Assembly (NCBI GenBank): GCA_000004695.1 | Contig: CM000151.3 | Coordinates: forward strand, 3,872,001 to 3,936,000 | Direction of reading: 5' to 3' | Origin: Dictyostelium discoideum | Lineage: Eukaryota | Length of the DNA: 64,000 nucleotides | In this document: positions 1 to 64,000 of the stretch, piece after piece | How positions within the stretch are numbered: the first letter of the stretch is position 1 | Layout of the letters: each line of letters starts with the position of its first letter | The notes under the pieces: model-generated | Told to the model about the DNA's origin: nothing | Database searches by the model: none | Seen by the model: only the letters and a program-made list of their open reading frames with translations | Program-made: the position numbers and the translations under genes

Positions 1-872
1 CAATGTTAAAGGTTTGGAAAGGTTTGAATTCAAATCGTTTTGCTTATATTTTTAGATATCCAATTACAAAAGATGAAGCACCAGATTATGATTCAGTAAT
101 TAAACATAGAATGGATTTAACAACTTTGAAAAAGAAATTAGATGATCAAGTTTATAACACTTGTAGTGAATTTAGCAAAGATGTAATTTTAATTTTTAAG
201 AATGCAATGATCTACAATCAAGAGGATTCCGATATTTATAATATGGCTGCATCAATGAAGAAAATCGCTGAAAAAGAAATGGAACCTTGCTTTGCAACTG
301 AAGAATTATTACAAAGTGGCGCTGCAAATTCATTGGGTACAAGATCAAATAGAAGTGGTTCAAATACTCCTTTATCTACAAGTACTTCTGGTAATATAGT
401 ATCTTCTTCTGGTAATGGTGGTGGTGGTGGCGGCGGTGGTAGTGGGTCCACTATGCCCTCGCCATCAATCAGAGGTAGAAATAAACCAACTGTAAATACA
501 ACCATATCGGCAAATTCTTCAACATCTTCCACCACCACTACCAACACCACTACCTCCCCAGCTACTACCACTACCACTGCTACAACTCCTAGATCAAAAA
601 AGAATACTTCATCAACATCTTCTATAGCGAGTGAATCTGATCAATCAAATCCAAATACACCATCATTACAAGAGGAAACAATTGATACTTCAGATCATGA
701 TTCTTCAACCTCAAAATCAAAAGGTAGAGCTACAAGAAGTAGTACTAGAAAATCAACTACTGCTGAATCTACACCAGAATTAAAAGAAGATATAATTCCA
801 ATTAAAAAAGTTTCAAAGAGACAAAGAAATTCAAAAACTGATGAAACAATAACTCATCAAGATGATCTTTAA
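1..872 (+). CDS. Bromodomain-containing protein, C-terminal part (gene starts upstream of window); bromodomain followed by Ser/Thr-rich tail
   Basis: ORF 3..872; motifs YIFRYPI..APDY..I..PMDL.T...KL....Y.....F..DV.LIF.NAM.YN match the bromodomain ZA/BC region; stop TAA at 870-872. Confidence 0.7.
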   Translation, partial: MLKVWKGLNSNRFAYIFRYPITKDEAPDYDSVIKHRMDLTTLKKKLDDQVYNTCSEFSKDVILIFKNAMIYNQEDSDIYNMAASMKKIAEKEMEPCFATEELLQSGAANSLGTRSNRSGSNTPLSTSTSGNIVSSSGNGGGGGGGGSGSTMPSPSIRGRNKPTVNTTISANSSTSSTTTTNTTTSPATTTTTATTPRSKKNTSSTSSIASESDQSNPNTPSLQEETIDTSDHDSSTSKSKGRATRSSTRKSTTAESTPELKEDIIPIKKVSKRQRNSKTDETITHQDDL

Positions 873-947
873 AAATAATAAAAATAATTTTTTGTAAATA
901 GTTTAAATATATATTTTTTTTTATTTTATTTTTGTTTATTTATTTCT

Positions 948-3900
948 CTAATTATCAATATTTGTAATACTATTTTTTGTTAATTTTATAAATATTTGTT
1001 CTATTGAAGTTTGACTAACAGAATAATCATCTAAAATGAATTTTAATGATTGTTCAATATTTGAAAAGATTGAAGATAATTTAATTGGATTATTTGGTGG
1101 ATTTGGTAATTCAAAACTTGCTGATAAAGCATGTTGATTGTCAATTAAACTTGCAGATGGGAATGATTGTAAGAATAACTCAACACCATTTTCAAGATAT
1201 TCTTTTTTAAATTTAACTTCAATTGAATAACCACTTCCAAATTTATCTTTAATATGTTGATTCGATCCTAATGCTTGTAATTTACCATCTTTCATAATTG
1301 TTAATTTATCACATACCGCTTGACATTCAGCTATTGAATGAGTTGTTAATATTATTGCTTTATTTTTTTTTAATTCCATTAAAACATTCCACATGAATCT
1401 TTTAACACATGCATCAACACCACATGATATTTCATCAAGTAATAGAATTGATGGTGAGCCAATGCAAGCTATTGATAATGATACTTTTCTTTTATTACCA
1501 CCAGAATAACCGGATGTGTTTGAATTTGAAATTGATTCTAAATCCATCATTTGAATGAATGCATTTACAGTATCTTTAATTTTAGACTCATCAACACCTT
1601 TAATTCTACAATATAATTCTAATTGTTCTCTTGCACTTAATAATCCAATTAATGCATCAAATTGGAAACAATAACCAATTGAAGTTAATGCATCATTTCT
1701 ATTTTTAATCAAATCATAACCATTTAATTTAATTTTACCACCAGTTGGACTAATTTCACCAGAGATCATTCCTAAGGTGGTTGATTTACCACAACCATTT
1801 AATCCAAGTAATCCAAATGTTTGACCAGTTGGTATTGCTAATGTACTATTATAAACTGCAATTTTTGATTTATAATTACCAACTGAATTAAATTTTTTAT
1901 ATAAATTATTAAAAATGATTGGATAAACATTACCACTACCACCATTAGTATTATTATCTAATAATTGTTTTACAATGATTCTTTCATTTGAAACATCAGA
2001 ATCTTCATTTGAATCTGGAATTGGTGAATTTGAAAATAATTTTGAAATTGTAAATTTACCTTTTATTTCACTTGAATAATCAATTAAAAGTATCCAAGTA
2101 ATCCAAACTATACAATGTAAAAATAAAATAGCATTTGGTAATAATCCAAAATGAAAACTCCAATAATCTATAAATGATTGATCAACTCTTGATACACCTG
2201 GGAATTTTGTAACAATTGCAAGTATTTTTGAAAAACAAAAGAATGGTGAAATTGCATAGAAACAATATTCAATTATATCAGTAAGGAATTGAAATGAAAT
2301 ACTATTCTCTTTAATTGCCCAAACTCTTAAAATAAATGAAATAACTGTAAATATTAAACCAACACCAAAATGAATTGCAAAGATTGCACCAACAGCTTTA
2401 CCATGTGATGAAAATTTAAATGACATTAAATATGATAATGGAATAATTGAAAATGTGAATAAAACAACACCACTAATATATAAATCGAAATGAGTTCTAA
2501 ATTTATCATCTACTGCAATGATTACAATTGTTAAAAATATAACTAGTATAAATGTTTGTAAATAATCCCAAATTAAATTTGATAACCAATAAATTGATTT
2601 TCTTAAACCTGAAATATATAATAATCTTTTAACTCTAGTTGAACGTTCATGTGATATGTTTCCTGCATGTGATGCTGCAATCAATGAAAATGAAGCCAAT
2701 GTTAAAATAATAAAGAAAACAATTGCAACGAAATTAACATCCAATGAAGCCACTTCTAATGGACTTTGAATATGTTCAAATGGTAATGAAGTTGTTTGGA
2801 TCCTTTTACCAGTTACTGATCTTAAAATTTCTGAATCAACAAAATTGATATAAATTGGTAAAGCATGTAAATAATCTTTATTGAAAAATACATTATAATG
2901 AAGGAATTTAACATTTTTAAAATAACGAAAATCGAAATATAATGCACCTGGAACACCGAAATAGTGATGAATTAAATAATCATGTAATTCATCATATGGT
3001 ACCAATGTAGTTCTATCTGAATGTCCAATTGAATTGTCAAATAATGATGTCATTGTTTCATTAACTTTATCAATTGAAACTGGTGTAACTGATTTACCAT
3101 AAACATTAAAATCAAGTATCAAAGGTTGAGTAACTGTATTATAAATATCAATAGTTCTCATATTTTTATATAATATTAAACCACCAGCTAATATTAAAAT
3201 TGGAATTAAAATTGAAAGAACAAATGATTTTATATCTTTTCTAGATGTTTTGACCCTTTTTATTAATAATCCTTTTAATTGTTGATAACTTTTAATACCT
3301 GAAGAATTTGTTTTTAATGCAGTATTTAAAACTGATTGATTAAAATTTGGATTTGTTTCAGAATTTGAAATTATCTTTAAAAATACTTCTTCCAATGTTG
3401 TAATTGAAATACCATAGTTTTCAATTGATAATTGTTTTTTTCTATCATCTAATTCTTTAAATAAATTTGAAAAATTTCCAATTGATTCATTTGGTAATCT
3501 AAAACATAATTCAGTACCGGCATCAGATAATAATGAACCTTTTGGTATATGATTAAATATAATATCACTAATGGTTTTTGTTAAATTTGAATTATTAATT
3601 GAATTATGTTCTTTTGAAATTGTTAATAAATAACCTACACCGAATCTATTCTTTAAGAATAAACTTGATCCATTGCATTTTAATTCACCATTTGCGATAA
3701 TTGAAATTGTATTTGATAGAATATCACATTCTTCTAAATAATGACTAACTAGAATAATGGTTTTATTTTCTCTATATTTTAAAATGAAATCCCAAATTAA
3801 TCTTCTATTTGATGCATCTAAACCTGATGTTGGTTCATCGATTAATATTATATCACTATTTGGTCCGATGAATGCAATTGCTAAACAAAGTTTACGTTTT

Positions 3901-5662
3901 TGACCACCTGATAGAGTTCCAGCTGGTGCATTTAATTTTTCACCTAATCCAACTTCTAATGCTATTTTTGTAGCTTCAACTTTTCTTTGATTTGAATTTG
4001 TAAAACCTTTTAATGCTGCATAAAATTCTAAATGTTCCATTACAGTTAACTGTTCCCAAATTATATCAGATTGTGGACAAACTCCTAAATGTTTTCTAAT
4101 TTCATCTATATTATTCCTAATATCAAATCCATTAATTAAAGCATCACCAGATGTTGGCTCAATCATACCAGTTAACATACTAAGTGTTGTTGATTTTCCA
4201 CTACCATTTGGACCTAGAAATGAATGAATTCGATTTTTATACATATCAATTGATAAATCATTAACTGCAATTCTATTACCATCACCAGTTTTAAATTCTT
4301 TTCTTAAATTTCTAATTGAAATTGTTGGTCTTTCTAATTGATGTTCAATTTTTTCAAAATTCTTTTCATTATATGAACTATTTCTATTACATGAAGTTGC
4401 CTCCACGTCAAACACTCCATTATTATTAATATTTGATTTTTTATTTTTTCTCCAATAATTCTTTGTTAAAAAGAAATACCATTTCTTTGGAATACCATAT
4501 TCACCAGTTATAACATTATCTAAATACCATAAAATGAGAATATATAAAAAGATATCAAAAACTAACATTCCAATAATTTCATATTCATTTACCATATTAA
4601 CATTTATATCAACTTCTTTGAAAACTATTAAATCTTTATAACACCAAACATAATTTGCAACTGAAATTGCAATTGGTGAAAATAAACATGATAATAATTT
4701 TAAAGTTGGTGATATATTAAAACGACCAATTATAATTCCAATACCAGATAATAATAATACTATTAAAAATGCCATTAATCCAGCATATTTTGATTTTGTA
4801 AAAAATTTACATAGAATAAATGCAATTAATAATAATGTTATCGAGTATGGTATTAATATTAATATTAAAGTTATCCATTTTACATGATGAACTAATTGTG
4901 ATGCTGATAGTATAATTGAAACTAATAAAGTTGATGATAATAATGTAATCAATGATATAATAGAATTTGAAATATAATATGCAAAACTATTCAAACCCAT
5001 GGTTTTCATACCTTCTAATATTTTAGTTTCTTTTTCAATTACAATATTTGTTATCAATGTAAACAATGTTGCAAATAATGATGCAGTAATAAACACACCA
5101 CCCGTATTTAAAAGTATTAATTTCCTTCCGTCGGTCCATTTCTCCCAAAATGAAATATACGGATTTGGAAATCTTTGGCCAGTTGCGAATATTGGTATTG
5201 CAATTTGATTGGTTAATAAAATCGCTTGATCAACTCCAGTTTGAATTTGTGTGAAATAATGTCTTAAATAAATTTGTGAATCTTCTCTATCTTGAAATTG
5301 CTGTGTATTGTCATGTGTAAAATCCGAATCAACTCGTATACTATATTTAATTGTATTTCCATTGAAACTATCATCTGGAAACCATACACCACCCATTACA
5401 CCTCTATAATTAAATGGATCATGGAAATATTCATCCATTGATTCAATATCTTTAAATTCGACAAAACATCTATTAATATAATCATTACTAAATTCTGGAT
5501 GTTGAATTGAAACTTGTAATTTTAAATTATCAAGTATATTTCTTTGATCACTATTTAATCCACCATTTGATCCAATTAATAATTGTTTTGTATGTGCAAT
5601 ATCAAAAGCAAATCCACTTGCTGGTCTTTCTTTAAAATCTCTTGTAATAATCATTGATAAAT
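948..5662 (-). CDS. ABC transporter A-family (ABCA full transporter), exon 2 of 2
   Basis: 1568-aa ORF with two NBDs (Walker A GPNGSGKST / GLNGCGKST, signatures LSGGQKRK / YSGGNKRK) and two multi-TM blocks; acceptor tatAG at 5663-5664. Confidence 0.85.
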
Positions 5663-5751
5663 CTATATTTTTTTGGAATAATTTTTTATTATTATTTTGG
5701 AAAAAAAATAAAAAAAACTTTTTTTGGAAAAAAAAAAAAAAAAAAACTTAC

Positions 5752-5884
5752 ATAATATACCAAATAAAATACCAATTGATATCAATGGTAATAAAATTTC
5801 TAATAATAGTTTTATTTTTGATTTTCCTTTTAATGTCCAATTTTTTTTTAAAAGTGGAATTAATTGATTTTTGATTGATTCCAT
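5752..5884 (-). CDS. ABCA transporter exon 1 ([20 protein letters not shown]...GIL)
   Basis: ATG at 5884; donor GTAAGT at 5751-5746; 89-bp AT-rich intron; splice gives ...GILY-LSMIITRDFKE in frame with exon 2. Confidence 0.7.
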
Positions 5885-6476
5885 TTTTATTTTTATTTTA
5901 TTTTATATTTTTATTAATTTTTTATTTTTATTTAAATAGATATTTTTTTTTTTTTTTATTACTAAGATTTATAAATGAGGCCAAGAAAATAAACAAGAAC
6001 AAAAAAAAAAAAAAACAAAAAAAATAAAAAAAAAACAATTTGAAAAATATTTAAAAATTAATGGTGTGGTAATTGAATTCAATAAATAATAGTTTATTTA
6101 AAAAAAAAAAAAATAAAAAATAAAAATATAAAAAAAGAATTTTTTTTTTGTCGCTGATTTTTATTTTTTTTTTTTTTTTTTTATTAGTCTTTTTTTAATT
6201 AAAATCAATTTCCAATTTGGGATTTTTATTTTTAAAAATATTTGAAAAAGGAGTTATTGGAAAAACTGATCAAAAAAAAAAAAAATAAAATAAAATAAAA
6301 TAAAATAAAAAAATAAAATAAAAATAAAAAAAAATTTTTAAATTTTCAAATATTTAAATTTAGTAATAAAACAATTTTAAAAATAATATTATAGTTTATT
6401 TTCAATCCCAATTTTTTATTTTTATTTTTTTTCCTAATTATTTAATTTTACAATTTTAGCACTTCACCCTTAACAC

Positions 6477-6530
<54 letters not shown>

Positions 6531-6721
6531 AAAAATATAAAAATTAAAAATAAAAAAACACAAAAAAAAAAAATAAAAAAATAAAAAAAATTATAAAATT
6601 TGTTAATTTAAATTAAATATTTTGTGTGAGACAAGAGAAAAATAACTTCAAATAAAAAAACAATATATCTTTATATAAAATATTTTTTTTAAAAATAAAA
6701 AAATTAAACTATCAATAAAAA

Positions 6722-6738
6722 ATGTTAATTAAAGAATA
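6722..6738 (+). CDS. Phosphatidylinositol transfer protein (PITP) exon 1 (MLIKEY-)
   Basis: ATG TTA ATT AAA GAA TA|GTATGT; joined to exon 2 gives MLIKEYRMVLPLTVEEYQ, cf. metazoan PITP MVLLKEYRVILPVSVDEYQ. Confidence 0.6.
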
Positions 6739-6861
6739 GTATGTACCCCTCTCTTATTTATAATTTTATTTTTAAAAATAAAAATTATATGTTATTAATA
6801 TTAATATTAATATTAAAATTTTATTTTATTTTATTTTTTTTTAAAAAAAAATAAATTTTAG

Positions 6862-7130
6862 TAGGATGGTTTTACCTTTAACGGTTGAAGAATATCAAAT
6901 AGCACAATTATATATGGTAGCAAAAAAAAGTAAAGAATCAACAAAAGGTGGTGAAGGTATTGAAATTATAAAGAATGAACCTTTTGATAATGAAAAAGGT
7001 AAAGGTCAATATACTGAAAAAATTATTTATTTAGCAAACTCATTACCAAGATTTGCAGCTGCAATTTTACCATCAAGTGCTTTAAAAATTGAAGAAAAAG
7101 CTTGGAATGCTTATCCATATTGTAAAACTG
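6862..7130 (+). CDS. PITP exon 2
   Basis: acceptor ttttAG at 6860-61; ORF 6866..7144 encodes ...AQLYMVAKKSKESTKGGEGIEI..KGQYTEKI..AWNAYPYCKT (PITP signature); donor G|GTATGT at 7131. Confidence 0.8.
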
Positions 7131-7158
7131 GTATGTTTAAATAATTATAATAAAATAA

Positions 7159-7192
<34 letters not shown>

Positions 7193-7240
7193 CGCTAACT
7201 TTTTTTTTTTTTAATTTTTTTAATAAATAATTTTTATTAG

Positions 7241-7248
7241 AATACAGC
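7241..7248 (+). CDS. PITP putative 8-nt micro-exon (AATACAGC); needed to restore frame between exons 2 and 4
   Basis: ttattAG|AATACAGC|GTTTGT; gives CKT-EYS-CPFFGEKLVLSIE, which recovers the conserved NEY of PITP; inferred from phase arithmetic only. Confidence 0.3.
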
Positions 7249-7362
7249 GTTTGTATCTTTTTTTTAAAAAAAAAATAATAAAAGGTAGGTTAAAAATAAT
7301 ATATTAATTTTTAAAAAAATAAAAAATAAAAAAAATAAATAAAAAAAACGATTTAATTATAG

Positions 7363-7593
7363 TGCCCATTCTTTGGAGAGAAATTAGTATTATCAATTGA
7401 ATCAATGCATTTACCAGGTAGAGGTGAAGTTGAAAATGCTTTGAAATGTGATGCAGAAACATTAAAACAAAGACATGTTGACTTTATTGACATTGCAAAT
7501 GATCAACCAAAGGAATACATTAAAGAGGAAGATCCAAAAATATTTAAATCAGTAAAAACAGAAAGAGGTCCATTAGATGATCCAAAATGGAGA
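7363..7593 (+). CDS. PITP exon 4 (CPFFGEKLVLSIESMHLPGRGEVEN...DDPKWR)
   Basis: acceptor attatAG at 7361-62; matches PITP FLIKIETWHKPDLGTQEN...EEDPAKFKS..TGRGPL; donor AGA|GTACAT at 7594. Confidence 0.75.
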
Positions 7594-7682
7594 GTACATT
7601 ATCTTTTAAGTTTTATTTTTTTTTAGAAATTAAATTGTATTAACCTAATAATTACCAAAAAAAAAAAAAAAAAAAAAAACAG

Positions 7683-7904
7683 GACAAAGTTGAACCAGTA
7701 ATGACATGCTATAAATTAGTTCATGCAGAATTTAAATATTGGGGTTTCCAAACTAAAGTTGAAAATGTTATCCAAGATACAGGTGTAAGAGATGTACTAT
7801 TAAAAGCACACAGAGCTTTATTTTGTTGGATTGATGAATGGTTTGGTTTAACAATTGAAGATATTAGAAAAATTGAAGAAGAAACTAAAGCAGAATTAGC
7901 AAAG
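7683..7904 (+). CDS. PITP exon 5 (DKVEPVMTCYKLVHAEFKYWGFQTKVENVIQ...ETKAELAK)
   Basis: acceptor aaacAG at 7681-82; matches PITP [23 protein letters not shown]...LFCWLD.W..LT..DIR..EEETK; donor AAG|GTAATT at 7905. Confidence 0.8.
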
Positions 7905-7928
7905 GTAATTTTTATTTTATTATTATTT

Positions 7929-7960
<32 letters not shown>

Positions 7961-8004
7961 GTTTTATTTCTAATTAATTTATTTATTTATTTATTTATAT
8001 ACAG

Positions 8005-8037
8005 AAATTAGAAGAAAATAAAGCTGCAAATAAATAA
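8005..8037 (+). CDS. PITP terminal exon (KLEENKAANK*)
   Basis: acceptor atacAG at 8003-04; stop TAA at 8035-8037. Confidence 0.55.
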   Translation, partial: KLEENKAANK

Positions 8038-8100
8038 ACAAAACATTATTGAAAAAAAAAAAAGATAAAATTTAAAAGCAAATGAAGAAATTCTATCTGT

Positions 8101-8255
8101 TTTTATTTTATTTTTCCCAAAACAAATCAAAATAAATCAAATCAAATCAAATCAAATCAAATCAAATCAAAACCAATCAAAACAAAACAAAACAAAACAA
8201 AATAAATCAAATCAAAACAAAACAAAACAAAACAAAACAAAATTAATAAAGGTGT
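8101..8255. repeat. (AAATC)n / (AAAAC)n pentanucleotide microsatellite in the 3' intergenic region between PITP and the cyclophilin gene
   Basis: aaatcaaatcaaatcaaatcaaatcaaatcaaaaccaatcaaaacaaaacaaaacaaaac... Confidence 0.9.
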
Positions 8256-8323
8256 TATATGTAATTAAATTAAGTTAGATTCAATCTGCTACTTTATTTA
8301 TTTTTTTTTTTCCCCTTTCATCA

Positions 8324-8683
8324 TTACCATTTCTCAGAAATGATTTTAACGGAATTTAAATAAGAAAGTAATGGGAAATTTTGTTGTAAATAAGAATTTC
8401 CTTCTGAATATATTAAAGATTGATCAGGTTCTTCACCATAACCACCATAAAAGTTTAAAGTATTATTGAATCCTGAAATCACTTTACCAAATGGACTGAA
8501 ACCTGCAGAATCAAGGAAAGAATTATCTGCATAATTTATAAATAATTGAGTAGTTCTACAACATGCTTGATTATTTTCTTCTTCTGCTGCAAATGTAATT
8601 GTACCTGCTGTATTTGAAATAACTACTGGATCATTTGGTATTGTAATATTCCATTTATCATTTAATGATGAATCTGGTGAAAT
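8324..8683 (-). CDS. Cyclophilin-like protein exon 2 (ISPDSSLNDKWNITIPNDPVVISNTAGTITFAAEEENNQACCRTTQLFINYADNSFLDSAGFSPFGKV...)
   Basis: acceptor taaAG at 8685-84; GTITFA....N..Q.FI.......LD....FGKV matches cyclophilin GTLSMAN.G.NTNGSQFFI.T....WLDGKHVVFGKV; stop TAA at 8326-8324. Confidence 0.6.
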   Translation of the reverse strand: MSPDSSLNDKWNITIPNDPVVISNTAGTITFAAEEENNQACCRTTQLFINYADNSFLDSAGFSPFGKVISGFNNTLNFYGGYGEEPDQSLIYSEGNSYLQQNFPLLSYLNSVKIISEKW

Positions 8684-8798
8684 CTTTATTTTATTTATTT
8701 ATAGTTTATACACATTTTTAGCTTTTACTCCTCTTTTTCATTATTTATTATTTTTTATTTTTTTATTTATAATTTATTAATTATATTATTATACATAC

Positions 8799-9047
8799 AC
8801 CAAATTGAGCAACAAATAATGGAGTTTGAATAACTCTAAAGAATGCATTATCAGTATAGAAACCATCTTGAACTAATGCATAAAATCTATCACTACCATA
8901 TGGTGAATAGGATCTATTTACAAAAATCTCAACATCACCTTTACTTGTTGAAAATACAACATTATATGTTTGTGGTGATTGTTGACTTATTACTATTCCA
9001 ATAAATGATAAAATAATAAATAATGATGTAATATTAAATTTATTCAT
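8799..9047 (-). CDS. Secreted cyclophilin-type peptidyl-prolyl isomerase-like protein, exon 1 (signal peptide + N-terminal half of the domain)
   Basis: MNKFNITSLFIILSFIGIVIS signal peptide; FYALVQDGFYTDNAFFRVI / VAQFG resemble cyclophilin F..L..G.Y.G..FHRII / MCQGG; donor GGT|GTATGT at 8798. Confidence 0.6.
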
Positions 9048-9368
9048 TTTGTTTTTTTTTTTTTTTTTTTTGTTTTTTTGGTTGGAAAAATGAAAATTAA
9101 AAATTAAAAATTAAAAAAAAGGAAAATAGCAGAAATAAAAAAATAATTAAAAAAAAAAAAAAAAAATTGGAATAGAATTTCTGTGGATTGTTATGAAAAT
9201 AAAAATAAAAATAAAAAAAGATTTGTGTTGGTGTGGTAAAATTAAAAATTGAAACATCAGGATATCTTTTTTTTTTTTTATTATTTTTAAAATAATTTTA
9301 TTTAATTTGTTTTAATTTGTTTTTTTTAATTTTTTTTTTTAATTTATTTTTAATTTATTTTTAATTTA

Positions 9369-12593
<3,225 letters not shown>

Positions 12594-12678
12594 CTTTAAA
12601 AAAATAAATTAATAAATTAATAAATTAATAAATTAATAAATTAAAAATATATATATGTATGTATATATTTATATTTAA

Positions 12679-12958
12679 GTTTGAAATTAAATTTAATTGA
12701 TAACAAAGTTCATTTAATCTTTCTTGTGATAAAGTTGAAATTATATTTAATAAATCTGATTTTGATTCAACAAATGAAACATTTCTTAATGCAATCTCTT
12801 TAATTTCAGGGAAATTTTTAAATACTATTTTTTGTAATTCTTGAATATTCTGATAATGAATACCTGTTGCTTGATCTTTTGTTAATTCTTCTCCTGTAAA
12901 ATTATCAATATCAAAATTATAATAAACTTTTAATATTCCTAATAATCCTTCTAAAACT
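12679..12958 (-). CDS. Aquarius exon 3 (SVLEGLLGILKVYYNFDIDNFTGEELTKDQ...FPEIKEIALRNVSFVESKSDLLNIISTLSQERLNELCYQLNLISN); 3' boundary unresolved
   Basis: acceptor aaatAG at 12960-59; aligns residue-by-residue to human AQR [22 protein letters not shown]...[45 protein letters not shown]; no canonical GT donor on this strand between 12601 and 12700. Confidence 0.6.
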
Positions 12959-13053
12959 CTATTTTATAAATAAAATAAAAATAAAAATTAAAATTAAAAA
13001 TTAAAAATTAATATTTAATTATTATATAAAAATAAAAAATAACCAATACATAC

Positions 13054-13315
13054 GACTTTGATTTATCATCATTTGATTTTAAAAATTCAGATTGAGATGT
13101 TTTTAAAATAAAATGAAAATCATCAAATAAAGCGAAAAAGAATCTTCTTGTTGTAATTTGAGTCATTAAATCAATCATAAACTCTAAAAATCTTTCACAA
13201 TAATTTAATGATTCTTTAAATTGTGTAAAATTTGATGATTTCAATCTTTCTAAATTATTTAAACTTTCAATAAATTGTTTCATTAAATCTAATAAAAAAT
13301 TTGAATATTTAATTT
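13054..13315 (-). CDS. Aquarius exon 2 (EIKYSNFLLDLMKQFIESLNNLERL...NYCERFLEFMIDLMTQITTRRFF..LFDDFHFIL...)
   Basis: acceptor ttttAG at 13317-16; donor TC|GTATGT at 13053; matches human AQR [36 protein letters not shown]. Confidence 0.75.
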
Positions 13316-13386
13316 CTAAAATAAAAAAAAAATAAAAAAAGTTAATATTTTTTGTTAAAAAAATATAAATAAATAAAGATAAATAC

Positions 13387-14140
13387 CAATTGAATTTGAA
13401 TTATTATTTGATAATTTTTCAATTTTCTTTTTAAATAATCTTAATTTCTTTTCTAATGGTTCTGATAATGATTGAGATTCTTGTTGAAATCTTCCAGATG
13501 ATAAATGTAACCAAATTGGATAAGAAACAATCTTTAAACATTCATTTCTAACCAAGACATCTTCAACATTTTGAAAAGCGTTAATGAAAAACTTTATGAA
13601 ATTACATTTCTCTATATCTGTCAATTCTGATAAATCAATTTGTAATAAACTTTCAAATAAATTTTTAAAACTTGATGATGGTGATGATTCTTCTTGTTCA
13701 CTATTATCATCAGATGATGATGATGATTTTGAATGAAATGTTTGGAATGAGTTTAAACCTTCTTTTGATTTTTCATTTACCATCATTAGAATTGACATTA
13801 TATGATATTTATTGGTTGATGTAGTTTTATTGAAATTTGGCCATAAATAATTCTCGAGGTAATGTGATAATTCTAATAATTGAACTCTTTGATCTGATTT
13901 TAACATTTCATCTTTGTATATCTTTTCAACTAAATTACTATCAAATGTTTTGGTATTAACTTCTTTTAACCACTGTTGTTTACTTAATTTGGTAATTTCA
14001 TCACTTAAAACTTCTGAAAGTGTTAATTTATTACTACTAACACTATTATTACTATTATTATCTAATTTTTGTTTTTTTCTATTGTCATCATTTTCTTCAT
14101 TATCTGTACCATGCTTATTGGATTTATTATTCCCAACCAT
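13387..14140 (-). CDS. Aquarius exon 1 (N-terminus)
   Basis: ATG 14140; LTLSEV..ITKL...W, EKIYKDEMLKS, LLELSHYLENYLWPNF, KYHIMSILMMVNEKS match the AQR N-terminal domain; donor G|GTATTT at 13386. Confidence 0.75.
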
Positions 14141-14218
14141 CTTTTATGAATGTGTAATATAATTAAATGATCTTTCAATTGTTGAAATTTTTCATTTTTT
14201 GAAAATTTTCAAAATCAA

Positions 14219-14261
<43 letters not shown>

Positions 14262-14560
14262 TTTTATTTTTACTTTATTTTTGTCACGATTATTTTGGAA
14301 ACTTTATAAAAATCTCAAAAAAAAAAAAATAAAAATAACTTAAATCAATCATTTATATTTCAAAAAAAAATATATGAAAGTAAAAAATAAAAAAAAAAGA
14401 AAATATTAAATAAATAAATGGAATGGTTTAAAATGATAAAAGATTGTTTTCAAAAAAAAAAAAAATAAAAAAAAAAAAAAAAACAATTTTGTAATCTCAA
14501 ATAATCATTAATATTATATTTATTTATTTATTTTTTTTTTTTTTTGTTTTTAATAATTTG

Positions 14561-14670
14561 TTTTTTTTTTATTTGTTTAATTTCTTTCTTTTTTAAGAAT
14601 AAATTTTTATCTTTTTTTTTTTTTTTTATTTGTTTAATTTCTTTCTCTTTTTTTTAAGAACAAATTTTAA

Positions 14671-14680
<10 letters not shown>
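14561..14680. repeat. ~60-bp tandem direct duplication in the vatD upstream region
   Basis: tttatttgtttaatttctttc(t)ttttttaagaa(t/c)aaatttt.atctttttt occurs twice in tandem. Confidence 0.8.
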
Positions 14681-14709
<29 letters not shown>

Positions 14710-14748
14710 TAAAACAATGTCTGGAAAATAGATTTTGGTTTAATTAAA

Positions 14749-14784
<36 letters not shown>

Positions 14785-14871
14785 TGTTCTGGGCAAACAC
14801 AAAACCAAAAAGTTTATGATTTTTTCTATTTTTTTATTTTTTTTTTCCACTGTGTTTTAGCCTGGTCATAC

Positions 14872-14902
<31 letters not shown>

Positions 14903-15022
14903 AAAATTTAATTTTTATTTTTATTTTTTTTTTTTTTTTCTAATTTTTTTATTTATATTTATATATATATTTTATCTTTTTATTTATTCTTTATCGAATA
15001 TCATAATTAAAAGAATAAAACA

Positions 15023-15063
15023 ATGTCTGGAAAAAATAGATTAAATATTTTCCCAACTAGAAT
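15023..15063 (+). CDS. vatD: V-type ATPase subunit D, exon 1 (MSGKNRLNIFPTRM)
   Basis: matches V-ATPase D N-terminus MSGKDRIEIFPSRM; donor AT|GTATGG at 15064. Confidence 0.8.
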
Positions 15064-15162
15064 GTATGGTTATAGATATTTTTAATAATAATAATAAAAA
15101 AAGAATGCTATAGTTTTAGCTTTTTCACTTCACACCAACCAACCAATCAATCAATCAATCGG

Positions 15163-15194
<32 letters not shown>

Positions 15195-15289
15195 CTTATA
15201 AACAATTATGAATGGTTATATTAATCTTTTTTTTTTTTATTTTTTTAATTAATAATAATAATAAAAAATAATAATAAAAATATATATAG

Positions 15290-15710
15290 GGCATTAACAG
15301 TGATGAAAACCAAATTAAAGGGTGCTGTCACTGGTCATTCACTTTTAAAAAAGAAATCAGATGCTCTTACAATTCGTTTCAGAAGAATTTTAGCAAACAT
15401 TGTTGAAAACAAACAATTAATGGGTACAACAATGAGAGATGCATCATTCTCTCTTGCTGCTGCTAAATATGCTGCAGGTGAATTCTCAAACTCTGTAATT
15501 GAAAACGTTTCAAATCCAACCATCGCCGTCAAAATGACCACTGAAAATGTTGCTGGTGTTCATTTACCAACTTTTGAGAAAATCTCTGAAGGTGTCGTTA
15601 GCAATTCACAAGAACTTACTGGTCTTTCAAAAGGTGGTCAACAAATTAATAAATCTCGTGAATCACACATTAAAGCTGTCGAAGCTTTAATTGCTCTCGC
15701 TTCTTTACAA
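15290..15710 (+). CDS. vatD: V-ATPase subunit D exon 2
   Basis: acceptor tatAG at 15288-89; ALTVMKTKLKGAVTGHSLLKKKSDALTIRFRRIL...NVAGVHLPTF...ELTGL.KGG...AVEALIALASLQ matches subunit D throughout; donor CAA|GTATGT at 15711. Confidence 0.9.
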
Positions 15711-15729
15711 GTATGTCCATTTTAATAAT

Positions 15730-15830
<101 letters not shown>

Positions 15831-15874
15831 TATTATAATATTAACTTTTTATATTTTTAAAAATAATTTTTTAG

Positions 15875-16186
15875 ACTGCTTTCATTACATTGGATGAAGT
15901 TATTAAAATTACAAATAGACGTGTTAATGCAATTGAATACGTAGTTAAACCAAAACTTGAAAATACCATCAGTTATATTATTACAGAGTTGGATGAAAGT
16001 GAAAGAGAAGAGTTTTACAGATTGAAGAAAGTTCAAGGTAAAAAGAAGAAAGATTTGAAAGCAAAAGAAGCACAAAAAGAAGAAAACTCTGCAAATAAAA
16101 CAATCATGGAACCAGCCTCTGTTCATAAAGTTAGAAGTCTCATCGATGATGAACCAGAAGATGCTGAATTATTATATGAAGATTAA
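15875..16186 (+). CDS. vatD: V-ATPase subunit D exon 3 ([52 protein letters not shown]...)
   Basis: acceptor ttttAG at 15873-74; conserved [19 protein letters not shown]....T..YI..ELDE.EREEF.RLKK; stop TAA at 16184-86; intron 2 contains an (ATA)n repeat. Confidence 0.9.
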
Positions 16187-16366
16187 ATTTATTTAAAAAA
16201 AATAATAAAATAAAATAATAAAATAAAAATAAAAATAAATAAATTATAAATAAAAATATCGCATGTAATAAACTCATACAAAAGAAAAAGAAAAAAAAAA
16301 AAAAAAGAGAATTTCTGTTCTATTTACAAATTTTTTTTTTTTTATTTTACTTTTTGATTGATAATT

Positions 16367-16678
16367 TCATATATTATTTTCAAAAATACCATTTGGTTGT
16401 TGTTGTTGTTGTTGTTGATTTTGGTGGTTTTGTTGTTGTTGATGATGATTTGTATTTTCACAGTTAAATTCGTTAAAATCAGAAATAATACCTAATAATC
16501 TACCAGTTTGTAATTGTTTTTGTTCAGCTACACCTAATGCTAAAGCCCAATCTTCAAGTTTTTGTGTATGTTGTTTTAATTCTTCTTTTGAATATTTTGA
16601 TAGTTCGTTGAATTTAATTTTAAAACTATCATCCACTAATGGATCTAAAAACTCCACTAATTGCTTTACTCTATCATC
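16367..16678 (-). CDS. Small hypothetical protein, main exon (DDRVKQLVEFLDPLVDDSFKIKFNELSKYSKEELKQHTQKLEDWALALGVAEQKQLQTGRLLGII... with Q/H-rich tail)
   Basis: ORF 16367..16657 extended in frame to acceptor attAG at 16680-79; no family recognised. Confidence 0.5.
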   Translation of the reverse strand, partial: DDRVKQLVEFLDPLVDDSFKIKFNELSKYSKEELKQHTQKLEDWALALGVAEQKQLQTGRLLGIISDFNEFNCENTNHHQQQQNHQNQQQQQQQPNGIFENNI

Positions 16679-16776
16679 CTAATAATATTAAAATTATTTA
16701 TTATTAATATTAATATTATGAATTTCTTTTTAAAACGATTATTTATTTATTTATTTATTTATTTTTTAATATATAC

Positions 16777-16791
16777 ATGTGTGTCTGACAT
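16777..16791 (-). CDS. Possible 15-nt first exon (MSDTH) of the small hypothetical gene
   Basis: ATG TCA GAC ACA CAT|GTATAT, in phase 0 with the downstream exon; weak. Confidence 0.25.
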
Positions 16792-17249
16792 TTCATTTAT
16801 GATTAATGTCAAAACAAAAAAAAAAAAAAAAAAAATCCAAAAAAAACAAAAAAAAAAAAAAAAAAATTAAAAAATAACAATTAACAAATAATAAATTATA
16901 ATTTTAAATTTATTTTTAGTTGTTTTATAACATGTTACTTTGAATAAAAAAATTATAATAAATAACTTATTAATTTTTTTATTTTTTTATTTGTTTTTTG
17001 TCATTTGTTATTTGTTATTTGTTATTTCTATTTTAATTTGAAAATTACAAATAACAAATAAAAAATAAAAAATAAAAAATAAAAAATAATCTTAAAGTTA
17101 ATTACTATTATTAAATTGATAAGAAAAAAAAATAAAAAATAAAAAATAAAATTTTTTATTTTAAAATTATTATTTATTAATTTTTTATTTTATTTATTTA
17201 CTTTTAAAATTAAAAATTTTAATTAATTAAATTAAAAAATTAAATTATT

Positions 17250-17950
17250 TTAAAATTGACCAGTTTTAATTTTTGGAGACATTGGTTTTTCATTCAACCA
17301 ATCACTTCTTTTTTCAAATTTGGTAGTTTTTCCATCACTATCTTTTTTGATCATAATTTCTTCTTTTTTGATTAATTTTGGAGAGTTGAGACCAGTTGTT
17401 TGAGTCATTTGAGTAGTGGTTTGAGTGAATTCAGAAGCCATTTTAGCACCCTTTGAAATGGATAGGATTGGTGCTGGCATTGGTTTAACATTGAGTACAC
17501 AACTATCGGATTTTTGTAAGATAATTTCAGGAGTACCTTTGAATTCAGAGATTCTAACGATTGGTTCACTTCTAAAGAGTTTAATTAATGGTTCTTGTTG
17601 AGAGACATTAATATTTGGTGGAGTTGCAGCTGCGAATGAAACCATTGGTTTTGAGGATTGAATTTGAACTTCTGGTTTTTGTTGATTAATGATAACTGAT
17701 GCTTTTGGTTGGTTTACACTAACCATTGGTTCTCTTTGAATAAATTCAACTCTTGGTGCCATTTGATTCACATCAATGATTGGTGCATGTTGATCCAAAA
17801 AGATTCTTGGTGCTGGTTGTTGAATTTCAACTTGTGCTGCTGGTACTGTAACTTCAGCTCTTAATGATTTTTCAACAACATCCAAATCTGTTGCATTCTC
17901 TTTAATGATAATTTCTGGTGGAACTTCATAGACATTAATATTGTCCTTAC
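17250..17950 (-). CDS. Repeat-protein paralogue A, exon 2 (GKDNINVYEVPPEIIIKENATDLDVVEKSLRAEVTVPAAQVEIQQPAPRI...; tandem PxVxVxQ-type repeats)
   Basis: acceptor ataAG at 17952-51 restores frame (G+GT); ORF 17250..17885 plus 5' extension; about 12-residue repeats xP.V.V.Q..P. Confidence 0.6.
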
Positions 17951-17965
17951 CTTATTTTTTAAAAA

Positions 17966-17997
<32 letters not shown>

Positions 17998-18067
17998 AAA
18001 AATATTTTAGTTTAAAATTATTTTTAAATAAAAAATATTTAAATATTAAATTATAATAATTATTTAC

Positions 18068-18260
18068 CTTCATCAACTTTAATTTGAGTTTGTTGTTTTT
18101 CAACTAATACTCTTTGTCTTGGTTGTTCTAATTTAATGACACCATCATCATAATTGTTAACCCAAGTTTGTTGTTTAACAATTTTAGTTGTGGTTTTTTC
18201 ATTATCAGAGAAACGTGGAGTACCTTTTTGGCAAGTGGTTTTAATTTGATTTAAATCCAT
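18068..18260 (-). CDS. Repeat-protein paralogue A, exon 1 (MDLNQIKTTCQKGTPRFSDNEK...VLVEKQQTQIKVDE-)
   Basis: ORF 18060..18260; donor G|GTAAAT at 18067; divergently oriented to paralogue B. Confidence 0.6.
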
Positions 18261-18264
18261 TGTT

Positions 18265-18295
<31 letters not shown>

Positions 18296-19025
18296 AGAAA
18301 TTTATTGTAAATAATTGTTTATTTTTATTATTTATTAGATTGTTATTTGAGTGAATGAATTAAAATTTTTTTTTTTTTTTGTTTAAAAAGAAAATCAAAA
18401 ACATAGTAAAATTTAACTTTGAAAAAAAATGTGTTTTTTTTTTTTTAGATCTCTAATAACCACCATATTAATTATAGATTGATATTTTATTTTGGATTTT
18501 TTTTTTTTTTTAATTAAAATTAAAATTTAATTTCCTATTTTAGATATTAGAAAAAATTAAAAAAAATAAAAAAATAAAAATAAAATTAAATTTTTTTTTT
18601 TTTTTTTTTTTTTACTAAAATAGATTTTTACTTTTATTTTATTTTTTTTATTTTTTTATTTTTTTTTACTAAAATATTTTTAATTGGGACAATAGATATT
18701 TTATTATGTTTTTTTTTTTTTCTTTTATTTTTGTTTTTTTATTATTAATAAAAAAAAAAAAAAAATAAATAAAAATAAAAAAAAATTTAAAAATAAATAA
18801 ATTAAATTAAAATGATAATATCGATCTTTTATCAAAACATTTAAGAGATTTAAGTAAAAAAAAAAAAAAAAAAAAAAAGGTTTGTTTTTATAGTTTATAA
18901 AAAAATTTTTTTTTTTTATTTTTCCAAGTTTCATTTTAATAAATATTTTCTAAATAAATATATAAATATAAATATATAAATTTTTTAAATAAAAAAAATA
19001 TAATTCATAGTAATTTTTAATCTAT

Positions 19026-19056
<31 letters not shown>

Positions 19057-19057
<1 letters not shown>

Positions 19058-19647
19058 TGGTTGAAAAAGTTTATTCAAGTTCACCAAAGCAACAAGCTGA
19101 TGAAAGAGTTTATTCAACAACAGGAAATGCTGGAACCTATAGGGATAGCTACGATATTTCAGTTAAACAACAACCAGCTCATTTAACATTTGATCAAACA
19201 CCAATGTATTTAGAATTGAATGAAATCGCTAAACATATTTCAGTGGAGAGAGCTCAACCAACCGTTAACATTGGTCGTGCCGCCGATTTAATTCAAGTTA
19301 AACAAGAACCAGTTCAAGTCCAAGTTCAACAAAATGCAACCGATGTAAATGTTACCACTGAACAACAAGTTATCGAAGTTCAACAAGTTGCTCCAGAAGT
19401 TGAAATTGAACAATATATGCCAAAATTCTATCTTAAAATGCCACCATTCCGTGTTCATTTGGAAATGGACGGTGCTCCTGAAATCATTATGGAACCATAT
19501 CAACCTTCCATTAAAGTTAAACAATCTGATCCAATCGTTCGTGTAACTAAACCTGATCCAAGAGTTTTAGTTACTGAAAATCCACCAAAAATTGATATCA
19601 TTCAAAATGCTTCTTCTGTTGATGTTATTCCTTCAACTAAAGCTTCT
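19057..19647 (+). CDS. Repeat-protein paralogue B, exon 1 (PxVxVxQ repeats: QPTVNIG.., EPVQVQVQQ, VIEVQQVAPEVEIEQ, SDPIVRVTKPDPRVLVTENPPKIDIIQ)
   Basis: ATG 19057; donor TCT|GTAAGT at 19648. Confidence 0.7.
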
Positions 19648-19739
19648 GTAAGTTTTAATTATTTTAAAAAATCTTATATATATATATTAATAATTATACT
19701 AACTTTTTTTTTTTTTTTTTTTTTTTTTAAAATTAATAG

Positions 19740-20538
19740 ATCCAAGTTAAAGAAGATAAACCAAAGATTACTATTCAAGAATATAATCCAACAATGACAT
19801 TTAGAGAAGGTGAAACTAAATTTGATTATAAATCATTCCAACCAGAAGTTCAATGGGAGAATCCAACACCAAAGGTTACAGTTTCACAAGGTGAACCAAC
19901 AATTAGAGTTTCACAAGATACACCATCAATCGGACTTAAGAATAGAGAACCATCAGTTACTATCAATACTAAAGCACCAAAGATCGATGTTCATCATCAT
20001 CCATTATCAGTATCTGTCGTTGAGCCAGCTACAACTGTTCATTTCGGTAATCCAAATAGCTATGCTGCCGCTGCCGCTCATCAACCACATGAACATAATT
20101 GGGAAGAAATTAAAGCAATTAAAGTTGACCAACCATTAGAGAAAATCGGTCATTTCTATTCCCCATCTGAAAAGACCCTAACTTCATTCAATTTATGGAA
20201 AAACATATTAACCTCAACTGAAAAAGTTATTGCAAACAAAGGTGTTGGTAGAAATTTCTTTACCCTTATCGACACTCATGAAAATAAAATCTGTGAATGT
20301 TTCAAAGAGGATTTAGGTCTCCACAGATTCAATCTCAACATTCGTTCTTCAACTGGTGACCTTTTATTCAAAGGTGAATCTCAAGGTCGTACACTTAAAC
20401 TCTTTGATACTCAAGGTACTTTATTCTGTACCGTTGAATGTAGTAAAGATCAAGTAGAATGTTTCAATGATAAAGGTCAATTATGTTTCAATTTATTACC
20501 AAATTCTATGAAATGGTTCTTTGATATTAGAAACAAAG
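19740..20538 (+). CDS. Paralogue B exon 2 (IQVKEDKPKITIQEYNPTMTFREGE...EPTIRVSQDTPSIGLKNREPSVTINTKAPKIDVHHHP..., then a Cys-containing beta-rich C-terminal domain, possibly LURP-one/tubby-like)
   Basis: acceptor aatAG at 19738-39; ORF 19794..20543; donor G|GTTAGT at 20539. Confidence 0.65.
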
Positions 20539-20672
20539 GTTAGTAGTATTATATTAAATTTTAATTTATAATAATAATGTTTTATATATAATTCTCTCTC
20601 TAATACATTATTCTTTTTTTTTTTCTTTTTCTTTTTTTTTAATTGTAATAAAAACTAATACTACCAATTTAG

Positions 20673-20812
20673 CTCAATCAACAATTGGAGCACTTAACAA
20701 GAATGGAAGTAAAACTGGAGGATATATGATGGATTTCCCAAGAGATTTAATTCCAAATGATAAGATGTTATTAATTTCATCTATGTTCTTAATTGATGAT
20801 TGTTTCGAATAG
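20673..20812 (+). CDS. Paralogue B putative exon 3 (AQSTIGALNKNGSKTGGYMMDFPRDLIPNDKMLLISSMFLIDDCFE*)
   Basis: acceptor atttAG at 20671-72; 46-codon open frame ending TAG at 20810-12; phase-compatible with the exon 2 donor. Confidence 0.4.
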
Positions 20813-20977
20813 ACAATATTCTGAATGCTCAATTCTCAACAATTAAATTAATTTTTAACAATTTTAAAAGTTAAAATAAAAATAAATATAAATTTCATAT
20901 AATATTAAAGTTTGTTTTTTATTTATTTATTTATTTATTTTCTTATTTTTTTTTTTTTTCTTATTTTTTTTTTTTTT

Positions 20978-22884
20978 TTATATATTTTCAGTTATGTTTT
21001 GTTGAATTTGTTGATCAATTGGTTCCTGTTGAACAAGATCTTGATCTTTTGGAGGTTGGTCTAAGTTTGATTCTTGCTCTATTGCTAGTTCTTGTGATTG
21101 TTGTTCAATTGCCATTGAATCTTGTTGTTGAGTTGGTTGTTGTGGTTGTTCAATTGACATTAATTCTTGTTCTTGTTGTTGTTGTTGTTGTTCTTGTTGT
21201 TGTTGTTGTTGTTGTTGTTCTTGTTGTTGTGGTTGTTGTTGTGGTTGTGGTTGTGATTGTGATGGAACAATAGAATGAGTTTGTGGTAAAGAAGGAATAG
21301 TGGATAATTGTTGTTGAGTTGGTTTAATTAATTTTTTAACAATTTCTTGATAATATACCCTACCTTGTTTTGAAGTATAATTTGTAGAAACTTTTTGAAC
21401 AACATTTTGAACATAAGACTTTGAAAGGAATAAACCTAAATTATGAATGATAGTCTCAACATCTTCTTCTCTAAGGTAGTTTACTCTATTCAAATCAAAG
21501 AAATGGAAAGACTCTAAAACCTTTGCTGATTCATCGACTTGTGTGCCAATGGTGGTTGATGTTGAAGAAGAAGCATTACTAGTTACAGAAGATCTTTGAT
21601 TCTCTGCTGAATTTCTGTTACTATCATCTTTATTAGATAGATTTGGAGAATTAATTGATGATGATGATGTATTACTAGTATTAGTATTATTACTACTATT
21701 ATCATTATTGTTATAATTATTACTCTCAATATTATATTCATTATTATTATCATTTTGATTATTATTTTCATTTTGATTATTATTATTATTATCATTATTA
21801 TTTATTTCATTATTATTATTATTATTATTATTAATATTATTAGTATTATTATTTAATCCCTCATTTAACTCACCTTCAATTTGAACTGGCTCATTGTTAG
21901 TGTTAGTTAGTGTATTGTCCCCTATAATCTCACCATTTTCAGTATTATCAGTGGAAGATTCTCCATCCAATTTAACCTTTTTATCAGTAACTCCACAAAC
22001 ATCTTGTTGTGGTGATTTCTCTGTACTCTTTCTATTTCCATCCAAAGAAGAACTATCAGTTGGTTGATTAGTACCATTGTTGTTATTATTATTATTATTA
22101 TTATTATTAGTATTAGTATTATTTGAAGTATTGATTTCACTATTTTCACCCCTAAAAGCATGATTATCATCTCTCTTTCTCTTTAAGGTTGTATCAGTAA
22201 TTTCATCAGATTCTTGGCTTGTTGGTCTATAATTTACAATTGAAGTTAAAATATTTGTACCCATATCTCTACAAAGCATTAAATAGAATAACTCTGAAAA
22301 TAAAGATGCTTCAAATGTACCCTCATGTGTATCGGATTCATCATAATCTAATAAACCATCAAGAGATAACATCATTGCCTTATATCTATTACCTTCTGAT
22401 GATGGTGTTATGACATTATAAAACTTTGAAGCCTTTGGTAAATGTAATGATCCATGAGTTGTTGTTGCTGTTGCTGCTGTTGTTGTTGGTACTGCTGCTG
22501 CTGGTTTAGTTGTATTTGAAGTTGTTGATGATTTTGGTGGTTGATTTTGTTCAGTATTACTAGAAGTTTCATCATTATCAAAATCTTTTGAAACATGATC
22601 TTTTGGAGCTTGATCTTCCTCCTCTTCTTCTTCAGTAGTTTTAGTAGTAGCGGTAGTAACTCCAACAGGAGCTGATGGTGTTGTTTCAGAAACTGTTGGA
22701 ACTTTTAATAAGGAATCAACATCCATTGGTTGAATATCAGTGATATCTGGTACATATATAACGGTAATCTCTTGGTAATATGATTGTTCTTCAGTTGGTG
22801 GTCTATAATAATGAACTTCCATAAATTTATACCATTTTTTGCATCCACTTAAATCAATTTGAGTATATTCTTTAGTTGTACGAC
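20978..22884 (-). CDS. DBC1/CCAR-family protein (cell-cycle and apoptosis regulator homologue), exon 2: inactive Nudix-like region, N/S-rich spacer, EF-hand-like C-terminal domain
   Basis: [30 protein letters not shown]....ITVIYVPDI aligns to human DBC1 IRCAQAQTGIDLSGCTKWWRFAEFQYLQPGP...VVVYLPDV; [30 protein letters not shown] aligns to DBC1 FVFFDANWCGYLHRRDLERILLTLGIRLS; acceptor tatAG at about 22886-85. Confidence 0.75.
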
Positions 22885-22924
22885 TATATTTTTATTAATA
22901 AAATTAAATAATATTAGTAAATTT

Positions 22925-22976
<52 letters not shown>

Positions 22977-22993
22977 CAAATAAGCACACATAC

Positions 22994-24936
22994 ATTGCAG
23001 TATTAATTAAAGTTTGAGGATCATTAACATCTTCACCATCTAAATCTGGTAACCAAGTACCACCAATACAAGAGATATCTTTATCTTCTTTAGAAACTAA
23101 AAATTTAATTTTCTTTGTAATTGAAGGATCTTCAATATTTGAGTAGAAAGAATATAACATTACTTTTGAATTATATTTGATATGAGTTGTTGATTTATTA
23201 AGTTGTTGTTGTTGTTGTTGCTGTTGCTGTTGTTTACTGAAGGAAGTTTTATGGATATCAACTTTTTCAAAACCAAAATCCTTAATATCAATTAAGAATG
23301 GTATATTTTGATTTACCTCGATACGTTGTTGTGGCTCTTCACCACCAGTTGAATCGATCCAACTTGAAACTAAACGAGTGAAATCTGGTGAAATTTGTAA
23401 ACGACTGAATATATTTTTCAATGATGAATAGTCATAGTTCTCTTGAGTGAATTGATGTGATGGTATCTTTGTTGAATATTTCTTATCACCAGACGAGGTT
23501 GATGATGAAGATGATGATTCTGTTGATTTTCTACTTTCCTTTTCATAATCTTTTTTAGATGATGATGTTGATGAAGATGATGTTGATGAAGTTGATGAGG
23601 ATGAATATGAACCTTTATCACGATATTTATTAGTGAAATCACCTCCACTTCTATTACCACCACCACCGCCACCACCGCTATAATCTCTACTACCACCACC
23701 ACTATAGCCATCTTTACTTTTATAAGATTTCGATCTATTTATACTATTATTATTGTTATTATTGCTATTCATATTATTACTACCTTTACCCCATGATGAT
23801 CCACTACCTCTAGGGAAATCTTTGATATTAATTCCCATAACAGTGTTGCCACTATTATTTTGATTATTATTTTGATTATTATTTTGGTTATTGTAGTTTT
23901 GGTTTGAACTATTTCTATTATCATTTCCCATATTATTGTTATTCATTGTAGTAGTATTATTATTCATATTATTCATATTATTCATATTATTCATTCCCAT
24001 GTTATTCATACCACTGCCCATATTCATATTGTTATTCATGTTATTATTATTATTATTCATATTATTGTTACTCATACCACCCATATTATTCATATTATTA
24101 TTATTCATGTTACTATTCATGTTACTATTCATGTTACTATTCATGCTACTATTCATGTTATTATTCATATTATTATTATTCATATTATTATTCATATTAT
24201 TATTATTCATATTATTTCCCATTGGTCTATTACCACCTCCACTTACAACTCCACCTGAAGATTGTTGATTTGGTGATGTCCTATTAACCAATGTATTATT
24301 ATTATTATTATTGCTATTGTTATTGATATTATTATTATTGTTGTTGTTATTTTGTTGGTTCATTCTTGGGTCATATTGGTTATAATTATAGTTTTGATAT
24401 TTATTGAAATTTTGATTACCACCACCACTGCTACCACCACCCATATTATTCATATTGTTATTATTATTCATATTATTATTCATGTTATTATTGATATTAT
24501 TATTATTCATATTATTATTATTATTCATATTATTATTCATATTCATAGTGTTATTGAAATTTTGGTTTCCCATATTTCCACCACCACCACCACCCATATT
24601 ATTATTCATATTATTCATATTATTCATATTGTTCATATTGTTCATATTGTTCATATTATTATTATTATTATTCATACCCATATTACCACCCATATTATTA
24701 TTATTCATACCCATATTGCCCATGCCACCCCCCATATTATTCATATTATTACTATTATTATTATTATTATTATTATAGCCTTGGTTGCTATTATAACCTT
24801 GGTTACCACCACCACCACCACCAAATCTTTGTTGGTTCATGTTGTTGTTATTATTATTATTATTATTATAAGGATTATATCCTCCTTGTGGTTGTTGAGG
24901 TTGTTGATATTGGTTTGTTTGTTGATTCCAATCCAT
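22994..24936 (-). CDS. DBC1/CCAR-family protein exon 1: very long N/Q/G-rich prion-like N-terminus, then the conserved block ...[37 protein letters not shown]
   Basis: ATG 24936; [33 protein letters not shown] aligns to DBC1 KFLLGRKEEEAVLVGGEWSPSLDGLDPQADPQVLVRTA; donor AT|GTATGT at about 22993; the splice recreates the conserved TAIR. Confidence 0.75.
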
Positions 24937-26029
24937 GACAAAATGAAAATAATTTGAATTTTTTTGAACCTGCTAAAATTTTTTTTTTTTTTTTTTTTTT
25001 TAAAAAAATTTTAATTTAATTAAAAAAAAAATTAATAAAAATATGCACCAATTTAAGGTATGTTTGATGATCAAATGTTTTTTTTTTTTTTATTACTTTT
25101 TTTTTTTTTGATAAAAATTAAAATAAATAAAATAAAAATCTCTAAATTTTTATTTATTATAAATGGCTATTATAATTGTCTTTTTTTTTTTTTTTAGAAA
25201 AAAAAAAAAAAAAAGTTAACCAATGAAAAATAAAAAAAAAAAATCTGTGTGTGAAGGTGTTTTTTATTTATTTTTTTTTTTTTTTTTTTTACGATATCAA
25301 TTGTATCTCTTTACCAATAAATTTAAATTTGTAATATAGAAGATACAAATTTAAATAATAGAGTGAGATATTATTTACGATGAATATAAAATAATTATAT
25401 AATAAATCAAGATAACTTAAAATAGAAATAATTTTAAAAATTATTCTTGGAAAATAAAAAGATAGAATAATAATAATAATAAAAAAAACAAAATCCCTCC
25501 TTAATTAATTTAATTAAAAATAAAATGTGATGTGTTTAAATAGTTTTTAAAATTAAAAAAAAATAAAAATAAAAAAAAGATTATCTATAAAGTCAAATTA
25601 TGTATGTATCGATAGAAAAAAAAATATAAAAAAAAGAAAAAAAATAAAAAAAAAATAAAAAAAAATAAAAAATTTTAAAAAAAAAAAAAAAAAATAAAAA
25701 AAAATTCAAAAAGAAGTTCGTTAAATTTTTATAGTGACGTTTGGTTTGTTGTAGAATTTTAAAATAAAACAAATTGTTCAAATAAATTTAGTAAATATCC
25801 TATTTTTTTTATAAATTTTTTTTTTTTTTTTTTTTTTTTTTCAACATATTTATTTTTTATTCTTTTATTATTTGTTACATAATTATTAAAATAAAAAAAA
25901 AAAAATAAAAAAAAATTAATAAAAATAACCATAAGCCAATTAAAAAGTTTTTTTATATTATTGGGATGGAAAATTTATTTACTCCAAACAATTACCACTC
26001 AATTAAAATAAATCTTTGTCTTTTTGACA

Positions 26030-26063
<34 letters not shown>

Positions 26064-26332
26064 TAATTATATGTTTTTAAAGTTTACTATTGAACAATTA
26101 AAATAAAAAAAACCTCTTTATCATGATAACAAAACTTTCTTTTTTTGGCTTAATGGATCGCAGCGAAATTTAGAAAAAAAAAAAAAAAAAAAATTTATTT
26201 TTTATTTATTTTTTTTATTTATTTTTTTTTGTTTTTTTTTTTTTTTAAATTTAAAAAAATTAATTTAATTTTTTTCATTTTTTTTTTTATTTTTCATATT
26301 TATATATAATATTACACCCCATAACTAATAAA

Positions 26333-26417
26333 ATGTCATTCAATTCAAGAATTGAAACTATTTCTCGTCACTTAAGCACTGGACCAATTTTAGAATCAAA
26401 TCCAACTTCTGGATCAG
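26333..26417 (+). CDS. Peroxisomal 3-ketoacyl-CoA thiolase, exon 1, carrying a PTS2 signal (RIETISRHL)
   Basis: MSFNSRIETISRHLSTGPILESNPTSGS; R-I-x5-H-L fits the PTS2 consensus; donor G|GTAAAT at 26418. Confidence 0.8.
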
Positions 26418-26523
26418 GTAAATATAATTATAAATTTTTTTTTTTTTTATTATTTAAATTATTAATATAATTTATTATTATTTTTTATTATTTTCAAAAA
26501 AAAAAAAAAAAAAAAAACTATAG

Positions 26524-27683
26524 TTAAATCAGGAGATGATATTGTAATTGTTGCACCATTTCGTACAGCAATTTGTAAAGCTAAAAGAGGAGCATTCAAA
26601 GAGACAGCACCAGATGATTTATTAGCACCAGTTATTAAACATATTATCAAAGTTACCAAATTAGATCCAAAATTAATTGGAGATGTTGTTATGGGAGCAG
26701 TATTACCAAGATCATCACAAGGTGCAACCGAAGTTAGAGTTGCCACATTATTAGCAGGTTTACCAAAGGAAGTACCATGTTATACAGTCAACAGACAATG
26801 TTCATCAGGTTTACAAGCAATTGCCAATTGTGCAGCAGCAGTCAAAGCAGGTTTCTATGACATTGGTTTAGCAGGCGGTGTAGAATCAATGAGTTTAAAT
26901 CCAATGGCATGGGATGGTGGTTTCAACGAGGTTGCCCAAGAGGATCCAATCATTAGTGGTTGTTACAACACTATGGGTCAAACCTCTGAAAATGTCGCAG
27001 AGCGTTTTGGTGTCACCAGAAAAGACCAAGATGAATTCTCTGTAAATTCACACAAGAAGGCAGGTGCCGCCCAAAAAGCAGGTAAATTTGACGATGAAAT
27101 CGTTCCAGTCACCGTAAAGACCGAGGATGGCAAAACCATCGTCGTCGATAAAGACGAAGGTATCCGTGAGAAAACCACCGTTGCAGATTTGGCCAAATTA
27201 AAACCAGCTTTCAAAGAGGGTGGTACAACCACCGCTGGTAACTCTAGTCAAATGAGTGATGGTGCCGCCGCTTGTTTAGTTATGAAAAGAAGTACCGCCG
27301 AAAGATTGGGTCTCAAGGTTGAATTGGTTTTCGTAGCTTTTGCTGCTGTCGGTGTCGAACCATCCATTATGGGTATTGGTCCAGCCGTTGCAATTCCAGC
27401 CGCCTTAAAACAAGCTGGTCTCACCACTAAAGATATCGACGTTTTTGAAATCAATGAAGCTTTTGCTTCTCAAGCATTTTACAGTTGTAAGGTTTTGGGT
27501 TTGGATATGAACAAAGTTAATCCAAATGGCTCTGGTATCGCTTTAGGTCATCCATTAGGTGCTACTGGTGCCCGTCAAATGGCTACCATTTCAAGAGAAT
27601 TACATCGTCGTAAAGGTAAATATGGTGTAATCTCTATGTGTATTGGTACTGGCTTAGGTGCTGCAGCTGTTGTTCGTACAGAT

Positions 27684-27689
<6 letters not shown>
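26524..27689 (+). CDS. 3-ketoacyl-CoA thiolase (ACAA1-like) exon 2
   Basis: acceptor tatAG at 26522-23; VKSGDDIVIVAPFRTAICKAKRGAFKET.PDDLL, NRQCSSGLQAIANCA (active-site Cys), GLAGGVESMS, NEAFASQ, GHPLGATGARQ, CIGTGLGAA; stop at 27687-89. Confidence 0.9.
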
Positions 27690-27716
<27 letters not shown>

Positions 27717-28147
27717 AAAAATAAATAGTTAATTATAAAATTAGTGTAATATAAATATTAGTTTTTTTTAAAAAAATAAAAAATAAACAAAATTACTTGT
27801 TTATCTTTATTTATTTGTATTTTTTTATTATTTGTTTTTTTTAATTAAAACTTAAAATTAGTCACAAAGGATATTAGAGCTTGTACTCACCAGAGAATTT
27901 GCACAGTGGATTACATCAGATTTAAGATTACACAAAATAGCAGTGTTGGGTATGGGGAATTTAAATGTAAATAATAAATAAAAAAAAAAAAAAAAAAAAA
28001 TTAATATAAATAATTATTATTTTTGAAGGATTTTAAATAAAATATAAACAAAAATAAAGGAAAATCCTGGGATTGATATTTTTAATGAATTTTTATTTTA
28101 TTTTATTTTTAATTTTATTTTTAGTTTTTAGTTTTTATTTTGATTAT

Positions 28148-28986
28148 TTATGGATCTTCTTTATTATAACAAACATGATTCCATAAAGAAGAATGAGATT
28201 TTTCACCAACGGTACCATCTAAATTTTGGAATTCATAAACGAAATAAACTGAAAATTTATAAAGCATTTCATCACCAAAATGTCTTGTATTAAATTCTCT
28301 ACAAATGTATTTACCATGTTCAAGTCTAAGAGCATCACTATTACCTTGATTGTAACCATTTTCATAATATTTAAACCATCTATGATTTCCATAAGATTTA
28401 TAGAATGGATCAGGTTTTTCAAAGTTTACAACGGTATTAATTTCAAATTTGAACATACCTTCATCCTTGAATAATTCAACCTTTGTACCATCATCCAATT
28501 CACCATGGATTACATGCCACCAATGGGTTTTTGGAGGTGCAGGACTAAACATGTTCCAACCTTGGTCCAATCTGAAAATGTAAGCGAATTGATTCCAAGA
28601 ATAGTCATAACCAAGATTAATTTTAAATACATTCAAATTGTATGCTAATAAAAAGTAACAAATGAATAACATCCAAATGTTATTTACTATTCCATAGATA
28701 CGTGATGTTGGTGATGCTGGATATCTTCTCTTTTGATATGGTGTTCTCTTTCCACCAGACATAATTTGTTTCTGTTGTGAACGACTATGAATAACTTGAC
28801 AAATATTTGAGAAAACATTACAAACTCCATTTGGTATATAACTACATGCCATTGATAATGGTAATAATAATATAGATTTACTTAAAATAAAATTCAATGC
28901 ATAAATATTTCTCTTTCTAATACCATTTGCATCAATTGTAACTAACCAATCATCACCAACTAAATCTTTTTTACCAAATAAATTCA

Positions 28987-29022
<36 letters not shown>

Positions 29023-29666
29023 GATTATTATGATGTAACATATTAATATTATGATTTTGATTACCACTGTTCTTTTGATGTAAATTACCACCTCTACGAC
29101 GACCATGGGATCTATCAAAATCATCATTTTCATCATCACCATCATCATTGTCTGAATGATCATTTGATGATGATGATGATCCACTTAATGAATAAGCAAC
29201 AGTATTATTAGTTGCAATACCATTTGTAGTGATGGTTGTTGAATTTGTTGCTGTTGTTGTTGGAGTTATTGGTGAAACATTAATTGAATCTTCTTGATTA
29301 ATCATTTGTTCTAATGGTGAGAAAATTGCATGACCGGGTATAATGAAAAATGTTTTCAATGCTAATGCTATTCTTTGACTAAATGGGCTAGTTGTATTAT
29401 AATAAACTCTTGTAGCACGTTGACCTTTTAATATCTTTTTATCAGTCCATTTAAAGAATATTTCCCATGCTAGTGTTGGTATATTAATTAATTGAGCACC
29501 AGCTGTAACGAAAAAGAATAAACCCAAACGTAAACACATTACAAATCCAGCATGCATTGCAATAAATCCAAATGCTCCAAATAATCTACACCAATCTGAA
29601 TAAAATGGTGAAATTAAAAAGAAAATTCCAATTAATTCCCATTTTGCAACTGCAATTGTTAATAAT
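28148..29666 (-). CDS. HTTM-domain membrane protein (vitamin K-dependent gamma-carboxylase / lipase-maturation-factor-like), exon 2
   Basis: acceptor aaAG at 29668-67; multi-TM region then WNMFSPAPPKTHWWHVIHGELDDGTKVELFKDEG...; poly-Q/N inserts. Confidence 0.65.
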
Positions 29667-29774
29667 CTTTTTTTTTTTAAAAATAAAATAAAAATAATTA
29701 ATATATTTTTCAATTATAAAATTAATAAACTATTTATATAAATATAAAAAAAAAAAAAAAAAAAAAGAATTTAC

Positions 29775-30255
29775 CTTAATGGAGTACGGAAATGTAATAG
29801 GAATTTTGCGAAATCAGTTGCGAAATAGTCAAGTGTAATTGCATAGAAAGTTGCTTCACCATTTTTCCATTCAACACCAGTTTTATGAAAATAGGAAGTA
29901 CAATACATTAAACCCATTTGTAAAAGTATAGCAAAAGTACCAAATGAAAGGAAACGATAACTATCAGGATCTTTCATTGATTGATGATTATTCTTTTCTT
30001 CTGAATTAATTATATTAATTTCAATACCAGTTTCATCACTACCACCGCCATTTGAATGTAATAATGATTGACTTTCTTGTTGTTGTTGAATTTGTAATGG
30101 TGATAATGGTGGTTGTTGAATTTGTAATTGTTGAATTTGATCATTTTGTAATTGTTGTTGGTGTTGTTGATCATTTTGTTGTGGTAATGGTAATGATGGA
30201 TCAGGATCTGATAAATTAATAGCAGCAATATTATTATTATTACCACCAATAGCAA

Positions 30256-30289
<34 letters not shown>

Positions 30290-30832
30290 TGATAAACTTG
30301 GACGTCTTGAAGGTGGATCATTAAAGAAAGTAGCGGTATCAAATGCAAAGTAATTAGCAGTTGGTATGAAAATATTTAAAAATAACATCATACGAAAGAA
30401 AACATCACCGCCATGACCAACTATACCAACGTAAGCTTGTAATGAAATGGTCATGAACCAAGTTAGAATTGAGAATAGTTTTGTACGGTATCCAACCATC
30501 ATACATAATGCAAATACTATATGTAAAGCGAATAGGAATGCTTGAAACACCACCGATGTATTGATTAAATGAATTGGTGCAAAATAGTTACTACTGAATC
30601 GGCTAACAATTAAATGACGTGGCATCATACCATATTCTGAATACATCACTCTAAGATCGGTTGAACGTTCAATAACATCTCCAATCACACATAATGCCAT
30701 AGTAACACGAAATAATGCTAATGATCTATAATCCATACCAAACATCAACATTAATTTATGTTGTATCTTTTTCAATGTATTTTTTGAAATTGAGTTCTTT
30801 AAAGATGTTGGTGCTTTCTTCATTTTACCCAT
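29775..30832 (-). CDS. HTTM-domain protein exon 1
   Basis: ATG 30832; LALFRVTMALCVIGDVIERSTDL...GGDVFFRMMLFLNIFIP is a typical HTTM core (LA.FRI.FGLL...W, GGD.LLR.LLF...F.P); donor AG|GTAAAT at 29774. Confidence 0.65.
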
Positions 30833-31470
30833 TTTTATTGTATATATAGATATATATATAGATATATATCTATCTATCTATCTATCTATATACAATATGT
30901 ATATATGTTATATTAATTTATCTTTTGATTAAATATTATTATCTTATTGTTATTATTATTATTATTATTATTATTTATTTCTATTGTTATTATTAATATT
31001 ACTAATTTAATTCATATAAATATTATATGAATATTATTGCTTCTATTAATTTGTATTTTTTTTTTTTTTTTTTAAGGAAAATAAAATAATTTAAATTAGT
31101 AATTATTAATATTACAATATAAATAGAATTTGTTTTGTTTTTTTTTAATATTTTTTTATTTTTTTTTATTTTTAATTTTTTTTTTTTTTTAAAATACAAA
31201 AAAAAAAAAATTAAAATAAATAAATAAATAAATAAATAAATAAATTAAATGTGTGTATGTTGGTATGATTTTTTTTATTTTTTTGATCATTTTTTTTTTT
31301 TTTTTCTCTTCTATAGTACATTTATATACGTTAAGATAAATAAAAAAAAAAAATTTGTATGTGTTTTTAATTTAAATTCCACTGTTGTTATTGGAAAACA
31401 CACATTAACACAGGTGTAAATTGCCTTTGAGTTTAAAAAAATGAAAAATTTTGTAATATTTAAGAATTTT

Positions 31471-31515
31471 TTACACACACACGTACACTGTACCCCCTCC
31501 CCCACTATATAATAC
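31471..31515. promoter_or_regulatory. CA-rich element (ACACACACACGTACAC), C-rich box (CCCCCTCCCCC) and TATA box (TATATAAT); resembles Dictyostelium GBF-type CAE/G-box promoter elements
   Basis: the only GC-containing island in a 1.3-kb AT-rich intergenic region, between the HTTM gene start (30832, minus) and the CPSF3 stop (32161). Confidence 0.4.
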
Positions 31516-31976
31516 ATATACATCACAATTATATTTATTTATTTTTTTTTTTTTTAATTTATATTTTTTATTTTTTTTTTTAAACAAGTATAACAAAAAA
31601 AAAAAAATATAAAAAAAAAGAGTATTGTGCAATGATACTACAAGTTATTGTATTTTTTTAAATCATTGTTGTTTTTTTTTTATTTTTATTTTCAATTTTT
31701 TTTTTTTTTTTATTTTTTTTTTTATAACATTTGATTTATTTTATATATTATTTTTGAGAGTTTATTTATTTATTTTATTAATGAAAAAAGTGAAGATTTT
31801 ATGTATATCTATTTTTATATTCTTTTACCTTTTTTTATTGGTGGTATTTGATAAAAAAAAAAAAAATATATTAAAATATGAATTAAAAATAAAAAGTCGT
31901 TTTTTTTTTTTTTTTAATAAAACTAAATTAATTAAAGTTTTATTAAAAAAAAAATCAAAATCAAACTTTTTTTTTT

Positions 31977-32016
<40 letters not shown>

Positions 32017-32116
32017 CAGACGACTGACTGTTCTTCAAACATTTCTTGAACAACCGATATTTTTTTTTCTTCAAAATGGATACAATTAATTAAAAAAAAA
32101 AAAAAAAAAAAAATTA

Positions 32117-32149
<33 letters not shown>

Positions 32150-32160
32150 TTAAAAATTTT

Positions 32161-34195
32161 TTATTTAAAATCAGTTTCCATTTTAATATTATTTTCATTA
32201 TCTTGATTATTAATTTGATTTAAATTATTTCCAATTGGAGAAACTGATAAAATGATTCTTTTAATTGAATTTTCAATTTTTTGTTTTAAAATTTGATCTA
32301 AAGATTCAACTGTTAAAGTTTCTAAATGAATGATTGCTTTTTGATTATCTAAATTAAAATGTAAAATTAATGGATCATTTTCATCTACTTTAAAATTACC
32401 ATATTGTTGTTCCAATAATAATTTTACTTCTGTAATTGTATTTAATTTATTTGAAAGTTTTCTAGATTTTCTACTAACAACTTTTATTTGAATTTCATCA
32501 TCATCATCATCGTCACCATCTTGTTGTTCTTTTTCTTTTTCTTTTTCTTTTTCAATATCATCTTTAGTAATTTCTTCTTTTTCATCAATATTATTAAAAT
32601 TTGGATTTCTAACTTTAATACTTAATGGATTTAATTCAATTTGTGAGATTAAAGCAATGATCGAATCACAAATCATATCATTAACAGTATTTGAATTCCA
32701 TTCTAATATAATTGAAACACCAATATTATAAATTAATTTAATTTCATTATAAATTGTAATTGTTGGTTTTTCATTACCACCACCACCAGTTGATTCCGTT
32801 GATTCTATAATTTGTTCATAAATTTGTTCTAAAGTTGAAATTAAAATATGATAAGTTTGAGCAAAAGGTAAAGTGAGTTTTTGTTTGATTATGTTTGTTT
32901 TTAAATTTGTATAATTATGAATATCTGAAGCTGAAAGTATATGATGAGTGAAATCTTTTGTAACTAAAATACCTTGAATGATATCATTTTGTTTTGGTGG
33001 ATTTGTAATGATTGAACCTAATGTTTTTGCAACTTTTTCAGGTCTAAACTCTAATGCTACACTCATTGCATTCTTTGGTGTTAAAACATTGATTGTTTTA
33101 AATTTAGCCACTAATGATTGACGTAAACGTGACATTTCATTCGCATCACCATGTACCAATACTACATGTGGTGGTTGAATCTCTTGAATGAATTCGCTGG
33201 TTTGTAAGAAATCTGAATGGGCACTAAATGAAACATAGCTAACCGTTAGATTCAAAGGTACATTAACATTATCGAGACGTGTGATTTCGGCAGGTTCAGA
33301 CATGATATGTTTGGCAAGGGTACCTTCAACACTATAACCCGGAATCACAATACCATTACGTTTATCAGAGCACCAACGTTCAAACAATTGTCTAGAGAGA
33401 CCACTTTGAAGCATACCAGGTGACGCCATAAACACACAGGGACCTCTATCATCGAACGATTCAATACCCTTGATATTCTTAATATGCTTGAATTCGAATG
33501 GATTCGATACATCGAATTGTGCTCTAACACGGTCATTCATCATATTGATATAGGTCCTATAGACACCCATACACTTCTTTGCCAACGCACTTGCATAGTA
33601 GATGGGGACATGATGCAATTGTGGATTTGCAATCCAATATTCATCGAGGATCAACAACAATTCTTGTGCCCTACCCAACGCAAACACTGGTATCAAACAT
33701 TTCCCATTACGTTCCACAACTTGATGAACTGATGACGTAAACCTTTTCTCTCTCTCTAGACGTGGTTCGTGCACTTGAACACCGTATGTCGACTCGATGA
33801 TCAATACATCCACTTTAACAGGCGGTGTCTCTGCTCCCATTAAATGTCTATCCTCTTGACGTGAAAAATCACCAGTGTAAAGTATCTTCACACCCGCTAT
33901 CTCTATCATAAACATTGCAGCACCCAACACATGTCCCGCATTAAAACATGTCACCTTTATACCATTATGTTCTACCTTTTGTCTATATCTAACCTTTTCA
34001 ATCTTTTCTAAACTACGATCTAAATCACTCTTATCAAACAACATATCATCATCTCTCGTTATATTTGATACTTTTACATAATCTGATAATAACATTCCAT
34101 AAATTGCTTTAGTTGGATGTGTCATAAATACTCTTCCTTTAAATTTAGTTTTACCAACAAAATATGGTACTGCTGCTGCATGATCTAAATGAAAA
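32161..34195 (-). CDS. cpsf3: Cleavage and polyadenylation specificity factor subunit 3 (CPSF-73 endonuclease), exon 2
   Basis: acceptor tttAG at 34197-96; metallo-beta-lactamase/beta-CASP motifs FHLDHAAAVPYF, FMTHPTKAIYGMLLSDYVKVSN, CFNAGHVLGAAMFMIEIAGVKILYTGDFSRQEDRHL, ESTYG, VFALGRAQELLLILDEYW, FSAH.D; collinear with human CPSF3. Confidence 0.9.
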
Positions 34196-34280
34196 CTAAA
34201 ATAAAAATTAATTATAATTAATAAATAAATATATTTATATATATATATATATATTTCTTATAAAATAAATTATTACTTAC

Positions 34281-34570
34281 TGACTAACTAATAATAAATC
34301 AATATCAGGTATATCAGATTCAATTGAATCAAAAAATGGTAATGAAACTAAACCAGAATAAGCTGGATGAACACCACAATCAAACATCACTTTTTTACCT
34401 TTATATTTTAATAATACACATGATCTTCCTACTTCACTACCACTACCAATTGGGGTAATCTCTAAAATGTCATCATCCTCTGTACCACCTTTCAATGGTC
34501 TCTTTAAATGTTGATTATGGTGATGTTGATATCTACCATGATGTCCATGATGATGGTTATTATGATGCAT
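34281..34570 (-). CDS. cpsf3: CPSF3 exon 1 (His-rich N-terminus; ITPIGSGSEVGRSCVLLKYKGKKVMFDCGVHP...DLLLVS)
   Basis: ATG 34570; donor CA|GTAAGT at 34280; splice gives LLLVSHFHLDH = canonical HxHxDH. Confidence 0.85.
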
Positions 34571-34652
34571 TATTTATAAAAATGTTTTTATTTATTTGTT
34601 TTTATTCGTTTTTGTGTATATATGTGTGTTGTTTACATAATTTGAAATGAAA

Positions 34653-34660
<8 letters not shown>

Positions 34661-34722
<62 letters not shown>

Positions 34723-34738
34723 GGGAGATCTCCCAAAT
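34661..34738. repeat. 57-nt poly(T) tract followed by a perfect 16-bp palindrome TTGGGAGATCTCCCAA
   Basis: seen directly in sequence; palindrome centred on AGATCT at 34721-34736. Confidence 0.9.
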
Positions 34739-35671
34739 AATTTATTTTTATTTTTTTATTTTTTTTTTTTTAATTCAAGAATTTAAAACAAAGAGACCCA
34801 TAATCTAATATTTTTATTTTATTTTATTTTATTTTTTTAACTAATTGATATAACGATCTATTTCCACTTCTTTGAAAAATTATAAAGTGATGACTTAATT
34901 AATAAATAATTTTTTCCTAAAAAAAAAAAAAATTAATTAAATAATTTCTATTTTCACATTCCTTTTTTGAGACTAAATATAAAAATAGAAATCAACCAGA
35001 TGTACCAAATGAATATTCAAATAATTCAATTATTTAAATTAATGAATTGTTTACTCCAGATTTTATATTGCCAAATAATTTACCTCATTAAATAGCAAAT
35101 TGTCCTGTTTGGTTAATTTGGTTGGTCAATTATAAAGTTACAAAATATTAAATATAAAAAAAAAAAAAAAAATAGTGAATTTTCCCTATTTAGTTATTAC
35201 CAGTTTTATAAATCAGTAAGATATTTTTATTTTTAACACACCAAAGTTATTTCTTTTTTTTTTAGGGAGTTATTTTTCCTTTTTCTGTTTTTTTTTTTTT
35301 TTTTTTTTTTCCTGCGACAACCCCATTTGCATAAAATTTATTTTAAATTGTTAACTTTTTTATTTATTCCTTTTTGAGACCGAATCCGAAAAAAAAAAAA
35401 AAAAAAAAAGAGGCTAGATATTTTAAAACAAAATTGAAAAGGAAATAATAATTTATTAATAAACCAACAAAAAATATAATAATGGAGTATTGGCTATATT
35501 TTAAATTCACTAAAATCTTAAATTCTTAAAGTATAATTCATTTTACAATGGTTGTTGAACAATTAAATTACATATGATAAATTTACTGCTATAAATAAAA
35601 AAAAATAAAAAATAAAAAATAACAATAATTAAAATAAATTTAAAAACTTTAAAAACTATAAAATATTAAAA

Positions 35672-35741
35672 ATGACAATAATCAGTAGGTCAAATAAATT
35701 AATAATAATAAAAAAATTAATAAAATAAAATTAACTAATTT

Positions 35742-35796
<55 letters not shown>

Positions 35797-35998
35797 ATAA
35801 TCAGACTCAATTTCTTCATTAGGAAAAATCTCAAATAAAAATAAAAGCCAAAATAATTTAAATGGTATTAACAATTCAAATAGTTCTTCAAATATCCAAG
35901 GATCAAATCAAAACACAGGAATAGTTAGTGGCTTATTAGAAATAGTTCGTGGAGTTGTTCTTGCCCTTGGTGTAGTTGTTGGTGCAATAGGATTGTAA
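35672..35998 (+). CDS. Possible small two-exon gene for a ~68-aa tail-anchored protein (MTII|[21 protein letters not shown]...[27 protein letters not shown])
   Basis: exon 1 35672..35684 (donor A|GTAGGT); 120-bp poly-T intron; acceptor atcAG at 35803-04; exon 2 35805..35998; hydrophobic C-terminal TM; speculative. Confidence 0.25.
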
Positions 35999-36526
35999 AA
36001 AGAATTTTAAAAATTAATTAATATTCTTTGGATTTTTTTTTTTTAAAATTAAATAAAATACTATAGTTTTATTTATTTATTTTTATTTTATATATATTTT
36101 TATTTTTTAATCATTTTAAAAAATTAAATTTAAATCAACTAATGGATTTACAACCATTTGAGAATCTAATATTTGAACCCTTGATTTTGATATTTTTTGA
36201 TATTTTTTTGATTGAAAAAAAAAAAAAAAAAAAATTAAAAAAACAGAAGGGTTTCATTCATTATTTTTTTTATTTAATATGAATTTGTGTATTTTTGAAT
36301 ATTCTATTTTTATATACTATATTCATATTAAAAAAATAAATAAAATTAAACCATTGTTAAAAAAAAATCAAATATAAAATTAAAAAAAAAAAAAAAAAAA
36401 TGAAAATTTGAATGTTTTTGTCAGTTATTAATCTATTTTTATTTTTATTTTTATTTTTTTTTAATTTTTTTTAATTTTTTTTTTTTTTTAATAATAGACC
36501 ACCCCAAAATACTAATAATATCAAAG

Positions 36527-36655
36527 ATGAATGGTGCAGATATTTCATTAATCGTTTTAGCAGGTTTTGTTGGATTTATTGTGTTAATAATTATATTGAA
36601 TCTTTTTTCAAAGATCTTTATAGTTGAAAAAGGCACATGTGTCATTGTAGAAAGA
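36527..36655 (+). CDS. SPFH/Band-7 (stomatin-like) protein exon 1 (MNGADISLIVLAGFVGFIVLIIILNLFSKIFIVEKGTCVIVER)
   Basis: N-terminal TM + IVEKG..VIVER (stomatin IVKEYERAVIFRLGR); donor AGA|GTAATT at 36656. Confidence 0.7.
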
Positions 36656-36771
36656 GTAATTAATATACCCCTTCATTTCAAATTTTGTTAAATCAAGTTA
36701 ATATTAATATTAATATTAACAATCATTCCTTTATTTATTTTATAAACATAACTCAACATAACAATCAATAG

Positions 36772-36969
36772 TTTGGTAAATTTCACAAGAAATGTGATGC
36801 AGGTATTCATGTATTAGTACCATTCATTGATGAAATTAAACCATTACTTTGGAGATATACAACAACTTATTATGATTCAAATATTTATACAACAGGTAAA
36901 CAAAATTATAAAGTAACTCAAAAATTAATGTATAAAATTGATACAAGAGAGTCATTAATGGATTTTCCT
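36772..36969 (+). CDS. SPFH protein exon 2 (FGKFHKKCDAGIHVLVPFIDEIKP...KIDTRESLMDFP)
   Basis: acceptor aatAG at 36770-71; donor CCT|GTATGT at 36970; KIDTRESLMDFP corresponds to stomatin KVDMRTISFDIPP. Confidence 0.65.
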
Positions 36970-37058
36970 GTATGTATATATATATATTAATGATATAGAT
37001 AGAATTTCAAATTTTCAATATATTAATAGTGTGTATATATATATACTATTTTTTACAG

Positions 37059-37358
37059 TTACAATCAATTATTACACGTGATAATGTAAAGATTAAAGTA
37101 CATCCAATGTTACTATATCGTATTGTTGATCCGATTAGAGCAGTTTATGAAGTTTATGATTTAGCATTATGTGTAGAGAAATTGGTTCAAACATCACTAA
37201 GATCAATCATTGGTGATATGGGTTTAGATGATACTTTAGCCTCAAGAGAGGAAATTAATAAAACATTAATGTTAAAGATTAGTAGTATCTTTTTAAATTT
37301 TGGTTTTAAATTAGAAAAAGTTGAAATTTTAGAAATTTTACCTTCACAATCAATTCAA
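37059..37358 (+). CDS. SPFH protein exon 3 (LQSIITRDNVKIKVHPMLLYRIVDPIRAVYEVYDLALCVEKLVQTSLRSIIGDMGLDDTLASREEIN...FGFKLEKVEILEILPSQSIQ)
   Basis: acceptor tacAG at 37057-58; matches stomatin QEILTKDSV...YYRV.....AV..V.N...A...LAQTTLRNVLGT..L...LS.REEI; donor CAA|GTAAGT at 37359. Confidence 0.8.
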
Positions 37359-37418
37359 GTAAGTTTTAAACTATATATATATGTATATACTCTCTCATTC
37401 ATTTTAATTAATATGTAT

Positions 37419-37424
<6 letters not shown>

Positions 37425-37486
<62 letters not shown>
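37425..37486. repeat. (TA)~31 dinucleotide microsatellite inside intron 3 of the SPFH gene
   Basis: tatatatatata... run. Confidence 0.95.
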
Positions 37487-37490
<4 letters not shown>

Positions 37491-37493
37491 TAG

Positions 37494-37865
37494 GATGCAT
37501 TACATTTACAAATTTCATCAGAACGTGTACGTAGAGCAAATGTAATTTCAGCAGAAGGTTTTAGAGAACAAACTAAAACAGAAGCAGAAGGTGATTGTCA
37601 AGCTCAAATTTCATTATCAAGAGGAAGACAACAAGTTTTAATTATATCTGCAAGAGCAGAGGCTGAATCAAAGATTATTGAAGCACAAGCTGAAGCTGAT
37701 TCAATTAAAATCATTGGTGATGCTTTAAAAGAATTTAACATTGAACCAACTCAATATATAATTGGTACTAAATATATAACTACTTTAATTTCTATGGCTA
37801 AAAAATCAAAATCTGTTAATATTGGTTTACCTTATTCTTCTCAAATTTTAGGTTCTGTTAAAAAG

Positions 37866-37871
<6 letters not shown>
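37494..37871 (+). CDS. SPFH protein exon 4 (DALHLQISSERVRRANVISAEGFREQTKTEAEGD...AQAEADSIKIIGDALKEF...)
   Basis: acceptor tttAG at 37492-93; matches stomatin QLQRAMAAEAEA.REARAKVIAAEGE.....L; stop TAA at 37869-71. Confidence 0.8.
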
Positions 37872-37904
<33 letters not shown>

Positions 37905-38274
37905 ATTTTTGATATATATATAACAAGAATAATTTGTAAATTATATTCACAATAAAAAAAAAGAAAGGAGAAGAAAGAAAGAAAGAAACAAGTAGTAACT
38001 TTTTTTATTTTTATAATAATAATAATAATTTCGAAATTATTAAATTTTATTTATTTTTTTTTTCATTGGCACAACAAATAAGCAAGCAATCAAGGACTTT
38101 TAAAAAAAGAAATGGGGTCTTGTAAAGAAAAAAGTATGGTGTAAATTAAATGTTTTTTCATTTATATTATATTGTATTTTAAATGATGGTGAATTATTAT
38201 TTAAAGTACTTGTATTATTATTATTGTTTTCGGATATTATTGAAATATTAATTATTGATTCTATAAAAAAATAC

Positions 38275-38316
<42 letters not shown>

Positions 38317-38930
38317 AAAAAGAAAAAAGAAAAAAGTTAATTTAAAAATATCTATTTGTGATTAATTATTTTTTTATTTATTTTATTTACTAACTTGATA
38401 ACATTTTTGTTATAAGCTTTTTAAAAGTTCTTTTTTAGTTTTTTTTTTTTTTTTTTTTTTACTTGGGATTCTTTATTTTATTTAATTTTTTAAATTTGAA
38501 TTACCTGTTTTATTTTTTTTATTTTTTTTATTTTTTTTTTATAAAAATATAAAAATTATTTTTTGATAAAGAGCCATTTTTAAAAAATCAATTATATTTT
38601 TTGGTAAAAGATTTTTGTAATGATTTCTTTTATTTGACCATTATAAGATTTTTTTTTTTTTTTTTTTTTTTTGTTGTGAATTTAATTTTTTTTTATTTTT
38701 TTTTTATTTATATATAGATAATTTAAATGATGTCTTCAAACTGATCAATATTTTGATTTGTCAGATAATTTTTAATGATCACTTTTGATTTTATTATGAT
38801 AATTAATTGTTGAAATGCACATTTATTTTTTTTTATTTGCTAGCAAAAATTTTAAAATAAAAATAATAGAGTTTAAAATATTAAATTAAGGAGGATTATA
38901 TTTTTAAATAATTTCTGTTATAATTTTTAC

Positions 38931-38961
<31 letters not shown>

Positions 38962-39401
38962 TAGATTTTTTTGATCAAATTATATTATATATTAATATAT
39001 ATTTATTTTATTATATGGATCAAAATAAATTAATTTAGATTACCACTAATTTTATTCAAAATCTCTAAATCTATGTGGGTTTTATATTCATTTAAATAAA
39101 AGTAAACACACAAAAATAAAAATAAAAATATGGGGGAAATTTAAAATAATAATTATATTTTATTTATTTTTTTATTTTATAATATATTTATTATATTTAT
39201 TTAAATTTGTCTTTTTTTACTTTTTTTAAAAAAAAATTGGATTTGAGGGTGGTTTTATATAAATAAAAAAGATCATTATTATTATTACTTTTTTTTATTT
39301 ATTTATCTATAAATTTTATTTTATTTTATTTTATTTTAATTTAATTTGTTTTTGACCCAAACCCCCAATTATTTTTTGTAGTTTTGTGACTGATGTTGGT
39401 G

Positions 39402-40832
39402 TTATGTTGATGGTGTTAGTGGTTTAACTGAAAATAAATTTGGAATTCCACCAATAAATCCGCTCTTTTCTGATGGTTGTTGGTTTGTTGAGGTTGTTGT
39501 CGATCTAGTGGAAATTCCACTAAGGAATCCACTTGGTTTTGGTGTTTCATTAGCATTTGTTGTAGATATTGCTGGTGATGTTGTAGAAGGTTTTTTAGTT
39601 ACTGTAGGTGGTAAAGTTGGTTTTATATTTGAAAATTCACCGATGTATCCACTTTTTTCAGTGGTTTGCGTAATACCTCCAATCAATCCACCAAATGGAG
39701 CATTTCCAGTTGTTGAGGTTGATTGGGTATTTGAGGTTGGTATAAAACCTATTAAACCTGGCAATAGATTGGATGGCGGAGGAGTAGAATGCGTTTGAGT
39801 TGGGGTTGGTGTTTGAGTTTGAGTTTGAGTTGGTGTTTGAGTTTGAGTTGGTGTTGGTGTTTGAGTTTGAGTTGGAGTTTGTGTTTGAGTTTGTATTGGT
39901 TTTGGAGTTTGAGTTTGTGTTGGAGTTTGTGTTTGGGTTTGAGTTGGTGTTGGTGTTTTAGTTTGAGTTGGTTTTGGAGTTTGGGTTTGTGTTGGAGTTT
40001 GTGTTTGAGTTTGAGTTGGTGTTGATGTTTGAGTTTGAGTTGGTGTTTGTGTTTGAGTTTGTGTTTGTGTTTGTGTTTGTGTTGGTGTTTGTGTTGGTGT
40101 TTGTGTTTGAGTTTGTGTTTGTGTTGGTTTTGGAGTTTGTGTTTGTGTTGGAGTTTGTGTTTGTGTTGAATTTTGTGTTTGTGTTTGTGTTTGTGTTTGT
40201 GTTTGTGTTTGTGTTGGTGTTGGTGTTGGTGTGTGGGTTTGTGTTGGTGTTGGAGTTGGAGTTTGTGTTGGAGTTGGAGTTTGTGTTGGAGTCGGAGTTT
40301 GGGTTGGTGTTGGTGTTGGAGTTTGAGTTGTTGGTGTTTGTGTTGGTGTTTGCGTTGGAGTTTGTGTTGGTGTTGGTGTTTGAGTTGATGTTTGTGTTGG
40401 TGTCGAGGTTGGTGTATTGATTCCACCTAAAAAGCCTCCAAAGAAACCAGATGCTTTTGTTGGTGTTGGTGTTGGTGTTGTTGATATTGATGTTGGTGTT
40501 GTTGATATTGATGTTGGTGTTGAGGATGGTGCATTGATACCACCAAAAATGCCTCATAAGAAACCAGATGCTTTTGTTGGTGTTGGTGTTGGTGTTTGAG
40601 TTTGAGTTGGTGTTGGTGTTAGTGTTGGTGTTATTGTTGGGGTTTGAGTTGGGGTTGGTGTTAGTGTTGGTGTTGGTGTTAGGGTTTGAGTTTGTGTTGG
40701 TGTTGGTGCTATTGTTATTGTTGGGGTTTGAGTTTGTCTTTGAGTTTGTGTAGGTGTTGGTGTTTGAGTTGGTGTTGGTGTTGGTGTTTGTGTTTGGGTT
40801 GGTGTTGGTGTATTGTAACCTCCAAAATAGCC
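39402..40832 (-). repeat. 1.4-kb coding-type hexanucleotide (AACACC/AACTCA) Pro/Thr/Gln repeat array, open in the same frame as upstream gene D, with interspersed K(A/E)SGF(L/F)GG(Y/I/F)FGG(Y/I)N(T/A)P units; lies 3' of the first in-frame TGA of gene D
   Basis: the PT reading frame is continuous from 41834 to 39402 except for two TGA codons (40835-33 and about 40550), each replacing the GGA Gly codon of the unit GFL-G-G; the track's overlapping ORFs on both strands here are alternative frames of the repeat. Confidence 0.7.
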
Positions 40833-41834
40833 TCATAAGAAACCAGATGCTTTAGTTGGAGTGGGTGTTGGTGTTTGTGATTGGGTGGCTGTAGTTGTAG
40901 TTGTAGGTGTTGGTGTTGGTGTAGGTGTATTGTAGCCACCGAAATAGCCTCCTAAAAAACCAGATTCTTTAGTTGGAGTGGGTGTTGGTGTTTGTGATTG
41001 AGTGGGTGTAGTTGTAGGTGTTGGTGTAGGTAGTGGTTGGGTTGGTGAAGGTGTTTGAATAGGTTGTGTTGTACCAGTTGTTGAACCACCAAATAAACCA
41101 CCCAAGAAACTAGATACTGGTTTTTGAGTTGGATTTGGGGTTGGAGTTGAGGTTGGGGTTGGAGTTGATGAAAGTGTTTGTGCGGGTGTTGGTGTTGATC
41201 CACCACCACCTATAAATCCACCTAAAAAACCACTTGATGGTTTCGATGTTGGAGTTGGAGTTAAAGATGGTGTTACACCACCATTTGTACTTCCACCACT
41301 TATGAAACCACCAATGAAACCAGTACCACCACCATTTGGTTGGGTAGGTACAGGGGTTTGAGTTTTAAAACCACCACTACCTCCACCTAATAAACCACCT
41401 AACAAACCTGAAGATCCGCCACCTAATAAAGCACCACCAATTAAATGTGGGATATTATCAACTCCAATTAAACCAGAAGTTGATGTAACACGTGGACATA
41501 ATAATTTTGCTTCAATGATTGCACCAAATAAACCACTAAATAAATTTGATAGACCAAATATTGATTTTTGTACTCTTTCATCCATATTATCTTGATCCAT
41601 AATAATTATACCTTTATTAACTGGAATCCCATCTTTATTAAACAATTCAGGATAACAAAAGTTTCTATATTTTGAACATAATGAAGTAATCTTTACATCA
41701 ATATTATCAACTAAATAGTTTAAATCATAATTTTGATCTGTTAAATAATTTTTAATTCTTGATATAAAATATTTTTGTTTTTCATCTTCATTTAATTTAT
41801 TAAATAATTTTAAAGATACATCATTTTTATCATT
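40833..41834 (-). CDS. Secreted Cys-pair/GxLGG-repeat protein D, exon 2 (NDKNDVSLKLFNKL...CSKYRNFCYPELF...GLIGV..LIGGALLGGGSSGLLGGLLGGG..., then PT-rich linker with GFLGG units), to the first TGA
   Basis: acceptor tttAG at 41836-35; ORF 40833..41645 extended 5'; terminates at TGA 40835-40833. Confidence 0.65.
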   Translation of the reverse strand, partial: NDKNDVSLKLFNKLNEDEKQKYFISRIKNYLTDQNYDLNYLVDNIDVKITSLCSKYRNFCYPELFNKDGIPVNKGIIIMDQDNMDERVQKSIFGLSNLFSGLFGAIIEAKLLCPRVTSTSGLIGVDNIPHLIGGALLGGGSSGLLGGLLGGGSGGFKTQTPVPTQPNGGGTGFIGGFISGGSTNGGVTPSLTPTPTSKPSSGFLGGFIGGGGSTPTPAQTLSSTPTPTSTPTPNPTQKPVSSFLGGLFGGSTTGTTQPIQTPSPTQPLPTPTPTTTPTQSQTPTPTPTKESGFLGGYFGGYNTPTPTPTPTTTTTATQSQTPTPTPTKASGFL

Positions 41835-41920
41835 CTAAAAATGGAAAATTAAAAATAAAAAAAAATAAAAATTAGAAAAATAATATTAAAAAAAATCTAT
41901 AAGATCCTTATAATAATTAC

Positions 41921-42055
41921 TCTTAAATCAACTATAAATTTATTTCTGTTTATTTCATCAACTTCACTTTCTTCTTGATAGATTTCATTTGCATTAGAAT
42001 TTCCCATAAAAAATATAAAAATAAAAAGTATTACAATTATTTTTAATATTTTCAT
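41921..42055 (-). CDS. Protein D exon 1: signal peptide (MKILKIIVILFIFIFFMGNSNA...)
   Basis: ATG 42055; hydrophobic signal with cleavage site; donor AGA|GTAATT at 41920. Confidence 0.65.
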
Positions 42056-42879
42056 TTTTTTTATTTTTTTTTTTTATTTTTGAAAACAAAAGATAGAATA
42101 TTAAAAAATATAATTAAAATTTAAAAAAAATTTATAATTAATAATTAAGTTTGAAATAAAATATAAAAAAAAATATGAAAAAAAAAAAATATCAGGATTT
42201 ATATATAAAAAACAATTATATATTTTAAATATATAAATTATTAATTCAATGTTTTTTTTAGTTTAATATTGTTCAATATTCAAACAAATAATTTCATTGA
42301 GCCCATTTATTATTATTAGTATGCTATATACTATGGTGATAACCATTAATGAAAAATAAAAATAAAAATAAAAATAAAAATAAAAATAAAAATAAAAATG
42401 TATAAAAACAGTTAACACAGTAAGAAACTGGGGGTAAACAATTTTCAACAATATAAATAGAAATTATTTGTATGTTAATCATTGGTCAATAACCCCCAAG
42501 TTGAACATTTATTTGTAAAATGGATTTTTCGATTTTTTTTAAAATTTTCATTAAAATCTACTTCTATATGGGTATTATATGGGTATATGGATACAATAAA
42601 AATACAAGTAATTATAATTTCAATAAAAAAAAGAAAAAAAAAAAAAAAAAAAAAAAATCTTCAGATTTTAACCATATAAACATTATGAAATTATTAAATA
42701 AAATGAAAAAATTAGATGTAAAAAAAAATTATAAATTACCTTATTTGTTTATTTTTTTAGTAGAAAAAGATAATAAAAAAAAAAAAAAAATAAAAAAAAA
42801 AAATTAAAAAAAAAAAAAATTAAAATAAGGTATATACTAAAGGAAATTGTTAATTTTAAAAATTTTTATTTATTTAATT

Positions 42880-43992
42880 TTATTTTTTTGAAAGTGCTGG
42901 TGAAACTTTTGAAAGATTATTTTCAATTTCAATATTATCAATTTGGTTATTATTTTCAACCTTTTTATCTTGTTGATGTTGTTGATTATACTTTTGAGTG
43001 AATAAATCAACGATATTTAAGAATTGGTCAAAGTAACTTGCATAATCTGATAAAGTACTCTCAGATTTTGGTGAATTTGTTTGAACAACTGGTGGTGATT
43101 GAGTATTTGGTTGTTGTGGTTGTGGTGGTTGTGGTGGTGGTAATGTTGGAGCAGGAGTTGGTTTTTTAGTTTGAGGTGGTTGTTCAGTTTGAGGTGGTTT
43201 TGTTTTAACAACTGGAATAGATGGTTGTGGTTGTGTTTGAACTGGAATATCTGGAATCTCATTTAAAATTGGTACAAGTTCATCAAATTCCTCTTGATTT
43301 TCTTCATTTTGTTGTCTTTCCAATTGTTGTTGAAGTGCCAATGCAGCCAAACGTGCTTTTTCCTCCATTTCACGTCTATGTTGAGATTCCCTATAATCTC
43401 TCTCCATTTGAAGTTGTGCTTCAAGTTGAGCTTGTCTATCTTGTGAAGTTGGATTTTGATTTTGATTTTGATTTTGATTTTGATTTTGATTTTGATTTGA
43501 AATTTGATTTTGATTTGAAATTTGATTTTGATTTGGAATTGGTTGATTTTGTTGATACTGTTGGAAATTTTGAGCGATTGGTGCATTTTGTCTATTGTCT
43601 GGTTCATTTTGAGTATTTATTGAAGCGGCTATTGGTGGTCCATTTGTACCACCTATTAAACCACCTAATAAATTTAAACTAATTAATAATCTTTCCAATT
43701 TCTTATTGGTTTCAGCAGAGAATTTAAAATCATTTGATTTAATATTATCTTGAATTAATTTTACAATTTCATCAGATTTTGATTGTAATATTACTTTTGC
43801 TGTTGATAATAAATTTTCAGGTAATTGATTATTATAAATTGAACATTTCTCTGGTTTATAACTACATGCATATGTTATTACACTAACTAATTGATTTTGA
43901 TTTAAATTATATTTATTTGCATATTCTTGAATTTGTCCAATAACTTTTTCAATTACAAATGATTTAGCATCATTTTCATTATTTTTAATTTC
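42880..43992 (-). CDS. Secreted Cys-pair/GxLGG protein E, exon 2 (EIKNNENDAKSFVIEKVIGQIQEYANKYNL...YACSYKPEKCSIYNNQLPENLL...LLISLNLLGGLIGGTNGPP..., (NQ)n, coiled region, P/Q-rich tail)
   Basis: acceptor tttAG at 43994-93; ORF 42880..43698 extended 5'; contains a (GATTTT)n-encoded NQNQNQ tract; paralogue of D and F. Confidence 0.65.
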   Translation of the reverse strand, partial: EIKNNENDAKSFVIEKVIGQIQEYANKYNLNQNQLVSVITYACSYKPEKCSIYNNQLPENLLSTAKVILQSKSDEIVKLIQDNIKSNDFKFSAETNKKLERLLISLNLLGGLIGGTNGPPIAASINTQNEPDNRQNAPIAQNFQQYQQNQPIPNQNQISNQNQISNQNQNQNQNQNQNQNPTSQDRQAQLEAQLQMERDYRESQHRREMEEKARLAALALQQQLERQQNEENQEEFDELVPILNEIPDIPVQTQPQPSIPVVKTKPPQTEQPPQTKKPTPAPTLPPPQPPQPQQPNTQSPPVVQTNSPKSESTLSDYASYFDQFLNIVDLFTQKYNQQHQQDKKVENNNQIDNIEIENNLSKVSPALSKK

Positions 43993-44121
43993 CTAAATAA
44001 AAATGAATAATAAACAAAAAATAAAAAAATAAAAAATAAAAATAAAAAATTTGTTTAGAAAAAAAAAAATAAAAAAAATTATAAAAAAATAAAAAAAATT
44101 AAAAAAAGTAGTTATAGTTAC

Positions 44122-44187
44122 TTCAGATAAAACCAATGAATATAATAAAGATAATATTAAAATAAATAATATTTTCTTAAACACCAT
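44122..44187 (-). CDS. Protein E exon 1: signal peptide (MVFKKILFILILSLLYSLVLSE)
   Basis: ATG 44187; donor GAA|GTAACT at 44121. Confidence 0.65.
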
Positions 44188-44547
44188 TTTTATGAAATTT
44201 AATATAAATGAATAAAAAAAAAAAAAATTAATAAATATGATTTCTTAAATAATATAAAAAAAATAATATTATAAAATTTATTTTTTAAATAAAAAAATAA
44301 AAAAAAAAAAATTAATTTCAATAAAATAAAATTAAATGATTATAATATTAATATAATAAAATTATGACCTTGTACCATTAAAGGCATTGTATCCATTAAT
44401 ATTAATACTTACTTTTTTTTTTATTTTTTTTTTATTTTTTTTTTATTTTTTTACAACTTTTCTTTTATTTGCAATAATTTATTTTACCCCAAAACCAAAT
44501 ACTATTGAAGGTGGTGTATATATTGTTGTTATAGATCTTAATTGTAG

Positions 44548-44582
<35 letters not shown>

Positions 44583-44925
44583 CTTAAATTTAAAATAAAA
44601 AAAAAAAATTAAAATTAAAAATAACCACCATTTAATGGATTTTTCATTTTAATCCCTTATTTAATTCCCACACCTTTTTTATTAAATAGCTTAAAAAATC
44701 ACAAAAGTGACAGCACACCCCCTAAAAATAAAAAAAACAAAAATTATTTTTCAAAGTGAAAATCAATAATAACAATAAAAAAACTTTTAAAAACAACCCC
44801 ATTTTACCGTGTTTTTTTTTTTTTTTTCAATTAATTATTGTAATTTTCATTATGAGAACTATCATTGAAAAAAATTAATTAAAAAAATAAATTTAAAATA
44901 TGAAAAAAAGTTTGAAAAAATATTC

Positions 44926-44968
<43 letters not shown>

Positions 44969-45071
44969 ATTCCAATAAAAGAAACTATTATTAGTTTCTT
45001 TTATTATAATTAATTTTTTTTTTTTTTTTTTTTTTTTTGAACTATATATAATTAATCAAATTGTAATAAAT

Positions 45072-45527
45072 TTAATGTTGTTTTTGAGGCAATAGTGGCG
45101 GTTTTGTTGGAGAAGAAGTTGTTAAACCACCAAGAACAGGTGTATTTAAAATTCTATCTCTATAACATTGAGCTTCTAATAATATACCAACTGTATCAAC
45201 GGTTAAATTAATTGCATCACCTAAAATTGGAATTTTACAAATTAACAATGTATTACAAAGTGTTTTAATATAACTTTCCAATGTAATTGGATCGAATCCA
45301 ATCTCTGAAAAATAATCTCTAATTTGATCTAAAAAGAATGCCAATATTTTATCATTTTCAAATAATTGAATTTGATTTGAAAATTTAACCATTGATGAAT
45401 TAAAATTATTATAATTTCCATTTTTAAATTCATCACTATTTAAAATTAATTTCATTTGTTTAATTTGACTATCAACATATATTTCACTCTTTTCATTACT
45501 TTTAAATTTAGTTTTTTTCCATTTTAT
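45072..45527 (-). CDS. Secreted Cys-pair/GxLGG protein F, exon 2 (IKWKKTKFKSNEKSEIYVDSQIKQMKLILNSDEF...IKTLCNTLLICKIPILGDAINLTVDTVGILLEAQCYRDRILNTPVLGGLTTSSPTKPP...)
   Basis: acceptor ttatAG at 45529-28; ORF 45072..45455 extended 5'. Confidence 0.6.
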   Translation of the reverse strand: MKWKKTKFKSNEKSEIYVDSQIKQMKLILNSDEFKNGNYNNFNSSMVKFSNQIQLFENDKILAFFLDQIRDYFSEIGFDPITLESYIKTLCNTLLICKIPILGDAINLTVDTVGILLEAQCYRDRILNTPVLGGLTTSSPTKPPLLPQKQH

Positions 45528-45620
45528 CTATAAAATAAATAAAAAAAATAAAAAAAAAAAACCATTTAAGTAAAGGAATTTTATTTATTTATTTTTTTAT
45601 TTATATAATTTAATTTTTAC

Positions 45621-45692
45621 AGGTGAAGCAAAACATGAACTAATTATTAAGAAAGAAATAAAAAATATTAATATAAACTTATTAATCTTCAT
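45621..45692 (-). CDS. Protein F exon 1: signal peptide (MKINKFILIFFISFLIISSCFASP)
   Basis: ATG 45692; donor CCT|GTAAAA at 45620. Confidence 0.6.
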
Positions 45693-46063
45693 TTTTTTTT
45701 TTTTTTTTTTTTTTTATTAATATTTCAAATAAATTAAATTGAATAAATAATGAATATAAAAAAAAAAGTGCACAGAAAAAAAAAAAATAAAATAAAATAA
45801 AATTAAATAAAATTAAAAAAATAAAAAATTATTTGGTGCCAATTAACTAAATATAAAAACAAAATTTGTAATATGCAATGCTTTGAAAACCAGTTTATTT
45901 ACCACTACTTTCACCCCCACCATTTGTTTTCTTTGTTTTTTTTTTGGTTTTTTTTTAATATTAAAAATCTGTGTTTAAAAAAAAAATAAATATAACCATT
46001 TAAATGGGTCGCGGGAGTATGAAAATATTTATGATATTTTTTTTTTTTTTTATTTTATATTTT

Positions 46064-46321
46064 TCAATAAAAAATAGTTTTCTTTGTATAATGTCTTTCA
46101 ACTTTTCTAATTACACCATCTTTACCTTTTGTCCAAAGATAGTAGTCAAATTCAACATCATTTTTAATAAAATTATCAGTTCTTTTCTTTGCAATTGAAA
46201 CGATTTCAATACATGCTTGAATTGCTTGAACCCTTAATTCAACCTCATCATTTCCAGGTAATAATTCAGCACCAGCATTTAAACGTTCTTCTAATTCTTT
46301 TGAAACTTCTAAAATTCCAAA
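46064..46321 (-). CDS. QNG1 (queuosine 5'-phosphate N-glycosylase/hydrolase, DUF2419; C9orf64-like), last exon
   Basis: acceptor aatAG at 46323-22; FGILEVSKELEERLNAGAELLPGNDEVELRVQAIQACIEIV matches human QNG1 HLGILEYSPQLRAAIEAGQELPAGSEEEVEIRACTIRAVELL; stop TGA at 46066-64. Confidence 0.8.
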   Translation of the reverse strand, partial: FGILEVSKELEERLNAGAELLPGNDEVELRVQAIQACIEIVSIAKKRTDNFIKNDVEFDYYLWTKGKDGVIRKVERHYTKKTIFY

Positions 46322-46322
46322 C

Positions 46323-46368
<46 letters not shown>

Positions 46369-46425
46369 AAATAAGTTAGTAGTAATAAAATTAAATTATT
46401 TATATATTATATAATATAAACTTAC

Positions 46426-47114
46426 ATTTCTTAAAACAGCAGGTAAAACATTATCAGTGAAAACGGTAACATCATTAATATCAGTGAAATTAAAACGATC
46501 AGGTATGGTATCTTTGAAACGACGATAAAGATCTGCTGCTAATAATTGAACTTTTTTAAAAATGAAAATACGATGACCTTTATAGTTTGCTTGATCATTG
46601 AATGCTGGAATTGTTTCAACTAAAATTTTAACTAAATCTGATGCCAATGGAGTTGTTGATGATGATGATGATGATCTTTTAGATGGATCTGTAATACTCC
46701 AAATCCAATCACCAAAATCTTGAAATCCTAATTTTAAAACAATCTCTGAACTTTCTTTTAAAACTGTATGAATTGATTGAGCCAATTGTTTTAATGGTGT
46801 ATCACGATATGAGTAAATTCCAGCTTGAATTTCAAATTCCTCTTGTGTTGGTATATTAAATAGTTGTGAAACATCATTCAATGACATATTACTAAGGAAA
46901 TTGGCTGTTAATTTCCCACCCTGTGATAAAAACATACCCATCAATCCATAACAAATAGTTTCATATGCACCTCTATTACATGCTTCATGTAACTCTTTTC
47001 TATATCCACTTCCAAAATTAATTAAATCTAATAAAAACCAAAAATTAATTTCTTGTTGTGAATTTGAATAATTTAATGGAAATAAAACTGTTGATGATTT
47101 TGATTCATAATCAT
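46426..47114 (-). CDS. QNG1 exon 2 (DDYESKSSTVLFPLNYS...INFWFLLDLINFGSGYRKEL...IPDRFNFTDINDVTVFTDNVLPAVLRN)
   Basis: acceptor tatAG at 47116-15; donor AAT|GTAAGT at 46425; conserved DUF2419 blocks (NF.FW......F..GYR, ADYR.PQVLR equivalent). Confidence 0.8.
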
Positions 47115-47202
47115 CTATAAAAAAACAAATAAAAAAAATTATTATTATTATTAAATTGTTTATTATCTCAATAAAAAGTTGTATAAAATTATTTTTATTT
47201 AC

Positions 47203-47323
47203 CTTTTTTAAGATTATCTAAAAATTCATTGATTTTATTAAAGTTGATTTTAACATTATCTGAATGTTCGTTAACCCAATTTGCTGATTCACGGACTTGT
47301 TGGAGTGGATTATCTGATACCAT
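47203..47323 (-). CDS. QNG1 exon 1 (MVSDNPLQQVRESANWVNEHSDNVKINFNKINEFLDNLKK)
   Basis: ATG 47323; donor G|GTAAAT at 47202; VRESA.... matches the QNG1 N-terminus. Confidence 0.75.
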
Positions 47324-47696
47324 TTTATTTGTTTTTTATTTTGGTTGTCTTGGAATTAATTAAAAAAAAAAAATAATAAAAAAATAAAAAATGAAAATGA
47401 ATTTTTAAAAATAAAAAAAAAATAAAAAAATAAAAAAATATAATTATTTTCTCATTTTTTTTTGGTCTTTGGTAAAGGGTGGTATGATGTAAAAATTTCA
47501 GTATTAAATTGGTGAAAAGTAATTTTATGCGGTGCTGGTGTTTGTGAATGTTTTTTTTTATTTTTTTATTTTTATTTTTATTTTTTTATTTTCTATGCAA
47601 CTCCCCATAGTCTTGAGAAATTCAGTTTTTTGTTGCTTTTTTTTTTTTTTTTTTTGGGTTTTGGTAAAAATAAGTCAAAATAATAAAAATAATAAA

Positions 47697-47754
<58 letters not shown>

Positions 47755-48095
47755 TAAAAAATAATTAAAAAAAATAAAATTAAAACAAATTTTTTAAAAA
47801 AGTCCAAATTAGAACTTAAAAAGAAAAAAAAAAAAAAAAAAATTTTAAAACTAACCGTTTAAACGAAATTTTTTTTTAATTATTTTTTATTTTTTTTTTT
47901 TTTTTTATATTTTTTATTTTTATTTTTTTTTAATTTCATTTTTTTTTTTTTTTTTTTTTTATTATTATTTTTATTTTTTTTTATTTATTTTTAATACATA
48001 CATTCATTTATATATTTTTTTATTATTTTTTTTTCTGTGTGTAACCTATTTATTTTTAGATATTATTTTTTTAAATATATATATTTAAAAAAAAA

Positions 48096-49898
48096 ATGGA
48101 AACAGAAAATAATAATATTGAAGGAAATGTGGTTGCAACCACAACAGTAGTTGAAAAAGTTCAAGAAGAACAAACTACAACAACAGCAATGAATACACAA
48201 AAAGTCGAAACTACAACAACAGCATCAACTACAGAAGACAATAAAGAATCAATTAATCAACCAACTGATAATACAAATGAAGATGATATTTCAAATAAAT
48301 TACATCATAAAAAAATAATGTTGGAAGAGGATGATGAGGATGATGAGGATGATGAAATTCTTAGTACACAAATACCAGTAGTAAACTCAACTTCACAAGA
48401 GAATAATAATGGTGGTGAATTAAAAGAAAAAACTGATAAAGTAGGTGGTGAAGATAATGCTGAAAAAGAAGTATCACCACCACCACCACCAACTACTACA
48501 ACCACTACAACCACTACAACCACTACATCTGATTCAAATCAAGAAAATAAAAATGAAGAAGGTGAAGAAGAAGAGGATGAAGAAGAAGAGGTTGAAGAAG
48601 AAGAAGTTGAGGGTGATAAAAAAGAAACTAAAGAAGAAAGAAGAGAAAGAAAGAAAGCAAAGAAAGAAGCTAAAAAAGCAAAGAAAGAGGCTAAAAAAGC
48701 AAAGAAAGAAGCAAAGAAATTAGCAGAGAATGAAGAGGAAGGTGGTAATAATAGTAATAGTAATAGTAATAATAATGATAATGAAAATGAAGGTGTAGAA
48801 GTTTCAAAAACTACAGGTGATGTTGATTTTGATGAAGAGACAACAGAACAAACTGAACAAGATGGTGAAGATGGTGAAGAGAAAAAACCAAAAAGATTAG
48901 GTAGAAAGAAATCAAAGAAATCACATAGCACCACAACCACTACAGATGATAAAGAGGATGATGTATTTGATGAGGAGATGACTGCATCACAAGAGGAACC
49001 AAAGAAAAAGAGAAAGAAAGATGAAGATGAAGATTATCAAGATGAAGAGGAAGAACAACCACAAGAAAACAATGAAAATGAAAATGAAAATGGGGGTGAA
49101 GAAGATGAAGATTACAGTAGTGGTGGTGGTAGTAAAAAGAAGAAGAGAAAGTCATCAAAGAAAGAACCAAAAGAACCAAAAGAACCAAAAGAACCAAGAA
49201 AGAAAAAGAAAGAATCAAATGAAAATTCATTCTCAAAAGATTTAGGTAAAAGAAATATTCAAAGAAAGATCGATGTTGGTAAAGTTATAGAGAGTGAGAA
49301 ACCAGCAGTCATTGATTTAATCGATAGAATGAATATCGCTTTCCAAGAGGATAATGTTGCAAACAAACAAAAGAAACCAGCACTCAATAAAACCAAATTA
49401 TTACCAGAGGTGGATGCAATGTTATCAAAGAAAATTCTTCATTCAACTTGTATTTCCAATGGTATCTTTGATGTTATCTCTGAATGGTTAAAACCATTAC
49501 CAGATGGTAGTCAACCAAATCATAAAGTCAAGGAGGTCCTTTTGAAGGGTCTATTTGATCTTCCACCTCCATCAAGTGAAATGGAATGTACTCCAAGAAT
49601 TGGTAGAGCCATCACCCTTATCAAACGTTCGGAGACTGAAACACCATCCATTAAAAAGTTGGCATATGATATCTTTGATAAATGGACTCGTCCTTCTCAA
49701 ATTAGACAAGAGTTTAATGATGTGCATGTTGATCAAAAACAAATTCAGTCACCATTACATTCAAGCGCCAATGGTGATGATAATTTACAACTCTTATCAA
49801 AGAAATATACTGATTATTTACCTGAACATATTAAACATGCAACTGGTTGTAAAAAAGTTACTTTAGATTATGTTAATAGACCAATTAATAGTGGTATT
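48096..49898 (+). CDS. iws1: IWS1 (Spt6-interacting transcription elongation factor) exon 1: long acidic/basic low-complexity N-terminus, then TFIIS-N (IWS1-C) domain
   Basis: VIDLIDRMNIAFQEDN.....LLPEVDAMLSKKILHSTCISNGIFDVISEWLKPLPDGSQPNHKVKEVLLKGLFDLP...IGRAITLIKRSETETPSIKKLAYDIFDKWTRP is collinear with human IWS1 [98 protein letters not shown]; donor ATT|GTAAGT at 49899. Confidence 0.85.
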
Positions 49899-50004
49899 GT
49901 AAGTTTTTTTTTTTAAAAATTAATTTTAAATCCAATTTTTTTTAATGATCCAATAATTTTTTACTAATAATGTTTTTTTTATTTTTATTATTAAAAATTT
50001 TTAG

Positions 50005-50142
50005 AATCAACATAGACCAGTTGATTCTCCAGTTAGAACAATCAATAGAATCGATAAAGAAATTGCATCAAAATTAAAGAAAACAACATATAAAGGTTCA
50101 CCTCGTGCTCACAATATTAGTGTTGAAGGTCGTCGTATGTTC

Positions 50143-50148
<6 letters not shown>
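50005..50148 (+). CDS. iws1: IWS1 exon 2 (NQHRPVDSPVRTINRIDKEIASKLKKTTYKGSPRAHNISVEGRRMFS*)
   Basis: acceptor tttAG at 50003-04; PRAHNISVEGRRM resembles human IWS1 C-terminus SAHAVKISIEGNKMPL; stop TAA at 50146-48. Confidence 0.75.
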
Positions 50149-50181
<33 letters not shown>

Positions 50182-50419
50182 TTTCACCTCTTTCCTCACA
50201 ATATTGTAATTCTTGTACAAAAGTAATAAAAAAAAAAAAATAATGATAATAATAAAGTTTTTTAATAAAAAAAAAAAATAAAAAAAAATAAAAAAAAAAA
50301 TATAAAATAATCTTTTTATTGTTATTATTTCTATCTTTATTTTGGTTTTATATATACATCTTTATAAAAAAAAAAAAAAAATAATAATTTAAACTTAAAT
50401 AAAATTTATATATTTATAA

Positions 50420-51030
50420 TTAATCATCATCAATTACAATTGGATCAGTTGCACTATTATTTCTTGAATTATTATTATTATTAATATTATTAATATTATT
50501 AATATTAGTGTTATTGTTGTCACTATTTTTCTTATTCTTTTTTGCATTCTTTAAAAATTCATTTCTATAGTAAACAGAGCTATGAAGTATATTTTTACGT
50601 TTATTTGAATGAACTTTACCACATTCACATTCATCATCATCATCTTCATCCTCATCATCATCCTCCTCATCCTCACCTGCATTAATTCCTGCTCTTGAAT
50701 AAAAGCTGTATATCTCAGAGTCTCCAGAATCCTCTTCTTCCTCTTCTTCTTCATCTTCTTCCTCCCCCTCCTCTTCTTCAATAGGACTACTTCGAAATTC
50801 ATCAGAGTCTCCAGAATCCTCTTCTTCCTCTTCCTCTTCATCATAAGGAACAGATTCACTACCGAGATTTGTTGTAGTTGTTGTAGTTGTTGATGCTGCT
50901 GCTAATTGATCTAATGTAGTTGCTGATTGATCTAATGTCGTTGCTGATTGATCCAATGTCGTTAAAGTTGAGGGTGTCATAGTGGTTGCAACACTTGAAG
51001 TTGATACAGTTTGAGTTGGAATATCATTAC

Positions 51031-51121
<91 letters not shown>

Positions 51122-52810
51122 ATCATCAGAGTCAAGTAAATCTACAATCTCTATATTATTAGCAGTAGTGGTAGTTTTATCACCATCACCACCACCATCA
51201 GCATCATCCTTACCATCATCATCACTAAAATTTTCAGCAGATTCATTTTTATATTCCCAATGACCATCAGGAAAAATGGTAATAATTTCACAAGTTGAAG
51301 GTGCTTGTGATAAAAGTTTTTGAAAGAATGGATCTATTAATAATAAATTTGGAGGAGCAACAGCATGACAAATTGGACAATTCCAAAGCTGTTGTTGATT
51401 TGAATACTCTGTAAAACTACATAAATCAAAACATTGATTATGAGTGCACTTTTTAGATTTAGCAGGATATTCAATCCTTTTAAAACTTAAAGGACAACGA
51501 ACTGTTAAATCATAGGTTAACTCTTCCAAATCATCTTCATTTTTCTTTTGTCTCTTATCAGCCGATTGAGATTCCTCCATTTCCGACTTCATTTTAATTT
51601 CCTCAACCACCTGTTGCAGAGTTTGGTTCTTTAATAATTGTACAACCATGATACCACTTGTTCTATTCTGAATTTGTAAATTGACTCTATTATCAGATCT
51701 TTTCACCAAGTGGGTGATGTCAATTGGTTTTTGAATTACACATGGATTTGAAAATGATTTAGTTCTAATCTTTTTAAATTGCTCATTATTAATTGATTTA
51801 CCATTGACTGATAAATATATATCTGAACCGTAATGAATATCACTACCACTTTGTTTATTGTATAACCTAATTTGAATTGAGTAATCGTCTTTTAGAGGTG
51901 GTGGTGGTAATGATGGGTTTAATAATTTCTGTTGTGCTGCTTCAATGATTTTCCAAGTCTCTAAATCTAAACTAAATGAAACGGTTACAGTGGAAACGAA
52001 TGATGTTATCACCAATTTATCAAGTTCTTGAAAGAATGGTGATTGTTTTTCCTCAAAACTACTATCATTAAGTTGTAGTTTCTTTTGAACTGAAGGATTA
52101 TTATAATCAGAGCTTGATTTATTTTGCATTGTAAATATAAATCTAGTTATATTTTGCATTGTATCTTTATATTGTCTTGGTGGTTCTTGAACATTATCTG
52201 TAAAATTATTAATTCCACCATTTAATTTTTGAACTTGTAATTGAAAATTATTAGATGCTTGATTATGATGTTCTGAATTAATACTACCATTATAATTATA
52301 ATTATTATTATTATAATTATTATTATAATTATTATAATTATTATAATTATTATTATTATAATTATTATTGTTGTTATTATAATTGAAGTTATTATTACTA
52401 TTACTATTGTTATTACTACTATTATAGTTACTATTATTATTAGTGGTGGTGGTAGTAGTAGTACTATTATTATTGTTAGTAGAAATATTTGGATATATAG
52501 ATTCTAATTGTCTTTGAGCATTATGTATTCGCTCAATTTCTTGTAGTCTCTGTTGTAAATAAATTGCATTTGGTTTTAGAGCATATTGTGGTGTTGGGGG
52601 TGCTATTCTATTATTATTATGGTTATGATTATGATGAGAAGATGATGATGAAGATGAGGAGGATGAGGAGGATGAAGATGAGGAGGATGGACCAAAAGCT
52701 ATACTCTCTAATGAGCTTAATAATTGAGGTTTATTCCCTTGTAATCTTGTATTTGGTCTATAATGTCTAACAATCTTTAATATTGCTTTAATTTCATCAA
52801 CTTTTAATTT
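50420..52810 (-). CDS. PIAS/Siz-type SUMO E3 ligase, main exon: SAP domain, poly-N/S spacer, PINIT domain, SP-RING (MIZ) zinc finger, acidic/poly-N tail
   Basis: SAP: KLKVDEIKAILKIVRHYRPNTRLQGNKPQLLSSL; PINIT: ...LPPPPLKDDYSIQIRLYN...; SP-RING: VRCPLSFKRIEYPAKSKKCTHNQCFDLCSF....QQQLWNCPIC; the open frame runs without a start codon from 52159 up to a TAA just 5' of the SAP, so a 5' exon is needed; proposed acceptor ttaaAG at 52812-11. Confidence 0.7.
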
Positions 52811-52919
52811 CTTTAAATCAAATATTTTACTATTTTTTTAATTTGTTTATGTTTGTTAATATATATTAATTTTTATAGAGTCTCCAAAATAATTAAATAA
52901 ATAAATAAATAAATAAATC

Positions 52920-53015
52920 GAAAACTTACGATACAAAATAATTATTAAAAGTATTTTGGTCCCTAGAAAATACGCCTTCAACAATTTCTTTTTGTTCAAC
53001 CGTTGAAAAGCGATG
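52920..53015 (-). CDS. Putative PIAS exon 1 (MVSHRFSTVEQKEIVEGVFSRDQNTFNNYFVS)
   Basis: nearest upstream in-phase ATG (53015) with consensus donor TCC|GTAAGT at 52919; not conserved, inferred. Confidence 0.35.
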
Positions 53016-53098
53016 GCTTACCATTTTAAATATGTCTTTTTTTTTTTTTTTCTATATTTTTTGTTTTTATAAAATTTATGAAAAAATAAAAATAAAAA

Positions 53099-53143
<45 letters not shown>

Positions 53144-53212
53144 TCTTTTAAGGAATTAATTAAAAAAACACAAACTTTGGTTAATATAGTTCGGGGAAGA
53201 AATTTTTTGAGC

Positions 53213-53258
<46 letters not shown>

Positions 53259-53417
53259 CAAAAATAAATAAAATTTTTTTAAATAATTGGGGTAAAAATT
53301 ACAAGAAATTGTATTTTAAAACACAGTCATTTAACTTTCAATGTTGTTATTTTTATTTTTTTTATTTGACCATATTAAACAGTTGTTCTGGCTTTAAAAT
53401 TAACTAGGGTTAGATGT

Positions 53418-53527
<110 letters not shown>

Positions 53528-53968
53528 TAAATAATTAAATAAAATAAAAATATAATAAAGTTAATTATTTTTTTAAATCGAATTCTCAAATGGCGATTTT
53601 ATTTTTACACATAAAAAAAAAAAACTTATAAAAATAATAAATATTTTTATTTTTTTTATTTTTTCTAGGATTTTTATTTTATTTTATAAAAAAATATTTT
53701 TTATTATTCCTTTTTTTTTTTTCTTTTTTTTTTTTTTTAATTTTTTTTTTTTTTATTTATTATTTTTATTATTTTATTTTATTTTTTTTTATTATTTTTT
53801 TATTTGATTATTTTATTTTATTTTATTTTATTTTAATTTTGGATTTTATCCAAAAATAAAAATAAAAATCGGAAATTGATATAAATAATATTATTTATTA
53901 AAACTAATATATATATATATTTATATATATATATATTTATATATATTTTTTTGGGCAGAGAATTCGAT

Positions 53969-54190
53969 TTACCAATGTTCTCTTGTTAAACAATTATCAT
54001 TATTTTTTAAAGGTTCATTAAATAATTTTGCATTTGGATCATATCCATTTTTACTCTTTGCATCTGGTAAAATACTTTCACAAACTATTGATAAACAATC
54101 AAACATTTGTTCATTAAAAGTATCAGCTCCTTCCCATGGTTTCGATACATGATTCATATGAATAATCCATGCATCTGGTAAAACTACAAA
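53969..54190 (-). CDS. GT49/LARGE-like glycosyltransferase, exon 3 (FVVLPDAWIIHMNHVSKPWEGADTF...)
   Basis: acceptor tatAG at 54192-91; ORF 53969..54157 extended 5'; intron contains (TAA)n at 54241-54312. Confidence 0.7.
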   Translation of the reverse strand, partial: FVVLPDAWIIHMNHVSKPWEGADTFNEQMFDCLSIVCESILPDAKSKNGYDPNAKLFNEPLKNNDNCLTREHW

Positions 54191-54234
54191 CTATATATTT
54201 TTTTAATAATAATTAAAAAATAAAAAATAAAAAA

Positions 54235-54316
<82 letters not shown>

Positions 54317-54328
54317 TTAAAAACTTAC

Positions 54329-54965
54329 ATCAAAACCAGCAGCAGCCATACCAAAAGTATGAGAATTTTTATCAAAACCATAACCTTTTAAACGTTCATC
54401 ATAGTCATGAATTTGAGATCTATTATAAAGTAAAAAAGGTTCATAAATCCATTTATATTGAACTAAATAAGGTTCCGAAGATAAATACCATCTACTATAG
54501 TTTGTTGGACCATGACATTTTGGACAAACACCTGAATTAATCTCTTTAATTAAATCTTGTTTTATAAAATCCAATAAATCCTTTTTATTATCTGGAAAAT
54601 CAAATCTTGAAATTGAGCTTGAAAATGATGGTATTACAAATGCAATCTTATTATTATTATTTATATTACTATTATCACTATTTAAATAGTAACCACCACC
54701 ACCACCATCATCTTTATTATTATTATCATTATTATTATTATTAAAATTTATATTTTTACCAAGATTATTTTCACTACCATCTAAAACTTTTTTTAAATTT
54801 TTAACATATAATTTTTCACCATTTCTTTTCAGTTTTTCAATTGCTTTTAAATCACCTTCAAAATCATTTGGATCAATTTTTAAATCTTCTTGTTTCTTTT
54901 TAAAATTCTTTTCATTATCATTATTATTATTATTATTACCATTATCATTATCATTATTTTCGTTG

Positions 54966-55054
<89 letters not shown>

Positions 55055-55405
55055 TGATGTATCAAGTTTCTCTAAAGTTGAATGTAAATAATCATACATA
55101 CCCAATGGTGAAATGAAATCAACATCTAATAATAAACACCATTCGGTTCTAGCATTTCTTAATGCTAAATTTCTAAGATTATTAACTGGATATCTGGTTT
55201 TATTTGCAAATAGAAAATGTAAATCGACAAACTCTGTAACTGCAAAACTATTTCTAACCAATTTAAATACTTCATCAATATCCTTAAAACTCGTTATATA
55301 AACTGCTGCTGAAATTGGTGCTCTCCATTTATCTGCCATCATTGCTATTCTATCAAATCTATCAACTGTAAATTGTGTTATAATTGATATATCATATTTT
55401 TTTAA
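54329..55405 (-). CDS. GT49/LARGE-like glycosyltransferase (type II membrane protein), exon 2: catalytic domain with a 35-residue poly-Asn insert
   Basis: acceptor tacAG at 55407-06; ISAAVYI, YPVNNLRNLALRNARTEWCLLLDVDFI (DxD), AFVIPSF, YDERLKGYGFDKNSHTFGMAAAGFD are typical of the B4GAT1/LARGE C-domain (GT49) family; donor GAT|GTAAGT at 54328. Confidence 0.7.
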
Positions 55406-55492
55406 CTGTAATTTATAATAAACAAAATATTAGATACTAGATATTAGAAATATAAAGTTTGAATTTATAATTTATAATATACATATACATAC

Positions 55493-55744
55493 ATCACCAT
55501 TTGCTCTATAGGCAAATGTTTCAGTTTGAAATTTTGTATATAATGATTCTGTAAATGAAGAAGTTTTTGAAACTGGATGATTATTGTTATTATTGTTTGA
55601 TTTCTTTTCACCAAATGGTCCAAATACATATAAAAACAAAAATATTAATATAAATACAATTAATGTTTGATACGGTTTCTTTTTTATTCTTTCTGTTAAT
55701 CTAAATGTATTCCTTCTGGGATTGTTATTATAAAAATTTGACAT
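55493..55744 (-). CDS. GT49-like glycosyltransferase exon 1 (cytoplasmic tail + signal-anchor LIVFILIFLFLYVF + stem)
   Basis: ATG 55744; donor GAT|GTATGT at 55492. Confidence 0.7.
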
Positions 55745-55864
55745 TTTTCAAATAGAATATCTTGTTCTTCTTTTTATTTATTTTTTTTTTTTTTAAAAAA
55801 AAAAAAAGTTATTATTTAAATTACTGAACCACACAACCAACCACAAAACAACAAATGGTTTTCT

Positions 55865-55896
<32 letters not shown>

Positions 55897-56092
55897 AAGG
55901 GTTTGTGTTAATTTTATTTTTTTACTTTTTTTACTTTTTTTGTTTTTTTATTTTTTATTTTTTATTTTTTTTTAAGATTATGAGGGTTAGTTGTTTGTTA
56001 TATGAAACAATTATAATTTATGAATATAAGCGAAAAAAAAAAAAAAAAATGAAAATAAAAAAAAAAATCTAATTTTTTTTTTTTTCAAGCCT

Positions 56093-56124
<32 letters not shown>

Positions 56125-56471
56125 CAGTTAAAACGACAAAAATCTAATTTTATTTTTTTTTTTTTTTAATTTTTTTTCATTTTTTTTTTTTTGAAATTAA
56201 AATTGGATTAAATAGGAAATGTGAAATTAGTTTAAGAGTTTTTAACTTTAATACGATTTTTTATTTTTTTATTTTTTTTTGATTAATATAAAAGTGAAAG
56301 GGAAACTGGAATAATTTAAAATGTTTTTTTTTTTTTTTTTTTTTGGTTTAAACAATATGTGAATGTTAGGCTGAAATAATTTAAACTTTTATTTTATTTT
56401 GTTTTATTTTATTTATTTTTGTTGTTTAAACAACATAACTAAAAATTGAAACTTGCAATAATTTAAATTCT

Positions 56472-56528
<57 letters not shown>

Positions 56529-56530
56529 GT

Positions 56531-59500
56531 TTAAACAACATTAACTAAAAGTGAATGTGAAGCTGGAATAATTTGTTTAGTTTTAAAGATTTCACAAGAT
56601 ATTATAAATTTATAAGATTCTCTTTCAAAGAATATGACATCCAAAGAATGATTAAAAGTAGCACCGACTGGTAATTCTTGAATTGGTGTTGTTAATGAAC
56701 CAATATATCCTAATTTATTTGATACATCAACAATGTTACCATTATTCTTGTTATTACCATTATTGTTATTATTAGTTTGATCAATTATTGGTAAAATATG
56801 TAAAACTAAACCATTAATTGGAGTATTTGTTAAATTTGTAACTAAAACTTCAATTGTTTCAAAACCACCTTGTTCAATTGTTTTAACCAATTGTTTATTA
56901 TTTTTGAATTGAATTAAAACTTGATCCTTATTCAATTTATGAATTAATTTTGAGGTTAATACGATATTATCCAATAGGATTGAACCATTTGTATTATCGG
57001 ATGAATTCCATAACAATTTAATTTTACTTGTTAATAAATCCTTATAGTATTGAATTAAACATTTGACATACTCTTCATATTCAGTTAACTTCTTCTTTGG
57101 TTTAATATATTGTCCTTTAGCTTGTCTTAATGGTGGTAATTGATCAGGTAATGATTCTCTTTTCATTGGTACAATAATTGTAATTATACCATTTGGTGAT
57201 AAAATAAATTTAGATGATAAATTATTATTAATTTCCTTATTATTATCAACAATATTTGGTATACCTAATTCTAATTCTGAAGAGATTGTAAAAGTATGAG
57301 TTGAAGTACAATTTTTAATATCAAATAATAATAAACAATAATCATTATAAATATTTTCACAATCTTTTTCAATTAAATCTTGATCTTTTTCAACTTTAAA
57401 TAAACCATTATTTGATGTTGATCTATCGACTAAATAAGGTGATAATGATTTAATAATTTTTGAACTTGCATAAACTATATCAAAATTTATAACTTGTGGT
57501 CCATGTGTAATTGATAATGGTAATGGAATTGTAATTTTACGTTGATACTTTGTTGCTGTTGTCGTGGTGGTTGCTGTTAATGTTGATTGTGTATTACCTG
57601 TTACTGTTAATGTTTGAGTATTGGTATTTGTAGTGGTAGTGGTATTATTAAATTCTTCTTCTTCTTCTTCATTTTCACAATTTGAATAATAATCAATTAT
57701 GAATTGATTACCAATTAAGAATGGTTTTGAAAATGATTTAATTGGTAATTTAAAAGTTTCGCCAGGTAATAATGGTAATGAAGATTTGATGATATTTGAA
57801 TCCCATTGGAATGAAATAGTTTCATCATCAGAATCTGTGAAATATTGATTATTATCAGCCAATGTCTTCTTTTTCAATGCTTTATCAAATTCATTCAATG
57901 AGACTGAAATTGAATCGATTTGAGTTGTACCAATATTTTGGAATTCTAAATTGAAACTAAATGATTCACCAGCTAACAAATTCAACACCTTACCTAGAGT
58001 TGGTACATCTGCCTTTAGTATTGGTAATTTGGGTGTAGCTTTGATTTTATTAACAATTGGTAGTTCATTATTATTATTATTATCTCTTGAAAATGATGAT
58101 GTATTATTACTAGCGGTTGTTGTTGAATCAAATTCTAAAATATCAACTTTATAGGCATCACCAATTCTAACCAATTCATTATATTGACTAATTGAAATTG
58201 AATTACCATATGGATCAACTGGATGTTCTGATAATAAATTATAAGCACGTACAAATACACCTTTAATAATCAATGGACCAGATTCTAATGGTTTACCAGA
58301 GATAACAATATCCATTGAATCAGTTAATGATAGGATTTTAAATGATAATGGATATGATTCAAATGGTACACCTGCAGTACTTAATGTTAATGATTGAATG
58401 AAAATATCAAAACTGAATGGATTTGATAAGGTTACTACAACACTACACTCTTCACCTTGAGCCCAAACTACTTTTTTTCTATTTGAATTTGAATCACCAC
58501 CACTACCACCACCACCAATACCACCACCGCCAATACCACTACCATTACTAAAACCACCACCATAGGGTGAATAAATGAAAAAGTTATTTGAATTCTTTTC
58601 TCTTTGAGCAAATAATGATTGTTGTGAAGGTCTAACAATTGGTTCCAATTGATTTGGTAATTGAATTGGTGAAACCTTTACAATGAATGGTAAACCAAGT
58701 AAATTCATATGAACATTGGTATTGATACTTAATGATAATGCTTTACTATGATGTAGTAAATCCAATTGAAATTCCACTTGTTTCTGTTGAGCTATTTTTT
58801 TATATTGAGTTCTTAATAAATGGATTATATATTTACAAATATTCAATGAATCCATTAAATTGGTACTAACTGATATTAAATTATAAATTAAATATCTTTG
58901 AATAACTGACCAACCAAATTTTGGTTTCCTGTAGGATAATTCTGGTATATTATTTGTAAATCTTGATGATGTCGATGAAGACGATGATGATCTATTCGAA
59001 CTATTAGATTGAACCTGTTGTTGAATAGATTGATTGAATTGATTATATTGTGCTTGAAATCCAACATTAGTAGGTGATGAATTTTTACTATTATTACCAT
59101 TACTACCGCCACCGCCACCACCACCACCACCATTATTATTATTATTTCTACCAGAGGTAACAGAATTTGACTTTTTCATTTGATTCAATGTGAATGATAA
59201 ATGAGATTTTTTAGAACCACCTTCATCCAAGAATCTTGATGGTGAATTTGAGAAAAGATCCTCCAATTGATAATATTTCGATGCTATTATAAGTAAATGA
59301 TTAATCTTTTCCCAATTCTCTGGTCTTGTATTATAAAGGAATGCAGCTTCACGTAAATAAAATGCAAACTTTCTTCTAAATCCCATACTATAATATAATA
59401 ATGCAATTGAACATGATAATGTAATTCTATCAGTAAATGATAAATCCATACCAAAATCATAAGCATTGGTCAATAGCTCGGATGCTTCAATTCTTCTATC

Positions 59501-60765
59501 CATTGAAATATGATAATTTGCAAACTTTAACATAACATCAACTTCAAATTGTGGTACTTTTCTCTTATTATAACTAATTATTGCTTCAGATGCTAATTCT
59601 CTAATCTTTAAATCATCTGATTGAATTTGTAAATCTAAAATATTCATTGTACCATTCATACCATTAACTCCATTATTATTATTATTATTATTATTATTTA
59701 AATTATTATTTGTACTATTTGTATTATTTGAATTATTATTATTATTATTATTATTATTACTACTGCTATTTGTATTATTTGTATTATAATTACTACCACC
59801 ACTTGGTGTATTTACTATACCACTATTACTATTACCATAACTACCACTATTACTATTACTATTACTACCAGTTATTGAATTTGGACTATTAATTGGTCTA
59901 ACGGTTGAAGATTGAGCTTGAGTATTAAATTCTTGGTTTCTCTTTAAGAGAACTGCAGAGATATAACCTTCACAAGAACCAGCTAACCATTCCCAATCAT
60001 TATTACTTCTACAAGCATCTATTGAAAGATCATAATATTTAATAGCATCCAATGGTGAACCTGCCAATAAACAAAAATCACCTCTACATTTATTTAAACG
60101 ACCAAACTTTCTCTTTTTTGCTCTACCAATTTCATCCCAAAGTTTAATTGAATCCAATGGTGTAGTTATCAATGAATTATTATTACTATTTGATATAACA
60201 CTACTACCCAATACACCTGAATTCATAGCACCACCAATTGTTGAATTTCCAATTAAACTATTATTATTATTATTATTACCACCAATACTATTACTATTAA
60301 TAATTCCGCTACTATTATTATTAATATTATTATACTGATTTGATAATAATGTTGAAACTGTGCCATCATGTTCTAATGATAAATAAACCATTTTTTCAAA
60401 ATATTTTAAAATCATATGAGAGAAATCGATGAGTAATGTAGTTAGATAGAATATTAAATGCTTTCTATCACTATTATTTGGTATCATAATTAAATTTGCA
60501 CCTAAACCTAAATCTGGTTGATCATCCATTGGATCGAATGCACAACATAATGAGCTTACACATGATGGATATTGTGCAACTGCAATCTCGAATAATCTTT
60601 TCGTCTCTTGTAAATCTTTTGATTTCTTACAATCTACAACACCAATAACTCCAAATACTTTCTTATATGTTTGAAGATCCTCATACTCTGATCTTTGAAA
60701 TGAACCAATATCAACAAAATTTAATATCATACTACCATCAACCCATGATATTTTTTCAAATGGTG
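56531..60765 (-). CDS. trappc9: TRAPP complex subunit TRAPPC9/Trs120 homologue, exon 2 (with long N/S/G/T-rich low-complexity inserts)
   Basis: acceptor taaAG at 60767-66; FQRSEYEDLQTYKKVFGVIGVVDC..., CRGDFCLLAGSPLDAIKYYDLSIDACRSNNDWEWLAGSCEGYISAV matches TRAPPC9 VGDLCLQAG.LQD...HY..S.[23 protein letters not shown]. Confidence 0.75.
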
Positions 60766-60887
60766 CTTTAAAAAAAAATAAAAAAAATAAAAAAAATAAA
60801 ATAATAATAAAAACAATGTTAATATATATTGTATTTGTATTTGTATGTGATTTATTTATATATATTTATATATTTATATTTACTTAC

Positions 60888-61047
60888 ATAATTCATTTTG
60901 ACTTCTTGTAATACTACTTAATTCAATTATATTGATTGTTTTAATTAAACTTGTATATTCTTTATATTTTTCTGGTGAGATATCACCAATTGGAAGAATT
61001 AGAATTTTAATTGATCTATTCTCTGTGAATGTTAAATTCATTTCCAT
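60888..61047 (-). CDS. trappc9: TRAPPC9 exon 1 (MEMNLTFTENRSIKILILPIGDISPEKYKEYTSLIKTINIIELSSITRSQNEL)
   Basis: ATG 61047; donor T|GTAAGT at 60887; resembles TRAPPC9 N-terminus [23 protein letters not shown]. Confidence 0.65.
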
Positions 61048-61220
61048 TTTTTTTTTTATTTTTTTTTTTTTAAAAAAAAAATTAATTAATTAAATATTAA
61101 AAAAAAAAATAAAATAAAATAAAATAAAAAATTTTAAAAAATAAATAATAATGCCAAATTTGAAGGATTTTTTTTTTTTTCAATTTTTTTTAATTTTTTC
61201 AATTTTTTTTTTTTATTTTT

Positions 61221-61272
<52 letters not shown>

Positions 61273-61600
61273 GAATTGGAAATATTTTCTTTTTAATTCC
61301 AGTGTAGAGTTCAATTGATTGTTTGAAATTTCAAGTTATTACTTTTTTTAATAAAAATAAAATCATTAAACTTTTATACTAATATAGTTTCCATGAAAAT
61401 GGTAAAATATTGAAAGAAAGAAAATAATAAAAAAATAAAAAAAAAAATAAAAAAATATAAAAAAAAAGGCGGGGAATTTTTATTTTTAAATTTTTTTTTT
61501 TTTTTTTTTTTTCTCTTTTTATTTCGTCTCATTTTATTACATTATTAATTAATTATCTTTTTTTTAAAAAAAAAAAAAACAAAGAAAATAGAAAAAATCA

Positions 61601-63011
61601 ATGGATGTACAAATGTATATTAAAGATGAAGATCAAGAAATTATTTGTTTAAATAATGATATTAGTTTAATAGAAATTGATAATGATGATGACCAAGATG
61701 ATGAAATATTTATATCACCATTTGTTAAAGGTCAATCAATAATTCATAAAATATTACCAATTCATATAATGCAAATAATATTCTATTATACACTTACATT
61801 GGGTGAATTCAATTCAAATGAAGAAACTGTATTGAAAATATGGGATTCAAAAAACAATGATCGTTACTCATTAGAAGCTGTTTGTGTAACTTGGTGTTCA
61901 ATCATTAAAGCATCATGTAGGTCTTTAATTTTATCATTAAATAATTTAGAAGCAAATACATTCAGAATCACTCACTACACTTATTTAAAGAAATTAGAAA
62001 TTATAAATAATATAAATAATGATAGTGACTATAGTGATTTTGATGATAGTGATGATGATGATAGTGATGGTGATGACAATAGGAAAGATTATAGTAATGA
62101 TGATATTTATTATGACTATTTCGATCAAAAAAAGAATATGACATATAGACGTAGGAAAAGAGTGCTCAATGATAACTCTGACAAGATTGGCAAATGCTTG
62201 GCGACTATTATTAATTTATCATTGCCAAATTTGAGTACATTAAATTTATCAATGACAAATTTGAAGGAGAGACATGTGAAAGTAATCCAATCATCACTAT
62301 CATGTAATAGGAATATTAGAAAATTAGCATTTGATAGTTGTCCTATCGGTGACCAGGGTGTTGTATACCTATCAGATGTGTTGGAATCAAATCAATGCAT
62401 CCGTCAATTAGATCTACAGTCATGTGGCTCGGTTAACGGGTTGGAGTATTTGGGGAGGGCGTTGTCGAATAACCAGACGTTGGAGAAACTGATATGGTCC
62501 TACAACCAATCCAATTACACCAGTGTCATGTGTTTAAGCAATGGTTTGAGAAACCCCCACTCACAAATGAAATCGTTGATAATGAAAGGATGCGATATCG
62601 AGGGTTGGGGCGCACTGAGTTTGGCAGACACCTTGGCAATCAATAAATCATTGAAAGAGTTGGATCTGGGTTCAAACCAATTTGGTGATGCTGGTGCAAT
62701 CACATTGGCTTCCAAATTGAATTCACATCCATCTCTATCAATTTTAGATTTATCAAGTAATTTAATTTCAACTGAAGGTTTTGATAAAATCTTATTCTCA
62801 CTTGAATCAAATACAACCCTAACAAATTTAAATCTTTCAAGAAATCAATTAGATCTTTCAATACCATTAAACTACTTGACAAGTTCTTTAGCATTCAATA
62901 AAACTTTAACCTCTTTAAATTTATCTGAATGTAATTTACAAAATTCTCATTTTATTCAAATTTCAATTGCATTACAATCAAATAAAAAATTAAAAAAATT
63001 AAATTTATCAA
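61601..63011 (+). CDS. RNI-like leucine-rich-repeat protein (N-terminal F-box-like segment, acidic stretch, then ribonuclease-inhibitor-type LRRs), exon 1
   Basis: 28-residue LRRs of the form L..LDLS.N.IGD.G...L...L..N..L..L.L..N...; donor A|GTAAGT at 63012. Confidence 0.75.
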
Positions 63012-63017
63012 GTAAGT

Positions 63018-63069
<52 letters not shown>

Positions 63070-63135
63070 ATAATATAAAAAACTAATTAATTACTTATTT
63101 TTGAAAAAAAAAAAAAAAAGAAAATAATATATCAG

Positions 63136-63198
63136 ATATAAAACCATTTTTTACAATTATTCAATCAAATAAAACTTTAAAATCAATTTATCTTTCAA
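63136..63198 (+). CDS. LRR protein putative exon 2 (NIKPFFTIIQSNKTLKSIYLS)
   Basis: acceptor atcAG at 63134-35; donor A|GTAGGT at 63199; continues the LRR periodicity. Confidence 0.45.
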
Positions 63199-63265
63199 GT
63201 AGGTATTTTTTTAAAAATATTAAAAAAAAAAAAAAAAAAAAAAAAATTAATTATTAATTGTATAT

Positions 63266-63296
<31 letters not shown>

Positions 63297-63333
63297 TATT
63301 TTTTTATTTTTATTTTTTTATTTTTATTTTTAG

Positions 63334-63563
63334 AACATAAATTTAAATCAAATGACCTTTTTATTTTATTAAATTATATTTTTAAATTAAATGACACAGT
63401 TACACTGGAAAATGGAAATATTATAGATATTGATATTCCTTCAATCATCCATCAATTAGAATATATAGATTTGTCATTACCTCATGAACCATTAACAAAA
63501 AATATTAATCTACTTTTAAGAGAATTTAGAAAAGTTAATACTATCACAAAAATTAAAATATGA
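63334..63563 (+). CDS. LRR protein putative last exon (KHKFKSNDLFILLNYIFKLNDTVTLENGNIIDIDIPSIIHQLEYIDLSLPHEPL...)
   Basis: acceptor tttAG at 63332-33; ORF 63258..63563; phase-compatible with exon 2. Confidence 0.45.
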
Positions 63564-63584
63564 GATATGTATATATCTGGAAAA

Positions 63585-63616
<32 letters not shown>

Positions 63617-63945
63617 TTATTTGCAAATAAAATTAATATAATAATAAATAATAATAAAAAGTAATAATAAAAAAAAAAAAAAAAAGATTAATAGAATAAC
63701 AAAAAAAAAAAAAAAAAAAAAAAAAAAGTGCTAACAATGTTTAGTGTCAACATTGAAAAAGTTATAACAGTTTTGAATATTTTTACTTAACGGTTGAAAG
63801 GCATTTTAAATTTTTGCAAACACCAAATTTTTTTTAAAATAAATTCAAAAATTTTCAAATAAAAAAAAAAGGTTTTTTTTTAAAAAAAAAAAAAAATAAA
63901 AAAAAATAAAAAAAAAAGCAAAAAAAAATAAAAAAAAAAAAAAAG

Positions 63946-63978
<33 letters not shown>

Positions 63979-64000
63979 GAATAAAGAATAAAGGAATATA

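Follow-up and report, generated by a model that had tools for sequence, protein, structure and literature searches.

The DNA analyzed here, a stretch of 64,000 nucleotides from Dictyostelium discoideum that we call the window, has a G+C content of about 17-30%, long A/T runs and short AT-rich GT-AG introns. The gene at 6722-8037 on the plus strand is pitB / PITP2 of D. discoideum (DDB_G0274579, XP_643916.1, UniProt Q9NCL7), which encodes phosphatidylinositol transfer protein 2, a class-I PITP with an IP_trans domain. Its exon chain was determined with a spliced search that finds every GT-AG-bounded chain of exons translating exactly to a given protein, with introns of 40-900 nt. For the reference protein, this exhaustive search of the window returned one solution only, and that solution includes an exon of just 8 nt at 7241-7248. 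The 259 aa encoded by the joined segments 6722-6738, 6862-7130, 7241-7248, 7363-7593, 7683-7904 and 8005-8037 are identical at every residue to EAL70182.1 / XP_643916.1 / Q9NCL7 (exact-sequence look-up; D. discoideum AX4). Given the uniqueness of this chain, we infer that the exon coordinates in the window are those of the reference record. The elements of the gene that are discussed below are as follows.

6722-6738, plus strand: pitB exon 1, 17 nt, ATG TTA ATT AAA GAA TA (M L I K E Y-), donor gtatgtac, phase 2
6862-7130, plus strand: pitB exon 2, 269 nt, ending ...TGT AAA ACT G in phase 1, with C93, K94, T95 and the first base of codon 96
7131-7240, plus strand: pitB intron 2, 110 nt, gtatgttt...tttattag, phase 1, with an (ATA)n tract and CTAAC
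7241-7248, plus strand: pitB micro-exon, 8 nt, AATACAGC, which completes codon 96 (G+AA = E) and encodes Y97 and S98
7249-7362, plus strand: pitB intron 3, 114 nt, gtttgtat...aattatag, phase 0
7363-7593, plus strand: pitB exon 4, 231 nt, starting TGC CCA TTC TTT GGA (C P F F G)
7683-7904, plus strand: pitB exon 5, 222 nt
8005-8037, plus strand: pitB exon 6, 33 nt including the TAA stop (...K A A N K, stop)

Around the orthologous genes of a second D. discoideum isolate (locus L006), D. firmibasis (L008) and D. citrinum (L009), an ABCA-type ABC transporter is annotated upstream, and a cyclophilin (Pro_isomerase) and an Aquarius-like helicase are annotated downstream on the minus strand. At the corresponding places of the window (948-5654 and 9369-12560), long open reading frames run on the minus strand. 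Judging from this synteny, the minus-strand neighbors of pitB at 948-5654, about 8300-9100 and 9369-12560 should be the ABC transporter, the cyclophilin and the helicase, respectively. No tRNAs were found in the window. Several repeats were noted, including an (ATA)n microsatellite within intron 2 (7160-7183) whose length varies between isolates, and (AAATC)n/(AAAAC)n arrays at 8128-8240, just 3' of the pitB stop codon. Farther away, a long imperfect hexanucleotide array of GTTTGT / TGTTGG units with higher-order 117-nt repeats occupies 39793-41031, shows strong positive GC skew and the highest G+C of the window, and overlaps the minus-strand open reading frames 39958-40836 and 40833-41645; this array presumably encodes a Thr/Pro/Asn-rich repeat protein.

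The predicted protein matches the Pfam IP_trans profile (PF02121) with 375.6 bits against a cut-off of 21.3, over profile positions 1-245 of 246. HMMER comparisons with the solved structures of PITP alpha (1UW5 / 1T27 / 1KCM) and PITP beta (2A1L) gave E-values of 4e-74 to 9e-72 over residues 2-250, and the alignment is gap-free through the micro-exon region only when the three residues contributed there are present. The cloning of cDNA for the D. discoideum PITPs was published by Swigart, Insall, Wilkins and Cockcroft (2000, Biochem J 347:837), a paper listed as reference 15 in PMC8266687. The closest protein matches to the gene in the window are Dictyostelium proteins, and the whole protein is 72-82% identical across Dictyostelia. 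The cloning study is said to have dealt with the phosphatidylinositol and phosphatidylcholine transfer activity of the D. discoideum PITPs.

The 8-nt exon stands in the context tttattag/AATACAGC/gtttgtat, and the final G of exon 2 joined to AATACAGC reads E-Y-S. A first-pass annotation, made from the raw sequence, had exon 2 end in phase 1 at 7130 before the donor GTATGT and had the next conserved exon begin in phase 0 at 7363, and the sequence bears out both statements: the TAG at 7360-7362, directly 5' of the TGC at 7363, is an acceptor AG and an in-frame stop at once. Its proposal of an E-Y-S-encoding exon with both splice signals at 7241-7248 was likewise correct, by sequence and by the exact match to the reference protein, and the comparison that it suggested with the annotated PITP of the reference species gave a translation identical to XP_643916.1. 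It overstated the case in holding that the phases can be reconciled only by an exon of length 3n+2, as there are 17 frame-compatible single-intron joins (rejected below on conservation and profile score). Nor does its expectation that gene predictors easily miss such an exon apply here, since both the reference model and 10/10 annotated members of the protein cluster described below include it. Indeed, because the sole exon chain that yields the reference protein contains 7241-7248, the exon is already part of the reference gene model and of UniProt, and finding it in the raw sequence is a rediscovery and not a new result.

Several properties of this segment are those of a coding micro-exon. 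It is an internal exon of 8 nt that is bounded by AG and GT and whose neighboring introns measure 110 and 114 nt; the reading frame and the conserved CKTEYSCPFFG depend on its inclusion; and the exon and its splice signals are conserved in related genomes (five group-4 loci). When the 8 nt are left out, the frame shifts and a stop follows 15 codons later (CKTVPILWREISIIN, then the stop). On the other hand, the splice signals alone are statistically weak and not compelling, and chance could produce them. The 232-nt interval between exons 2 and 4 contains 5 AG and 6 GT dinucleotides, which delimit two phase-compatible, stop-free exons, 7241-7248 (EYS) and 7248-7252 (AF), and at least one such AG..GT candidate arose in 33% of 2000 dinucleotide-preserving shuffles of the interval. 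The case for the micro-exon rests on comparison and on the database match, not on the match to splice motifs. Within the window, the micro-exon donor GTTTGT is unlike the GTATGT, GTACAT and GTAATT donors of the other pitB introns. A further donor that we considered and rejected, AAAGGTAGGT at 7281-7290, would give a phase-compatible 44-nt exon (7241-7284) that has an in-frame TAA in an A-run and is thus non-coding.

Orthologous loci were run through the same spliced search as the window, and the following sequences were recovered for the micro-exon, at CDS nt 287-294 in each case.

Window, D. discoideum (matches the AX4 reference protein): AATACAGC
L006, second D. discoideum isolate: AATATAGT
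L008, D. firmibasis: AATACAGT
L009, D. citrinum: AATATAGT
L001, D. purpureum: TTTATAGT

The differences between these loci are synonymous third-position changes (TAC/TAT, AGC/AGT) or a replacement of E by V. The TAG acceptor before the micro-exon and the GTTTGTAT donor after it do not vary among the five group-4 Dictyostelium loci, while the flanking introns diverge in length (62-117 nt and 66-151 nt) and align poorly. As read from these alignments, the pattern is that of a coding island under selection. At the protein level, the motif CKT[EVI][YF]SCPFFG occurs in every dictyostelid orthologue. A protein cluster at 90% identity comprises ten annotated members (several D. discoideum isolates, D. 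citrinum, D. firmibasis and D. dimigraforme), all of which have the 8-nt exon, and its representative reads CKTEYSCPFFG. The valid homology argument for this exon is the one from conserved length together with the dictyostelid motif.

We weighed other gene models against this evidence. If there were no micro-exon, one intron could run from 7131 to an acceptor in the presumed exon 4 (7378 or 7387), and the protein would read CKT-E-KLVLS... or CKT-VLS... The corresponding joins, 7130^7379 and 7130^7388, do keep the frame open and are two of the 17 mentioned above; however, all 17 remove at least 8 residues, invariant ones included, and these two delete 8-11 residues that include SCPFFG[ED][KR], which is invariant in the dictyostelid orthologues. 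Their acceptors (ttctttggag/ and gagaaattag/) lie within coding-like sequence that is conserved between species, and the resulting proteins break the gap-free alignment to the solved PITPs and differ from the reference protein. Their Pfam scores are also lower, by 24-30 bits. Of the four models scored against IP_trans, the one with the 8-nt exon (EYS) is highest with 375.6 bits, followed by a 5-nt exon (AF) with 366.3 bits, the single intron to 7379 with 351.7 bits and the single intron to 7388 with 345.3 bits. A single intron across the interval is therefore very improbable. The 5-nt exon (7248-7252, acag/CGTTT/gtatct) overlaps the micro-exon and would supply A-F instead of E-Y-S. Although it is the sole other phase-compatible, stop-free AG..GT candidate in the interval, it leads to CKTAFCPFFG, which is one residue short, does not match the reference protein, scores 9.3 bits lower and contradicts the [EVI][YF]S of all orthologues, including those of species in which these codons are unsplit by an intron. 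We regard it as hardly credible.

It could also be argued that the 8 nt are not a spliced exon but a construct of annotation, introduced to save a gene that is frame-shifted and decaying (a pseudogene or an error in sequencing), given that no transcript was directly seen. The evidence for the exon in mature mRNA is indirect and consists of the UniProt entry and of the published cDNA cloning. The protein collection held no RNA-derived copy of the pitB protein (the cluster members are all from genome annotation or UniProt), the spliced junction in degenerate form (TGTAAAACTGWWTAYAGYTGYCCATTYTTTGG) had 0 matches in the metagenome and metatranscriptome contigs scanned, and a contig look-up with the exact AX4 protein returned no entry. 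Against decay, five independent assemblies from four to five species carry this 8-nt exon together with intact signals on both sides, the substitutions inside it are synonymous or conservative, and the protein keeps its end-to-end IP_trans match and its 72-82% identity across Dictyostelia. In addition, Q9NCL7 comes from an accession series older than the genome project, consistent with a sequence derived from cDNA. We regard decay or error as the source of the exon as highly improbable. If the exon is spliced in, GAATACAGC is expected in pitB cDNA. Overall, we consider it almost certain from sequence comparison that D. discoideum pitB has, at 7241-7248, an internal coding exon of 8 nt that is constitutive, represented in the reference annotation and likely born by intron gain.

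The origin of the micro-exon can be approached through species in which its codons are not set apart. P. violaceum, T. lacteum, A. subglobosum and C. fasciculata carry these 8 bases joined without a break to the coding sequence before them; for example, T. lacteum has AAAACTG AATACAGT followed directly by gtatgt, and C. fasciculata has AAAACCG AATATAGT followed directly by gtatga. The phase-0 intron after the 8 bases, at CDS nt 294, is common to all dictyostelid pitB orthologues (in T. lacteum, whose CDS contains an additional codon, it lies at CDS nt 297). The phase-1 intron before them (CDS nt 286) is restricted to D. purpureum and the D. discoideum complex, and the four outgroup species lack it. 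In the accepted dictyostelid tree, groups 1 and 2 are separated from groups 3 and 4, and P. violaceum is placed next to group 4. Since this tree requires a single gain on the group-4 stem as opposed to three independent precise losses, intron gain is the preferred origin. Most likely, then, the micro-exon is the 8-nt tail of an ordinary exon that was severed by a new intron inserted 8 nt upstream of the older phase-0 intron. We lean toward a more specific scenario in which the common ancestor of D. discoideum and D. purpureum gained the phase-1 intron between ACTG and AATAYAGT, in which this intron was then kept with a fixed weak GTTTGTAT donor, and in which CTAAC and AAAGGTAGGTT, described below, may aid splicing.

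This comparative reconstruction is the only new element of the analysis. In the literature searched we found no prior description of such an intron-gain origin; a search for Dictyostelium micro-exons gave no relevant match, only a TopHat command-line option in an lncRNA paper, and a search for DdPITP2 / PITP1 in Dictyostelium gave no match. With its uninterrupted state preserved in four outgroup species, pitB offers a clean example of a micro-exon that most likely arose from lineage-specific intron gain beside an older intron.

How so short an exon might be spliced can be outlined from its position. The micro-exon contributes the last two bases of codon E96 as well as Y97 and S98, right after the conserved C-K-T. 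Short introns are expected to be recognized by intron definition rather than by exon definition, and each of the two AT-rich introns here (110 and 114 nt) is presumably recognized in this way. Because 8 nt are too short to hold the 3' and 5' splice-site complexes together comfortably, the two introns are probably removed sequentially, and the first removal would fuse the 8 nt to the end or the start of an exon of normal size. Skipping of the micro-exon would yield a truncated protein of about 110 residues without most of the lipid-binding domain, so its inclusion is expected to be constitutive.

Two intronic motifs stand out near the micro-exon. A branch-site-like CTAAC lies at 7195-7199, 42 nt 5' of the micro-exon acceptor, and is kept in the D. 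discoideum-complex loci; apart from it, intron 2 is A/T low-complexity sequence. The second, a 5' splice-site-like AAAGGTAGGTT at 7281-7291, lies 33 nt 3' of the GTTTGT donor; the four D. discoideum-complex loci share it, whereas D. purpureum lacks it. This second motif may act as an enhancer that binds U1 or as a decoy, or it may be merely an alignable island. Both motifs may take part in splicing of the micro-exon.

A different small exon of the same gene is the one that annotation has lost. All six dictyostelid orthologues conserve the 17-nt exon 1 (MLIKEY) and the phase-2 intron that follows it, and the exon is present in the DNA of the window (6722-6738), of the second D. discoideum isolate (L006, 2863-2879) and of D. 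citrinum (L009, 1332-1348). Nevertheless, 7/10 annotated cluster members (252-253 aa) start at Met8, the exon having been missed by automated pipelines. Recent automated annotations of several Dictyostelium isolates thus keep the 8-nt exon, lose the 17-nt exon and yield a protein 7 residues short. The main value of the present case is accordingly one of quality control: reasoning about phase on raw sequence recovered a real 8-nt exon that the reference annotation already handles.

Among known PITPs, the mammalian class-I proteins belong to the same fold family as the pitB product, which carries a full-length IP_trans domain. According to the HMMER alignment, E-Y-S of pitB faces V-I-T of PITP alpha or I-V-T of PITP beta, and it is C-P-F of pitB that faces N-E-Y; the first-pass suggestion that E-Y-S recreates the metazoan N-E-Y is therefore incorrect. 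The D. discoideum paralogue pitA / PITP1 (P0091, locus L007) is a member of the same family, is 53% identical and has CKTVLKSPFLGEK at the same place. However, pitA lacks introns at CDS 286 and 294 and has a single intron at CDS nt 369, and hence it has no micro-exon. The intron at CDS nt 369, which is in phase 0 and follows E-N, is common to pitA and to pitB of A. subglobosum and C. fasciculata (L007, L005 and L003), whereas the pitB genes of D. discoideum, D. purpureum, P. violaceum and T. lacteum lack it. This intron is probably old and was lost in the branch leading to the latter four species.

Coding micro-exons are known from animals, plants and protists, and like that of pitB they are very short, have canonical AG/GT boundaries, preserve the reading frame only if they are included and are conserved among relatives. 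The pitB micro-exon differs from them in that it shows no sign of regulated or tissue-specific inclusion and in that its flanking introns are very short.

What the first reader, a model, noticed from the sequence alone, without database searches (positions are those of the whole stretch)
12594..12710. Aquarius exon 3/exon 4 junction cannot be spliced canonically: no GT on the coding strand for 100 nt and a 1-nt frame offset between two strongly conserved blocks
The block ...SKSDLLNIISTLSQERLNELCYQLNLIS (frame fixed by alignment to human AQR) and the block ...KSFLIALVLMKYKKKESVIEQSINRVSLYPTEK (frame fixed by the downstream helicase) lie in different frames. Between them, the plus strand 12601-12700 contains no C at all, so the minus strand has no G-T (or G-C) dinucleotide for a donor. 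The only AG acceptor is at 12595-94, in phase 0. The interval, (AATTTATT)5 plus a TA-rich tract, looks like a typical intron. This implies a non-canonical donor, an upstream weak donor (GTTATC at 12704) combined with an undetected acceptor, or a 1-nt indel in the simple-sequence tract. The indel would be either real (programmed or tolerated frameshift unlikely) or an assembly error.
Basis: seen in the sequence. Interest (0 to 1): 0.55.

Follow-up and report, generated by a model that had tools for sequence, protein, structure and literature searches.

The report
Aquarius intron lacking a GT donor
In a Dictyostelium-type gene for the splicing helicase Aquarius, one short AT-rich intron has a normal 3' end but no GT (in fact no G) where its 5' splice site must be. 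This is either a defect in this sequence version or a rare non-GT intron, and the data reachable here cannot tell which.

Summary
On the coding (minus) strand there is no G from 12703 to 12595 (109 nt), so no GT or GC donor exists there. The first AG (12595-94) is a good acceptor in phase 0.

Both flanking blocks are coding. They align to human AQR and match Pfam Aquarius_N_1st to its end. In Cavenderia fasciculata the ortholog reads straight through the junction without an intron (...LTELCIKLNLIDKSANNKSSIVHSKEYLIAIL...).

Every in-frame canonical GT-AG or GC-AG pairing deletes conserved residues and scores 10.6 to 35 bits less on Pfam. The "1-nt frame offset" is normal for exons either side of an intron. 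A 1-nt indel cannot repair the junction, because the exon-3 frame closes at TAA 12627-25 and the exon-4 frame opens only at 12608.

Introns 1 and 2 are canonical and shared with Cavenderia; intron 3 is absent from Cavenderia.

My best reading (about 0.5) is an ordinary intron whose donor is damaged in this sequence, by a base error, small rearrangement or lab-strain lesion. Two phase-0 sites (TTAAAT, ATAAAT) are one base from GTAAAT. A real non-G donor (about 0.3) is not excluded.

No Dictyostelium transcript or genome data were reachable, so the cause stays open. Interest is low to moderate.

The parts
9369..14140 (-). aquarius (AQR/IBP160-type helicase) gene, from the ATG to the stop codon
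   Evidence: Pfam gives Aquarius_N_1st, Aquarius beta-barrel, AAA_11 and AAA_12. PDB AQR chains match at E=2.6e-45. ORFs are listed, and the gene model is.
13387..14140 (-). exon 1, followed by canonical intron 1 (13316-13386, G|GTATTT...TTTTAG|AA, phase 1)
   Evidence: C. fasciculata has an intron at the same position and phase (G|GTATGA...TTTTTAG|AA).
13054..13315 (-). exon 2, followed by canonical intron 2 (12959-13053, TC|GTATGT...AAATAG|A, phase 2)
   Evidence: C. fasciculata has a phase-2 intron at the corresponding place (AA|GTATGC...TTTTAG|G).
12682..12958 (-). exon 3, ending at least at ...LNELCYQLNLIS. The true 3' end may lie up to about 15 nt further, at 12667.
   Evidence: Pfam PF16399 profile positions 274-363. 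The block is conserved in human AQR and C. fasciculata.
12594..12681 (-). intron-like interval of 88 nt, 95.5% AT. Its 3' half is normal (repeated TTAAT/TTTAT branch-like motifs, a T run, AAAG). There is no GT or GC anywhere at its 5' side.
   Evidence: The composition matches that of introns 1 and 2 (93.0 and 94.7% AT).
12595..12703 (-). 109-nt run without G on the coding strand
12594..12595 (-). 3' splice site AG (TTATTTTTTTAAAG|GAA), phase 0. It is the first AG after the G-free run.
9369..12593 (-). exon 4 (ESNESKSFLIALVLMKYKKK... to the stop)
   Evidence: SKSFLIALVL aligns to SKEYLIAILL of C. fasciculata.
12699..12704 (-). nearest upstream GT (TTT|GTTATC), phase 1. It is a poor match to the donors used locally.
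   Evidence: The inferred local donors are GTATGT, GTAAGT and GTAAAT, with A at +3 and T at +6.
12667..12678 (-). two phase-0 hexamers, AAC|TTAAAT (12678-12673) and AAT|ATAAAT (12672-12667). Each differs from the locally used donor GTAAAT only at position +1.
   Evidence: About a 0.3 chance of occurring at random, so this is suggestive only.
12603..12648 (.). tandem repeat (AATAAATT)x5.9 inside the intron
12631..12688 (.). 26-nt quasi-palindrome, 77% complementary, arms 12631-12656 and 12663-12688. Its 6-nt loop (12657-12662) reads GTATGT on the plus (antisense) strand.
   Evidence: The fold is not more stable than shuffles (z=0.18).
12657..12664 (+). antisense GTATGTAT, a sequence otherwise seen mostly at donors in this window
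   Evidence: Eight occurrences on both strands, four in a clear exon|intron context (a fifth, 55101, narrowly misses the filter).
12625..12627 (-). first stop (TAA) in the exon-3 frame. The last stop in the exon-4 frame is at 12611-12609, so the two frames do not overlap.

Best explanation
The interval 12681-12594 on the minus strand is an ordinary short AT-rich spliceosomal intron (intron 3) of the aquarius gene. It is present in this Dictyostelium-type genome and absent from Cavenderia.

The mature mRNA must join ...CYQLNLIS (possibly plus N, NLN or a few more residues) to ESNESKSFLIAL... at the AG of 12595-94 (phase 0).

In the sequence as given, the 5' splice site is not intact. The most likely reason is that this sequence version differs from the functional allele at the donor. 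Possible causes are a base-call error, a small rearrangement or deletion in a 95% AT, repeat-rich, quasi-palindromic stretch, or a lesion specific to the sequenced laboratory strain.

The simplest repair is a single change to G at 12678 (TTAAAT to GTAAAT) or at 12672 (ATAAAT to GTAAAT). Both are in phase 0.

What is shown:
- the gene identity;
- that both flanks are coding;
- the acceptor and its phase;
- the absence of any G;
- the failure of the canonical alternatives and of the indel idea.

What is inferred: that the donor defect lies in the sequence rather than in the biology.
For: - **Both blocks are coding.** They align to human AQR and to metagenome homologs. The C. fasciculata ORF is continuous across the junction with LNLI(D/S) and SK(E/S)(Y/F)LIA conserved.
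- **Pfam favours keeping both blocks.** PF16399 runs to its last position only when both are kept: 86.4 bits for LIS|ESNE and 88.6 bits for LISNLN|ESNE. The canonical pairings score 75.8, 53.2 and 51.6 bits.
- **The 3' half looks like a normal intron.** Its AT content and length match those of introns 1 and 2.
- **The other two introns are canonical** and conserved in position and phase with Cavenderia. The gene and its splicing are otherwise ordinary.
- **Near-donors exist.** Two phase-0 sites are one substitution from GTAAAT, a donor used elsewhere in the window.
- **Reference errors are documented.** The D. discoideum AX4 reference has missing bases and TAA-for-TTA substitutions in expressed genes. 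Curators patched 119 sites in 102 genes with impossible introns shorter than 5 bp (PMC5282741).
- **The ORF is intact.** The rest of the 1,500-codon reading frame is unbroken in a 77% AT genome, so the gene was under selection until very recently.
- **Mechanistic knowledge (my own, not tested here).** A U2-type intron with a non-G first base and a 3' AG is blocked at the second catalytic step.
Against: - No read, transcript or second genome of the same or a sister species could be reached. The defect is therefore inferred, not seen.
- A rough prior puts reference errors that hit one of about 17,000 donors at roughly one genome-wide. That is the same order as the expected number of real non-G donors.
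- NTAAAT at a phase-0 site has about a 0.3 chance of occurring at random in this composition.
- If the window comes from a modern, polished assembly, a substitution error is less likely.
Confidence: 0.5

Rival explanations
1. The sequence is correct and the intron is really spliced from a non-G 5' splice site. Examples are AAT|ATAAAT...AAAG|G (AT-AG) or AAC|TTAAAT...AG, removed by the major spliceosome, perhaps inefficiently. Such a weak intron in a spliceosomal helicase gene could act as a brake on its own expression.
For: - The need for a splice between 12681 and 12594 is firm.
- No G is present.
- Two phase-0 sites keep positions +2 to +6 of a used donor.
- The ORF is otherwise intact, which argues that the gene is functional as it stands.
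Against: - Every other inferred intron in the window starts with GT.
- From my own knowledge of splicing, G1 is required and A1 with a 3' AG stalls after the first step.
- There is no AC at the 3' end to compensate, and no U12-type motifs (seen directly).
- Dictyostelium is reported to lack the minor spliceosome (PMC11347168).
- No transcript evidence is available.
Confidence: 0.3
2. Splicing is canonical but uses other sites, so the protein of this species simply lacks the residues. The options are GT 12704 to AG 12564 (142 nt, giving ...LNEL-S-LVLMKY...) or GT 12771 or 12780 to AG 12595.
For: These are the only in-frame GT-AG pairings that keep an open frame near the junction. A gene finder restricted to GT-AG would choose one of them.
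Against: - They delete CYQLNLIS and/or SKSFLIA. Both are conserved in C. fasciculata, human AQR and 8 metagenome homologs.
- The Pfam PF16399 score falls by 10.6 to 35 bits and the match is truncated.
- GTTATC, GTTGAA and GTTTCA do not resemble the local donors GTA(A/T)GT and GTAAAT.
- The 12704-12564 pairing skips three nearer AGs, including the strong AG at 12595.
Confidence: 0.07
3. A micro-inversion, real or a cloning artefact, flipped the first ~25 nt of the intron. Inverting 12657-12681 gives TCA|GTATGTATATATTTATATTTAAGTT..., a textbook local donor in phase 0 directly after ...LNLIS.
For: - GTATGTAT occurs only 8 times on both strands of the window. About half of these sit at clear exon|intron boundaries, and one lies antisense inside this donor-less intron. 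The chance of that in 100 nt is roughly 0.005-0.02.
- The region is a 26-nt quasi-palindrome with GTATGT as its loop.
Against: - The natural event, a flip of the loop alone, puts the GT in phase 1 or 2, which does not fit the phase-0 acceptor (my own reading of the sequence).
- The 25-nt block has no flanking inverted repeats of its own.
- The left breakpoint was chosen to make the phase work.
- Base-composition skew of intron 5' parts gives no orientation signal: T exceeds A in 7 donor-like sites and A exceeds T in 9.
- The hairpin is no more stable than shuffled sequence.
- (TATG)2 inside a (TA)n run can easily arise by chance.
Confidence: 0.06
4. The gene is broken at this point. Either it is a recent pseudogene, or it is expressed as two separate products or via ribosomal frameshifting.
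For: As given, the exon-3 frame ends at a TAA inside the interval (12627-25).
Against: - A 1,074-codon open exon 4 and intact exons 1-3 in a 77% AT genome argue against decay.
- Only about 75 nt separate the TAA from the first ATG of exon 4, which leaves no room for a promoter.
- The two frames do not overlap (frame 0 closes at 12625, frame 1 opens at 12608). This excludes +1 or -1 frameshifting.
Confidence: 0.04

Closest known systems
Ordinary U2-type GT-AG introns of Dictyostelium (short, about 90-95% AT, donor GTA(A/T)GT or GTAAAT)
   Same: Length 88 nt, 95.5% AT, a T run plus AAAG acceptor, and branch-like TTAAT motifs 15-40 nt upstream of the AG. Its removal restores a conserved protein. 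Its neighbours, introns 1 and 2, are of exactly this type.
   Different: There is no GT, and no G at all, at or near the 5' boundary.
Documented errors of the D. discoideum AX4 reference that break gene models (clcD, DDB_G0279477; 119 curated introns shorter than 5 bp; Singh et al. 2017, PMC5282741)
   Same: An expressed, conserved gene whose model cannot be closed with the reference as written. The region is AT-rich. Single-base substitutions and missing bases are the proven error types.
   Different: Those cases are frameshifts or stops inside exons. Here the lesion would be in a splice donor. No RNA-seq evidence for this gene was available to me, and I could not map the window to the published list of sites.
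Rare non-GT U2-type introns (AT-AC, and sporadic AT-AG or TT-AG reported in animals; from my own knowledge)
   Same: Positions +2 to +6 of a normal donor are retained (TAAAT), with a normal 3' region.
   Different: AT-AC introns end in AC; this one ends in AG. None has been reported for Dictyostelium in the papers I could search.
U12-type (minor) introns
   Same: They can start with AT.
   Different: There is no ATATCC donor, no TCCTTAAC branch site and no AC end. Minor spliceosome snRNAs are not found in D. discoideum (PMC11347168).

Membership tests
Aquarius / IBP160 helicase (the gene) | N-terminal Aquarius ARM-like domain (Pfam PF16399) | tested here: met
   Exon 1 scores 125 bits (profile positions 1-188). 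Exon 3 scores 83 bits (positions 274-363). Exon 3 joined to exon 4 scores 86-89 bits and reaches profile position 392 of 393.
Aquarius / IBP160 helicase (the gene) | Aquarius beta-barrel plus SF1 helicase core (AAA_11, AAA_12) | tested here: met
   PF21143 120 bits, PF13086 90 bits, PF13087 106 bits. The human AQR chains 4pj3 and 5mqf match at E=2.6e-45.
U2-type GT-AG (or GC-AG) intron | GT or GC at the 5' end | tested here: not met
   No G on the coding strand from 12703 to 12595.
U2-type GT-AG (or GC-AG) intron | AG at the 3' end preceded by a T-rich tract and a branch-like motif | tested here: met
   TTATTTTTTTAAAG|G at 12595-94. TTAAT and TTTAT motifs lie 11-43 nt upstream. The motif is weak in such AT-rich DNA.
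U2-type GT-AG (or GC-AG) intron | Removal yields an open frame that encodes the conserved protein | tested here: met
   Any phase-0 5' boundary between 12681 and 12643, joined to 12593, gives an open frame of 1505-1518 aa. It also gives the best Pfam scores.
U2-type GT-AG (or GC-AG) intron | Spliced transcript observed | not testable with these tools
   No Dictyostelium transcripts or proteins are in the reachable collections.
U12-type AT-AC intron | /ATATCC donor, TCCTTAAC branch site, AC 3' end, minor spliceosome present in the organism | tested here: not met
   The interval holds only three C, in AAC and TACATAC. None of the motifs is present and the 3' end is AG. Minor snRNAs are not detected in D. 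discoideum (PMC11347168).
Programmed ribosomal frameshift | The two reading frames overlap at a slippery site | tested here: not met
   Frame 0 ends at TAA 12627-25. Frame 1 is closed until 12608. Frame 2 has stops as well.
AX4-type reference sequence error | Reads of the same strain disagree with the reference at the site | not testable with these tools
   No reads are available. Only the general precedent exists (PMC5282741).

The most novel reading that the evidence does not exclude
The sequence is correct, and the aquarius gene of this amoeba carries a young, lineage-specific intron that is spliced from a 5' site without G (AT-AG or TT-AG type) by the major spliceosome. Such a poorly spliced intron in a spliceosomal helicase gene might serve as a feedback sensor of splicing capacity.
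Probability: 0.3. Interest if true: 0.6.

Novelty: new member of a known kind. Interest (0 to 1): 0.3.

Why it matters
If it is a sequence defect, it is one more gene model that needs correction in the reference and annotation, here for a core spliceosome component. It would also show that reference errors can hide in splice sites, not only in exons.

If the sequence is right, it would be a verified non-G 5' splice site used by a major-type spliceosome in an organism without a minor spliceosome. That is mechanistically unexpected, because the first G is needed for exon ligation. Its location in a splicing-factor gene would invite a test for autoregulation.

Either way, a handful of reads would settle it.

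Tried and rejected
1. **Looking for the organism's own annotation or transcripts.**
   - The protein search with the junction region returned no dictyostelid.
   - An exact look-up of the exon-4 ORF and of three full-length models (canonical 12704-12564, canonical 12771-12595, LIS|ESNE) found nothing on record.
   - The vatD control shows that the genus Dictyostelium is absent from the collection and only C. fasciculata is present.
2. **DNA scans.** Metagenome and prokaryote-genome contigs held no aqr relatives or an exact exon-4 32-mer.
3. **Literature.** I found nothing on Dictyostelium aquarius or on non-GT introns in Dictyostelium. The list of curated tiny introns gives only chromosome coordinates and DDB ids, which I could not map to this window.
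4. **1-nt indel or read-through.** Rejected from the positions of the stops.
5. **Ribosomal frameshift.** Rejected for the same reason.
6. **U12-type or AT-AC intron.** Rejected because the motifs are absent.
7. **Hairpin-loop flip of GTATGT.** This gives the wrong phase. The 25-nt inversion works only with an ad hoc breakpoint. A/T and G/C skew of intron 5' parts gave no orientation signal, and the hairpin is not unusually stable.
8. **Insertion bounded by the 5-nt direct repeat TCAAA (12684-80 and 12590-86, 94 nt apart).** Excision is in frame, but this has a 1 in 3 chance, the repeat is trivial in AT-rich DNA, and none of the six possible boundaries is canonical.
9. **A repeated element.** The 5' part of the interval is unique in the window.

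Full report
**1. What is in the window**

The region is 77% AT. Its coding sequences carry long poly-Asn tracts and its introns are short and about 95% AT. This fits Dictyostelium discoideum or a close relative, an inference from composition and gene content.

The minus strand from 14140 to 9369 encodes an Aquarius/IBP160-type helicase.
- Pfam finds Aquarius_N_1st, the Aquarius beta-barrel, AAA_11 and AAA_12.
- The junction region matches human AQR chains 4pj3 and 5mqf at E=2.6e-45.

The gene model is:
- exon 1: 14140-13387
- intron 1: 13386-13316 (G|GTATTT...TTTTAG|AA, phase 1)
- exon 2: 13315-13054
- intron 2: 13053-12959 (TC|GTATGT...AAATAG|A, phase 2)
- exon 3: from 12958
- exon 4: 12593-9369

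**2. Check of the observation**

- The plus strand has no C from 12595 to 12703 (109 nt), so the coding strand has no G and no GT or GC.
- The first AG is 12595-94 (TTATTTTTTTAAAG|GAA) and is in phase 0.
- The nearest upstream GT is 12704 (TTT|GTTATC, phase 1), followed by 12771 and 12780 (both phase 0).
- The (AATAAATT)x5.9 array lies at 12603-12648.

G-free runs of this length are common in the window, with at least 15 of each kind. The run is therefore not remarkable in itself. It matters only because it covers the sole place where a donor can lie.

**3. Are both flanks really coding?**

Yes.
- Human AQR aligns as [12 protein letters not shown]...DKEFLLELLVSRH to LNELCYQLNLIS...SKSFLIALVLMKY.
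- A 10-sequence alignment shows the pattern L-x4-L-x6-L-x-L-(L/I)-(S/T/P), then a variable linker of 4 to more than 40 residues, then (S/D)(K/R)xF(L/I)xx(L/I)(L/I)V.
- The strongest evidence comes from Cavenderia fasciculata. The vatD gene next to aqr led to its locus, where aqr and vatD sit head to head as they do here.
- There the aqr ORF is continuous across the junction...VESKESLLRWFGALDLPRLTELCIKLNLIDKSANNKSSIVHSKEYLIAILLFTYRRR....
- Cavenderia shares introns 1 and 2 in position and phase but has no intron 3.

The splice in the window must therefore fall between the codon for S (12684-82) and the codons for SKSF (from 12581).

**4. Canonical alternatives**

I enumerated every GT or GC paired with every AG that keeps an open frame. 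The nearest ones are:
- 12704 to 12564, which gives ...LNEL-S-LVLMKY;
- 12771 to 12595;
- 12780 to 12595.

All of them delete residues conserved in Cavenderia. Pfam PF16399 scores by model:

| Model | Score (bits) | Profile reached |
|---|---|---|
| LIS\|ESNE | 86.4 | 392 of 393 |
| LISNLN\|ESNE | 88.6 | 392 of 393 |
| 12704 to 12564 | 75.8 | stops at 372 |
| 12771 to 12595 | 53.2 | truncated |
| 12780 to 12595 | 51.6 | truncated |

The donors inferred elsewhere in the window are GTATGT, GTAAGT and GTAAAT, with A at +3 and T at +6. GTTATC, GTTGAA and GTTTCA do not resemble them.

**5. The indel and frameshift ideas**

Exons either side of an intron need not share a genomic frame, so the "1-nt offset" is not an anomaly. 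A single indel cannot give read-through. The exon-3 frame closes at TAA 12627-25, the exon-4 frame is closed until 12608, and the third frame has stops. The same facts exclude ribosomal frameshifting. An indel inside an intron cannot create a donor.

**6. What the interval looks like**

The 88 nt from 12681 to 12594 are 95.5% AT, like introns 1 and 2 (93.0 and 94.7%). They carry repeated TTAAT and TTTAT branch-like motifs 11-43 nt from the AG, and a T run. The 3' half is thus that of a normal intron, and only the donor is missing.

Among the phase-0 positions, AAC|TTAAAT (12678) and AAT|ATAAAT (12672) match the used donor GTAAAT at +2 to +6. A single change to G would make a canonical 85- or 79-nt intron and a linker of N or NLN plus ESNE. 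This match has about a 0.3 chance of occurring at random, so it is only suggestive.

**7. An unexplained coincidence**

GTATGTAT occurs eight times on both strands of the window. Four occurrences are in a clear exon|intron context and a fifth narrowly misses the filter. One lies on the plus strand at 12657-12664, antisense inside this intron. It forms the 6-nt loop of a 26-nt, 77% complementary quasi-palindrome.

Inverting 12657-12681 would give TCA|GTATGTAT in phase 0. However:
- the mechanistically natural loop flip gives phase 1 or 2;
- there are no flanking inverted repeats for the 25-nt block;
- composition skew gives no orientation signal;
- the hairpin is no more stable than shuffles.

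I keep this as a low-probability variant of the "sequence defect" reading.

**8. External evidence**

No Dictyostelium protein, transcript or genome was reachable.

The literature shows that the AX4 reference contains missing bases and TAA-for-TTA substitutions in expressed genes. It also shows that curators patched 119 sites in 102 genes with impossible tiny introns (PMC5282741). I could not map that list to the window.

D. discoideum is reported to lack minor-spliceosome snRNAs (PMC11347168). The interval has none of the U12 motifs.

**9. Verdict**

The estimates below rest on rough priors, not on direct evidence.

| Reading | Probability |
|---|---|
| Ordinary intron (absent from Cavenderia) whose donor is damaged in this sequence version, by reference error, small rearrangement or lab-strain lesion | about 0.5 (plus about 0.06 for the inversion variant) |
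| Real non-G donor | about 0.3 |
| Canonical cryptic splicing with a shortened protein | about 0.07 |
| Broken gene | about 0.04 |

A few RNA or genomic reads would decide between them.

Noticed in passing
window 9369-16186 and L001 4211-11001: The head-to-head gene pair aquarius (minus) / vatD (plus) is conserved between this window and Cavenderia fasciculata GL883009.1. aqr introns 1 and 2 keep position and phase in both species; intron 3 exists only in the window.
   Followed up: yes
window 39793-40292 (ORFs 39752-41645, minus strand): A 500-nt stretch without any C on the plus strand. It is a degenerate hexamer array (TTTGAG/TTTGTG/TTGGTG)n. On the minus strand it encodes a Thr/Pro/Gln-rich repeat and is open in several overlapping frames.
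   Followed up: no
L001 4211-8824: The C. fasciculata aquarius gene (1488 aa) has no Pfam hit on record in the gene table. It was not returned by the protein search with the Dictyostelium junction region, although its ORF clearly matches PF16399, PF21143, PF13086 and PF13087.
   Followed up: partly
window 11774-11977: A 204-nt G-free run inside aqr exon 4. It is an (AAT)n-type tract that encodes a poly-Asn insertion of about 50 residues in the helicase N-terminal region. The insertion is absent from human AQR.
   Followed up: no
window 12667-12696: The last codons of exon 3 (TTAAAT TTAATT TCAAAC TTAAAT ATAAAT = LN LI SN LN IN) form a degenerate hexamer tandem repeat that runs from conserved coding sequence into the intron-like interval. 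This makes the true exon end ambiguous and the site prone to slippage.
   Followed up: partly
window 17250-20543: Several ORFs on both strands encode proteins with repeated short V/P/Q-rich motifs, for example ...QPAPRIFLDQHAPIIDVNQMAPRVEFIQREPMVSVNQPK.... They were not identified.
   Followed up: no

Follow-up and report, generated by a model that had tools for sequence, protein, structure and literature searches.

We describe a head-to-head pair of genes on chromosome 2 of Dictyostelium discoideum, DDB_G0274335 (A) and DDB_G0274337 (B), whose transcripts appear together at the end of development in spores and whose products are distant paralogues built on a nine-residue repeat. Our best explanation is that A and B are cytosolic beta-repeat proteins of mature spores, encoded by a co-regulated gene pair that is specific to the Dictyostelia, and that they would form a beta-ribbon scaffold associated with membrane or lipid; we hold this reading tentatively, at slightly less than an even chance.

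A conserved divergent gene pair expressed in mature spores

The neighbours of A and B are the genes for aquarius, V-ATPase D and LIN52 and a DBC1-domain gene; a search for additional paralogues of A or B in the stretch of chromosome 2 analysed here (64 kb, the window) found none. The features of the locus are as follows.

17250–18260, minus strand: gene A, DDB_G0274335 (ATG at 18260, stop codon at 17250–17252), 297 aa, one intron
18068–18260, minus strand: gene A exon 1, starting with the ATG at 18260
17951–18067, minus strand: gene A intron (GT...AG), the sole in-frame GT-AG model, which reproduces the database protein
17250–17950, minus strand: gene A exon 2, residues 65 (part) to 297, stop codon included; the splice model equals the annotated protein
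17439–18143, minus strand: A repeat array, about 22 nine-residue units (residues ~40–235), interrupted by the intron, from lag-9 autocorrelation
18261–19056, no strand: intergenic spacer separating the start codons of A and B, putative bidirectional promoter for late-spore expression, 796 bp, 8.5% GC
18534–18543, no strand: CCTATTTTAG, one mismatch to the CArG box (CC[A/T]6GG), conserved in D. dimigraforme
19057–20812, plus strand: gene B, DDB_G0274337, 509 aa, two introns
19057–19647, plus strand: gene B exon 1, residues 1–197, 100% identity to the 509-aa protein
19234–20048, plus strand: B repeat array, about 27 nine-residue units (residues 60–300), interrupted by intron 1
19648–19739, plus strand: gene B intron 1, within the repeat region
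19740–20538, plus strand: gene B exon 2, residues 198–463
20169–20809, plus strand: putative scramblase/LURP-one/tubby-like C-terminal domain of B (residues ~341–509), with intron 2 inside
20539–20672, plus strand: gene B intron 2, within the C-terminal domain
20673–20812, plus strand: gene B exon 3, stop codon included

The spliced models of both genes exactly match the annotated proteins DDB_G0274335 and DDB_G0274337, which bears out the divergent layout proposed by a sequence-only reading of the same DNA (A on the minus strand at 17250–18260, B on the plus strand at 19057–20812). All example peptides quoted in that reading are found in the two translations. It had recognized the intron that splits the C-terminal domain of B, and left unmentioned both the intron of A and the first intron of B. 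In D. purpureum, the exon breaks of B are identical (tblastn). Our literature search found one paper naming DDB_G0274335 and none naming DDB_G0274337, and neither of the two is mentioned in the supplementary material of PMC4931340 or PMC9117722.

Expression values were taken from published RNA-seq (Kin et al. 2018 supplement, PMC6198379). Expression of A rises from 7.0 at 20 h to 1772 at 24 h and is 6190 TPM in spores, 110 in stalk, 0 in prespore cells and 0.1 in vegetative cells; the corresponding values for B are 10.8 at 20 h, 1022 at 24 h, 2793 TPM in spores, 48 in stalk, 0.37 in prespore cells and 0.06 in vegetative cells. Both genes are assigned to spore cluster 1, which is expressed almost exclusively at 24 h and also holds the germination genes celA, celB, gerA-C and iptA. 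On a log2 scale the two profiles correlate with a Pearson r of 0.995, and the ratio of A to B is about 2.2–2.3 in spore, stalk and cup. By comparison, the nearest listed genes (DDB_G0274327 and DDB_G0274345) correlate with the pair at r between 0.08 and 0.59. The co-expression that the earlier reading proposed looking for in developmental RNA-seq is thus present, with near-identical, spore-only profiles at 24 h.

The head-to-head order is kept in D. purpureum, D. dimigraforme, Tieghemostelium lacteum and Cavenderia fasciculata, and the arrangement is present in groups 1, 3 and 4 of the Dictyostelia. In this the pair resembles known co-regulated divergent pairs with a bidirectional promoter: the spacer is short (about 430–860 bp across species), the expression ratio is constant and the arrangement is evolutionarily conserved. 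One difference is that promoter activity is known in the A direction only, from a published reporter in which the A promoter drives RFP and which is on only after 22–24 h. Shared regulation of A and B is supported by these observations, with the AT-rich spacer of about 800 bp as the candidate bidirectional promoter; a sequence motif common to all spacers was not found. More specifically, the D. discoideum spacer has blocks conserved relative to D. dimigraforme, among them 18376–18428, 18447–18500, 18534–18543, 18810–18850, 18880–18897 and 18921–18940, and no k-mer of 7–10 bases with at least three G/C is common to it and the spacer of D. purpureum or T. lacteum. Because the CArG box is exact (CCAATTTTGG) in the T. 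lacteum spacer only, is mismatched in D. discoideum and has no match in the D. purpureum spacer, we treat SrfA control through the CArG-like site as a lead only. The spacer contains no tRNA or Rfam RNA.

Nine-residue repeats and their closest relatives

The repeat unit of both proteins is [A/E/Q]-P-x-[V/I]-x-[V/I/L]-x-Q-x, with a period of nine residues. Compared to 500 shuffled sequences, autocorrelation of hydrophobic residues at lag 9 gives z scores of 10.3 (B) and 5.3 (A); for proline at the same lag they are 5.9 and 5.1, respectively. Peaks are found only at 9 and its harmonics 18 and 27, while lag 12 scores between -1.0 and -2.2. A 27-nt DNA repeat at 19876–19930 is consistent with the same period, and the period of 10–12 residues first suggested is accordingly replaced by nine. 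The C-terminal domain of B has no lag-9 periodicity in the same analysis. Across the repeat region, A and B are homologous (blastp E=2e-10, 26% identity), and a profile of the B repeats scores the A family at 34–45 bits, versus 0–7 bits for reversed sequences. The two proteins are therefore distant paralogues over this region, as had been claimed.

The repeat array is the best-conserved part of B: across 241 alignment columns, none of them an indel, it is 82% identical to its counterpart in D. purpureum and 52% identical to that in Synstelium, compared to 76% and 42% for the C-terminal domain. Conservation without indels indicates, at the level of sequence, that the array has a defined structure and is not drifting low-complexity sequence. 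Secondary structure prediction yields strands only, and the hydrophobic residues of the repeat alternate, as is typical of beta-strands. With an alignment of 82 sequences, AF2 predicts a regular strand of 5–6 residues every nine residues or so, with pLDDT mostly 70–80 over about 100 residues. An alignment of three sequences, which is too shallow for the repeats, gives pLDDT below 35, that is, an unstructured prediction. Searches of the PDB with the full-length sequences of A and B returned nothing at E<=10, and the model turned up no neighbour in the PDB.

An exhaustive HMMER search retrieved 361 matches at E<=1e-3, among which the full-length matches are dictyostelid proteins only. Scanning the best 97 non-dictyostelid matches identified PRC-barrel domains in 83, the Pfam family DUF6470 (PF20074) in 69 and OmpA in four. 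The repeat match depends on direction, with a median of 58.9 bits for real sequences, 7.2 for reversed and -1.1 for shuffled ones; bacterial PRC-barrel/OmpA proteins with QPxVxVxQ repeats score 35–129 bits with the HMM and collapse on reversal. Individual bacterial relatives score 40–55 bits against DUF6470 (cut-off 28.9), whereas the scores of B (26.0 bits, E=8.4e-6) and A (18 bits) lie below the gathering threshold of 28.9 bits; precomputed database annotation nevertheless assigns PF20074 to orthologues of B. A DUF6470-type array (x-P-x-V-x-V-x-Q-x) is present in A and B, with a period of nine and agreeing position-specific compositions. Judged by sequence, then, the closest relatives of the repeats are bacterial PRC-barrel/OmpA proteins with 9-mers of the DUF6470 type. 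Animal matches (Solemya, Lytechinus, Branchiostoma, Argonauta) were set aside as coincidental, the Solemya match being an unrelated protein with a perfect tandem repeat of the DPGPTVTLR type.

The likeness lies in the unit itself, [E/Q]-P-[E/Q]-V-T-V-x-Q-[P/A] in the alphaproteobacterial PRC-barrel/OmpA proteins and [A/E]-P-x-[I/V]-x-[V/I/L]-x-Q-x in dictyostelids, and in the long unbroken arrays that both form. The surroundings differ. The bacterial relatives are exported proteins that combine a signal peptide with a PRC-barrel or OmpA domain, whereas A and B have introns, are spore-specific and lack a signal peptide, and B is fused to a predicted tubby-like barrel. In bacteria, DUF6470 co-occurs with flagellar genes (bioRxiv 10.64898/2026.06.11.731707), whereas A and B are intron-containing genes of a eukaryote with non-flagellar neighbours. 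The resemblance may reflect common descent, including an old horizontal transfer, or convergence. A literature search combining PRC-barrel with stress response gave no usable lead.

No signal peptide or transmembrane segment was detected in A or B (the top 19-residue Kyte-Doolittle window is below 0.9), so both proteins are probably cytosolic. The C-terminus of B shows a weak but consistent resemblance to the scramblase/LURP-one/tubby beta-barrel in profile matches and in a model of low confidence (AF2 pLDDT 50–69). The Scramblase profile (PF03803) scores 16–19 bits on B against a cut-off of 25.4 and is matched in 4/4 orthologues, with a best E-value of 5.5e-6; just the C-terminal third of the profile matches, and all scores for the superfamily are below curated thresholds. 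A profile search of the PDB with this domain returned chance matches to HisF and nothing relevant. An intron-split domain of tubby or LURP-one type, as first suggested, is a candidate assignment; its description as Cys-containing does not capture a conserved property, C431 alone being invariant across three species. If the assignment is correct, B would differ from the other known members of the Tubby C-terminal-like superfamily (Scramblase PF03803, LURP-one/At5g01750, Tubby), none of which is fused to an array of 9-mer beta-repeats.

Comparison with alveolins and articulins

The sequence-only reading likened the repeats to those of alveolins, articulins and IMC proteins. General composition agrees: V+I make up 20–22% of the repeat regions, A+G 7–9% and Pro about 10%, which fits the composition that defines epiplastins (alveolins/articulins/plateins), namely high V+I and low A+G in a beta/coil region; non-repetitive flanks are a further common property. 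The specific hallmarks do not. Alveolins, articulins and plateins have a period of 12 residues (PMC4303705); articulins are defined by more than three VPV modules in the repeat domain, and epiplastins by a medial domain with frequent acid-base dyads between short V/I-rich strings (PMC6212826). A and B have a period of nine, a VPV count of 0 each and few acid-base dyads (five in 196 residues of A and five in 266 of B, or 1.9–2.6 per 100 residues). The Pfam IMCp family (PF12314) matches neither protein even at E<=10 (hmmscan) and is absent from the 97 non-dictyostelid proteins closest to them (0/97), and a published survey of IMCp lists no candidates in Amoebozoa (PMC6212826). In addition, expression of both genes is confined to terminal spores, with silence in amoebae and in prespore cells, and Dictyostelium, in contrast to the hosts of epiplastins, is not known to assemble an epiplast. 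We therefore reject membership of A and B in the alveolin/articulin family. That they are nevertheless epiplastin-type membrane-skeleton proteins of an amoebozoan cortical cytoskeleton we consider very unlikely, even though the candidate lipid-binding barrel of B could anchor such a skeleton to the membrane. As distinct from family membership, a membrane-skeleton-like way of working is possible by analogy.

Competing explanations and a proposed mechanism

The abundance and timing of A and B can be explained in other ways. Disordered cytosolic protectants of the LEA/hydrophilin kind, with no defined fold or assembly, would be expected to resemble A and B in their terminal, spore-only and very abundant expression, their hydrophilic composition (GRAVY -0.56 for A and -0.51 for B) and their short internal repeats, and the AF2 run on three sequences predicts the repeats as unstructured. 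Against protection of the desiccated dormant spore by such disordered proteins, the repeats are conserved position by position and without indels to a higher degree than the globular domain, the deeper alignment yields regular strands, the hydrophobic residues alternate in the manner of beta-strands, and B is predicted to have a folded barrel. The usual definition of a hydrophilin asks for a Gly content above 6% together with high hydrophilicity; A and B contain 2.7% and 4.1% Gly, respectively. We regard this explanation as unlikely.

The company of celA, celB, gerA-C and iptA in spore cluster 1 means that the proteins may have their role in germination and not in the dormant spore. In this reading, both genes would supply late-spore messages stored for proteins that act at spore swelling and emergence of the amoeba, for which we see a rather small chance; against it, neither protein has an enzyme-like domain (Pfam hmmscan and PDB sequence searches). 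Secretion into the spore coat or matrix, suggested by analogy to bacterial proteins of the same repeat with their signal peptides and PRC-barrel or OmpA domains, would be compatible with spore timing. However, neither protein has an N-terminal hydrophobic segment (on the Kyte-Doolittle scale, residues 1–25 average -1.29 in A and -0.98 in B). Classical spore coat proteins are produced by prespore cells, which store them in prespore vesicles, and A and B are not expressed in prespore cells. A coat or matrix role is thus highly improbable.

We return to the lipid-associated beta-ribbon scaffold, which we picture as follows. The AT-rich spacer would turn on A and B jointly at the end of development, in maturing spores. 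For each nine-residue unit, a single short beta-strand and a Pro-containing turn are predicted, such that Pro, the two V/I positions and Gln would share one face of the strand. The array would thereby become a long amphipathic beta-ribbon, or another elongated rod of beta-repeats, whose hydrophobic face may pair with another ribbon (A with B, or each with itself) or rest on a lipid surface. The scramblase/LURP-one/tubby-like barrel of B could tether the assembly to membrane lipid, and A and B together would serve as an abundant structural or stabilizing component of the dormant, or germinating, spore. We also hypothesize, as a long shot, that the P-x-V-x-V-x-Q unit is an unsolved type of amphipathic beta-ribbon, a module that the Dictyostelia acquired from bacteria in the distant past and fused to a lipid-binding barrel of the tubby-like kind, and that A and B make up a spore-specific, non-actin membrane skeleton or coat of a lipid surface. 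If true, such a skeleton or coat would be functionally convergent with the epiplasts of alveolates and euglenids, with an independent origin.

The analysis removes an attractive but wrong assignment of alveolins and articulins to Amoebozoa, and draws attention to two genes that are highly expressed in mature spores (6190 and 2793 TPM) and conserved in all Dictyostelia sampled. The link of their repeats to the bacterial DUF6470/PRC-barrel 9-mers turns the fold of the beta-repeat into a joint structural question, for which Dictyostelium offers a genetically tractable system. The pair is also a candidate for a compact, evolutionarily stable, divergent and co-regulated late-spore promoter; its A direction already serves as a fruiting-body reporter, and the spacer could reveal which cis-elements, so far poorly defined, control terminal gene expression in spores.

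A divergent gene pair expressed late in spores

The window belongs to chromosome 2 of Dictyostelium discoideum. The spliced reading frames of two facing genes, here called A and B, yield proteins of 297 and 509 aa that exactly match two annotated hypothetical proteins, DDB_G0274335 (Q86IY2) and DDB_G0274337 (Q86IY3), respectively, B carrying the automatic UniRef name 'Tubby C-terminal domain-containing protein'.

18260-18068 and 17950-17250, minus strand: exons of A
19057-19647, 19740-20538 and 20673-20812, plus strand: exons of B
20978-24936, minus strand: large gene with a DBC1/LAIKA domain and very long tracts of poly-Q and poly-N

Between the opposed start codons lies a 796-bp spacer of 8.5% GC, in which no tRNA or Rfam family was found, and the repeat regions of A and B align at 26% identity (blastp, E=2e-10), as expected of the paralogous head-to-head pair that the sequence-only reading had proposed. 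Unrelated housekeeping genes flank the pair: aquarius, V-ATPase subunit D (plus-strand ORF in D. discoideum) and LIN52 on the left, and the DBC1/LAIKA-domain gene on the right. The latter is transcribed towards the 3' end of B, and the two stop codons lie only ~165 bp apart. The order aquarius, V-ATPase subunit D, LIN52, A, B is common to D. discoideum (9369-16657) and D. purpureum (locus L001:1-3879).

Expression of A and B in TPM (supplementary file 5 of Kin et al., 2018; PMC6198379)
Sample: A; B
0-16 h: ≤4.5; ≤2.6
20 h: 7.0; 10.8
24 h: 1772; 1022
Prespore: 0; 0.37
Prestalk: 0.17; 0.05
Cup: 6.9; 3.0
Spore: 6190; 2793
Stalk: 110; 48
Vegetative: 0.10; 0.06

Both genes belong to spore cluster 1, comprising genes 'almost exclusively expressed at 24 h' (PMC6198379), and the co-expression for which a check in developmental RNA-seq had been suggested is evident: on a log2 scale the profiles correlate with r=0.995, and the A:B ratio is 2.2-2.3 in three cell types (spore, stalk and cup), against only r=0.08-0.59 between the pair and the nearest listed genes, DDB_G0274327 and DDB_G0274345. 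In an independent study, the DDB_G0274335 promoter was cloned as a 'fruiting body' reporter, giving RFP only after 22-24 h. DDB_G0274317, a gene with a nearby number that was not located in the window, shows a matching 24-h, spore-only profile and is also in cluster 1 (112 at 20 h, 1596 at 24 h, 951 in spores; r=0.94-0.96 with A and B). It is no paralogue detectable within the 64-kb window, and its profile may hint that late spore genes are clustered locally.

The head-to-head order also holds in D. purpureum, D. dimigraforme, T. lacteum and C. fasciculata, with spacers of 851, 758, ~430 and ~860 bp, respectively; these species span taxon groups 4, 3 and 1. Taken together, co-expression, the timing of the A-promoter reporter and the conserved order make shared regulation of A and B well supported. 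The spacer is a candidate for the ~800-bp bidirectional promoter suggested earlier, in which a single element may serve both genes. Conserved spacer blocks were found solely in comparison with D. dimigraforme, a close relative. An exact CArG box, CCAATTTTGG, lies within the palindrome TTCCAATTTTGGAA in the T. lacteum spacer (locus L002) only; a one-mismatch version, CCTATTTTAG (18534-18543), is common to D. discoideum and D. dimigraforme, and the D. purpureum spacer has no CArG box. The CArG-like site is a possible lead to MADS-box (SrfA) control. The spacer also holds an imperfect direct repeat of 54-72 bp (18592-18741; ~2 copies, 77-78% matches), a segment largely absent from the D. dimigraforme spacer.

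A nine-residue repeat distinct from alveolins

Proline and hydrophobic residues show sharp autocorrelation peaks at lags 9, 18 and 27 (z=10.3, 8.3 and 8.1 for B hydrophobic residues against 500 shuffles) and none at lags 10-12, so the repeat unit is 9 residues long, not 10-12 as read initially; the C-terminal domain of B lacks periodicity. Eight dictyostelid proteins give the unit [A/E/P/Q]-P-x-[I/V]-x-[V/I/L]-x-Q-x. P and the two hydrophobic positions were preset by the pattern with which units were gathered; Q (37%) and the first position emerged independently of it. B contains ~27 units (residues 60-300) and A ~22 (residues 40-235). Only one DNA-level duplication, of 27 nt, is still detectable, and by this measure the repeats are ancient. 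The B array is 82% identical to that of D. purpureum and 52% to that of Synstelium polycarpum over 241 columns with zero indels, against 76% and 42% for the C-terminal domain; by these figures it is the best-conserved part of B. Such indel-free conservation argues for a defined structure rather than drifting low-complexity sequence.

All A orthologues carry the motif KFEKR-x-[D/E]-W-L-[N/E]-E after the repeats (~17283-17315, A residues ~277-287), and in B orthologues a Trp (in NWEE or EWVQ) is conserved at the matching place, which suggests that A resembles B minus its barrel.

The sequence-only reading likened the repeats to alveolins, articulins and IMC proteins. The period common to alveolins, articulins and plateins is 12 residues (PMC4303705), whereas that of A and B is 9. 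Articulins have >3 VPV modules, epiplastins a medial domain with frequent acid-base dyads, and an IMCp-based survey found zero candidates in Amoebozoa (PMC6212826). A and B have 0 VPV, only 1.9-2.6 dyads per 100 residues and no Pfam IMCp match at E<=10, agreeing with epiplastins in bulk composition only (V+I 20-22%, A+G 7-9%, Pro ~10%, beta/coil). We therefore reject true homology; a functional analogy with alveolin/articulin-type proteins is possible.

Relatives and predicted structure

A HMMER profile of three B orthologues, searched against 1.84 billion representative proteins, matched 361 at E<=1e-3, of which only three matched over their whole length (D. purpureum, Synstelium polycarpum and Cavenderia fasciculata); the T. 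lacteum orthologue was located separately by tblastn on its genomic locus. The repeat-plus-barrel architecture thus appears restricted to Dictyostelia. The C. fasciculata model, DFA_03158 (1103 aa; locus L005:5001-8722), appears to be a fusion: resemblance to B stops near L005:6565, and the rest carries FNIP repeats, as do the two downstream genes. Nearly all remaining top matches are bacterial proteins of 300-580 aa, with a signal peptide, a long QPxVxVxQ 9-mer run and a C-terminal domain. Among the 97 best non-dictyostelid matches scanned, 83 had PRC-barrel, 69 Pfam DUF6470, four OmpA and none IMCp. DUF6470 has been tied to bacterial flagellar gene sets (preprint, bioRxiv 10.64898/2026.06.11.731707). 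Individual bacterial members score 40-55 bits against DUF6470, B 26.0 and A 18 (cut-off 28.9). The bacterial unit, [E/Q]-P-[E/Q]-V-T-V-x-Q-[P/A], is the same motif as the dictyostelid one. As a control for periodic composition, the B-repeat HMM was run on the bacterial set, giving medians of 58.9 bits for real, 7.2 for reversed and -1.1 for shuffled sequences; the A family scored 34-45 bits and 0-7 when reversed. The similarity therefore resides in the ordered motif, and may reflect either common descent (for example, old horizontal transfer) or convergence; B intron positions common to D. purpureum argue against a recent transfer. Four animal matches (Solemya, Lytechinus, Branchiostoma and Argonauta; P0024, P0025, P0065, P0070; E=1e-10 to 1e-32) were set aside as coincidental periodic matches, the one inspected, from Solemya, containing a near-perfect 9-residue tandem repeat, DPGPTVTLR.

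With 82 dictyostelid and bacterial sequences, AF2 predicts very regular strands of 5-6 residues spaced ~9 residues apart (pLDDT mostly 70-80 over ~100 residues; pTM 0.40), and the array may form a long beta-ribbon or an unusual solenoid. The alternate positions held by P, V/I, V/I and Q would share one face of each strand, making the structure amphipathic. For B residues 341-509, AF2 with three sequences gives a helix, 11 strands and a terminal helix at low confidence (pLDDT 50-69). The last 55-60 residues of 4/4 orthologous domains match Pfam Scramblase under the cut-off (best E-value 5.5e-6), and a profile search of PDB sequences gave no relevant match; the tubby/LURP-one-like fold proposed earlier is plausible, and of its 'Cys-containing' character one invariant cysteine remains.

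Probable proteins of the terminally differentiating spore

A and B have no signal peptide or hydrophobic segment and are thus probably cytosolic; this, with the lack of prespore expression, disfavours secreted coat proteins. Disordered LEA-like protectants are likewise disfavoured, by the indel-free conservation of the array and the strands predicted by AF2. A and B may instead be germination factors translated from stored message, a less probable reading; spore cluster 1 includes the germination genes celA, celB, gerA-C and iptA (PMC6198379). The likeliest reading makes A and B abundant beta-repeat proteins with a defined structure, belonging to spores in terminal differentiation. As to assembly, lipid binding and role, we infer that the amphipathic arrays would interact with one another or with a lipid surface, B's barrel serving as a membrane tether.

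The gene annotation, the public expression tables and the use of one promoter as a reporter are already known. What appears new is the period of 9 residues, the connection with the DUF6470/PRC-barrel repeat class, the finding that repeat and barrel are combined in Dictyostelia only, the deeply conserved divergent order and the negative alveolin result. A and B would represent a eukaryotic variant of this known, uncharacterised repeat class.

Follow-up and report, generated by a model that had tools for sequence, protein, structure and literature searches.

Two in-frame TGA codons at homologous repeat positions in a gene for a putative secreted repeat protein of Dictyostelium discoideum

Architecture and relatives of gene D

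The window analyzed here is a 64,000-nucleotide stretch of the Dictyostelium discoideum genome (GenBank assembly GCA_000004695.1, contig CM000151.3, positions 3,872,001 to 3,936,000), and all coordinates given below are positions within it. Gene D and each of its features lie on the minus strand. Exon 1 (42055..41921; 45 codons), read from the sequence, contains the start codon and a hydrophobic, signal-peptide-like N-terminus, which inspection of the translated exon gives as MKILKIIVILFIFIFFMGNSNA, followed by NE.... Intron 1 (41920..41835) is 86 nt long, runs GTAATT...TTTTAG, is 90% A+T and lies in phase 0. The introns in both neighbouring genes resemble it, with lengths of 93 and 129 nt and an A+T content of 92–93%. 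Exon 2 begins with a non-repetitive N-terminal domain containing three Cys residues (SLCSKYRNFCYPE ... AKLLCPR), which leads into a GxLGG run (41834..41349). Translation and unit listing then give the Gly-motif units u1 to u4, the start of u5, and Pro/Thr spacers (41348..40836). The frame is interrupted by a first TGA (40835..40833), and a segment of 92 codons of Thr/Pro/Gln repeats (40832..40557) separates this codon from a second TGA (40556..40554). The repeats that follow (40553..39765) consist of u7 and then ~610 nt of ACA/CCA/CAA/ACT hexamer repeats with periods of 6 and 24. The frame ends in a non-repetitive C-terminal tail of 120 codons (39764..39405), with the motifs GLIGF, GGLIGG, SGYIGE, SGFLSG and SGFIGG, and in TAA (39404..39402), the stop of the ancestral long frame in the frame 0 translation.

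Translation and repeat analysis found long, low-complexity Thr/Pro-rich spacers in gene D, and its repetitive DNA is made up of 117-nt units (two arrays, 78–84% matches) and hexamer microsatellites. The gene model of the original prediction, a putative signal-peptide exon followed by a Cys-containing N-terminal domain and by GxxGG and Pro/Thr repeats, is borne out by translation. Judging from its sequence, the product is probably a mucin-like protein of this group-4 dictyostelid, for which we infer secretion and heavy O-glycosylation.

Gene D is a fast-evolving, lineage-restricted gene. In an exhaustive phmmer search of 1.84 billion representative proteins, the only relative of its N-terminal domain was the orthologue from Dictyostelium purpureum. 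This orthologue is syntenic and is 49% identical to the exon 2 N-terminal domain up to the end of its contig, GL871444.1, which stops 29 nt past the annotated 135-aa fragment, inside the gene and before the repeats. Protein homology searches with the spliced 378-aa product, the N-terminal 184 aa and a 129-aa tail returned no match, and scans of metagenomes found nothing, whether the query was the N-domain protein or the 24-nt core described below with its G/T position set to N. No significant Pfam family was assigned to gene D, to the neighbouring genes B and C, or to the tail. The shared exon architecture and a Cys-x6-8-Cys motif raise the idea of a tandem paralogue family comprising genes B, C and D; the BLASTP comparisons of gene D with genes B and C were not significant (E = 25 and 0.69). 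An AlphaFold2 model of the N-terminal domain, computed without an alignment, had a mean pLDDT of 35.8, too low for use.

A gene of this kind, fast-evolving and lineage-restricted, with a single relative in so large a protein collection and with in-frame stops, could be a dead, unexpressed pseudogene throughout, the two TGAs being merely its first visible lesions. The failure of exact look-ups to find any gene D protein points the same way, although 17 other ORFs or models from the window were missing as well; the collections consulted appear not to include this genome, and the absence is therefore uninformative about the annotation of gene D. We nevertheless consider this unlikely. The 378 codons upstream of the first TGA, the splice sites and the start codon are all intact, the upstream codon-usage score is +0.70, and the orthologue has been kept in synteny in D. 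purpureum. The upstream part is indistinguishable from a live gene.

Two TGA codons in homologous repeat units

The frame from 41834 to 39402 comprises 811 codons and contains three stops, namely the two internal TGAs and the terminal TAA, whereas the other two frames across the same interval contain 31 and 38 stops. Translation therefore confirms the earlier claim of a single frame with two internal stops, both of them TGA. This is a rare stop in the window, where 14 of 16 long ORFs end in TAA and gene D alone ends in TGA. The first TGA falls in u5 (KASGFL-stop-GYFGGYN; context TTC TTA TGA GGC) and the second in u6 (KASGFL-stop-GIFGGIN), and the two units, 279 nt apart, share one 24-nt core, AAAGCATCTGGTTTCTTA-TGA-GGC. 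Immediately 3′ of this core they differ, reading TAT TTT GGA GGT TAC in u5 versus ATT TTT GGT GGT ATC in u6.

The homologous codon is GGA (Gly) in u4 (40952..40950; KESGFL-G-GYFGGYN) and in u7 (40439..40437; KASGFF-G-GFLGGIN). Among the nine units of the SGF[LIF]GG type, it is TGA in u5 and u6, GGA in u4 and u7, GGT in four and AGT in one, so that all seven of the other homologous positions carry a sense codon (Gly in six and Ser in one). Gly was therefore the ancestral residue at the TGA sites. This comparison of units upholds the assignment of both TGAs to the homologous Gly position of a recurring unit, as originally predicted. The position first given for the upstream TGA was also right, but the second TGA begins at 40556 rather than at about 40550, and the two GGA codons at 40952 and 40439 rather than at 40930 and 40430.

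The sharing of one 24-nt context by both TGAs is what a systematic, k-mer-dependent sequencing error would give; the units with GGA differ from it within 3–6 nt. A real ORF of ~856 codons with GGA at both sites could thus have been altered by a context-specific error, or by consensus propagation across near-identical repeats. The remainder of the frame is flawless, and assembly is difficult where DNA is so rich in repeats; in D. purpureum, the assembly is interrupted at the orthologue itself. A sequencing or assembly artefact is, however, decidedly unlikely. The change is a clean substitution and not an error in homopolymer length, the unique differences just 3′ of the core would anchor single reads to each unit, and the error would be needed twice. 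Furthermore, genuine G>T mutations are common in D. discoideum, in which G:C>T:A transversions form a major spontaneous class and account for 9 of 16 G/C>A/T events (PMC7466956).

Given published mutation rates, the probability of an independent second stop mutation on a homologous GGA is ~1.5–2.5%. Copying of the TGA from one unit to the other, whether by conversion or by duplication, is favored by ~50:1 over two independent hits. The original prediction had proposed spread by gene conversion in particular; copying in this broader sense stands, but conversion is unproven because the 24-nt core equals the inferred ancestral unit except for the G>T change and so carries no linked marker.

Removal of both stops by unconventional splicing, which would give an mRNA for one continuous protein that includes the tail, is highly improbable. 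Several in-frame GT..AG pairs do flank the stops, with phase-1 donors (G/GT) in Gly codons and phase-1 acceptors (TGAG/G) after the T-rich stretch TTTCTTATGAG. Gene-prediction software could arrive at a model of this kind, for example by excising 40843..40553 (291 nt), an intron that takes out both TGAs. Frame-keeping pairs of this sort, of which 40960..40832 (129 nt) is another, are trivially expected from GGT codons combined with TGAG/G. The candidates are 56–58% A+T with the donors GTTTCT, GTTTTT, GTTACA and GTACAA, whereas the three real local introns are 86–129 nt long, 90–93% A+T, and begin with GTAA. The putative intron also scores positively for codon usage in frame 0, as an exon would; the segment between the two stops scores +0.79 and is positive in frame 0 only.

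The reading frame downstream of the first TGA

Every segment after the first TGA retains the codon usage of a coding sequence, with log-odds of +0.53 to +0.82 in frame 0, whereas the other two frames score −0.67 to −1.14. At third positions these segments are 87–93% A/T, like the upstream part. The downstream 1.4 kb, described in the original prediction as perfectly open, is indeed open in frame, but as an argument this openness has to be divided. The A/C-only Thr/Pro/Gln repeats are almost free of stops in all three frames, and the repeat DNA is also spanned by ORFs in alternative frames, two on the gene D strand (224 and 292 aa) and one on the opposite strand (150 aa). The openness of ~1.07 kb is accordingly compositional and carries little weight, because A/C-only hexamers yield few stops in any frame. 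The frame within the repeats is also preserved by slippage of 6-nt units and by a bias toward 3n indels, both documented for D. discoideum (PMC7466956). What counts is the codon usage and the last 360 nt. These 120 non-repetitive codons, the predicted GFIGG/GLIGG-containing C-terminus, are intact, with 0 stops in frame 0 versus 6 and 8 in the others; the probability of finding no stop there is 0.0008 by mononucleotide shuffles. Third positions in this part are 87% A/T, and its Dictyostelium-like codon usage is restricted to frame 0.

The signals that mark the end of a transcript lie beyond the old stop. A local motif search found no AATAAA or ATTAAA on the transcribed strand between 41618 and 39345. 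The first cluster of these motifs, at 39345..39299 (− strand), coincides with a shift to more than 80% A+T and is the probable 3′ end region of the transcript. Through the tail the A+T content is 54–66%, and it exceeds 80% only below 39400. Since both the poly(A)-type signals and the jump in A+T occur only past 39402, the ancestral gene ended there. The frame of gene D contains no ATG after 41585, and the tail is therefore not a separate gene. If it were translated, the frame downstream of 40833 would yield peptides such as STTTSTNQQPSEK and SGFIGGIPNLFSVKPLTPST.

Apart from the second TGA, the 476 codons of the tail contain no lesion. They include 72 CAA codons, each one C>T change away from TAA. 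According to a neutral-decay estimate based on the D. discoideum mutation-accumulation rates (PMC7466956), the next stop should appear once neutral divergence reaches ~1.2% (95% bound, ~3.5%). The lack of a further stop in spite of these codons indicates that the tail lost constraint recently. A lesion-free tail fits continued selection, as under readthrough, just as well. Of the very recent or functional event first proposed, recent coding is supported by the codon usage, the intact end and the transcript-end signals past 39402, but function has no support.

Decoding of both UGAs, by a near-cognate tRNA or as selenocysteine, would yield a short form of 378 residues together with a little of a long form of ~856 residues. 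TGA is the leakiest stop in most eukaryotes, and in gene D this stop, rare in the window, occurs twice and is followed by a fully intact 476-codon tail with an in-frame coding signature. The organism also has the machinery for selenocysteine (Sec) and five selenoproteins (PMC2375036), and aggregation of ERF3 in Dictyostelium has been proposed, though not demonstrated, to permit readthrough (PMC11537047). We consider recoding of either kind improbable, however. The genome-wide SECIS search of D. discoideum yielded only those five selenoproteins (PMC2375036), and the TGA position corresponds to a Gly in a structural GG motif, not to a Cys in a redox motif. The SECIS-like element that the original prediction suggested seeking in the 3′ region was not found. 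Rfam cmscan of 38500..42300 at E ≤ 10 gave no SECIS match, its single match being a chance one to a snoRNA. Between the first TGA and a point 800 nt past the TAA (40835–38600) there is no Dictyostelium-type UGUA..AUGA signature, and none of the four ATGA sites in this interval lies in a TGTA..ATGA context.

The surroundings of the stops offer readthrough little more. The +4 base is G at both, rather than that of the UGA-C or UGA-CUAG contexts, rules that may not be those of Dictyostelium. The RNA 3′ of the stops is A/C-rich and essentially unstructured, with short local hairpins only and no strong stimulatory structure in 120-nt folds (−5.3 and −14.3 kcal/mol; z ~ −2), and two serial stops multiply the inefficiency. 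A tRNA scan found no suppressor tRNA in the window. Literature searches on readthrough and in-frame stops in Dictyostelium yielded nothing specific to the gene D locus and no established natural readthrough gene in Dictyostelium, nor do we know of one. Even less probable is the maintenance of the two UGAs as a serial, condition-dependent readthrough gate. Such a gate would normally give only the 378-residue form and would add a little of the ~856-residue form when termination efficiency falls, for example via eRF3 sequestration in stress or multicellular development. The long form would then add a Thr/Pro/Gln stalk and the GLIGG/GFIGG C-terminus.

A +1 frameshift at TTA-TGA-G was also considered and rejected: the new frame meets a TAA at 40717 and would not lead into the tail, which lies in frame 0.

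The explanation that we favor, at somewhat better than an even chance, is a real and recent GGA>TGA nonsense change. Conversion or duplication would have carried it from one repeat unit to another, so that the gene would now specify a secreted protein of 378 residues, with the former coding tail persisting as a fossil in the 3′ UTR. A G>T transversion would have changed GGA, the codon for the first Gly in one K-A-S-G-F-L-G-G unit, to TGA. Gene conversion over a short tract within the gene, or duplication of a repeat unit, could then have established the TGA state in a second unit at a distance of 279 nt. Translation would stop at 40833, giving a product in which the N-terminal domain and four glycine units are still intact, and the remaining 476 codons, the non-repetitive C-terminus included, would be left untranslated. 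The tail would still be transcribed, as an unusually long and GC-rich 3′ UTR, because the sole poly(A)-type signals follow the old TAA at 39402. It would still look like coding sequence because the time since truncation has been too short for decay. As to the original alternative of a protein either truncated or tolerated and read through, truncation is favored, and the other branch finds no support in the SECIS searches, the UGA-G context, the RNA structure or the serial arrangement of the stops. The event is most likely of an ordinary kind, a recent nonsense truncation.

If this explanation is true, its main value concerns annotation. The appropriate model for gene D would be either a partial pseudogene or a gene with a product of 378 residues, and not one spliced around the stops. 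The gene would also be a neat case of a nonsense codon copied between internal-repeat units, and it shows how A/C-only repeats mimic ORFs in every frame. Gene D would be of real interest only if the stops were conserved or read through; if they are read through, the locus would be a ready-made endogenous reporter.

Comparison with known systems

Nonsense-truncated alleles and partial pseudogenes that retain a fossil in-frame 3′ coding region include flo8 in Saccharomyces cerevisiae S288C and human CASP12. As in these cases, a single-base change in gene D makes a conserved sense codon a stop, the codons beyond it remain open and biased for a time, the N-terminal part may still work, and the transcript still ends at the old stop and poly(A) signals. 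Unlike them, gene D has the stop twice, at homologous positions of internal repeats, implying that the stop was copied from one unit to another. Concerted evolution and gene conversion are known from coding genes with tandem repeats, such as the yeast FLO/adhesin genes, mucins and Dictyostelium repeat proteins. Gene D shares with these genes a variant common to non-adjacent units and a frame that is kept because the repeat periods are divisible by three. It differs from them in that the homogenised variant is a stop codon and not a sense change, and in that conversion is argued from probability only, without a flanking marker tract.

Multi-UGA selenoprotein genes (SelP) and gene D have in common at least two in-frame TGAs, an open frame with biased codon usage beyond them, and an organism equipped with Sec machinery; the Dictyostelium protein MSP has two Sec residues (PMC2375036). 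Unlike those genes, gene D has neither a SECIS nor a Cys/redox context, the homologous positions are Gly, and it is not a member of this class. Programmed stop-codon readthrough occurs in Drosophila kelch and headcase, yeast PDE2 and MLV gag-pol. Gene D resembles these in its in-frame UGA with a long coding-like extension, but differs in its UGA-G context, in the lack of a downstream stem-loop or pseudoknot and in having two stops. A downstream coding signature such as that of gene D is found with readthrough and is expected for a recent nonsense mutation too.

Among the Pro/Thr-rich, O-glycosylated secreted and surface proteins of Dictyostelium are PsA/SP29 and the spore-coat glycoproteins. 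The SGFLGG motifs and the N-terminal Cys domain of gene D belong to no named family, and gene D has no detectable sequence homology to these proteins and no significant Pfam match. It is like them in that a putative signal peptide precedes long Thr/Pro spacers, which are encoded by the preferred codons ACA, ACT, ACC and CCA.

Organization of gene D and its neighbors

The window is strongly AT-rich (G+C 12–15% in intergenic sequence, 20–40% within genes), and its genes contain short, AT-rich introns and poly-Asn/Gln tracts. Taken with the D. purpureum origin of gene D's sole relative, these features point to a group-4 dictyostelid, probably D. discoideum. Gene D, which encodes a putatively secreted repeat protein on the minus strand, begins with an ATG at 42055 and a 45-codon first exon encoding MKILKIIVILFIFIFFMGNSNA..., followed by a phase 0 GT..AG intron of 86 nt (41920..41835, 90% A+T) and an exon 2 frame of 811 codons (41834..39402). 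Translation of this frame reveals three stops, TGA at 40835..40833, TGA at 40556..40554 and the terminal TAA at 39404..39402; the other two minus-strand frames of the interval contain 31 and 38. The conceptual protein opens with a non-repetitive three-cysteine domain and a GxLGG run, continues with nine SGF[LIF]GG-type units set apart by Thr/Pro/Gln spacers, and closes with a 120-residue non-repetitive end containing the motifs GLIGF, GGLIGG, SGYIGE, SGFLSG and SGFIGG. Pfam contains no family for any part of gene D, and an AlphaFold model of the N-terminal domain, built from one sequence alone, reached a pLDDT of only 35.8 and could not be used.

The two upstream neighbors on the minus strand, genes C (42880..44186) and B (45072..45691), are organized like gene D, with a short putative signal-peptide exon, an intron (93–129 nt, 92–93% A+T) and a Cys-motif exon. 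Their second exons combine Cys-x6-8-Cys with a motif of the LGG type (LLGGLIGG for gene C, VLGGL for gene B). Because BLASTP finds no significant similarity between these neighbors and gene D (E = 0.69 and 25), common ancestry of the three genes is only suggested. Elsewhere in the window, three ORFs (17250..17885, minus strand, and 19057..20543, plus strand) encode proteins made of degenerate (E/Q)P-x-(V/I)-x-V-x-Q repeats; QPAPRIFLDQHAPIIDVNQMAPRVEFIQREPMVSVNQ is one such stretch. Of the three, the plus-strand pair adjoins in different frames with a 4-nt overlap (ATGA, 19794..19797).

The two TGA-bearing units

The original prediction of two TGAs at a homologous unit position, in an otherwise open frame, was borne out by translation and unit alignment. 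Units u4–u7 have the consensus K(E/A)SGF(L/F)-x-G(Y/I/F)(F/L)GG(Y/I)N, where the variable codon x is GGA in u4 (40952) and u7 (40439) and TGA in u5 (40835) and u6 (40556), all on the minus strand; the other five units have GGT or AGT. The sense codons indicate that Gly is ancestral at x and that each stop arose by G>T at the homologous base. G>T transversions figure prominently among the spontaneous mutations of D. discoideum (PMC7466956). A 24-nt core, AAAGCATCTGGTTTCTTATGAGGC, is identical between u5 and u6. The two-TGA pattern is real and non-random, and we regard sequencing or assembly error in the identical k-mer context at both TGAs as a decidedly improbable source of it.

Over 136 nt, u5 is nearest to u4 (117 identical) and u6 is about equidistant from u4, u5 and u7 (105–106 identical). 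The TGA state therefore crosses unit relatedness. According to a mutation-rate calculation, a second independent stop on a homologous GGA is expected in only ~1.5–2.5% of cases, making copying, by conversion or duplication, ~50 times likelier than recurrence. Copying fits the proposal that the stop spread by conversion, but the common core equals the inferred ancestral unit except for the T and, with no extra linked marker, does not by itself prove conversion.

Of the 16 frames open for at least 300 codons in the window, TAA terminates 14, TAG one, and TGA only gene D. The count fits TGA as a natural terminator that this genome seldom uses. The proposed selenocysteine reading found no backing in the SECIS check, by Rfam or by the Dictyostelium signature. 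The Rfam search of 38500..42300 (E ≤ 10) returned no SECIS, the sole match being a chance snoRNA (E = 9). Dictyostelium SECIS elements are unusually uniform, with UGUA ahead of the AUGA core and an apical bulge carrying AAA, and a genome-wide search recovered no more than five D. discoideum selenoproteins, even with a relaxed version tuned to Dictyostelium (PMC2375036). TGTA..ATGA is absent from the first TGA to 800 nt past the TAA. It also counts against a Sec reading that the recoded position would be Gly within a GG motif, not Cys. Both stops have the context TTA TGA G, the 120 nt after each stop form little structure (−5.3 and −14.3 kcal/mol, z about −2), and a scan for a suppressor tRNA found no tRNA gene in the window. 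Functional readthrough or Sec recoding of both TGAs is very unlikely. A +1 frameshift was set aside as the leading explanation, as the frame entered ends at a stop at 40717.

In-frame GT..AG pairs able to excise the stops are present, such as 40843..40553 (291 nt), but they merely reflect the phase-1 sites that GGT codons and TGAG|G provide. These candidate introns have 56–58% A+T and donors GTTTCT, GTTTTT, GTTACA or GTACAA; the three real introns of the gene cluster are 86–129 nt long, 90–93% A+T, and start with GTAA. The chance that unconventional splicing removes the stops is slight indeed.

Coding character of the tail

The open frame of the tail, the coding-like part of gene D after the first TGA, had been put forward as evidence of a very recent or functional event. 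The argument holds for the last 360 nt, codon usage and architecture, but not for the A/C repeats, which are nearly stop-free in every frame. The 1.07 kb spacer past the first TGA is built of period-6 and period-24 repeats (A+C 85–87%, G 3–4%), and this composition leaves scarcely any stops, whichever the frame. Spurious ORFs overlapping it (39752..40836) comprise a His/Lys/Gln-rich one of 224 aa and an Asn/Thr-rich one of 292 aa in the two other minus-strand frames, and a Phe/Val/Leu-rich one of 150 aa on the plus strand. The A/C-only repeats here are a trap in ORF-based annotation. G-C skew is extreme at 40001..41000 (+0.77, plus strand). Slippage by 6 nt preserves the frame automatically, and a high proportion of 3n indels has been reported in D. 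discoideum (PMC7466956).

In the last 360 nt, which are non-repetitive, frame 0 is free of stops and the other frames have 6 and 8 (a stop-free frame has a probability of 0.0008 in shuffles). Scored with a codon-usage table from seven long ORFs of the window, every post-TGA segment gives +0.53 to +0.82 in frame 0 and −0.67 to −1.14 in other frames, equaling the part upstream of the first TGA (+0.70). Third codon positions after the first TGA are 87–93% A/T. Between 41618 and 39345 the transcribed strand has neither AATAAA nor ATTAAA; A+T is 54–66% across the tail and rises to 80–94% below 39400, where poly(A)-type motifs are concentrated. Beyond 41585 the frame has no ATG from which the tail could be expressed separately. 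Stop counts, codon usage, architecture and the missing start together indicate that the tail was gene D coding sequence until very recently, or still is. That gene D is a pseudogene as a whole is unlikely.

Orthologue, age and origin of the probable truncation

Gene D models and 17 other window ORFs or models have no entry in protein collections, which seem to lack this genome, so absence there is uninformative. The 378-aa product, the N-terminal 184 aa and the tail each matched no protein in word-indexed searches, and two metagenome scans also found no match. An exhaustive phmmer search of the N-terminal domain against 1.84 billion representatives identified one protein, the only relative found, from Dictyostelium purpureum (P0001; 135 aa, E = 1.2e-11, 51% identity to that domain). 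Its locus on contig GL871444.1 is syntenic, preceded in conserved order by a gene for queuosine salvage (Pfam Q_salvage) and a clear orthologue of gene C (E = 3e-30). Between these two, in the place expected for a counterpart of gene B, ORFs of at least 80 aa are absent. The contig stops 29 nt past the annotated fragment, at ...RVQKAIFDLS, which aligns with ...RVQKSIFGLS at residue 96 of the gene D exon-2 product. Because the reading frame runs off the contig end, the 135-aa model (10001..10531 of the locus) is truncated by assembly, and the orthologue is therefore silent on the tail and the Gly codons. The break lies ~60 residues ahead of where Gly and Pro/Thr repeats would start, and suggests that repeats in D. 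purpureum also defeated the assembler.

In D. discoideum mutation accumulation, G/C>A/T changes occur at 4.36e-11 per site per generation (7 transitions, 9 transversions) and A/T>G/C changes at 0.44e-11 (PMC7466956). The 476 post-TGA codons include 72 CAA, 17 TCA, 12 AAA and 11 GGA, each one step from a stop, and the summed stop-creating rate is ~2.7–3.0e-9 per generation. The next stop is expected at ~1.2% neutral divergence of this segment and, as no further stop is present, the unconstrained period of the tail has an upper bound of ~3.5% divergence (95%).

The most economical explanation, and one that we favor by a modest degree, is a recent nonsense mutation copied between units. A G>T change would have arisen in one of the units of gene D, which probably encodes a secreted, mucin-like protein, and been copied into a second by intragenic conversion or duplication. 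The present product would be 378 residues long, and the old 476-codon C-terminal part would persist, not yet decayed, as a long 3′ UTR. The locus would be more than a minor curiosity only if the stops were conserved or read through; as it stands it is a minor one, since events of this kind are well known.
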